Part shown: piece by piece, positions 1 through 32,000 of the stretch
Layout: every line of letters begins with the position of its first letter
Numbering within the stretch: position 1 is the first letter of the stretch
DNA from: Methylorubrum extorquens
GTDB taxonomy: Bacteria > Pseudomonadota > Alphaproteobacteria > Rhizobiales > Beijerinckiaceae
Direction of reading: 5' to 3'
Length of the DNA: 32,000 bases
NCBI GenBank assembly: GCA_900234795.1
Contig: LT962688.1
Coordinates: 1,710,001 to 1,742,000 of the forward strand
The notes under the pieces: generated by a model
What the model was told of the DNA's origin: nothing
The model's input: the letters and a program-made list of their open reading frames with translations, nothing else
The model's database searches: none
Position numbers and translations under genes: made by a program

Positions 1-42
1 GGAGGTAGAGGCCGCCGTCTCCAGCAGCCCCCGGTCCTCAGC

Positions 43-327
43 TCAACGGCCTCCGCTCGACCCGGACGAAGAGCCTCCGCCCTCGCCCTTGAAGCCGGCC
101 GCGTTGGGCGAGCCCTGCATGCGCCCGTCCTGCTTCTTCATCTCTTGGCCCGGTGCGGTGCTCGATGCGCCCGGTCCCGTCGTCCCGGTGGTATCCTTCT
201 TGTCGAACCCGGCAGCGTTCGGTGAGCCCTGCATACGGCCTTCACCCTTTCCCGAGCTGTCGCCTGCCCACGCGGCGGTGCTCATCGCCAGCATGCCGGC
301 TGCAATGACCAAGGCGGTGTTTCGCAT
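43..327 (-). CDS. small secreted Gly/Ser-rich protein with two GRMQGSPNAAGF repeats
   Basis: ORF 43..405(-). The internal ATG at 327 follows GGAG (334-337) with a 6-nt spacer. MRNTALVIAAGMLAMSTAAWA looks like a Sec signal peptide. The 12-aa motif occurs twice. Confidence 0.6.
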   Translation of the reverse strand: MRNTALVIAAGMLAMSTAAWAGDSSGKGEGRMQGSPNAAGFDKKDTTGTTGPGASSTAPGQEMKKQDGRMQGSPNAAGFKGEGGGSSSGSSGGR

Positions 328-417
328 AGCCATCTCCTGATGCGTTTCCTCGCCGCCATCTTCCGAGCGGCTTCGAGTAACCTCGGGCGGATGGCTGGCG
401 TTCATCGCGGAGCCGGC

Positions 418-498
418 GTTCCATTAGGGCAAGCTCCTGCGGAACGTTCCACGATGTCACCGGAGCGGTTCCAAAAGAATGGTATTGCATTTCGGAAC
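418..498. promoter_or_regulatory. cluster of GGAAC/GTTCC half-sites including the perfect palindrome GGAACGTTCC
   Basis: GTTCC at 418-422, GGAACGTTCC at 441-450, GTTCC at 468-472, GGAAC at 494-498. All lie upstream of the minus-strand gene 43..327. Confidence 0.3.
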
Positions 499-513
499 GG
501 CTGATGGTTCTAT

Positions 514-537
514 TGATCTGCCCCCACCGGGTGGTCC
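514..537. repeat. IS left terminal inverted repeat
   Basis: TGATCTGCCCCCACCGGGTGGTCC matches the reverse complement of 1771-1795 with 2 mismatches and a 1-nt indel. Confidence 0.8.
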
Positions 538-547
538 AGGCATAGAG

Positions 548-1732
548 TTAGTGCACGGTTGGCCTTTGCTCCACGGGTCGCTTGGCCGGCGGAGCCGGTG
601 GGGTGAGCGCAGCCGGCCAAGCGGTGAACGCGGGTAAGAAGACCTCTGGCGCGGGCGGCCGATAGCCGAGTGCGCCATGCGGGCGGACGGTGTTGTAGTG
701 CCGCTGCCAGCTCTCGATCAGGATCTGCGCCTCCCGCAAGCTATAGAAGATCTCTCCGTCCAGCAGTTCGTCGCGTAGCCGTGCGTTGAAGCTTTCGACG
801 AAGCCATTTTCCCAGGGCGATCCTGGCGCGATGTAGGCCGTCTTCGCGCCCACCCCCATGATCCAAGCCTGCACGCTCTTGGCCACGAACTCAGGGCCAT
901 TGTCCGAGCGAACATGCTCGGGCACGCCGCGCAGTATGAACAGGTCGGACAAGACGTCGATCACGTCGACTGCCTTGAGCTTGCGTGCGACCCGGATCGC
1001 CAAGCACTCGCGGGTGAACTCGTCAATCACGTTGAGCATGCGCACCTTCCGGCCATCGTGGGTGCGCGCTTCGACGAAGTCGTAGGACCAGACGTGGTCG
1101 CGCCGCTCAGGCCGCAGCCGCAAGCAGGAGCCGTCGTTGTCCCAGAGGCGCCCGCGCTTGGGTTGGCGGGTCGGCACCTTCAGCCCTTCACGCCGCCAAA
1201 TCCGCTCGACGCGCTTGTCGTTGACGAACCAGCCGGCGGCCTTCAGCAGCGCGCAGATCTTGCGGTAACCGTAGCGGCCATACCGCTCGGCCAACGCGAC
1301 GAGGTCGGCGGTGAGCGCGGCCTCATCCTCCCGGCCCCGCGGCACCTTGCGCTGCGTCGAGCGATGCTGACCGAGCGCCCGGCAGGTGCGCCGCTCGGAG
1401 ACGTTCATCGTCAGCATGATGTGCTCGACACAGGCGCGTCGGCGCGCGGGGCTCAGAAGTTTCCCCCGTGCCGCCTCCTGCAGGATGAGCTTGTCGAGCG
1501 TCAGGTCTGCAATCGCCTTCCTGAGCCGCTGGTTCTCCGTCTCCAGGTCCTTCATGCGCCGGACCTGATCGGTCTTCAGCCCGCCGAACTCACGACGCCA
1601 GCGGTAGTAGGTAACCTCGCTCACGCCGATCGCCCGGATTGCCTCCGCCACGCTCGTACCTTGACCGATCAGCACGTCGGCTTGGCGCAGCTTCGCGACA
1701 ATCTCCTCAGGCTTGGGTCGCTTCCTCGACAT
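548..1732 (-). CDS. IS3-family transposase (HTH plus rve/DDE), read as one fused ORF
   Basis: ATG at 1732 preceded by AGGAGGA. N-terminal HTH region (EIVAKLRQADVL...VTYYRWRREFGG) with a leucine-zipper-like stretch. DDE-type motifs: HVWSYDF, VRSDNGPEF, PWENGFVESFN. Confidence 0.9.
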   Translation of the reverse strand: MSRKRPKPEEIVAKLRQADVLIGQGTSVAEAIRAIGVSEVTYYRWRREFGGLKTDQVRRMKDLETENQRLRKAIADLTLDKLILQEAARGKLLSPARRRACVEHIMLTMNVSERRTCRALGQHRSTQRKVPRGREDEAALTADLVALAERYGRYGYRKICALLKAAGWFVNDKRVERIWRREGLKVPTRQPKRGRLWDNDGSCLRLRPERRDHVWSYDFVEARTHDGRKVRMLNVIDEFTRECLAIRVARKLKAVDVIDVLSDLFILRGVPEHVRSDNGPEFVAKSVQAWIMGVGAKTAYIAPGSPWENGFVESFNARLRDELLDGEIFYSLREAQILIESWQRHYNTVRPHGALGYRPPAPEVFLPAFTAWPAALTPPAPPAKRPVEQRPTVH

Positions 1733-1770
1733 CGATCCGTCCTCCTGGCTCGAAAGCCATACTAAAGGGC

Positions 1771-1795
1771 GGACCACTCCGCTGGGGGCGGATCA
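1771..1795. repeat. IS right terminal inverted repeat
   Basis: GGACCACTCCGCTGGGGGCGGATCA. Confidence 0.8.
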
Positions 1796-2095
1796 ATGCG
1801 CCGGAGCGGCGGGCTGCGCGGCTACGACAGCGGCGGGATCGTTGGCCGCGACGCCTTCACGAGGCCAAGCGCGGCTGCGATGCGTCCGGCCAACGGCAAT
1901 GGGGTGCCGAGCATCAACTTCATCGACCAGCGTCCGGCCGGATCACCTGAGATGGAGCCGGCTGTAAAGCGCCGCTCGGATGGCAGCCTTGATGTGATCG
2001 TGCGCACTGTCGAGGGACGCATGGGCCAGCGTGCTGCCGGTGGTCAGGGCCCCTTCAAGCAGGCGGCGGGCGGTGCCGGCTATCGGAACGGCTGA
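1796..2095 (+). pseudogene. C-terminal fragment of a lambda-type tail tape-measure protein
   Basis: A 99-codon ORF starts exactly at the IS end. It lies immediately upstream of the gpM/L/K/I-J-like genes. The tail ...SLDVIVRTVEGRMGQRAAGGQGPFKQA resembles tape-measure C-termini (from memory). Confidence 0.5.
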
Positions 2096-2474
2096 CGCAT
2101 GGCACTCCCCCTCATGGCCTGAAGGCTTGCCCGAGCTGCGCGGCATGGCCTCGTCCGGCGGCACGCGCAGCCTTCACCCGGCGGCGCAGGAAACGCAGTT
2201 CGACGACGGGCCGTCGCGCCGCCGTCGTCGGCAGCTCTTCATCACGACCCCGCTGAGCATGTCGCTGCGGCTGACGCCCGAGCAGTTCGTGATCTTCAAG
2301 GCGTTCCACCTCAACGACCTGAACACGGGCGCGCGCCGCTTCACCGCGCCCGTGTTGCTGCCGGACATGAGCATCGGCCAGCGGATCTGTTCCATCGAGG
2401 GCGAGGTCTCATGGTCGGCGCCACAGCGGTCTCGGTACGTCGTGACCTTCACCCTCGTCGTTCAGGATTGGTGA
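2031..2474 (+). CDS. phage minor tail protein (gpM position)
   Basis: Synteny. The motif WPEGLPE...RRRRRQ...LTPEQFVIFKAFH resembles small tail proteins of alphaproteobacterial siphophages (from memory). Start is uncertain: GTG 2031 or 2040, or ATG 2145. Confidence 0.6.
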   Translation: MLPVVRAPSSRRRAVPAIGTADAWHSPSWPEGLPELRGMASSGGTRSLHPAAQETQFDDGPSRRRRRQLFITTPLSMSLRLTPEQFVIFKAFHLNDLNTGARRFTAPVLLPDMSIGQRICSIEGEVSWSAPQRSRYVVTFTLVVQDW

Positions 2475-2478
2475 CCCC

Positions 2479-3027
2479 ATGACGGTGAGTGCAGCCCTCC
2501 GCGAGACCTACGCTTCCGGCGACGACGAATGCGTGGTGGTCGAGACGCTTGAGGTGGATCACGCCTCGCTCGACGGCCCGATCCGGCTGGTTCGGAATGT
2601 CGACAGCGAACTCGGCGAACCCGGCGAGACCCTGAACCTGCCGATCGTCACGGGTGGCCCGCGTGTGCCGCACCTGTTCTGCGCCTTCGAACTGATCGCC
2701 CCCGGTGCCGACAGCGACGGTCCAACTGAGGGCAAGATCCGCATGGACAACGTGTCGGACCTTTTCCACGAGTTGCTGAAGGGCGCCATCGGCTACGACG
2801 CGGCCATCCGGGTCACGATCCGGTTCTACCGCGTGTTGCCGGGGCGGCTCGACGAGGTGGCCGGCCCCGACGACGACAGCTTCACCGGCTTGGAGATGAC
2901 GGCGGTGGAGATCTCCGCCGACAGCGCCGAGGGTACGATCGCTTGGCCCGACGGCCGGCAGCAGAACGTGCCGAGCGGCCCCGACGCCTTCTTCGATCGC
3001 AGCAGCTACCCGGCCCTGTTCACGTGA
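2479..3027 (+). CDS. phage minor tail protein (gpL position, DUF1833-like)
   Basis: ATG lies 4 nt after the upstream stop. Placement is by synteny. The family call is from memory only. Confidence 0.65.
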   Translation: MTVSAALRETYASGDDECVVVETLEVDHASLDGPIRLVRNVDSELGEPGETLNLPIVTGGPRVPHLFCAFELIAPGADSDGPTEGKIRMDNVSDLFHELLKGAIGYDAAIRVTIRFYRVLPGRLDEVAGPDDDSFTGLEMTAVEISADSAEGTIAWPDGRQQNVPSGPDAFFDRSSYPALFT

Positions 3028-3059
3028 GCGCGCAAGAGCGTTGATAAGCGACAACGGCC

Positions 3060-3079
3060 CGATGCGCGTTCCCGCATCG
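3060..3079. terminator. 7-bp hairpin between convergent genes
   Basis: CGATGCG-CGTTCC-CGCATCG lies between the stop of 2479..3027(+) and the stop of 3104..3319(-). The U-tract is weak. Confidence 0.3.
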
Positions 3080-3103
3080 AGCCGCCAAATGAAGAAACGT
3101 CTA

Positions 3104-3319
3104 CTATTCCGCGCCCTTCTTTGCGTTGTTCTCTTTGCTTTTCTGCATATGGGCTCGCCTATTCTCTTCGAACTCATCTGCAGCAGCTTGGGACTTTCCG
3201 CTGCTGGTCGCCGCCTTCGATTTGTCAGGCTTTGCACTTTCAGCCTGGGAAATCGTCGGAATGGTCAACGCGCTGACGGAAACCGTAGCGGCAAGCAACA
3301 GCTTCATGATCTGCATCAT
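3104..3319 (-). CDS. small secreted Lys-rich protein (antisense moron)
   Basis: GGAAG lies 6 nt upstream of the ATG at 3319. Signal-peptide-like MKLLLAATVSVSALTIPTISQA. Local sequence is AT-richer. Confidence 0.5.
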   Translation of the reverse strand: MMQIMKLLLAATVSVSALTIPTISQAESAKPDKSKAATSSGKSQAAADEFEENRRAHMQKSKENNAKKGAE

Positions 3320-3482
3320 CGTTCACTTCCTGCATTATTGGGAAAACTATAATGCAGGATTCAGAGGAGCAAGCAACGCTTATGCGCTCATTGCTTAATT
3401 CTTAAATTGAACTCAGGTCTTCCGAATGGTCCTGGCTGACAGCAACAAAAGCCACTCCTACCTCATGCATTTGCAGGAACCT

Positions 3483-3962
3483 ATGGCTGTGACGCTCTCT
3501 GACATCGAGGTCATTAGCTGTAGCGCGCATCAACGGGTTGCCTCAGGCGCAATCCAGCGATTGATGAATGGTCGCACCGCATTCATCCGCCAGTGGCGCG
3601 GGACGCCCTACGACAAGGTCGAGCGGAACTGCTGGTGGCTCGCCTCCCTGGCGCAAGCCGAACTGTTCGGCCGCGCGCTGCCGGCAGCCGACCCGGCCCT
3701 CGTGGCGGACCTCCGCGCCCGCGCCGAGGCAATGGCGACGCACCCCGCCCGAGCGGAGTGGCGCGAGATCCCGGCACCCGAGGATGGCGCTCTCGTGCTG
3801 ATGGGCAAGGTCGCTGGGGCCGAGACCCATTGCGGCGTCTACCTCGCCCAGGACGGCGGGCTGATCCTGCACACCGACGAACGGCACGGCGTCGTGCTCG
3901 ACCCGCCGCTCGAACTCGCCGCCGCCCGGCGCTGGCGGCTCACGTACCTGATTCCGGCCTGA
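3483..3962 (+). CDS. NlpC/P60-like tail protein (gpK position)
   Basis: Candidate catalytic Cys in ERNCWWLAS and His in ETHCGVY. Placement is by synteny. Longest ORF starts at 3426. Confidence 0.7.
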   Translation: MAVTLSDIEVISCSAHQRVASGAIQRLMNGRTAFIRQWRGTPYDKVERNCWWLASLAQAELFGRALPAADPALVADLRARAEAMATHPARAEWREIPAPEDGALVLMGKVAGAETHCGVYLAQDGGLILHTDERHGVVLDPPLELAAARRWRLTYLIPA

Positions 3963-3989
3963 GCAGAGACGTGATGATGGTTGCATGCG

Positions 3990-4361
3990 CTAATCGCGTG
4001 AGCGGTAGCTCCGACGTGCGCCAATGCGATGGTAGTCAGCTGGAGCTGTGGTCGCTTCGTCCTGTTTAGATACCGCCTGCTTTGGCGCAGGGAGCTTGCC
4101 GATTTTTAATATTGTCAGCCCAACGAAGTGGCCGCGCCGCCAAGCTTGCTGAACGTTGAATATCAGATCTCGGCCGACCACCCGAATGTTAAATGTATCA
4201 GGTATAGATACATCTGAAGGCAGCACCACTTTCATGCCCGATGCAGAAACATCCTTTATCGAGCAAGGTACCTTTGCTCCGCTTGGCAAACGTATGATTG
4301 AAATCCAATTCACATCTGTCCGCTCGGAGGTGCGATTTTGAATATCTGGCATGGTCGCCAC
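3990..4361 (-). CDS. single-domain PilZ protein (predicted c-di-GMP receptor)
   Basis: RxxxR (R10-TSE-R14) and DxSxxG (D37-VSAS-G42) are 23 residues apart. C-terminal WRRGHFVGL is typical of PilZ barrels. Starts at GTG 4361 or ATG 4352. Confidence 0.75.
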   Translation of the reverse strand: MATMPDIQNRTSERTDVNWISIIRLPSGAKVPCSIKDVSASGMKVVLPSDVSIPDTFNIRVVGRDLIFNVQQAWRRGHFVGLTILKIGKLPAPKQAVSKQDEATTAPADYHRIGARRSYRSRD

Positions 4362-4395
4362 GCAATGAGGTTTTACCCAATTAAATATCGTGCCA

Positions 4396-4599
4396 CTAAT
4401 TCTGAGTTAATGCGCGCAATTCGAGATTTCTGGATCGATAGATGCAGTAAACACTCCTTTTGCATGGTTGGATACAATCATAGTTCCCATCGGGTTCGTT
4501 GGCACCTCCGATGGTGAGCGGGCCGGGTGATCCGCACAAAGGTTCCCAGCCCGCATCCTTCTCACAGCATGTCCGCAAGTTGAGAGCCTTGCAGATCAA
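4396..4599 (-). CDS. doubtful Cys-rich ORF (7 Cys in 67 aa)
   Basis: The only start is a TTG overlapping the upstream stop (TTGA). No SD sequence. Possibly non-coding. Confidence 0.2.
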   Translation of the reverse strand: MICKALNLRTCCEKDAGWEPLCGSPGPLTIGGANEPDGNYDCIQPCKRSVYCIYRSRNLELRALTQN

Positions 4600-4871
4600 T
4601 CCTGCCCTTGCTGTTGCTCTGGGGTCATGCTTTCGAGTGTCTCGAGTGCCTCGCGAAGTGCGGCCTTCGCAGCGCCGATCCCAACCTGCCTCAGGTCAGC
4701 TTCGGTTTGGTCGCCCGGCGCTCCAATTGGCACCTGTATTCTTATTTCGGTGTGCCGCAACTTGCCCGCAACGTAATCGTCGCTCGTTTTAAAGAGCACA
4801 ACTGCGGCGCTGTCCCTCAGCAAATCCAAGGTCAGCGCATCCAAAGTCATCTGTGGCATCGGCTTTTCCAT
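4596..4871 (-). CDS. hypothetical 91-aa protein (cargo)
   Basis: ATG at 4871. Coding-like composition. The hairpin AGTAAG-TTTT-CTTACT (4873-4888) abuts the start. Confidence 0.55.
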   Translation of the reverse strand: MEKPMPQMTLDALTLDLLRDSAAVVLFKTSDDYVAGKLRHTEIRIQVPIGAPGDQTEADLRQVGIGAAKAALREALETLESMTPEQQQGQD

Positions 4872-4907
4872 CAGTAAGTTTTCTTACTCAGATGGTGAAC
4901 GGGCCGC

Positions 4908-7900
4908 GTGATGAGCACAAGTCTCCTCGCCCCACATAAATTTCGTCATCGAGTCTCAATGACCCTCGTCGTCACTGCGAACATCGCCGGGCAGACCCGC
5001 GGCGAGCCCGTGCGGCTGCCTGATCGGCGCCGCCGCCGGCTCTCCACGATCATCGCGCGCCACAAGCCGCCGGCCGGCCGCCGCTTCATCGTTTCGGTGC
5101 ACCGGAAGGGCGAAACCTTCCTGCGGCCGACGGATGGCTCTGTGCGCCTGCGCGCGAGGTGGTCCCGCACGCTGGTCGGGCCCGACGACGTGGTGCTCAT
5201 GACGGAGGTTCCGCTCGGCCGCGGCATCGCCTCCATTGGCCTCGCCATCGCGTCGATTGCGCTGATCGCCGTGGCGCCTTACGCCGCGCCGGCCCTTGCC
5301 GGGGTGCTGGGCGGTGCGGTCTCGGTCGGCGCCGTGCAGGCTGGCCTCGTCATCGGTGGCGTGGCGCTTGGCTACGCCGCGCAGGCCTCGGCTGCGGCGA
5401 AGAAGAAGACCGAGCGCAGCCTGTTCAGCGTCACCGGCGGCGGCAACGTGCCGAAGCCCGGCGCGCGCAAGCCGCTGCTCTACGGCCGGTGCTGGTCCAC
5501 CCCGCCGCTCAGCCAAAAGGACTTCATCACCTACGACGGCGACACGATGGTGCTCACCAAGCGCATGACGCTTGGCATCGGCCGGTTTCAGATCCACGCC
5601 GTGCATGTTGGCGAGGCGGTGTTCTGGACCGAGGGCGGTGGCATCCAGGCGCCCTTCACCTCGACCGATGGCACGTTCGGGACGCAGATCGAGTTCCTGT
5701 ACGGCCAGCCCTCGGCCATCGCGCCGGGCGACGTAATCTCGTCGCCGTCCGTCGGCGGGCAGGAGATGCCGCGGCCGAACGGCAATCCCGAATGGACGCC
5801 GTGGTTCCGGCTGACCCCGCAGGGTGTCACGGCCGACGCCGCGCAGATGTCGTGGACCTATCCGGCGATCTACCGGGTGTCGTCGCAGGGCCGGCAGGCG
5901 CCGACCGTGGCCGGTGTCATCTTCCAGGCGCGCGAGATCAACCCGAACACGGGAGAGGTGATCGGGCCGGAGTTCGTGCTGCACAACTCCAGCGAGGGCG
6001 TGACCGCGCTGACCACCACGCCGCTGCGCCGCTCGGCCTACGTTCGGCTGCCGAAGAACGGCGCCTTTCAGGTGCGGGCACAGAATGCATGGCCCGAGGC
6101 GGTCGGGTTCGAGCAGAAGAACGCCGCCTCGTGGGACGAGATGGCAGCGATCAAGGACGATGTCCGGGTCCGCCCGAACACCACCGAGATCGTCATGCGG
6201 GTGCGGGCCGGGAAGGGCCTGACCGTCACCGCCTTCTCCGAGATCTGGGTCGACGCCACCCGCATCTTGTCGGTGTGGAACGGCTCGGCCTGGGTCGAGC
6301 AGGCAGAGCGCAAGGCGGTTTGGGCCTTCGCCGACCTCGTGCGGTCGCAGCACGGCCTCGCCCTGCCGAACGGCTTCGACGCGGACAAGGCCATCTACTA
6401 CCACCACCTGCTCGACGCGAACGACACCTTCGATGGTGCGCTGCCCGAGGTGTCATCGTTCTGGGAAGCGGCGTCCGAGGTGCTGTTGCCGCTGCGCGCT
6501 GACCCGGTGAAGGTCGGGCCTGTCCACTCCTTCGTCCGCGACGAGAGCCGCGGCGAGCCGCGCCACATCCTCTCTCGCCGGCAGATCGTCCGCGACAGCG
6601 GGGGCGCGACCTTCAAGACGAAGGTCGAGGGCGGCGACGTCATCGTCGAGTTCGACCGCGACGGCGACCCGCGCCGGCCGGATGAGGTGCGGTTCCACTA
6701 CGGCCCGGCCACCCGTACGCCGAAGCGCTACCGGGTGAACGGCATCCGCGACGGCCTGCACGCGCTGAAGCACGCGACGTGGCTAGCGGCGGTGGCCGTG
6801 TTCCGCGGCGCCGAGCGGCGCATCACCACCGAATGGGACGGGCGCCTCGTCTTCCCCGGCGATCACGTCCTGTCGGATCTCTGGTATCTGAAGGGAAAGC
6901 GGACCTTCGGTGTCGCTTCTGCGGCCGGCAACATGCTGACGCTGGACGTCACCGCCAATGTGCCGGCCGAGTGGGGCTACGGCTCCATCCGGACCCGCGA
7001 AGGTCGGGAATGGGGCATCCTGCGGATGCGCGGCGTCGGCGCCCGCGGCCTGGAACTGCGTCCCGAGGACGTGACGGCGCTCGAGGCTCGGGTCCATCAG
7101 ACGCCGAACGGCCCGATCCGCCTCCGGCTGGCCGATGTGCTGGCCCGCGACACGCAGGGCCCAACCACCATCGTCATCGGCGACCTCGTCGAACTGCAGG
7201 AGACCTACGTCGCTCGCTCGGCCGTCCCGAGCGATGCCGACCACGTCCAGATCGAGATGGTGGCCGACGACGCGCGCGTCTGGCAGCTGCTCGACGAGCA
7301 GGTCATCGCGCCGGCCCCGGTCAACGCCGACGGCCTCGCTGAACCGCTGATCCCGCAGATCTCAGTACTGCACGCCCGGTGTGAGCGGATCGAGACCGGC
7401 ATCGAAGTCGTGTGGGGCGTGTCCGTCACCCGCGGCGCCCGCAACTACGAGGCCGACATCTCCTACGATTCCGGAGGCACCTGGGAGCCCTTGTCGCCCT
7501 ATGGCCCGGCTTCGAGCGGCCGGGCGCAGATGCGGCAGTCCGATAAGCCGGTGACGGTCCGCGCACGCGCCTTCGGGCGCACCGGCCTGCCGGGCGACTA
7601 TGTGGACACCACGTTCACGACGGTTGCGCCGATCGTCCAGGGCAGCCTTGTCGACGTCTCAACGATCCCGCCCATCCCCTACGAGAAGCTTGGTCAGGAC
7701 GCGCAGGAAAGGATCGTCGCAGCCCAAGCCGCGGCCGATGCGGCGCAGGAAGCCGCCGACGCCGCGAGCCAAGAAGCGGCCAGCGCCCTCGCCAGCGCCT
7801 ATGGCCGTCTCGACGACCTGCGCCGTGCGCTCGCTGCGGACCCGTCCGTGCGGATCGGGTTCGTCGATGCCGTCATGGGCAACGTCCGCAAGGACATCTC

Positions 7901-10013
7901 GCTCCTGACCGAGGCGACCTTCCGCCTGCTCTCCGACGTGGCGACCCTGCGCGACAATCAGGCGGCGGCCGGTATCGAGATCCTGCCGGATGAAGGGCGC
8001 GTTCGCATCGCTGCTGTGGCGAAGTTGGAGGCGGAAACCGGCGAGCGCCTGACCTCTCTCGCGGTGACGGTGAACTCGCTCAAGGGGCAGATCGAGCTCT
8101 ACGGATCGGTCCAGGGCAAGGACGTGTCCGGCCTCGTCACCGACATCAACGCCGTCCGTGTTCGCCTCGATGCAGTGGCCGCGACGGTCTCGACGCTGGC
8201 GACCTCGGCGCAGTTCGACGCACTCGGCGCCCGCGTCGGCACCGCCGAGCAGACCATTACCGCACAGGGCGCGGCGATCGAGCAGCGTGCCACGCTCGCG
8301 ACGGTGGACGCACAGGGCGCTCTCCTCACCACGGCGATGACGCGGATTTCAGCCGCCGAGGGCAGCATCCGTAACGTCGTCACCGCCGCCGGCACGAGCG
8401 CCGTCGATCTGCCGCTGATGGTCGGAACGCTGGCGCAGATGCTCGAATACCTCGGCGAGCAAACCGGGGGGCTGTACGAGCACGTCGCTCGCGCCGAGAC
8501 AGCTACCTCCGCCAACTTCGACGAGGCGGGCCGGGCCGTCGCCGAGGTGTCCACGCGCTTGCTCGCTTTCCAGGGCGACACGGCGGCACAGTTCGTCGAT
8601 GTCACGCGGGCGATCGCCGGCAACGGCGAGGCTCTTGTGCAGAGCCAGACGTTGCTTTCGGCGCAGATCGGCAAGGTCGCAGCCGACGTCACGTCGGAGA
8701 TCCAGGTGCGGGCCGCGGCCGACGCGGCGCAGACGACCCGCATCGCCGGGGCGGTGTCACGGATCGGGACCGCGGAGGCGCGGCTCGTTACGGAGGAGCA
8801 GACGCGCGCCAGCGAGACCAGCGCTCTTTCGAGCCGCCTGACCAGCGTCACGAGCCGGGTTGGTTCGTCCGAGGCCGCGATCACCACCCTCGGTCAAGCG
8901 ATCACGGACAACTTCAGCAGCGCCGCCTCGCAGTTTCAGGGCATATCCGTGCGCTTTGATAATGTGGAGGGCAAGGTCGCCTCGTCTGAGGCGAACATCC
9001 AGACCCTGTTCACGTCGTACGCTGCAGGAGATGCCGCCAACGCGCAGGCGATCAACGTCCTGCGAGCGGACGTCAACACGCACGTTGGCAACCTGAACGC
9101 CTTCAACGTCGAGACGCGGCAGGTGATCGTCAACGGCGACAGCGCGCAGGCCACCCGCACCGACCAACTTGTCGCCCAAACCAACGGGGATCGCGCCTAC
9201 TTCCTGTCGGAGAACAGCGCCCGATTCAATCAAACCGAGGGGGTTGCACGTGCGCTGAATGCCCTGGTCGTGCAGACCAACTCGGATCGCGGTTATTTCC
9301 TGAACGAGCAAACCGCACGGATCAATCAGGATGGCGTCTTCGCTGGTCAGATCCAAGACGTCTTCGCCCGCACCGATGCAGGCACGGCCGCGGGCCGGAT
9401 CAAGTTCGAGGCGGTCTCGGCCCCGGCGGGCGTCGCGGTCAGGTTCTCGATCCAGCTTTCGACGGAGCGGAACGGCTTCCACCGCAACTCCGGCCTGTTC
9501 ATGGACATCTTGGGCGATGGTTCGTCCCGAATCCTGTTCGATGCAAACCTGATCGCGTTCACCGCCAACGGAGGCACGACCTACCCGTTCCGCTTTACCG
9601 GTGCGGAAACCTATATCGACACACTTCGACTTGGGCCGGGCAACTTCCTGCCGAACAGTATCTCGCAGTCAAACAGCGGATACGATCCTAATGCGAGTTC
9701 CATCCAGTTCGGCATCACAACGCGCCCTGGATCAGCCGTGGTGATTTTCGCTGAGTTCTATGGCGAGCCGCAATCTGTACGCCCGCTCGGCTCCGAAGGT
9801 GTCTTGCGCATCGCTCGGGACGGCACTCCGCTGCGCGACAAGGGCGTGGCCTACTACGTTACTCCGACCGGCAGTGTCCCGTCACTGCAAACACTTGCAA
9901 CTGAGTCGAAATACACCGACAGGCCCCCGCCCGGAGATCACGTCTATACAATCAGCGTGACGAATGGCCAGCGGGGCCTAGCGTATACTTACCTTGAAAT
10001 CACCGGCTCCTAA
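4908..10013 (+). CDS. tail-tip host-specificity protein, gpI-like N-terminus fused to a gpJ-like body
   Basis: 1701 aa. The N-terminal ~200 aa have the gpI layout (a small domain, then Gly/Ala-rich hydrophobic segments). A J-like core and an FN3-like segment follow. A long Ala-rich coiled-coil-like region and a distinct C-terminal domain complete it. Confidence 0.9.
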   Translation: MMSTSLLAPHKFRHRVSMTLVVTANIAGQTRGEPVRLPDRRRRRLSTIIARHKPPAGRRFIVSVHRKGETFLRPTDGSVRLRARWSRTLVGPDDVVLMTEVPLGRGIASIGLAIASIALIAVAPYAAPALAGVLGGAVSVGAVQAGLVIGGVALGYAAQASAAAKKKTERSLFSVTGGGNVPKPGARKPLLYGRCWSTPPLSQKDFITYDGDTMVLTKRMTLGIGRFQIHAVHVGEAVFWTEGGGIQAPFTSTDGTFGTQIEFLYGQPSAIAPGDVISSPSVGGQEMPRPNGNPEWTPWFRLTPQGVTADAAQMSWTYPAIYRVSSQGRQAPTVAGVIFQAREINPNTGEVIGPEFVLHNSSEGVTALTTTPLRRSAYVRLPKNGAFQVRAQNAWPEAVGFEQKNAASWDEMAAIKDDVRVRPNTTEIVMRVRAGKGLTVTAFSEIWVDATRILSVWNGSAWVEQAERKAVWAFADLVRSQHGLALPNGFDADKAIYYHHLLDANDTFDGALPEVSSFWEAASEVLLPLRADPVKVGPVHSFVRDESRGEPRHILSRRQIVRDSGGATFKTKVEGGDVIVEFDRDGDPRRPDEVRFHYGPATRTPKRYRVNGIRDGLHALKHATWLAAVAVFRGAERRITTEWDGRLVFPGDHVLSDLWYLKGKRTFGVASAAGNMLTLDVTANVPAEWGYGSIRTREGREWGILRMRGVGARGLELRPEDVTALEARVHQTPNGPIRLRLADVLARDTQGPTTIVIGDLVELQETYVARSAVPSDADHVQIEMVADDARVWQLLDEQVIAPAPVNADGLAEPLIPQISVLHARCERIETGIEVVWGVSVTRGARNYEADISYDSGGTWEPLSPYGPASSGRAQMRQSDKPVTVRARAFGRTGLPGDYVDTTFTTVAPIVQGSLVDVSTIPPIPYEKLGQDAQERIVAAQAAADAAQEAADAASQEAASALASAYGRLDDLRRALAADPSVRIGFVDAVMGNVRKDISLLTEATFRLLSDVATLRDNQAAAGIEILPDEGRVRIAAVAKLEAETGERLTSLAVTVNSLKGQIELYGSVQGKDVSGLVTDINAVRVRLDAVAATVSTLATSAQFDALGARVGTAEQTITAQGAAIEQRATLATVDAQGALLTTAMTRISAAEGSIRNVVTAAGTSAVDLPLMVGTLAQMLEYLGEQTGGLYEHVARAETATSANFDEAGRAVAEVSTRLLAFQGDTAAQFVDVTRAIAGNGEALVQSQTLLSAQIGKVAADVTSEIQVRAAADAAQTTRIAGAVSRIGTAEARLVTEEQTRASETSALSSRLTSVTSRVGSSEAAITTLGQAITDNFSSAASQFQGISVRFDNVEGKVASSEANIQTLFTSYAAGDAANAQAINVLRADVNTHVGNLNAFNVETRQVIVNGDSAQATRTDQLVAQTNGDRAYFLSENSARFNQTEGVARALNALVVQTNSDRGYFLNEQTARINQDGVFAGQIQDVFARTDAGTAAGRIKFEAVSAPAGVAVRFSIQLSTERNGFHRNSGLFMDILGDGSSRILFDANLIAFTANGGTTYPFRFTGAETYIDTLRLGPGNFLPNSISQSNSGYDPNASSIQFGITTRPGSAVVIFAEFYGEPQSVRPLGSEGVLRIARDGTPLRDKGVAYYVTPTGSVPSLQTLATESKYTDRPPPGDHVYTISVTNGQRGLAYTYLEITGS
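9171..9329 (+). repeat. in-frame tandem repeat inside the tip protein (period 96 nt)
   Basis: VAQTNGDRAYFLSENSARFNQ (9171-9233) versus VVQTNSDRGYFLNEQTARINQ (9267-9329). Confidence 0.7.
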
Positions 10014-10096
10014 GCCGCCGCGCCATCGAGCGCCTTCCACACGACTCTGCGAACAATTCCGCTTCGCTATCACCTCGCTTCTGAGGACGCTTCCCC

Positions 10097-11359
10097 ATGC
10101 CTCTTTACGGCCCCTCAACCGCGACCGCGACGGTCGCCGCAAACACCAACTCGGTGTCGATCACCGGCATGGATCTGAACGCCGTTGTTCAGCAGGGCAT
10201 GACGATCAACTTCGGCTCTCGCGAGCGGGCTATGGGAGACGCCTGGATCATCAACACGGTGGTCCCGAACGGCACGAACGGCGGCACGATCACCACCGCG
10301 GGCAGCATCCCGACCGCGTACAACAGCGTGCCCTTCCTGATCGACACGCGCGGCTTCAACGGTACCGATTCCAGCTTTGCGGCGGCGGTGAGCCTGAAGC
10401 TGTTGCAGGCGCTCAGCAACCTTATCGGCCCGGCGACGAACCTGTTTGCCGGCGCCCGCCAACTTGTCCTCGACAAGGTGGCGTCAACGGCTCTGAGCCG
10501 CCTTGGCTTCGCGACGGCCGGCCGCACGTGGGCCGATATCGTGCATCGCCCGCACATCTACACGCCGCCGGGTGGCGCGCAGGTCAGCACGGAGGTGTTG
10601 GCGGTTCGGGCGTTTCCTGACGGCGCAACGCCGATCGAGGCGGCTCTTTTCGACCTGTCGGCCGGTACGGTGGATTTCCGGCAAAATGAAATGACGCTGG
10701 CCTCGGCGGCGACCCTCGATCTCGGGCAGGTGCCGGCGGCGCGCGCTATCATCTCCGGCGCGGCAACAATCCAGTCTTTCGGGCCGGGAAAGAACCTCAC
10801 GCGCCTGTTGCGGTTTACGGGCGCTTGCACGCTCGCGCACAACGGAACGACCCTGATCCTACCCACCGCCGCCAATATCGTGACGGCGGCGGGCGACACG
10901 GCGCTTGCGACCTCCGACTCTGCCGGCAACTGGACGGTGCGGCACTATCAGCGGCGGAACGGCTATCCGCTCATCACGCCGCTTGTGTTCTCCGGCAGCG
11001 CGGGCACGACCGGCATTCCCGCTGGCGTGACCCGTTATTTTACCGCCGGCAGTGTGCAGACGACCTGGAGCCTCTGCTACCAGCCGGCGGGGCGCCGAGG
11101 GCGTTTCAGTAAGCTCCGCGTGGCGACGCCCGGCCCGCCGGGTGCCGGCGAAAGCTGGACGATCACGCTGCAAAAGCTGTTTTCCGACACAGTGTTGAGC
11201 TGCACGATTACGGGCACCGGCTCAAATTCTGGGGCCGATCTCGTCAACAGCGTGCCGTTTGAGGCCGACGACCGCTGGTGCCTCAAGATCGTGTCGAGCG
11301 CCGGCGCGGCTCCGACAAACGCTGTTCTGTTCTCCATGGTCTTTGAGGCGATCGATTAG
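10097..11359 (+). CDS. phage tail fibre or receptor-binding-like protein
   Basis: GAGGAC lies 8 nt upstream of the ATG. Sits directly after the J-like gene. Ser/Thr/Gly/Ala-rich, beta-rich-looking 420-aa protein. Confidence 0.7.
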   Translation: MPLYGPSTATATVAANTNSVSITGMDLNAVVQQGMTINFGSRERAMGDAWIINTVVPNGTNGGTITTAGSIPTAYNSVPFLIDTRGFNGTDSSFAAAVSLKLLQALSNLIGPATNLFAGARQLVLDKVASTALSRLGFATAGRTWADIVHRPHIYTPPGGAQVSTEVLAVRAFPDGATPIEAALFDLSAGTVDFRQNEMTLASAATLDLGQVPAARAIISGAATIQSFGPGKNLTRLLRFTGACTLAHNGTTLILPTAANIVTAAGDTALATSDSAGNWTVRHYQRRNGYPLITPLVFSGSAGTTGIPAGVTRYFTAGSVQTTWSLCYQPAGRRGRFSKLRVATPGPPGAGESWTITLQKLFSDTVLSCTITGTGSNSGADLVNSVPFEADDRWCLKIVSSAGAAPTNAVLFSMVFEAID

Positions 11360-11361
11360 CC

Positions 11362-11808
11362 ATGACTTTCATGCAGATACTGGACGATGGCGGCCGGAAG
11401 GTCGCTCACTACACGCTGGAAGACGGCGCGCCGAAGCCCGACCTGCCGGATGGCTGGTCCTTCGAGTTGGCCGACGACACACCCCTGTGGCAGCCGGCAC
11501 CCGACGCGATCTCGGACCGACAGTTCGCGCAAGCGCTCGCGCTCGCCGGCACCATCTCCGAGGCCGAGGCGCTGGCCTGGGCCGCACGCGGCGAGTTGCC
11601 CGAGGCGATGGAAGCCGCACTGGCGAAGATCCCCGAAGCAGGTGGCCGGCGCTTTGGCGCGCGCATGATGCTGGCCGGCGCGACGACCTTCGAGCGTGGC
11701 CACCCGCTCACCGATCAGCTCGGCGGCCTGCTGACCAACCCGGCCACCGGCAAACCCTACGACGCCGCTGCGCTCGATGCGCTTTGGTCCCGCGCTGCCG
11801 CCCTGTGA
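11362..11808 (+). CDS. phage hypothetical protein (fibre-assembly position)
   Basis: ATG lies 2 nt after the upstream stop. High GC3. Confidence 0.65.
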   Translation: MTFMQILDDGGRKVAHYTLEDGAPKPDLPDGWSFELADDTPLWQPAPDAISDRQFAQALALAGTISEAEALAWAARGELPEAMEAALAKIPEAGGRRFGARMMLAGATTFERGHPLTDQLGGLLTNPATGKPYDAAALDALWSRAAAL

Positions 11809-11818
11809 GGAGCCATCC

Positions 11819-12121
11819 ATGCTGACCCTGACCAAGACCGTCACGACGACCGAGACGAAGACCCTGGAGACGGCGGCCGACATCGCCGATCACGTCCACG
11901 CCGAGTTCCTGCGGCGCATGGAGGCCGCACCGTTCAAGTTCGGCGATCGGGTGCGGATCACCCGCCGCGACGGCATCCCGCCCGAGTTCATGACCGGCGA
12001 TGTCGGCACGGTGATGCTGTGCGATCCGGAGTTCCAGCAGCTCACCACGCTGATGGGCGTGAACGCCTCAGGCATGACGATCCAGTTTCCGGTGCAGACG
12101 GCGAACCTCGAACTCGTCTGA
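11819..12121 (+). CDS. phage hypothetical protein
   Basis: GAGGAG lies upstream of the ATG at 11819. Confidence 0.6.
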   Translation: MLTLTKTVTTTETKTLETAADIADHVHAEFLRRMEAAPFKFGDRVRITRRDGIPPEFMTGDVGTVMLCDPEFQQLTTLMGVNASGMTIQFPVQTANLELV

Positions 12122-12130
12122 ACGACATCG

Positions 12131-12528
12131 ACCCGCTCGCCGCGCCACCCGGCCCGAGACTGACATGACGACTAATAGGTGGACTAGGCAGAACGAGCGC
12201 GATCAGAATTTTGTCGTGCTGGCTGGAACGACGACGCAACCTGCCCGGTGCGCCCACCTTTCGTATTGTTAGAAGGCGTTACAGTCTTCTCGCGAGATGA
12301 TCTGTCCAGCGCCAAAGACAGCGCCTCCGCAGCTTCTTCGCTTAATCCAGATACGATCAAGTTTGGCGCAAATACTGTGCAAACGCCATCGTATGCACGC
12401 TCGACGCGGATATCCATCGTGCTGATCCTCGCTGCGCAGGGCGATCGAAGCCGATCGCCTCAAGCGGAGATACTGCCGCGGCCCTAACCACCTAGCCCGC
12501 GCTCTCGCCATCCGAGTTGAGATGGCCC
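12131..12528 (-). other. second inserted cargo cassette antisense to the phage operon
   Basis: Bounded by exact 8-bp direct repeats CGACATCG (12123-12130 and 12529-12536). The core is AT-richer. Confidence 0.5.
12184..12417 (-). CDS. hypothetical 77-aa protein (cargo)
   Basis: GAGGA lies 8 nt upstream of the ATG at 12417. Confidence 0.45.
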   Translation of the reverse strand: MDIRVERAYDGVCTVFAPNLIVSGLSEEAAEALSLALDRSSREKTVTPSNNTKGGRTGQVASSFQPARQNSDRARSA

Positions 12529-12548
12529 CGACATCGGAGAACACAACC

Positions 12549-13247
12549 ATGACCGTTGCTGAAATCCAGCGCGCTCTCTTGGCGCGCGGGTATGACCTCG
12601 GGAAGAGCGGCGCAGACGGCGATGCGGGGCCGCTCACCATCGCCGCTGTGACTGCGTTTCAACGCTCGGCGGGCCTCGTGGCCGACGGCATCGCCGGTCC
12701 GAAGACGCAGGCCGCCCTGCAGAAGGCCGACATCAGCGAGCGGCGAGAGGCGCCCGACAAGCCCGGATGGCTCGTGCTGGCCGAGGCGCTGAACGGTCTG
12801 AAGGAAGCGCCGGGCGTCAAGAACAATCCGGAGGTGGTGAAGCTGTTCGCAGACGCGGGCTTCCCCGGCATCAAGACCGACAGCACCGCGTGGTGTGCAG
12901 CCTTCGTCAACGCCGTGCTGGAGCGCGCCGGGCATCCCGGCTCGCGCAGCCTCGCGGCCCGCTCGTTCGAGTCCTGGGGGGTCGGACTGCCGGCGCCCGC
13001 CCTCGGCGCCATCGCCACGAAGAAGCGCAACGGCTCAGCATGGCAGGGGCACACCGGCCTCGTCGTCGGCGCGAGCAAGGATCAGGTGTTCCTGCTCGGG
13101 GGCAACCAGAGCGACGCGGTCAACGTGGCGGCGTTCAAGCGCTCGGAGATCGTTGCCTATCGCTGGCCGGCCGACGTGCCGCTGCCGGCGCCGCATACGC
13201 TGCCGACGACGATTGCCGGCGCCCGCTCGGGTGTGAGCGAGGCGTAG
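12549..13247 (+). CDS. endolysin: peptidoglycan-binding domain plus TIGR02594-type (CHAP/NlpC-like) hydrolase
   Basis: PG_binding_1-like segment VAEIQRALLARGYDLG...DGIAGPKTQAAL. Hydrolase-like motifs TAWCAAFVN ... GHTGLVVG ... LGGNQSD. Confidence 0.85.
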   Translation: MTVAEIQRALLARGYDLGKSGADGDAGPLTIAAVTAFQRSAGLVADGIAGPKTQAALQKADISERREAPDKPGWLVLAEALNGLKEAPGVKNNPEVVKLFADAGFPGIKTDSTAWCAAFVNAVLERAGHPGSRSLAARSFESWGVGLPAPALGAIATKKRNGSAWQGHTGLVVGASKDQVFLLGGNQSDAVNVAAFKRSEIVAYRWPADVPLPAPHTLPTTIAGARSGVSEA

Positions 13248-13448
13248 AACAGCGGGCCGGCACTGAAGGAGGGGGAGGTACCGACCCGCCGGCCGTCTGC
13301 CGTGAGTATCGGGTGGCGACCACGGCGCAACGACAGCGAACCATGGAACGCGACCTCGGCACGCTCAAGCCGAGTGTGCGGCGTACCCCCACCGAGACCC
13401 GAGCCGGCCGGGCCCGCCGCGCATCCTCCTGAAATCGAGAACCACATC

Positions 13449-14009
13449 ATGACCCGTGTGCTTCTGCTCGCGGCGCTGGCGCTCGCCTGTGTCGCGTCTC
13501 CCGCCTTCGCCGAGGTCGCCACCGTCGGCGACAAGCCCGTGCTGATCCCGTGGGGCGATTGGCTCGTCGCGCTCGCCGTGTCGCTGCGCGAGCCGATCCT
13601 GACGATCCTCCTGCCGATCATCGCGGCCTACATCATCCAGGCCATCCGCAAGGTCTATCCGTGGGCGGCCCTGTTTCTGTCGCAGCGGCGCGTGGAGATG
13701 ATGCTCGAGGCGGCCGTCGGCTTCGGCCTCAACGCGGTCAACGGCGCGGCCAAGGACAAGACGCTCTCGGTCAACGTGGCGGTGCCGGTCATCGCCAAGG
13801 GCACGCAGTACGTCATCGACACCGCCCCGACCGCGGTCATCAAGGCGGCCGGCGGTGCTGATGGCATCGCGGCCCGGATCTTCCGCAAGCTCGACCTAGA
13901 CGACCATGCCAGCGAGGCGGCTGTGCTCGTCCCGGCGCAGGAGCAGATCGCCGCCGGCACGGTGGATGCCGACGAGCTGCGCCGCATGGACGAGATGACC
14001 CGGCGCTGA
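13449..14009 (+). CDS. membrane protein of the lysis cassette (holin candidate)
   Basis: Signal-like MTRVLLLAALALACVASPAFA followed by two hydrophobic helices. Lies downstream of the endolysin. Confidence 0.6.
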   Translation: MTRVLLLAALALACVASPAFAEVATVGDKPVLIPWGDWLVALAVSLREPILTILLPIIAAYIIQAIRKVYPWAALFLSQRRVEMMLEAAVGFGLNAVNGAAKDKTLSVNVAVPVIAKGTQYVIDTAPTAVIKAAGGADGIAARIFRKLDLDDHASEAAVLVPAQEQIAAGTVDADELRRMDEMTRR

Positions 14010-14022
14010 GCAGGAGAAGCGG

Positions 14023-14487
14023 ATGCCCGGGTCGGAACGACTGCCGGAAGAGGAACTGCGGCAGGCGCGGCGCGGGGCGGCGATCGGCGCGGGAGAGATG
14101 CTGCGCAGCAGCGTTCACCCGCCCGAACGCGGCCTCGGCGAGGATGCCGTGCGCCGGGCCATCGGCCTGGATAACGACGATGACGACCGCCGCGTCATGT
14201 CGTTCCCGCCGCACATGCGCAAGCTGTTTCGCTCGATCGACGAGGGTGAGGCCGAGAAGCTGCTCGCCCTGCTGGCGCTGCGCAAGGACACCATCGACTG
14301 GATCGCCGAGAAGAACCCGCGCGAGCTGAAGAACCTCGACGGGGTCGTCGAGTTCGTCAGCTCCTCGCGCACGGCCGCCAAGGTGCTGATGTGGGTCGGG
14401 GGCTTTGCGGTGGCCTTCGTTGGCGGCGTCACGGCGCTCGCCAAGAACGGCATCGACCTGTTCTCGATGGTGCGAGGCGGCCGATGA
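14023..14487 (+). CDS. tail-anchored membrane protein (lysis cassette)
   Basis: GGAG lies upstream of the ATG. C-terminal helix VLMWVGGFAVAFVGGVTALA. Confidence 0.6.
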   Translation: MPGSERLPEEELRQARRGAAIGAGEMLRSSVHPPERGLGEDAVRRAIGLDNDDDDRRVMSFPPHMRKLFRSIDEGEAEKLLALLALRKDTIDWIAEKNPRELKNLDGVVEFVSSSRTAAKVLMWVGGFAVAFVGGVTALAKNGIDLFSMVRGGR

Positions 14488-14942
14488 CGGGGCTTCGTCT
14501 CTTCGGCTACGGCTGCCTCACCATCATCACCGGCGCGATCCTCGCGACCGCCGGAGTACTGGCATGGTTCATCGCCGATCGTGGCCTGCCGGTGGATGTG
14601 AAGGAGACGACCGTGCTGACGCCTGTGGTGCGTCCGGGCGGCAAGCTCGTGATCCGGCAGCGCTTGGACTACCTGCGCAACTGCAGCGCCTACGTCGACC
14701 GGGCCCTATTTGATGCGCACACGCATCGGGTGATCCTGCCGGCGGTTCGGTATGAGCGCCCACCGCAGGGGCTCGGCCCGCGCACGATCACCTTCACGGT
14801 CACGGTGCCCGAGGAGTTTGGGCCGGGCGCCGGTGAGTACCATGCCGCTCCAGAGTACCACTGCAACCCGCTCCAACGGCACTACTGGCCGATCACGCGG
14901 GCGCAGAACGTGGTGCGCTTTCAGATCGAGCGAAAGCCGTGA
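14484..14942 (+). CDS. N-terminally anchored membrane or periplasmic protein (lysis cassette)
   Basis: ATGA overlap with the upstream gene. N-terminal helix CLTIITGAILATAGVLAWFI. Confidence 0.6.
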   Translation: MTGLRLFGYGCLTIITGAILATAGVLAWFIADRGLPVDVKETTVLTPVVRPGGKLVIRQRLDYLRNCSAYVDRALFDAHTHRVILPAVRYERPPQGLGPRTITFTVTVPEEFGPGAGEYHAAPEYHCNPLQRHYWPITRAQNVVRFQIERKP

Positions 14943-15242
14943 GGCCGGTTGGCGCCGAAGAGCGTCCCGCTTGACGGTTTGGCCCCTCATAAGCCGCCGG
15001 TACCCGCGCCGCTGCATCGCCCCGTGCGAGCGCGAAATCCACCTCGACCGCATCGGCGGCTCCGTCGTCGTCGATCGCCGGCCCGCAGTCATTCCACCGG
15101 GTTGCGTGCCGATCTGGCTGTTCGGGAAGTGAGCGTGCTTCCTTTGGACGGAGGACACTCTACTCCGTTTGGGGGATAGATAATGTCTGTCCTAGTCATT
15201 TAAGGTTCTATTTAGCGATTACAATAAAGTTGTGGTGCAACT

Positions 15243-15707
15243 TTGATTAGAAACTCATGTTCGCCTGTCACTTCGGCTGAGCCTGTCGATCTAACGATCA
15301 TGATTGCTTCGACCTATGTACGAAACCATACGTTGGATGCGTCTGATTTGCCTGGCCTTATTCAGGGGACATACTCGGCGCTTGCTGGATTGAGGGCGAA
15401 ACCGGAAGCTCATGCGGCGCCGAAGGTCCAGGGGCCAACGGCTAGACAAGTCCGGCGATCGATTTCGCCCGAGGGATTGATCTCGTTCATCGACGGCGCG
15501 CCGTACATGATGCTGAAGCGGCACCTTCGTCGGCATGGGCTAGATCCCGACAGCTACCGCGCCCGCTATGGCTTGCCGGCAGACTATCCCATGGTAGCGC
15601 CGAGCTACTCGGAGCGCCGGTCGGGAATCGCCCGCTCCTCCGGCCTGCCGCATCGGCGCCGGAAATGGCCGGCGAAGGCCGATGTGGGAACCACATCCGG
15701 AGCCTGA
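15243..15707 (+). CDS. MucR/Ros-family transcriptional regulator lacking the two zinc-binding cysteines
   Basis: The core LKRHLRRHGLDPDSYRARYGLPADYPMVAPSYSERRS aligns with Ros (SLKRHLTTHH...[23 protein letters not shown]). The Cys-x2-Cys positions read S-F-I-D. Start is TTG 15243 or ATG 15300. Confidence 0.8.
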   Translation: MIRNSCSPVTSAEPVDLTIMIASTYVRNHTLDASDLPGLIQGTYSALAGLRAKPEAHAAPKVQGPTARQVRRSISPEGLISFIDGAPYMMLKRHLRRHGLDPDSYRARYGLPADYPMVAPSYSERRSGIARSSGLPHRRRKWPAKADVGTTSGA

Positions 15708-15973
15708 TGCTCGCATTGCCGGAAGGACTTGGCCCCCCACTGCGCTCCACCGTCCCGTCGCCCTGTGCCGACGTCGAACTCTGGCTGAAGGATGCACACG
15801 TCTACCTGGTCATCGGGCCGAGCACGCGCATCAGCCCGGTAGTTACCTACCCCGGTAACCGACCGCACGCCCGCTCCGAGAACACGATCGGGCCGCTGAC
15901 GACGTTCGCGCGGGAAGCACCGGAGGAGGTGGTGCGGGCGCCCTGCGTGGAGCGTGGAGCAAAGGAGAAGTGA
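15707..15973 (+). CDS. small ORF overlapping the MucR stop, paralogous to 18639..18902
   Basis: TGATG stop/start overlap at 15705-15709. The C-terminal 56 codons are conserved with copy 2, with mostly third-position differences. Confidence 0.4.
   Translation: MLALPEGLGPPLRSTVPSPCADVELWLKDAHVYLVIGPSTRISPVVTYPGNRPHARSENTIGPLTTFAREAPEEVVRAPCVERGAKEK
15773..15954 (+). repeat. repeat block, copy 1
   Basis: 15788-15955 aligns without gaps to 18723-18890, with about 31 mismatches in 168 nt. Confidence 0.85.
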
Positions 15974-16281
15974 TCAGACAGCGATGCAGGGTCCGCTTGC
16001 GATCCCTTGCGGACATTCGCCCCCCCTTCCGCCGAAGGTCCGGATGGGCTGGAAAGCGGAGATTGGCTCGCCGCCCGCAAGCGGAGGTTCCGCCTTGCGC
16101 CCATTTCGGCCATCCATTCGACTCGGCGGTTTCGCTGAAACGGACGTTCGCTGACGATCCGTTGTGCAGCGCCCGCATTCCGATCAGCTTGGCCCACCTG
16201 ATCAAGCAGTGCGTGGTGAAGCCGGAATAATGGAAGAGGTGTGCCAGTTCCGGCGGCCACGACGAGACCAAGGATAGGGCT

Positions 16282-16533
16282 ATGTCGTATCTGGACCTTG
16301 CGAGGTTATTTATTGCTTCGGCACTTGTCCTCGGCCTCGGAAGTGGAGCCCAGTCTGCTCTACTCAGCAATTCTCGGCTTGCGATTGAAGCGACTGGCGT
16401 AGCTGACGGGCTGGTCATCCAGACCCAGACCCTTGGAATGCAGCGTCGCAATGACCGGCGGATGGACCGCCACGTGAATAGGCAGGAAAGGAGGATGGAT
16501 CGGCACGACCGACGCATGGAGCGACGTTACTGA
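16282..16533 (+). CDS. small secreted protein with a C-terminal Arg-rich RRMDRH repeat
   Basis: AAGGA lies 7 nt upstream of the ATG. Signal-like N-terminus. Repeats RRMDRH, RRMDRH, RRMERR. Confidence 0.55.
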   Translation: MSYLDLARLFIASALVLGLGSGAQSALLSNSRLAIEATGVADGLVIQTQTLGMQRRNDRRMDRHVNRQERRMDRHDRRMERRY

Positions 16534-16545
16534 TACGATCCGTCG

Positions 16546-17154
16546 ATGCCTCAGCCTCCCTCTACATCTACCCCGATGACCGCACCTTCAAAGCCTTCCG
16601 ACCATGCTGACGGCTGGACGCACCGGATTGGGCGCAGGCTCCTCACAGAGGTCAAGCGGATCCTCGGCATCTTCACCTATCTCTGGGTCGTCTTCGGGCT
16701 TCTCATCCTGCACGAGCACATCGTGCTGTCGCGCCATGGCATAGAGTATGGGTTTTACGGGCTGGCTTTCATCAATGCCTGGATCTTGGCGAAGGTCATG
16801 CTCGTGGGCGAGAGCCTGGATATGCTCCCCATCTTCCAAGGACGACCGTTGATCTTTCCGATCCTTACGCGATCCTTCGTATTTGCAGCACTCCTGGTAT
16901 GTGCCTACGCCATCGAGAAGATGGCGTTTGGTCTCTGGCATGGGAAGACGTTGGCTGGGAGCGTGCCGGCCATCGGCGGTGGGGGTGCCCGTGGGGTCGC
17001 GTCGGTCGGCCTCATCATGGCCGTGGCTCTGATCCCCTATTTTGCGTTCCGGGAACTCGGCCGGGTGCTGGGGCGAGAACGCTTGCGAACCGTCCTGTTC
17101 CAGGACGGGGCAGCAATAACCCTCCCGGACCAAGAGACACCAAAGGTGCCCTGA
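16546..17154 (+). CDS. integral membrane protein (about 4 TM helices), unknown family
   Basis: Starts 12 nt after the upstream gene. Four hydrophobic helices. Confidence 0.6.
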   Translation: MPQPPSTSTPMTAPSKPSDHADGWTHRIGRRLLTEVKRILGIFTYLWVVFGLLILHEHIVLSRHGIEYGFYGLAFINAWILAKVMLVGESLDMLPIFQGRPLIFPILTRSFVFAALLVCAYAIEKMAFGLWHGKTLAGSVPAIGGGGARGVASVGLIMAVALIPYFAFRELGRVLGRERLRTVLFQDGAAITLPDQETPKVP

Positions 17155-17373
17155 TCGGTCGGCAGGCGAAAATTATCTTTCACAGGTAACGGGTGCTGGT
17201 CGGCCTACCGCTACCACTCGCCGACCGCTAGCGCGTCGCTGGAAGTCTGTTGTCGGGGGCTCAGAAGCAGCGGCGCAAACTGAGGAACGCGGCTAACCGC
17301 TGGAGGTGCCTTACCGCAATGATGTGGGGCTTGGCTGTTTCGATGGATGCTGAGGGTTCTGGGACCGAGGCAT

Positions 17374-18367
17374 TTAAGACGCTCGGTTCTCCAGCCGCCA
17401 CGCACTCGGCGTCATGCCCGACCAGCGCCGGAAGGCATGCGTGAAAGCGGCCGGCTCGGAGAAGTTCAGGGTGGCCGAGATCTCCGTCAGGCTCATGCAC
17501 GTCTCGGCCAACAGTTGCTTGGCCACCTGGAACTGTGCCTCGCTGGCAAGCTGCTTGAAGGTCGTGCCCTCGGCCCGCAAATGTCGGCTAAAGGTGCGGC
17601 GGTTGACCCGCCACATACGCGCCACGCGATCCGCCGTGCAGAGCTGCTGGGTCATTTGGATCCGGAGGTATCGACGCAGCTCCTCCGTCAAACTGGATGA
17701 CCGTTGGGCCTCAAGTCGGCGGATGCGGCCCTCTACCAGCCGGCGGACAGTCGGGTCTGCACCGGCGATGTGCTGCTCAAGATGGTCGGCCGAGAACACC
17801 AAGGCAGCCGCCTCTTGATCGAACCGGACGGGCGCACGGAAGAAGCGGCCATAGGGAGCGGTGTCGCGTGGCTTGGAGCGCGGCAGCAGAACCTCCTGCA
17901 GCACCCAATCAGCCCCACCTAGCGCCCGAAGGACGTTGGTCATGGTGGCGAGCGCTCGCTCCGAGTGGATGGCCGCGCACTCGGCTTCCGGACCATAGGG
18001 GGGCGTAGCTGAAAACGGCGACGCCGCTGTGGATGCCTAGCCCGACCACCGCGCCCCAGTTCTGCGTGCCTGAGTGCGCGACGAGCGCCCGCAAGGCGTC
18101 GCCGACGCTGTCCGAGTGGCGCATGAGCGCACCGAGACGTCCCAGCGATCCCAGGGTGCCGCGCTGGCCGACGAGGAGCCCAAGATAAGGGCAGTTCGTC
18201 CGCTCAGCCCCGAGGGTGATCAGGCGGGCGAGGTCGGCATAGGGGACGCGCTTGCCGCCGTCGAAGAGTCCGGGATCGAGACCCAACTCGGCAATGAGGC
18301 TCTCCGGATCTGCACCAAGTTCGATAAGGGTGGCGTAAACCGCCGGACCAACCCCAGGACGGCTCAA
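17374..18367 (-). pseudogene. AraC-family regulator, frameshifted
   Basis: ORFs 17909..18367 (N-terminal ligand-domain-like) and 17374..17943 (AraC HTH: TFSRHLRAEG...FSEPAAFTHAFRRWSGMTPSAWR) overlap in different frames. Removing one base of the G6 run at 17998-18003 joins them as ...SYAPYGPEAECAAIHSERALATMTNVLRAL. Confidence 0.8.
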
Positions 18368-18638
18368 GGCAGCAGGGAGCGGCCTCCCGTTCGCGCTGGG
18401 GCTGTCTTCCCACCGGCCGGACTGAGGGTCCGGGCGGTCCTGCTATGACAGAAGAGCACATGGCCACCCCTGTTCCGACGCCAATCGGCGCAAGCGGCGC
18501 AGTTAAGCCGGATCACGTCAAAAAGACTTGATTGAACGGGACACCGCCTCGACGCAGGCGGGGTAGAAGTCGCCTCATGAATTTCTATCGGCACAGGTCT
18601 GCTGTCAGCGGGGGGAGCAGCTCGTTGCGGCATCTTGA

Positions 18639-18902
18639 GTGAATGCCTGCTACCCACCCTCAACGGACGTCGCGGATGGGGCGAAGGTCGGATTCGAACC
18701 GCTGGCAAGCGGGAAGTCGGCCAAGGACGCCCGCGCCTACCTCTACATCGGGCCGAGCACGCGCATCAGTCCGGTGGTTACCGATCCGGGTAACCGGCCG
18801 CACGCTCGATCCGAGATCACCATTGGACCGCTGATGACGTTCGTGCGGGAGACGCCAGAGGCGGTGGTGCGAGTCCCGTGCGTGGAGCGGGACTCGTCGT
18901 AG
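18639..18902 (+). CDS. small ORF paralogous to 15707..15973
   Basis: GTG start. Shares the conserved C-terminal block IGPSTRISPVVT.PGNRPHARSE.TIGPL.TF.RE.PE.VVR.PCVER. Confidence 0.35.
   Translation: MNACYPPSTDVADGAKVGFEPLASGKSAKDARAYLYIGPSTRISPVVTDPGNRPHARSEITIGPLMTFVRETPEAVVRVPCVERDSS
18677..18705 (-). other. tRNA 3'-end-like fragment (T-arm plus acceptor strand)
   Basis: TGGGGCGAAGGTCGGATTCGAACCGCTGG resembles the plus-strand image of the tRNA-Ser 3' end (TGGCGGAAGGGGTGGGATTCGAACCCACGG). No matching 5' half is present. Confidence 0.3.
18688..18896 (+). repeat. repeat block, copy 2, ending in a 9-bp hairpin
   Basis: Aligns with 15773-15954. Hairpin CGAGTCCCG-TGCGTGGAG-CGGGACTCG at 18870-18896. 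Confidence 0.85.
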
Positions 18903-18921
18903 CGTACCTCACCAGCGCACT

Positions 18922-19155
18922 TCACTCCTGCTGGCCTTGCTCCGATCTGGTCTGGCTCAGCGCGATCAGTGCGCCGAACGCGCCAACCGCCGATCCAAGA
19001 ACGCCTGCCAGCGCGACGGCAACGGGAGGGATTGGCGCAAGCTGCTGTGGCCACAGCAGCCAAAGAGCGCCAAGGGCGAAGAGCCCACAGCATACGCCGC
19101 TCAGCAGTGCGATGACGACGCGACGTTTGACGAGAGGTTTGCTCATCCGTCGCAT
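18922..19155 (-). CDS. small two-helix membrane protein
   Basis: Two hydrophobic helices. Coding-like codon usage. No clear SD. Confidence 0.45.
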   Translation of the reverse strand: MRRMSKPLVKRRVVIALLSGVCCGLFALGALWLLWPQQLAPIPPVAVALAGVLGSAVGAFGALIALSQTRSEQGQQE

Positions 19156-19297
19156 CTAGGGCGCGCTGCGATTTAATCGCGTTCTGACCGCCATCGTCGT
19201 CACCTGGCCGGACATCGGTCCCGCGATCTAGCGCAGGCGACCCTGCATCGGGGGCTGGTGGCGGACAGGAGCGCTTCCGTTCGGAGGGAACCCCTGG

Positions 19298-19454
19298 GTG
19301 ATGGGGTGTGCGCCCTGCGTGGAGCGCGGGGCACACCCGCCGGACGGAACGGCGCGACCAGCCGTCTACCTCATGCCCGCCCCCCCCAGCGGGCACTTCC
19401 ATCTCGATACCCGACTTGCCCCGCCCGGCTCAGCCGCGGCGGGGTTTTTCGTTT
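19298..19454 (+). ncRNA. candidate small RNA: three stem-loops ending in an intrinsic terminator
   Basis: SL1 at 19304-19338. SL2 at 19375-19394 (GCCCGC/GCGGGC stem, loop CCCCCCCA). SL3 at 19419-19444 followed by TTTTTCGTTT. The 5' end is unknown. Confidence 0.3.
19419..19454 (+). terminator. rho-independent terminator
   Basis: CCCCGCC...GGCGGGG stem with inner CGG/CCG pairs, followed by TTTTTCGTTT. Confidence 0.6.
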
Positions 19455-19466
19455 CAAACCCCGTGT

Positions 19467-19501
19467 GCCGCCGCGAGCATCCGCTTCCGCACCTCGGCCA
19501 T
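19467..19501. repeat. direct repeat R1 (3' fragment of the small gene family)
   Basis: The 25-bp core GCATCCGCTTCCGCACCTCGGCCAT (19477-19501) is identical to 20752-20776. The full 35 nt matches 21443-21477 at 34/35. Confidence 0.85.
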
Positions 19502-19694
19502 CCAGGCGGCGAGCAGATTGAGCCCAGGAAATGCCTACTGATAGGTAAATTTCGCGCATTGTATGCGCTTCCACGTCTTCATATGGAAACGTCTGCACAT
19601 TTGCGGGTACAGGCCGCAGGTTGATCATTGGCTTACCGTTGAATGGGCCACCGCCTGCCCGCCAACGGCATTGTCACGACTGGTTGGGGCTACT

Positions 19695-20693
19695 GTGAAA
19701 TCGCTGACAATCACCGAAGTGCCTCGGAGTTTGGATTGGCAGGAAGCTATTCGCCGGACCGAGTGTGCCAATGTTTACGCATCCGAAAAGTGGGGAGAAT
19801 ACAAAAGGCGCCTCGGTTGGTTGGTGAAGCGCGTCATTATAAGCGACCAATCGGGGCGAGAGCTTGGATTGGTTCAATATCAAATACGCAAGCGCGGCCC
19901 ATCTCGCTTTATTTTGGCGCAGGGCTGCCCAATTTTAACTGACAAAGGGGCTTTTCAGGCGAAAGAGGTCTTCGAAGCCTTTGTTGCGCACTTGAATCTG
20001 GGACGTCTCGATCTGCTTGGCATTAGATATCATCAATTCGAGACGGGTGAAGCAAAGCTCGCCCTCCTGGCTCATGGATTTCGCCCAGTGATCTCGGCCA
20101 AGGATCACACGCTTGAGGTCAATCTTTTACAGACCATGGAATCGATCCGGTCGGCTTTGGATGGGCGCTGGCGCAACGCACTCGTAAAAGCGGAGCGCAA
20201 TAACAATATAGTGATAAATTTCTCCCAAAGTCCTTCAGATAGATCTCAGGCATTCGACGTGTTTTCCAAGATGTATACTTCTCTCAAAGAGAGAAAGGGG
20301 TTCCAGAATAGCCTCAACACCCAGATATACGGCGACCTGGCAGCGCACGACACTTGCCTCGAATTTCAAGAGGTTCGTGAAAATGGAGAGCCGATCCTTG
20401 TCCGTATAGCTCATAAGTCGCGTCACCGCTGGACTGATTTTTTTGTCGCCTCTAACGAACGTGCTCGAGAGTTGGAGGTGCCAAGGCTTGCGCTGTGGCG
20501 CGCTCTTGAGAAGGCCAAACAGGAGGGGGCTTCGATTTACGATCTTGGCGGTATCGATCCCGCGAACAACCGAGGTGTCTACGTGTTCAAGGCGGGTGTG
20601 ACGCGAAGTGTTGCTCAGGCAACTCCGTTGTGGCTTTACAGCCGGTCTTCTATAGTCCGCGATGCCGCCGCCTCAATCCTTAGCCGTCGCTGA
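19695..20693 (+). CDS. FemAB-family (aminoacyl-tRNA-dependent peptidyltransferase-like / Acetyltransf_6) protein
   Basis: C-terminal motif ALWRALEKAKQEGASIYDLGGIDPANNRGVYVFKAGV is typical of FemAB-like enzymes. Clearly AT-richer than its flanks. Longest ORF starts at 19563; GTG at 19695 fits the family N-terminus better. Confidence 0.7.
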   Translation: MKSLTITEVPRSLDWQEAIRRTECANVYASEKWGEYKRRLGWLVKRVIISDQSGRELGLVQYQIRKRGPSRFILAQGCPILTDKGAFQAKEVFEAFVAHLNLGRLDLLGIRYHQFETGEAKLALLAHGFRPVISAKDHTLEVNLLQTMESIRSALDGRWRNALVKAERNNNIVINFSQSPSDRSQAFDVFSKMYTSLKERKGFQNSLNTQIYGDLAAHDTCLEFQEVRENGEPILVRIAHKSRHRWTDFFVASNERARELEVPRLALWRALEKAKQEGASIYDLGGIDPANNRGVYVFKAGVTRSVAQATPLWLYSRSSIVRDAAASILSRR

Positions 20694-20751
20694 CGGCGCT
20701 CTTGCATGTAGCGGTCATAGGACACGCTCGCGCGACCGAGCCACGGTGCAC

Positions 20752-20776
20752 GCATCCGCTTCCGCACCTCGGCCAT
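20752..20776. repeat. direct repeat R2
   Basis: Identical 25-mer to 19477-19501. Confidence 0.85.
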
Positions 20777-20877
20777 GCGTTCGTCTCGGTTGGTCTCGCA
20801 TGGCGGCGTAATCCGAGCTGTGGGGATCTCCGTCCTCTCGACGTTCGCCGGGGCCGGACACTCGCTGCTCGTCTGGC

Positions 20878-21285
20878 TCAGGCGCCCCGATCCTGCTCCA
20901 TGCGAGCGGCGCTGCGAACAAGGGCCAGAACCTCGCGACGTAGCTGGTCATCCTCAATTGTGATGAAGGCGTTCAGCAGGTCGATGGCGCCCGGGGCACG
21001 CAAAAAATCGAACACCTCTGTCTTTTCCAGCGCGGCGGTGCCGCCCCCATCGTCAAAAAAGACGGAGACCGGCGCTCCAAGTACCCCAGCGATGTCGCTC
21101 AGGCGACCGGCGCCGACGCGGTTCGTGCCGTTCTCATATTTCTGGATCTGCTGGAACGTCACGCCGATCGCGATGCCGAGCGCAGTTTGTGAGATGCCCC
21201 TGGACTTGCGCAGCGCCTGAATGCGCAGGCCGACCATAGCGTCGTGCTTGGTTGCCTGCTTCGGCGATCCACTATGGTCGTCCAT
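20878..21285 (-). CDS. XRE-family helix-turn-helix regulator
   Basis: HTH_3 motif LRIQALRKSRGISQTALGIAIGVTFQQIQKYENGTNRV. ATG at 21285; longest ORF extends to 21360. Confidence 0.8.
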   Translation of the reverse strand: MDDHSGSPKQATKHDAMVGLRIQALRKSRGISQTALGIAIGVTFQQIQKYENGTNRVGAGRLSDIAGVLGAPVSVFFDDGGGTAALEKTEVFDFLRAPGAIDLLNAFITIEDDQLRREVLALVRSAARMEQDRGA

Positions 21286-21435
21286 GGGTTCGGGCCCTTG
21301 ATGCCAGAGCGGCACAGCAGGATTGTCGACGTAGCAGTCTGCACGTGGGGCAACTCTCACGGAAGAGATTTCATTGCGACCATCAGTGATGCCTCATCCC
21401 TCGAGCCTGCCGGTCATGTTCAGCCATGGCCTATG

Positions 21436-21624
21436 TCAACTCGCCGCCGCGAGCATCCGCCTCCGCACCTCGGCCATGCGGGTGTCATCGCTGGCGCCTG
21501 TCACCATGGCCTCACGCCCGACGGCCTCGTAGATCTCTCGCACGGTCGCCTCGTCCAGGCCGAGGCCCTGCGCGAACCGGAGCAGGCCGCGCAGCTCGGC
21601 GGCGGTTTGGTCGTCGTTGGTCAT
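21436..21624 (-). CDS. hypothetical 62-aa acidic protein (module A, gene 2)
   Basis: ATGA overlap with the upstream gene. The C-terminus is the source of repeats R1-R3. Confidence 0.55.
   Translation of the reverse strand: MTNDDQTAAELRGLLRFAQGLGLDEATVREIYEAVGREAMVTGASDDTRMAEVRRRMLAAAS
21443..21477. repeat. direct repeat R3 (inside the intact small gene)
   Basis: One mismatch to R1 and to R2. Encodes MAEVRRRMLAAA on the minus strand. Confidence 0.85.
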
Positions 21625-21842
21625 TGCTGGTCCTGGCCTCCTGCCGCGAACCGCAGGGCCAGAAACGCAGCGCCGTCCTCTTGATCGTGATGCCGCCCCA
21701 CGAGTTGGCCATCGGCATCCTCAAGAACCCAGAGGCCCGGGTGCTCGGCATCCTCGGACACGTGGCCCGCCACGTCCTCGCCAACCTTTACGATGAACTC
21801 GCCGTTGGCGCTCTCTTCGATGGTGTAGTCCAAGGGGAACAT
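21621..21842 (-). CDS. hypothetical 73-aa acidic protein (module A, gene 1)
   Basis: GGAAGG lies 4 nt upstream of the ATG at 21842. Paralogue of 22465..22659. Confidence 0.55.
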   Translation of the reverse strand: MFPLDYTIEESANGEFIVKVGEDVAGHVSEDAEHPGLWVLEDADGQLVGRHHDQEDGAAFLALRFAAGGQDQQ

Positions 21843-22294
21843 CAAGCCTTCCGCGCCCGAACGACGAACTCCCAGATCGGCATGCCAACTGGGGTGCCTG
21901 GAACGCCGCGATAGCCGATCAGGTTGCAGAATGAGATCCGGTCCGCCTCGACGCCGATCGCCTCGCATCTGCTGACCCTACCAAGCCCATCCGGTACCCG
22001 ACGCGCGGGGTTTTTCGTTTTTGGGCTACCGCACCGCGATCTCGCGCTCGCCGACGACGATCTTCGCCGGCTCAGTCGGGTGACGCTCGGTGATGCGCTT
22101 GATCCCGTAGGGCCTCAGCTTGTCCCAAGCCGCATCGCTTCCCGTCATGAGCGCGCGGGCCAGAAGGTCGGCCAGATCCTTGCCACTGGTGCTGATGCCA
22201 CGGCCCCGCAGATGTCGGGGTGCTCGTACTCGATTGAGGCAATCCGAAATGCGGATTTATGCAAGTCGGCGCACAGGCTATCGTTTTAGGCACG

Positions 22295-22378
22295 GGGGCG
22301 GTGCCCGAGTGGCAAAGGGGGCGGACCGTAAATCCGCTGGCAATGCCTACGTAGGTTCGAGTCCTACCCCCCCCACCA
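22295..22378 (+). tRNA. tRNA-Tyr(GUA), type II, with atypical C33 and a C5-C68 mismatch
   Basis: Hand-folded. Acceptor GGGGCGG/CCCCCCC. D-loop carries GG. Anticodon arm GCGGA-CCGTAAA-TCCGC. 13-nt variable arm. T-arm GTAGG-TTCGAGT-CCTAC. A73 and CCA are encoded. Confidence 0.75.
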
Positions 22379-22464
22379 TTCTTTGCGCTCGTCTGGTAAA
22401 AAAATGCGGGTGAAGCAGGCGCCGTTGGGTGCCCACTAGTTGGCGACGGTGCGGTCGGGCATGC

Positions 22465-22659
22465 TCACGCCTCATCCCCGGCGATGAACCAAGCTGCAAG
22501 GAACGTCGCTGCCTTCTCCGGCTGATACACACGGCCCATGAACCGGCGCTTCTGATCCTCTGCGATCCACAAACCAGGCCGCACAGGATCTTGGGTCACG
22601 TATCCCGCTAGGTCTCCATCGACCCTCACGACGAAGCGATCCTCTCCGTCGGGCTCCAT
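22465..22659 (-). CDS. hypothetical small acidic protein (module B, paralogue of 21621..21842)
   Basis: FVVRVDGDLAGYVTQDPVRPGLWIAED...AATFLAAWFIAG aligns with FIVKVGEDVAGHVSEDAEHPGLWVLED...GAAFLALRFAAG. Confidence 0.5.
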   Translation of the reverse strand: MEPDGEDRFVVRVDGDLAGYVTQDPVRPGLWIAEDQKRRFMGRVYQPEKAATFLAAWFIAGDEA

Positions 22660-22733
22660 TGTGTGGCCAGGCGACTGCATGCCGGCATGTTAGCGCGGCT
22701 GTGTGGCGGCTCCACGACTGGCGTCTTTGCGGT

Positions 22734-23000
22734 TCACTCCTTCTGCGCCCGCGCCAGCAGGATCGCGGTGCGCGCGGCGGAGCGCCTAGCGCCAGTCGAG
22801 CTCGTCTTGTCGCGCAGGACAGCGGTGGCGAAGGCGTTTGCCTTCACGGCGGCTGCCACGTCGAGCGTGTAGCCCTCGGCGAGTTCCTCCCGCACATTCA
22901 TCCGGCCGGCGAGAACGGCATCGACCAGCGCGTTCAGATCGTCATGGGTGACGACGTTGGCCTTGAAGAGTTCGCGGACGGTGGGGTTGGCGTCCGCCAT
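22734..23000 (-). CDS. hypothetical 88-aa protein
   Basis: High-GC3 ORF between the two tRNA genes. Weak SD. Confidence 0.45.
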   Translation of the reverse strand: MADANPTVRELFKANVVTHDDLNALVDAVLAGRMNVREELAEGYTLDVAAAVKANAFATAVLRDKTSSTGARRSAARTAILLARAQKE

Positions 23001-23086
23001 CTTGGGCCTGCGATTTTGCGCTGGTGGGGTAGATGGTGGGGTGGAGGGTTTGCTTCGCCAGATTTATTAGCAAAAACAACGATATT

Positions 23087-23176
23087 TGGCGGAAGGGGTG
23101 GGATTCGAACCCACGGTGGAGTTGCCCCCACGGCGGTTTTCAAGACCGCTGCCTTAAACCACTCGGCCACCCTTCC
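23087..23176 (-). tRNA. tRNA-Ser(UGA)
   Basis: Hand-folded. Acceptor GGAAGGG/CCCTTCC. Anticodon arm GCGGT-CTTGAAA-ACCGC. Long variable arm. T-arm GTGGG-TTCGAAT-CCCAC. G73 and CCA are encoded. Confidence 0.92.
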
Positions 23177-23314
23177 CCGTCCGCGAAGGCGCGCGATCCA
23201 AGCGCGCCGTGGCGTCACAGGCTTGTCTATGGCCCCCTGGGGATCAGCGTCAATGTGCCATGCGCGGGATCGGGGCGGCGCGCGAGGCGCGGGGGCGCAG
23301 GGCGGTGACCGGGC

Positions 23315-25489
23315 TCAGGCTGGCCGCAGGCGGGTGAGCTGGTCGAGGAGGGCGCGGTCGTGGAGGAGGGCGAAGCGCTCCTTCGGGGTGAGCCACGCCT
23401 GCGCCTCGGCCAGGGTTTCGGCCTCCACGATCTTGGCGCGGGCGAGCGTGTGGTCGGCGTCGATGGTCCCGCGCGGCCGGGGCGTGCCTTCGGGCAGCAT
23501 CGCTGCGTGGGCGCGGGCGAGGGTCGGGTCGGCGTGGAGCGCGGCGAGCGCGTCGGTGTCGTCGAAGCCGCAGGCCTCGTTGCGGCGGGCGAGTTCGCCG
23601 GCGCGGCGGGCGATGGACGGCTGGACCTGCTCCTCCGGCGTCACCAGCAGGCCGCGGTGCTTCAGCGCGAGCCCGAGTGCCAGTTGCCCGCTCGCCCAGG
23701 AGAGCGGGATCGCCAGCACGAGGCCGAGGATCGTCGGCGACATCCACAGGAACAGGGAGGTGGCGATGGCAAAGGCCGCGACGCCGGTGACGAGGCCGAG
23801 GCCGGTATGCCAGCGGTGGCGGCGCACGATGTCCGAGAGGGGAATCGAGCCGTCGTCGCGGCGCTGCGGGTTCCAGCCGGTGTCGCGCCCGGCCAGGATC
23901 TGGAACACCGAGCCCGACTGGACCAGCATCGCGATCGGCGCGATCAGCGCCGAGAGCAGGATCTCGATCAGGAAGGACAGGGTCAGCCGTCCCGCGCCGC
24001 CGCTGGCCCGCCGGGTCTCGGCGTCCAGAAGCGCCAGGATCAGGCCCAGAAACTTCGGGGCGAGCAGGATGCCCATGGTCAGGGCGAAGAGCTGGAGCGC
24101 GCGCACCGGGTCGAAGCGCGGCCAGACCGGATAGAGGCCGAACTCGGCGGAGAAGTATTCCGGGCGCACCCAGGCGGTCTGCAGCACGATGATGATGCCG
24201 ATCACCAGCTGGGCGAGCCAGAGCGGCGAGGCGACGTAGCCGGCGATGCCCGTGGCGAAATGCTGGCGCGAGGCCGGCGCGAGGCCCGCCGCGCCGATGA
24301 CGCGGGCATGCTGAAGGTTGCCCTGCGCCCAGCGCCGGTCGCGCACGGAGAGATCGATCAGTGAGGGCGGGCTCTCCTCGTAGGAGCCCTCCAGCCGCGG
24401 CAGCATGGTGACGCCCCAGCCGGCGCGGCGGATCAGCGCCGCCTCGACGAAATCGTGGCTGAGGATGTGGCCGCCGAAGGGCGGGCGGCCCTTAAGGTCC
24501 GGCAGGCCGGCGGCCTCGGCGAAGGCCTGCATCCGGATGATCGCGTTGTGGCCCCAGTAATTGCCGTCGCGGCCCGACCAGACCGAGAGGCCGGTGGCGA
24601 TGACGGGGCCGTAGATGCGCGCGGCGAATTGCTGGAGCCGGGCGAACAGGGTGTTGCGGTTGATGATGAGCGGCAGGCTCTGGATGATGCCGGCCTGAGG
24701 GTCGGCCTCCATCGCGGCGGCGAGCCGCACGATGCAGTCGCCGGTGAGCAGGCTGTCGGCGTCGAGCACCAGCATGTGGTCGTAGGCGCCACCCCAGCCA
24801 GTGACGAAATCGCCGATATTGCCGGCCTTGCGGTGATGGTTCTTTGCCCGGTGGCGGTAGTAGAGCCGGGCCTCGGGACCGAGTTCCGCGCGCAGATCGA
24901 GGAGCGCGCGCTCCTCGGCGACCCAGGCGTCGGCCTGGGTCGAATCGGAGAGCACGAACCAGTCGAAATGGCGCCCGAGGCCGGTGGCCTCGACCTCCTC
25001 GTGCATCGCCTGGAGCCCGGCGAAGACCCGGGCGCTGCCCTCGTTGTAGACCGGCATGACGATGGCAGTGCGGGTGGAAAGGCTCGCCGGACGCGGCGCC
25101 GCCTTGTCCCGCAGCAGCAGCGTCGCGAAGCCGAGGAGCGCGCCGGTGAAGGCCAGCGCGATCCACGAGAAGTTCAGGACGAACAGCACCAGCAGCACGT
25201 ACTGAAGCCAGGTCGCGCCGCCGGAGACCGAGATCACCTCGTACATCTGCCACGCGCCGTAGGCGGTGAGGGCCGCAGCCCCGCCGAACACGAACAGGCG
25301 TGCCGCCAGCGGCCCGCCGCCGCCGTCGCGGCGCGTCGCGGGCCGGGTGCGCAGATCCTGCACCGGCATCGCCAGGGGGGCGCGCGGCGGCATGGAGGCC
25401 GGCTTGGAGGCCGGCTCGGTCCGCGCCTCGGCCTGGTGCGCCACGGGGCGGTCCATCACGGTCGAGGCGCTATCGGCGGTGTCGGGCAT
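23315..25489 (-). CDS. opgH: glucans biosynthesis glucosyltransferase H (GT2, OpgH/MdoH)
   Basis: 724 aa, multi-TM. Motifs VLDADS and RDRRWAQGNLQH. Lies downstream of the MdoG-family gene. Confidence 0.95.
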   Translation of the reverse strand: MPDTADSASTVMDRPVAHQAEARTEPASKPASMPPRAPLAMPVQDLRTRPATRRDGGGGPLAARLFVFGGAAALTAYGAWQMYEVISVSGGATWLQYVLLVLFVLNFSWIALAFTGALLGFATLLLRDKAAPRPASLSTRTAIVMPVYNEGSARVFAGLQAMHEEVEATGLGRHFDWFVLSDSTQADAWVAEERALLDLRAELGPEARLYYRHRAKNHHRKAGNIGDFVTGWGGAYDHMLVLDADSLLTGDCIVRLAAAMEADPQAGIIQSLPLIINRNTLFARLQQFAARIYGPVIATGLSVWSGRDGNYWGHNAIIRMQAFAEAAGLPDLKGRPPFGGHILSHDFVEAALIRRAGWGVTMLPRLEGSYEESPPSLIDLSVRDRRWAQGNLQHARVIGAAGLAPASRQHFATGIAGYVASPLWLAQLVIGIIIVLQTAWVRPEYFSAEFGLYPVWPRFDPVRALQLFALTMGILLAPKFLGLILALLDAETRRASGGAGRLTLSFLIEILLSALIAPIAMLVQSGSVFQILAGRDTGWNPQRRDDGSIPLSDIVRRHRWHTGLGLVTGVAAFAIATSLFLWMSPTILGLVLAIPLSWASGQLALGLALKHRGLLVTPEEQVQPSIARRAGELARRNEACGFDDTDALAALHADPTLARAHAAMLPEGTPRPRGTIDADHTLARAKIVEAETLAEAQAWLTPKERFALLHDRALLDQLTRLRPA

Positions 25490-25540
25490 CGTCGCTCCGG
25501 CAAGGGGTCGGCAACGGGCTGCGAAGGCGCCCGCAAGGGA

Positions 25541-27211
25541 TTACGGCGTCCAGCGGTACAGCCACGTTTCCGTGATCTGTCGCCCTTCCGTCTTGAGGGC
25601 AAGGCGCAACTCGCAGGCCCGCTCGCTGCCCGGATCGAGCTCGAAGGCGACGCGGACGGTGCGGGTCTCCGGATGGGCGATCCAGCGGGTCGCGCCCTCG
25701 ACGATCCGGCCGGGGCCGGCGATCAGCACGGTCTCGACGGGCACGAGGGCGCCCTCGGCGGTGAACAGCCCGTCGCCGGTGAAGTCGACGAGGAACAGGC
25801 GCCGGGGATTGGCCGTGCCGCGGCCGCTGCGGGTGCTCGTGACCCGCGCGAGCGGGCTGCCCTGCGGCGATGCCGAGGCTGGCTCGCGGCCCCAGTTCTG
25901 CCGGTAGGCGATGCGGACCTCCTGGCCCGCGGGCAGGGCCGCCTTCGGCCGCCAATAGGCGATGACGTTCTCGTTGACTTCCGAATCGCTCGGGATTTCG
26001 AGGAGCGTCACGGCGCCCTCCCCCCATAGGCCCTCGGCGCCTGCCTCGGCGGCGCCGGCGGGCTCGCCCGGCTCGACCCAGAGCGAGGGGCAGCGCTCCC
26101 AGTGGCGGCTGTCATCCTCGAAGGTCGTGAACGAACGGTCCCGTTGCGTCAGGCCGAAGCCCTGCGGGCGGTTGTCGAGGAAGCCCGAGATCTGGAGCGT
26201 CTCCGGGTTGCGCACCGGGCGCCAGATCGCCTCCCCGCCGCCATTGCGGATCTGCAGGCCGCCCGCGGCATAGACCGCGGCCCGGGCATCGTCCGCGCCG
26301 CGCCGGTCGTGTGGGCCGAACAGGAACGGTGCCTGCATGCCGCTGAGCCCGAGGTGATCGACGGCCTTGCGGGTGACCAGGGTGGCGGTGATCGCCGCGG
26401 TCGAGGTCTCGCCGGGGCGCAGTTCCAGGCGCAGGGCGGCGGCGAGCGAATCGGAATCGAGCAGGGCGTGGATCACCAGCGGGCCTTCGGGCGTCTTCGG
26501 GCGCTCCACGAACAGGGCGCGCCAGCGGGGGAATTCCTCGCCGCGCGGGTCGGCCGGGCGCAGCATCAGCGCGCGGCCATCGACGCCGAATTCCTGGCCC
26601 TGCCCCACCAGCCGGTAGAAGCAGGCGCCCTGGAACACCGCGAAATCCTGGTGCCGCTCGCCGAAGCGCGCGCGGATGCGCAGGCCGGAAAAGCCCGGTT
26701 CGCGCCCGGATTCCGGCAGGGCCGCCGCACCCGCCTCCGTGCCCGCGTCGTAATGCGTGCGGTCGTAGACGACGGGGCGGACCACGCCGTCCTCGACGAG
26801 GAACAGGGCGACCCGGTCGGTGAAGTAGAAGCCGCGCGGCAGCGGCTCGACCGCGAAACCGTGCGGCTCGCCGCCCCAGATCAGCGCCTCGGGCCGGATG
26901 CGGATCGCCTCGTACCCCTCTCGCGGCAGGTTCTTGAGCGCGTCGGGGACGTCGTTCGCGGTCTGGGCCACGAAGGGCCGGTTGCCGAGCGCCCGGGCGA
27001 GGTCGGGCACGGTGGCATCCGAGAAGGGCGAGCCCGCCGCGGGCAGGGCCGGCGGCGCGGCCTGCGCCTCCACCCGGCCGGGCAGCAGGGCCAGGGCGGC
27101 GCCGGCCGCGACCCCGCCGAGGAGCCGGCGGCGGTCGATCGGCGCCGGACCCGCATCGCGGGTCGAAAGGTCGGTCGGATGCGTCATTCCCTCGTCGGCT
27201 CTCACGGTCAT
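25541..27211 (-). CDS. opgG: periplasmic glucan biosynthesis protein, OpgG/OpgD (MdoG) family
   Basis: 556 aa. Twin-arginine signal IDRRRLLGGVAAGAALALL (OpgD-like export). Operon with opgH. Confidence 0.9.
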   Translation of the reverse strand: MTVRADEGMTHPTDLSTRDAGPAPIDRRRLLGGVAAGAALALLPGRVEAQAAPPALPAAGSPFSDATVPDLARALGNRPFVAQTANDVPDALKNLPREGYEAIRIRPEALIWGGEPHGFAVEPLPRGFYFTDRVALFLVEDGVVRPVVYDRTHYDAGTEAGAAALPESGREPGFSGLRIRARFGERHQDFAVFQGACFYRLVGQGQEFGVDGRALMLRPADPRGEEFPRWRALFVERPKTPEGPLVIHALLDSDSLAAALRLELRPGETSTAAITATLVTRKAVDHLGLSGMQAPFLFGPHDRRGADDARAAVYAAGGLQIRNGGGEAIWRPVRNPETLQISGFLDNRPQGFGLTQRDRSFTTFEDDSRHWERCPSLWVEPGEPAGAAEAGAEGLWGEGAVTLLEIPSDSEVNENVIAYWRPKAALPAGQEVRIAYRQNWGREPASASPQGSPLARVTSTRSGRGTANPRRLFLVDFTGDGLFTAEGALVPVETVLIAGPGRIVEGATRWIAHPETRTVRVAFELDPGSERACELRLALKTEGRQITETWLYRWTP

Positions 27212-27588
27212 CGTCTCAAAGTCATCGCGTCTTTCACGAAACGCCCGCTGCGCCGTCGGGCCCGGAGGGGAGACGATCGCAGACCGGGCGTTCGGTGAGG
27301 CACTGTTCGTCTCAGAGCGTTCTCGGGGTGAAGAACGGTCGCAGATAGGATCTCAACGCCTGAACCGGGCGTTAAGGTTGCCGGCTTTGCCCGAGTCTTC
27401 GCTGCACGTCTGCCGCCATTTCCGTTTCCGGGCGATGCGCCGCGGACAAGACGGCACCGAGCCCGGACTCGACGAAGGCCCGTGGACCTTCCGGGGCCGG
27501 CCGGCGTAAGAGGCTTGCGATCTCGCACGCCGCGTCAGCGGCGCCCGCCGTCTCGCGTCCCGCGAGCCTCCTGTCCAGCCTTGAGACG

Positions 27589-28770
27589 ATGATTCTGCCG
27601 ATGATTGTCACGCAGATCACCCACCACGACCTCGACGGCTACGGCGCCTCGACGGTGGCCGCCGCCTTCGCGGACGTGGCGCGGGTGGTGCATGTCGCCC
27701 GCTATTCCGATGTCGGCCCGGTGGTGGAGGACGAGCTGAAGCGCCTGCGCGGCGCGACGGCCTCCGAGACGCTGCTGATGACCGATCTCGGGCTGGAGGA
27801 GCCGACCATCGCCTTCCTGCGCCGCTTCGCCGCGATGAACCGCGGCCGGGCGGAGGGCACGCATCACCGCCTCGTCGTGCTCGACCACCACGCCTCCTCG
27901 ATCGATCAGCTCAAGCGCCAGAACCTGGAGACCGCGCCCGATCCGGAGCGCGCCGGGCTGCTGCGGGCGGATCTCGGCGACGCAGAGGTGTTCGTGCTCA
28001 TCGACGAGGCGCATTGCGCCACGCGGATGGCCTACGACCAGCGCGCCCTCTACGCGCCCGAGGCGAAGGTGCCCGGAGAGACGGCGGCGGCCGACCTCGC
28101 GGCGCTGATCGAGTCGGTCGAGGCGCTCGACCTGTGGAAGAAGGGCGAACCCGCCTTCGCCGGCGGTCTCGCCCTCGACGAGATGTTCTGGGACAGCGTC
28201 TCGACCTTGGTGCCGGCGAGCCACCCCTGGCACGACCGCTTCGTCTCCGATCTGCTGATGGCGGCGGCCGGCCTGCTGCGGGCGGGCTCCACCCCGGCGG
28301 AGCTGGAGCGCCGCTCGGGCGAATTGCGCGCCCGGCTCGTCGATGGCCTCCTTGCCGGTGAGGCCGGCGACGATCCGACCTTGACCGCGCGCCAGCGCCT
28401 CGCCCGGGCGCTCGCCCGCTCGGACGCGCTGTTCCACCGCCTGTCGGACGGCACGCTGCTCTCCTTCGGCCTCGATTCCGGCACCTTCCAGCGGGTCTCC
28501 GATCAGGTGATGGAGGCGGGCCGGGCCAAGCGGGTCGTCAACGTGCAGCGGGCGGGTACGCTCTCATTCCGCTCCATCGACGGCACGGCGCTCGACGGCG
28601 CCCGCGCCTTCCGTGGCGGCGGCCACCGCGACGCGGCCGGTGGCAAGCTGCCCCAGGGCAGCGCGCATTCCCGCGAGGACGCGGTCGCCCAGGTCGAGCC
28701 GGTGCTCAACCCCCCGGCCCCGGACCTGTCCGGCAGCCCGTTCGCCGCGCTCAAGAATTGGAAGGGGTGA
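27589..28770 (+). CDS. DHH/DHHA1-family phosphoesterase
   Basis: Motifs HHDLDGYGAS, VVLDHHAS and GGGHRDAAGG. Confidence 0.85.
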   Translation: MILPMIVTQITHHDLDGYGASTVAAAFADVARVVHVARYSDVGPVVEDELKRLRGATASETLLMTDLGLEEPTIAFLRRFAAMNRGRAEGTHHRLVVLDHHASSIDQLKRQNLETAPDPERAGLLRADLGDAEVFVLIDEAHCATRMAYDQRALYAPEAKVPGETAAADLAALIESVEALDLWKKGEPAFAGGLALDEMFWDSVSTLVPASHPWHDRFVSDLLMAAAGLLRAGSTPAELERRSGELRARLVDGLLAGEAGDDPTLTARQRLARALARSDALFHRLSDGTLLSFGLDSGTFQRVSDQVMEAGRAKRVVNVQRAGTLSFRSIDGTALDGARAFRGGGHRDAAGGKLPQGSAHSREDAVAQVEPVLNPPAPDLSGSPFAALKNWKG

Positions 28771-28926
28771 TCGCTTCACCTCTCCGGATACGAGGGTTCG
28801 AACCCCATCAGCCTGACTGCATGAAAGGATGCTGAGGGTGGGGAGCCGACGTCGCCGCTCGACTGCTAGGTGCCAGCGCATCCGGGACGCCTCGGTACCA
28901 GAGCGGTGCATGGGCGTTGCGTCGGG

Positions 28927-29484
28927 TCAGGCCTCGCGCCGGTAGTGCATCGCAACCGCGCCATTCCGGAGCGGCGTCGCCGAGACCAATGCGAGCCGCC
29001 GCGTGCTGGGAAGCCCGCCCTGGTAAAGGGTCGGGCCGTGGCCAGCGATCCGGGGATGGACGAGAAGCTTGTACTCATCGATCAGGTCCAGCCGGTCCAA
29101 CTCGGTCGCGAGTTTTCCGCTACCGAGGAGCACGCCTGTCGGCGTCGCGTCCTTGAGCCTCTGCACGCCTGCCCGCAGGTCGTCGACGATGTGGTGGCTG
29201 TTGCACCACGGGAAGTCCTTTCGCGTCGATGACACCACGTATTTCGGCTTTGCCTCCAGCTTGACCGCCCACTCGCGGATCGCCGGCGGTGCGTCCACGT
29301 CGCCACGAGCGACCGCCGGCCAATAGCACTCCATCATCTCGTAAATGACGCGGCCCCACAGCATCGCCCCGCCGTCGTCCATGAGGCGAGTGAAGTAGGC
29401 GTGCGTCTCATCGTCAGCGATGCCCTCCTGGTGGTCGACGCAGCCGTCCAGGGTAGCGTTGATGCTGAAGGTCAAAAGTCCCAT
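28927..29484 (-). CDS. dihydrofolate reductase-family protein (RibD C-terminal domain)
   Basis: SINATLDG...MLWGRVIYEMM...KYVVSST...GVLLGSGKLATEL...DEYKLLVHP is typical of RibD_C proteins. Confidence 0.85.
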   Translation of the reverse strand: MGLLTFSINATLDGCVDHQEGIADDETHAYFTRLMDDGGAMLWGRVIYEMMECYWPAVARGDVDAPPAIREWAVKLEAKPKYVVSSTRKDFPWCNSHHIVDDLRAGVQRLKDATPTGVLLGSGKLATELDRLDLIDEYKLLVHPRIAGHGPTLYQGGLPSTRRLALVSATPLRNGAVAMHYRREA

Positions 29485-29721
29485 GCGGCCATCCTAAGCC
29501 ATACCCTTGAAGAGGCGCAGGGGTTTTCTCGCGGTCGAGGTTCTACGTCCGCTAGGGGTCGCAAGCTGTCCTTCGAAAGGTCAAGCTGATTGGGTCTTGA
29601 TCCTCACCTCCCCTCCTCGCCCTCATCCTCGGGCGCTTGGGCACAAGCGGTTTGGATCGGATCGAGATCGGCGGCCTCTCGTGAAAACGATGGTGATGTC
29701 GGATCGTCCGGTCGAATAGGC

Positions 29722-30069
29722 TCAGATCCCGAGGTTGAATGGCAGGTCGAACAGCGTCGAGTGATCGACGTAGCTGACCCGCAGGGTGTGCTCGCGGGCG
29801 CCGTCGGGCAGGGTCTCGCCCTCGCGCAACGTGCGGATCATGTCGCGGGCGGCGCGGAAGGCCATGCCGCAATCCGGGCAGTCGCGCGTCTCCGTCCGGC
29901 CGACCGTCTGGCCGTTCCGGCATAGCTCGAAATGAAAGAGAGAGGCATCCGGTGCCGGTCTCCGAGCAGCGTTCGGAGCGTACTCGTGCAAGCCTTGAGC
30001 CGTGATGCGGATGACAACGCAATGTGGTGGAAATTTCGCTTGCCTGCCAGCCGACTGGGCAGGCGTCAC
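29722..30069 (-). CDS. hypothetical protein, start uncertain
   Basis: GTG start at 30069, 12 nt after the terminator U-tract. The conserved-looking part begins around LFHFELCRNGQ. Confidence 0.35.
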   Translation of the reverse strand: MTPAQSAGRQAKFPPHCVVIRITAQGLHEYAPNAARRPAPDASLFHFELCRNGQTVGRTETRDCPDCGMAFRAARDMIRTLREGETLPDGAREHTLRVSYVDHSTLFDLPFNLGI

Positions 30070-30080
30070 GTTCAGGCACG

Positions 30081-30108
30081 AAAAAACCCGCCGGCTTTCG
30101 CCGACGGG
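30081..30108 (-). terminator. rho-independent terminator (strong on the minus strand, weaker on the plus)
   Basis: The minus-strand RNA reads CCCGUCGGC-GAAA-GCCGGCGGG followed by UUUUUU. Confidence 0.7.
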
Positions 30109-30204
30109 CTTTTGCAGGGGCCACGCTCTCTCGCGCGATGGGAGCTGCCGCCTCGCCCTCGGACTGGCGGGGGAACTCGACCTGTCGCAGCGTTTAGGGA
30201 GCCA

Positions 30205-30291
30205 CTATCCCTGCCGATCTTGGTTGGGTGGCGTGTCCTGATCCGCGTCGGCGGTGCGCGTGGGGGAGCCGTTGATGCCGTGAAGTTTCAT
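30205..30291 (-). CDS. 28-codon ORF with a near-ideal SD
   Basis: AAGGAGG lies 6 nt upstream of the ATG at 30291. Product MKLHGINGSPTRTADADQDTPPNQDRQG. The terminator lies about 95 nt downstream. Confidence 0.3.
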   Translation of the reverse strand: MKLHGINGSPTRTADADQDTPPNQDRQG

Positions 30292-30542
30292 GGCCAACCT
30301 CCTTGTCTCAGGGCGGCGCCGCAGCGCCGATGAATAGAGGCTAGGACGGTTCGCGGGCTGCGCGCAAGCCCCTTTCTTTCCCTTATCCGCCCTCTCGGTC
30401 CGCCCTCTTGCCAGCCTCCGGCAGCGGCGCCTTGCGCGGTTCCGTTCCTTGCGCCGGGGCGTCCTGCACACGATCTGTCCGCTTCGAGGGGAAACAGTTT
30501 TTTCCGCCCCACGGGCGCGAAGCGAAGGTGCGCGGCTTGCTG

Positions 30543-31575
30543 ATGTCCTCCTCTCTGCCTCCCCCTCTCCGTCCTCGATCTCGCCTTCATCCCGGAGGGC
30601 GCCACGCCGCGGCAGGCGCTCGCCAACAGCGTCAGCCTCGCCCGGCACGCGGAGGAGCTCGGCTACCGCCGCTTCTGGCTCGCCGAGCACCACAACATGG
30701 TCGGCATCGCCAGCGCCGCCACGGCGGTGGTGATCGGCCATGTGGCGGCAGGTACGGATCGCATCCGGGTCGGCGCGGGCGGGATCATGCTGCCCAACCA
30801 CGCGCCGCTGGTGATCGCCGAGCAGTTCGGCACGCTGGAATCGCTGTATCCGGGCCGGATCGATCTCGGGCTCGGCCGGGCGCCGGGCACGGATGGACTG
30901 ACGCTGCGGGCGCTGCGCCGCGACTACGAGTCGGCGGAGCGCTTTCCCCAGGACGTGCTCGAATTGCAGGCCCTGTTCGGCCCGGTGCGGGAGGGGCAGT
31001 CGGTTCAGGCAGTGCCCGGAACGGGGCTGAAGGTGCCGCTGTGGATCCTCGGCTCCAGCCTGTTCGGGGCGGAACTCGCCGGCATGCTCGGCCTGCCCTA
31101 CGCCTTCGCCTCGCATTTCGCGCCCGATGCGCTGCTGCCGGCGCTCGCGGCCTACCGCGCCCGCTTCCAGCCGTCCGAGCAGTTGCAGCGGCCCTACGCC
31201 ATGGTCGGCGTCAACGTCGTCGCGGCGGAGACCGATGCGGAGGCGAAGCGCCTGTTCACCACGGTGCAGCAGCAATTCACCCGGCTGGTGCGCGGCACCC
31301 GCGGCCTCCTGCCCCCGCCGATCGACGACATCGAGGCGTATTGGCGCCCGGCGGAGAAGGCGCAGGCCTCGCGGATGCTGGCGCGTGCGCTGGTGGGCTC
31401 GCGCGAGACCGTCCGCGCCGGGCTGGAGGCGCTGGTGGCCGAGACCGGCGCCGACGAGGTGATGGTGGCCTCGGCCATCTACGACCACGAGGCGCGGCTC
31501 GCCTCCTACGCGATCCTCGCCGAGGCGCATGGCGCTCTGGCGGCGCAGGCCCTGCCCGCGCGCTCAGCGGCCTGA
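30543..31575 (+). pseudogene. LLM-class (luciferase-like) flavin-dependent oxidoreductase, with a 5' frameshift or assembly error
   Basis: The family N-terminus [12 protein letters not shown]...[13 protein letters not shown] is in frame with 30697..31575 but has no start after the stop at 30541. ATG 30543 is in another frame. Deleting one C of the C5 run at 30561-30565 gives MSSSLPPLSVLDL... Confidence 0.8.
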
Positions 31576-31758
31576 ACGGGCCGCGGGCTTCCCGGCGGCG
31601 GGCGGCGGCGGAAGCTGCGAGATGTGGCGCAGGGCCGGCGGCGTCGCCGTCGTCCCGGCCGCGGGGGCGCCTGCCTGTTCCGTCACCCGCGCGATGACGC
31701 TGCCCAGGGCGAAACCGCTGAGGCTCAGAAGGATCGCGATGCCGGTGTGCTTGATCAT
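31564..31758 (-). CDS. doubtful small membrane protein
   Basis: N-terminal helix [17 protein letters not shown]. Weak SD. Overlaps the LLM gene by 12 nt. Confidence 0.3.
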
Positions 31759-31901
31759 GGCCGGTATCCAGGGCCGGGGCCGGCGGGCGTGGATGGTGCC
31801 GAACGTGGCGGAGATTCATTGACGGACCGTGGACGGATCGTGCCGCCGGCCGCGCGGATACCGCCCTGCTCTTGAGAAACGCCGTCCGGCGCGCGCAAAG
31901 A

Positions 31902-32000
31902 TCAGTGCGCGCCGCCGCTCTCGACGAATTTAAACAGGAATACGGCCGCGATCACCCACACCACCGGCTTCACCTCGCGGGCGCGCCCGGTCAGGCCTTT
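31902..32000 (-). CDS. 3' end of a gene running off the window (hydrophobic C-terminus)
   Basis: Open frame ...KGLTGRAREVKPVVWVIAAVFLFKFVESGGAH ending at the stop 31902-31904. Confidence 0.35.
   Translation of the reverse strand, partial: KGLTGRAREVKPVVWVIAAVFLFKFVESGGAH

What the first reader, a model, noticed from the sequence alone, without database searches (positions are those of the whole stretch)
19467..21477. The AT-richer FemAB gene and the XRE gene are each bracketed by direct repeats that are 3' fragments of a neighbouring small gene
Seen: GCATCCGCTTCCGCACCTCGGCCAT occurs identically at 19477-19501 (R1) and 20752-20776 (R2), and with one mismatch at 21453-21477 (R3). R1 and R3 match over 35 nt (34/35). 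On the minus strand all three encode MAEVR(K/R)RM.... Only R3 belongs to a complete ORF (21436..21624). R1 is preceded by an in-frame TAG about 10 codons upstream. R2 sits in a degenerate frame. The R1-R2 interval is the visibly AT-richer FemAB-family gene, and the R2-R3 interval holds the XRE regulator. Inference: cassettes were inserted one after another into the 3' end of the 62-aa gene. Each insertion regenerated the gene end and displaced the older copy leftwards, as with tandem integrative elements. The alternative is recombination among paralogues. No recombinase is visible.
Basis: partly seen in the sequence, partly recalled or inferred. Interest (0 to 1): 0.65.

Follow-up and report, generated by a model that had tools for sequence, protein, structure and literature searches.

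The report
Gene-end relics flanking prophage cargo genes
In a Methylorubrum prophage, two accessory genes are separated by short leftover copies of the end of a small multi-copy phage gene, and related strains show these leftovers are where gene modules are swapped, gained or lost, which is a clear but fairly ordinary case of phage genome mosaicism.

Summary
The repeats are real. The 25-mer sits at 19477-19501, 20752-20776 and, with one mismatch, at 21453-21477; none is expected by chance. All three are the 3' end of a 62-aa gene (p62). p62 is a three-helix protein found only in Methylorubrum/Methylobacterium prophage-like regions, with several paralogues per genome.

Related loci show every state:
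- p62 directly followed by a terminator (T);
- T-R-XRE-p62 (M. extorquens DM4, with one hybrid R exactly where the window has R1-FemAB-R2);
- T-R-FemAB-R-XRE (window and two others);
- FemAB-R-p62 without XRE.

The FemAB and XRE sides of R2 have incongruent histories, so recombination has occurred within R.

The integrative-element reading is poorly supported. No integrase lies nearby. Relic lengths vary from R+0 to about 45 codons. The FemAB-proximal copy does not restore the gene end. p62 next to XRE often carries a divergent R. Only XRE and FemAB are R-bracketed.

Best reading: module accretion and shuffling by recombination between paralogous prophage copies, with the conserved p62-end/terminator block serving as linker. 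This resembles PeSL-mediated shuffling in T4-type phages. It is a new member of a known kind, of moderate interest. The unusually strong conservation of the non-coding relics is unexplained.

The parts
19418..19457 (+). T: GC-rich hairpin (CCCCGCCCGGCTCAGCCGCGGCGGGG) followed by TTTTTCGTTTC. It is an intrinsic-terminator-like element at the convergent junction between the rightward prophage late genes and the leftward small-gene operon. In intact family members the p62 stop codon (TGA) lies in its tail.
   Evidence: Fold -40.6 kcal/mol, z -2.7. 39/40 identical to L022 while sequence to its left is 32% identical. Found next to R in 19 distinct contexts. The simple terminator scan did not flag it.
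19467..19501 (-). R1: relic of the last ~15 codons of a p62 paralogue (MAEVRKRMLAAAHGV*), 22 nt from T.
   Evidence: 34/35 identical to L022 although the adjacent flank is 60% identical.
19502..20751 (+). FemAB segment: 193-nt 5' flank, 332-aa Acetyltransf_6/FemAB-family gene (19695-20693) and 58-nt 3' flank. Absent from M. extorquens DM4, which has a single hybrid R at this position.
   Evidence: Pfam. 332-aa homologues at 73-94% identity in Methylorubrum p62 arrays. GC 52%. DM4 empty site L009 10800-10824.
20752..20785 (-). R2: p62 relic (25-mer plus 9 nt, codons ~47-57). It lacks the gene tail on its left, where the FemAB 3' flank begins.
   Evidence: The same R+9/XRE-flank joint occurs in L009, L014, L022, L038 and L056.
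20878..21360 (-). XRE-family (HTH_3) regulator gene. The likely start is the ATG at 21286-21288 (~136 aa, as in homologues of 134-135 aa).
   Evidence: Pfam and NCBIfam. The p62-XRE arrangement is conserved in DM4, L014, L017, L022, L050, L051 and L056.
21436..21624 (-). p62: intact 62-aa gene whose 3' end contains R3 (21453-21477). Predicted three-helix bundle; R encodes the core of helix 3.
   Evidence: 114 homologues, all Methylorubrum/Methylobacterium. Alignment A1. AlphaFold pLDDT 95. No structural or family match. Homology to DM4 (91.5%) starts exactly at 21444.
21621..21842 (-). p73: small gene translationally coupled to p62 (ATGA overlap). Paralogue of p71 (22465-22680).
22029..22200 (-). 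x22: small conserved gene that precedes p73/p62 in most loci. A second T-like motif (22007-22020) follows its stop.
22295..22378 (+). tRNA-Tyr, lying between the two small-gene modules.
22465..23000 (-). Second small-gene module: p88 (22734-23000) and p71 (22465-22680). These are paralogues of genes that accompany p62 in other loci.
18639..18902 (+). p87: small rightward gene that normally precedes T in related loci. Paralogue of p102 (15665-15973).

Best explanation
The window carries the accessory-gene end of a Methylorubrum prophage. In its simplest form a rightward late operon and a leftward operon of small genes (x22-p73-p62) converge on one terminator, T. The p62 stop codon lies in the tail of T.

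p62 is multi-copy: several prophage-like regions per genome each carry a paralogue, and its 3' end plus T is highly conserved. Recombination between these paralogous copies has stacked modules at this junction. Such recombination could be general or phage-recombinase-driven homologous exchange across short conserved stretches, combined with occasional illegitimate joints. Each stacking event left a truncated 3' piece of a resident p62.

R1 is the oldest, terminator-proximal relic. R2 is the relic that always travels with the XRE module. R3 is the end of the live gene.

Because the 25-35-nt R block is shared by all copies, it now acts as a linker. Crossovers within it delete, insert or swap the FemAB module and re-pair it with different XRE modules.

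Shown: the repeats, their identity as p62 ends, the empty and filled alleles, and the incongruent histories on the two sides of R2.
Inferred: the recombination pathway, the direction of each event, and the terminator function of T.
For: (1) All R copies in 57 distinct contexts are p62 ends or truncated p62 ends. Most lie next to T.
(2) p62 has 114 homologues restricted to Methylorubrum/Methylobacterium. Seven distinct clusters share one 5,670,096-bp contig length, which implies many paralogues per genome. Loci lie in predicted prophages and next to phage lysis and tail genes.
(3) All states exist:
- T-R(p62): L020, L013, L015.
- T-R-XRE-p62: DM4 L009/L010, L038, L056; L014 has the same R-XRE-p62 joint but no T beside the relic.
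- T-R-FemAB-R-XRE: window, L022, L027.
- FemAB-R-p62 fragment: L025/L026.
- Tandem XRE units with p62 pieces: L005/L053.

(4) DM4's single R has the window's R1 left flank and R2 right flank.
(5) Incongruence across R2. L027's FemAB is 94% identical to the window's. Its XRE side is 93% identical to FemAB-less L050 and 94% to DM4, but 80% to the window. The window and L022, both FemAB+, are only 78% identical in XRE, while DM4 (FemAB-) and L022 are 87% identical.
(6) Window-DM4 homology of 91.5% begins exactly at the left edge of the R3 block.
(7) Relic lengths vary widely, as expected for illegitimate joints or decay rather than one att crossover.
(8) The same filled/empty topology and mechanism is documented for PeSL motifs in T4-type phages (PMC2839356). 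Phage Rad52-like recombinases are shown to recombine short, diverged homologies between prophages (PMC3945230).
Against: 25-35 nt is short for RecA-type recombination, and no phage recombinase gene was identified in the window.

The non-coding relics are much better conserved than neighbouring non-coding DNA: R1+tail 34/35 against 60% for the flank, with a variable 9-nt spacer between R and T. This hints at a sequence-specific function or site that this model does not require.

The FemAB segment is bounded by an exact duplication of the target, which is the classical signature of Campbell-type integration.

Many comparison loci were ascertained by an exact match to R. This inflates the apparent invariance of R and hides relics shorter than R.
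Confidence: 0.6

Rival explanations
1. Site-specific tandem accretion. R is the core of an att-like site at the 3' end of p62. FemAB and XRE are small non-autonomous integrative cassettes, inserted and excised as circles by an integrase supplied in trans, for example the prophage's own.
For: An exact 25-nt direct repeat bounds the 1250-nt FemAB segment, and DM4 has a precise empty site with one hybrid R. A second empty/filled pair exists in a different XRE context: L050 vs L027. R relics are conserved far above their flanks. All copies are in the same orientation within arrays.
Against: No tyrosine or serine recombinase is present in the window. None is present within 6-10 kb of p62 or its FemAB-array neighbour in L008, L009, L022 or L025. 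R has no dyad symmetry and no significant fold. Relic breakpoints are variable. The gene end is not regenerated at the FemAB joint. Only two gene families are R-bracketed, and other cargo at the same junction lacks relics. The flanking R copies are non-identical in several loci: 2-4 mismatches against 0.
Confidence: 0.13
2. The T-R block is itself a functional regulatory cassette, such as a bidirectional terminator or an RNA-processing or protein-binding site. Each module needs it and carries it along. The repeats then persist through selection for that function, and recombination at them is a by-product. This is the closest analogue of PeSLs.
For: T folds as a strong terminator hairpin. On the minus strand the last p62 codons pair with an arm of T. 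T and R are each conserved while the spacer between them varies. Relics are conserved without coding capacity.
Against: R2 and R3 in the window have no adjacent T. The 25-mer itself does not take part in a significant predicted structure. No promoter-like site was found. Conservation may be an ascertainment or survivorship effect.
Confidence: 0.17
3. Purely local history: one in-situ tandem duplication of p62 followed by decay, with FemAB and XRE simply lying between decayed copies and no ongoing exchange.
For: L017, L040, L021 and L005 keep long p62 fragments (codons 18-61) or diverged full-length copies next to XRE. This is consistent with decay of once-complete tandem genes.
Against: Phylogenetic incongruence across R2 and the empty/filled alleles in two contexts require repeated exchange. 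Relics are too well conserved for old decaying pseudogene pieces.
Confidence: 0.05

Closest known systems
PeSL (promoter-early stem-loop) mediated modular shuffling in T4-type phages (Arbiol et al. 2010, PMC2839356; Comeau et al. 2014, PMC4122927)
   Same: A short conserved motif is repeated at the borders of accessory genes in a hyperplastic region. One phage has the gene flanked by two motifs and its relative has a single chimeric motif. The proposed mechanism is homologous recombination between motifs, giving deletion, mini-circles and re-insertion.
   Different: The host here is a temperate alphaproteobacterial prophage. The repeated unit is the coding 3' end of a small gene (25-45 nt), with a terminator beside only some copies; it is not a ~100-bp promoter+terminator cassette. 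No promoter was detected. Mini-circles were not tested.
Mosaicism of temperate phages by relaxed homologous recombination between prophages (De Paepe et al. 2014, PMC3945230) and conserved boundary sequences of lambdoid phages (own knowledge: Clark et al. 2001, cited in that paper)
   Same: Exchange occurs between co-resident or related prophages across short, conserved stretches. Segments on either side of a joint have different identities. Small fragments are exchanged more often than whole modules.
   Different: No Rad52-like, RecT or Erf gene was identified in the window. The homology used here (25-35 nt) is at the low end.
Tandem accretion of integrative elements and cis-mobilisable elements at the 3' end of a gene (own knowledge: ICESt1/ICESt3/CIME at fda in Streptococcus thermophilus; tRNA-gene island arrays)
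   Same: Direct repeats that are 3' fragments of one target gene separate successive inserted segments. The intact gene sits at one end of the array.
   Different: There is no integrase and no fixed core or crossover position. The gene end is not regenerated at the FemAB joint. The 'elements' are single genes of 0.7-1.3 kb.
Integron gene-cassette arrays (own knowledge)
   Same: Single-gene cassettes are separated by a recurring short site, and arrays differ between strains by whole cassettes.
   Different: There is no IntI. R is not an imperfect palindrome like attC. FemAB is in opposite orientation with its own 193-nt upstream region. Only two cassette families were seen.
Phage morons / lysogenic-conversion genes at operon ends (own knowledge: Juhala et al. 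2000; Hendrix et al. 2000)
   Same: An AT-richer, independently oriented accessory gene (FemAB-like) is inserted between two phage transcription units, next to a terminator.
   Different: Morons are not usually bracketed by duplicated pieces of a neighbouring gene.

Membership tests
Integrative element / CIME-type tandem accretion | A tyrosine or serine recombinase encoded in or next to the array | tested here: not met
   Pfam/PHROG scans of window ORFs find only an IS3-type transposase 18 kb away. Precomputed Pfam for genes within 6-10 kb of p62 or its FemAB-array neighbour in L008, L009, L022 and L025 lists no integrase or resolvase. An integrase further away in the prophage cannot be excluded.
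Integrative element / CIME-type tandem accretion | Identical core with crossover at a fixed position in every junction | tested here: not met
   The 25-mer is shared. However, p62-like sequence ends at R+0/7, +6, +9, +15, +17, +21, or codon 34, 21 or 18 in different junctions. Flanking R copies differ by 2-4 nt in DM4, L014, L017 and L022.
Integrative element / CIME-type tandem accretion | The insertion restores the 3' end of the target gene | tested here: not met
   R2 reads MAEVRKRMRAPWLG... into the FemAB flank and has no p62 tail. The same holds in L025. The intact p62 (R3) has its own tail.
Integrative element / CIME-type tandem accretion | Excised circular form with one att site | not testable with these tools
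   Needs PCR or long reads from the strain.
Integron | IntI integrase, attI, and attC sites that fold as imperfect hairpins | tested here: not met
   No integrase. Folds of the R regions are not better than shuffles, apart from the adjacent terminator T.
PeSL-like linker-mediated shuffling | Conserved short motif at both borders of variable genes, with a single chimeric motif at the empty site in a relative | tested here: met
   Window R1-FemAB-R2 vs DM4 single R with R1-left and R2-right flanks. L027 vs L050.
PeSL-like linker-mediated shuffling | Different evolutionary histories on the two sides of the motif | tested here: met
   FemAB side W-L027 94%. XRE side W-L027 80%, L027-L050 93%, L027-DM4 94%.
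PeSL-like linker-mediated shuffling | The motif is a promoter plus terminator cassette | tested here: inconclusive
   A terminator-like hairpin adjoins R1 and many other copies but not R2 or R3. No promoter-like site was found.
Transposon / IS / MITE | Terminal inverted repeats and a short (2-15 bp) target duplication | tested here: not met
   No inverted pair at the ends of 19502-20751 appears among the 25 longest in the 14-27 kb region. The duplication is 25-32 nt.
FemAB / Acetyltransf_6 (cargo gene 19695-20693) | Profile match above the curated cut-off | tested here: met
   PF13480 42.9 bits (cut-off 22). PF02388 26.1 bits (cut-off 24). NCBIfam equivalogs are far below cut-off, so no specific enzymatic role is assigned.
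XRE / HTH_3 regulator (20878-21360) | HTH_3 profile match above cut-off | tested here: met
   PF01381 40.8 bits (cut-off 23).

The most novel reading that the evidence does not exclude
R (with its 10-nt tail) is a dedicated recombination site of a so-far unrecognised cassette-exchange system in Methylorubrum prophages. Single-gene modules (FemAB-like, XRE and possibly others) would be excised as mini-circles and re-inserted at the 3' end of p62-family genes by a trans-acting, sequence-specific factor. This would explain why non-coding relics stay invariant while their flanks diverge by 40%.
Probability: 0.12. Interest if true: 0.75.

Novelty: new member of a known kind. Interest (0 to 1): 0.38.

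Why it matters
This locus gives a clean, sequence-resolved example of how temperate phages of plant-associated methylotrophs gain, lose and re-pair accessory genes. A conserved gene-end/terminator block serves as a portable junction, and empty, filled and recombinant alleles are all observable in public genomes.

It makes one question testable: is short-linker shuffling, demonstrated for lytic T4-type phages, also at work in alphaproteobacterial prophages, and which recombination pathway drives it?

It also flags a low-GC FemAB/Acetyltransf_6-type gene as recurrent prophage cargo. Its role is speculative; cell-wall or surface modification affecting phage or lysin sensitivity is one possibility.

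Tried and rejected
- Dispersed-repeat idea. Exact-pattern scans of one genome per species, IMG/VR and JGI metagenomes found only 7, 11 and 19 stretches. All were p62 ends or relics in Methylorubrum/Methylobacterium. Rejected.
- tRNA-derived att sites. Only two intact tRNAs are present (Tyr, Ser). No partial tRNA duplicates are in the window, and the GGTTCGAATCC at ~18690 is an 11-mer chance match. Rejected.
- Rfam. Nothing but the tRNAs.
- Diversity-generating retroelement (repeat at a gene 3' end plus a non-coding copy). No reverse transcriptase, the repeats are too short, and there are no adenine-specific differences. Rejected on inspection.
- Shufflon or invertase. The repeats are direct; only one inverted copy was seen, 7 kb away in L018. 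Rejected.
- A longer frameshifted p62 relic at R1 (REIY..VG motif, tblastn E=0.39). Not significant.
- Family and function of p62, p73, p71 and p88. No Pfam, NCBIfam, PHROG or PADLOC hit. The p62 model is a confident three-helix bundle with no Foldseek match at E<1.
- Defence-system cargo. Only generic HTH hits for XRE in PADLOC.
- Plasmid collection. No relevant match.
- The window's own p62 is not on record as an exact protein.
- Literature searches for Methylobacterium prophage mosaicism found nothing specific.
Full report
**Observation**

The 25-mer GCATCCGCTTCCGCACCTCGGCCAT occurs exactly at 19477-19501 (R1) and 20752-20776 (R2), and with one mismatch at 21453-21477 (R3). There are no further hits at up to three mismatches and none in 100 shuffles. 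A self-BLAST extends R1/R3 to 35 nt (34/35) and R2/R3 to 28 nt.

On the minus strand:
- R3 is the end of an intact 62-aa ORF, p62, at 21436..21624.
- R1 reads MAEVRKRMLAAAHGV* behind an in-frame TAG 12 codons upstream.
- R2 reads ...DERMAEVRKRMRAPWLG..., running into the antisense of the FemAB 3' flank.

The R1-R2 interval holds a 332-aa Acetyltransf_6/FemAB-family gene at 52% GC. The R2-R3 interval holds an HTH_3/XRE gene.

**Setting**

The window is from a Methylorubrum (extorquens group) chromosome. Positions 2-15 kb encode phage structural, tail and lysis proteins interrupted by an IS3-type transposase. The host-like, 70-73% GC opgGH region starts at ~23.3 kb. tRNA-Tyr and tRNA-Ser lie at 22.3 and 23.1 kb. 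The finding therefore sits in the accessory end of a prophage.

p62 has 114 homologues, all in Methylorubrum/Methylobacterium. Up to seven distinct clusters come from what appears to be one genome. Homologous loci lie in IMG/VR prophage predictions, often near their ends, and beside phage lysozyme and large tail-like genes.

p62 is predicted with high confidence to be a three-helix bundle, and R encodes the core of helix 3. It has no family or structural match. It is usually preceded by the small genes x22 and/or p73/p71 and p88.

**The canonical junction**

In many loci the intact p62 is followed directly by T. T is a GC hairpin plus a TTTTTCGTTTC tail, and the p62 stop codon lies in that tail (L020, L013, L015, L039). 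On the other side of T lies a small rightward gene of the p87/p102 family (L001, L016, L022, L039).

T folds as a strong plus-strand intrinsic terminator. On the minus strand the last p62 codons pair with one of its arms. T thus looks like the shared terminator of two convergent operons. That role is inferred, not tested.

**Comparative states**

- M. extorquens DM4 (L009) has p73-p62-XRE followed by a single R and then T. That R has the window's R1 left flank and R2 right flank, so it is a precise empty site for the 1250-nt FemAB segment. L038 and L056 are like DM4; L014 shares the XRE joint but has no T beside its relic.
- L022 (another M. extorquens) and L027 have the window's full T-R-FemAB-R-XRE array.
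- L025/L026 have FemAB-R followed by ~100 nt of p62-like sequence and no XRE.
- L005/L053 have two XRE units in tandem with p62 pieces between them.
- L017, L040 and L021 keep longer p62 fragments (codons 18/21-61) next to XRE.

The 25-mer is not a generic dispersed repeat: every copy recovered is a p62 end or a relic of one.

**Evidence for recombination at R**

The window and L027 are 94% identical in FemAB. To the right of R2, L027 is 93% identical to FemAB-less L050 and 94% to DM4, but only 80% to the window. The window and L022 (both FemAB+) are 78% identical in the XRE region, whereas DM4 (FemAB-) and L022 are 87% identical.

FemAB presence is therefore incongruent with the XRE tree. Empty/filled pairs occur in two different XRE contexts (X1: DM4 vs window/L022; X2: L050 vs L027). 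Window-DM4 homology (91.5%) also begins exactly at the left edge of the R3 block, and the XRE-p62 spacer is unrelated. All three R copies in the window are mosaic boundaries.

**Against a dedicated site-specific system**

- No integrase or resolvase is present in the window or within 6-10 kb of p62 or its FemAB-array neighbour in four other genomes.
- R has no dyad symmetry and no significant fold.
- The point where p62-like sequence stops differs between junctions: R+0/7, +6, +9, +15, +17, +21, codon 34, 21 or 18.
- R2 lacks the gene tail, so the gene end was not regenerated.
- In DM4, L014, L017 and L022 the live p62 next to XRE has an R with 2-4 mismatches and a different tail, whereas the relic beyond XRE is the consensus.
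- Only XRE and FemAB are R-bracketed. Other cargo lies between p62 and T with no relic: a KilA-N-like gene in L001, HTH_3/M78 genes in L008, membrane and receiver proteins in L017.

**Best reading**

Modules led by different p62 paralogues have been stacked at this convergent junction by recombination between related prophage copies, leaving truncated p62 ends. The shared 25-35-nt block then serves as a linker across which modules are deleted, inserted or re-paired.

The topology is the one described for PeSL motifs in T4-type phages: a gene flanked by two motifs in one phage and a single chimeric motif in its relative (PMC2839356). Phage Rad52-like recombinases are known to recombine short, diverged homologies between prophages (PMC3945230). 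The pathway, the direction of individual events and the terminator role of T are inferred.

**What remains odd**

Between the window and L022, T is 39/40 identical and R1 plus its tail is 34/35. Meanwhile the 9-nt spacer between them is 5/9, the FemAB 5' flank 60%, the FemAB coding sequence 77% and the 3' flank 61%. Non-coding relics should not be this stable.

Possible explanations are selection on an unknown function, repeated refreshing by exchange with intact p62-T copies, and survivorship or ascertainment, since many loci were fetched by exact match to R. This leaves about 0.1-0.15 probability for a genuine, sequence-specific cassette-exchange system.

**Cargo**

FemAB-like genes at 73-94% identity occur only in these arrays and keep 51-53% GC. 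The 47-50% identical chromosomal homologues, next to Tad pilus or polysaccharide genes, have 66-69% GC. No defence-system profile matches. A role in envelope modification is speculation.

**Verdict**

This is a new member of a known kind (linker-mediated modular shuffling and moron accretion in phages). Interest is moderate.

Noticed in passing
window 15665-15973 and 18639-18902 (repeat 15788-15954 / 18723-18889): A second pair of direct repeats (167 nt, 82%) is the C-terminal part of two paralogous small rightward genes (p102, p87). In related loci one such gene directly precedes T. Here the two copies bracket ~2.7 kb of cargo, so the same accretion pattern appears on the other side of the junction.
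   Followed up: partly
window 17374-18367 (-): An AraC-family regulator is split into two overlapping ORFs: Arabinose_bd N-part in 17909-18367, and its C-part plus HTH_18 in 17374-17943. It is probably a frameshifted pseudogene within the cargo region.
   Followed up: no
window 18890-19351: A ~460-nt segment with a 77-aa membrane-protein ORF (18922-19155, -) lies between p87 and T. It is absent from L001, where the p87 homologue is 32 nt from the T-containing block, so this is another indel at the hot spot. The segment is present at 97% in metagenome contig L054.
   Followed up: partly
window 19535-19552: A motif CTACTGATAGGTAAA upstream of FemAB is conserved in the window, L022 and L027, although the surrounding flank is only ~60% identical. 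It is a candidate promoter or operator of the FemAB module.
   Followed up: no
window 19695-20693; L057, L062: Prophage-array FemAB-like genes keep 51-53% GC in four loci. Their 47-50%-identical chromosomal homologues have 66-69% GC. Some of those homologues lie next to Tad pilus genes, which also flank the DM4 island.
   Followed up: partly
window 22007-22020 and 21621-23000: A second T-like motif (GGGGTTTTTCGTTT) follows the x22 gene. The small genes p73/p71 are paralogues (40% identity) on either side of tRNA-Tyr, and p88 accompanies p71. tRNA-Tyr therefore sits inside the island-like small-gene region.
   Followed up: partly
window 548-1777 (-) and 2031-2474: An IS3-family transposase (rve, HTH_Tnp_1) sits next to an ORF that matches only the C-terminal part (125-248 of 393) of a virion structural protein profile. 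This suggests the IS has disrupted the prophage, which may be defective.
   Followed up: no
window 15243-15707 (+): A Ros/MucR-family regulator (117 bits) is encoded at the end of the phage late region. A homologue occupies the same relative position in L025.
   Followed up: no
window 4908-10013 (+): A 1701-aa ORF lies in the tail region, presumably a tail fibre or host-specificity protein. It was not analysed.
   Followed up: no
L005 1536-3716 (= L053): Methylobacterium sp. Leaf123 carries an array of two XRE genes (63% and 80% identical to the window's). They are interleaved with three p62 pieces and one diverged full-length p62-like ORF. This is the most extended p62/XRE array seen.
   Followed up: partly
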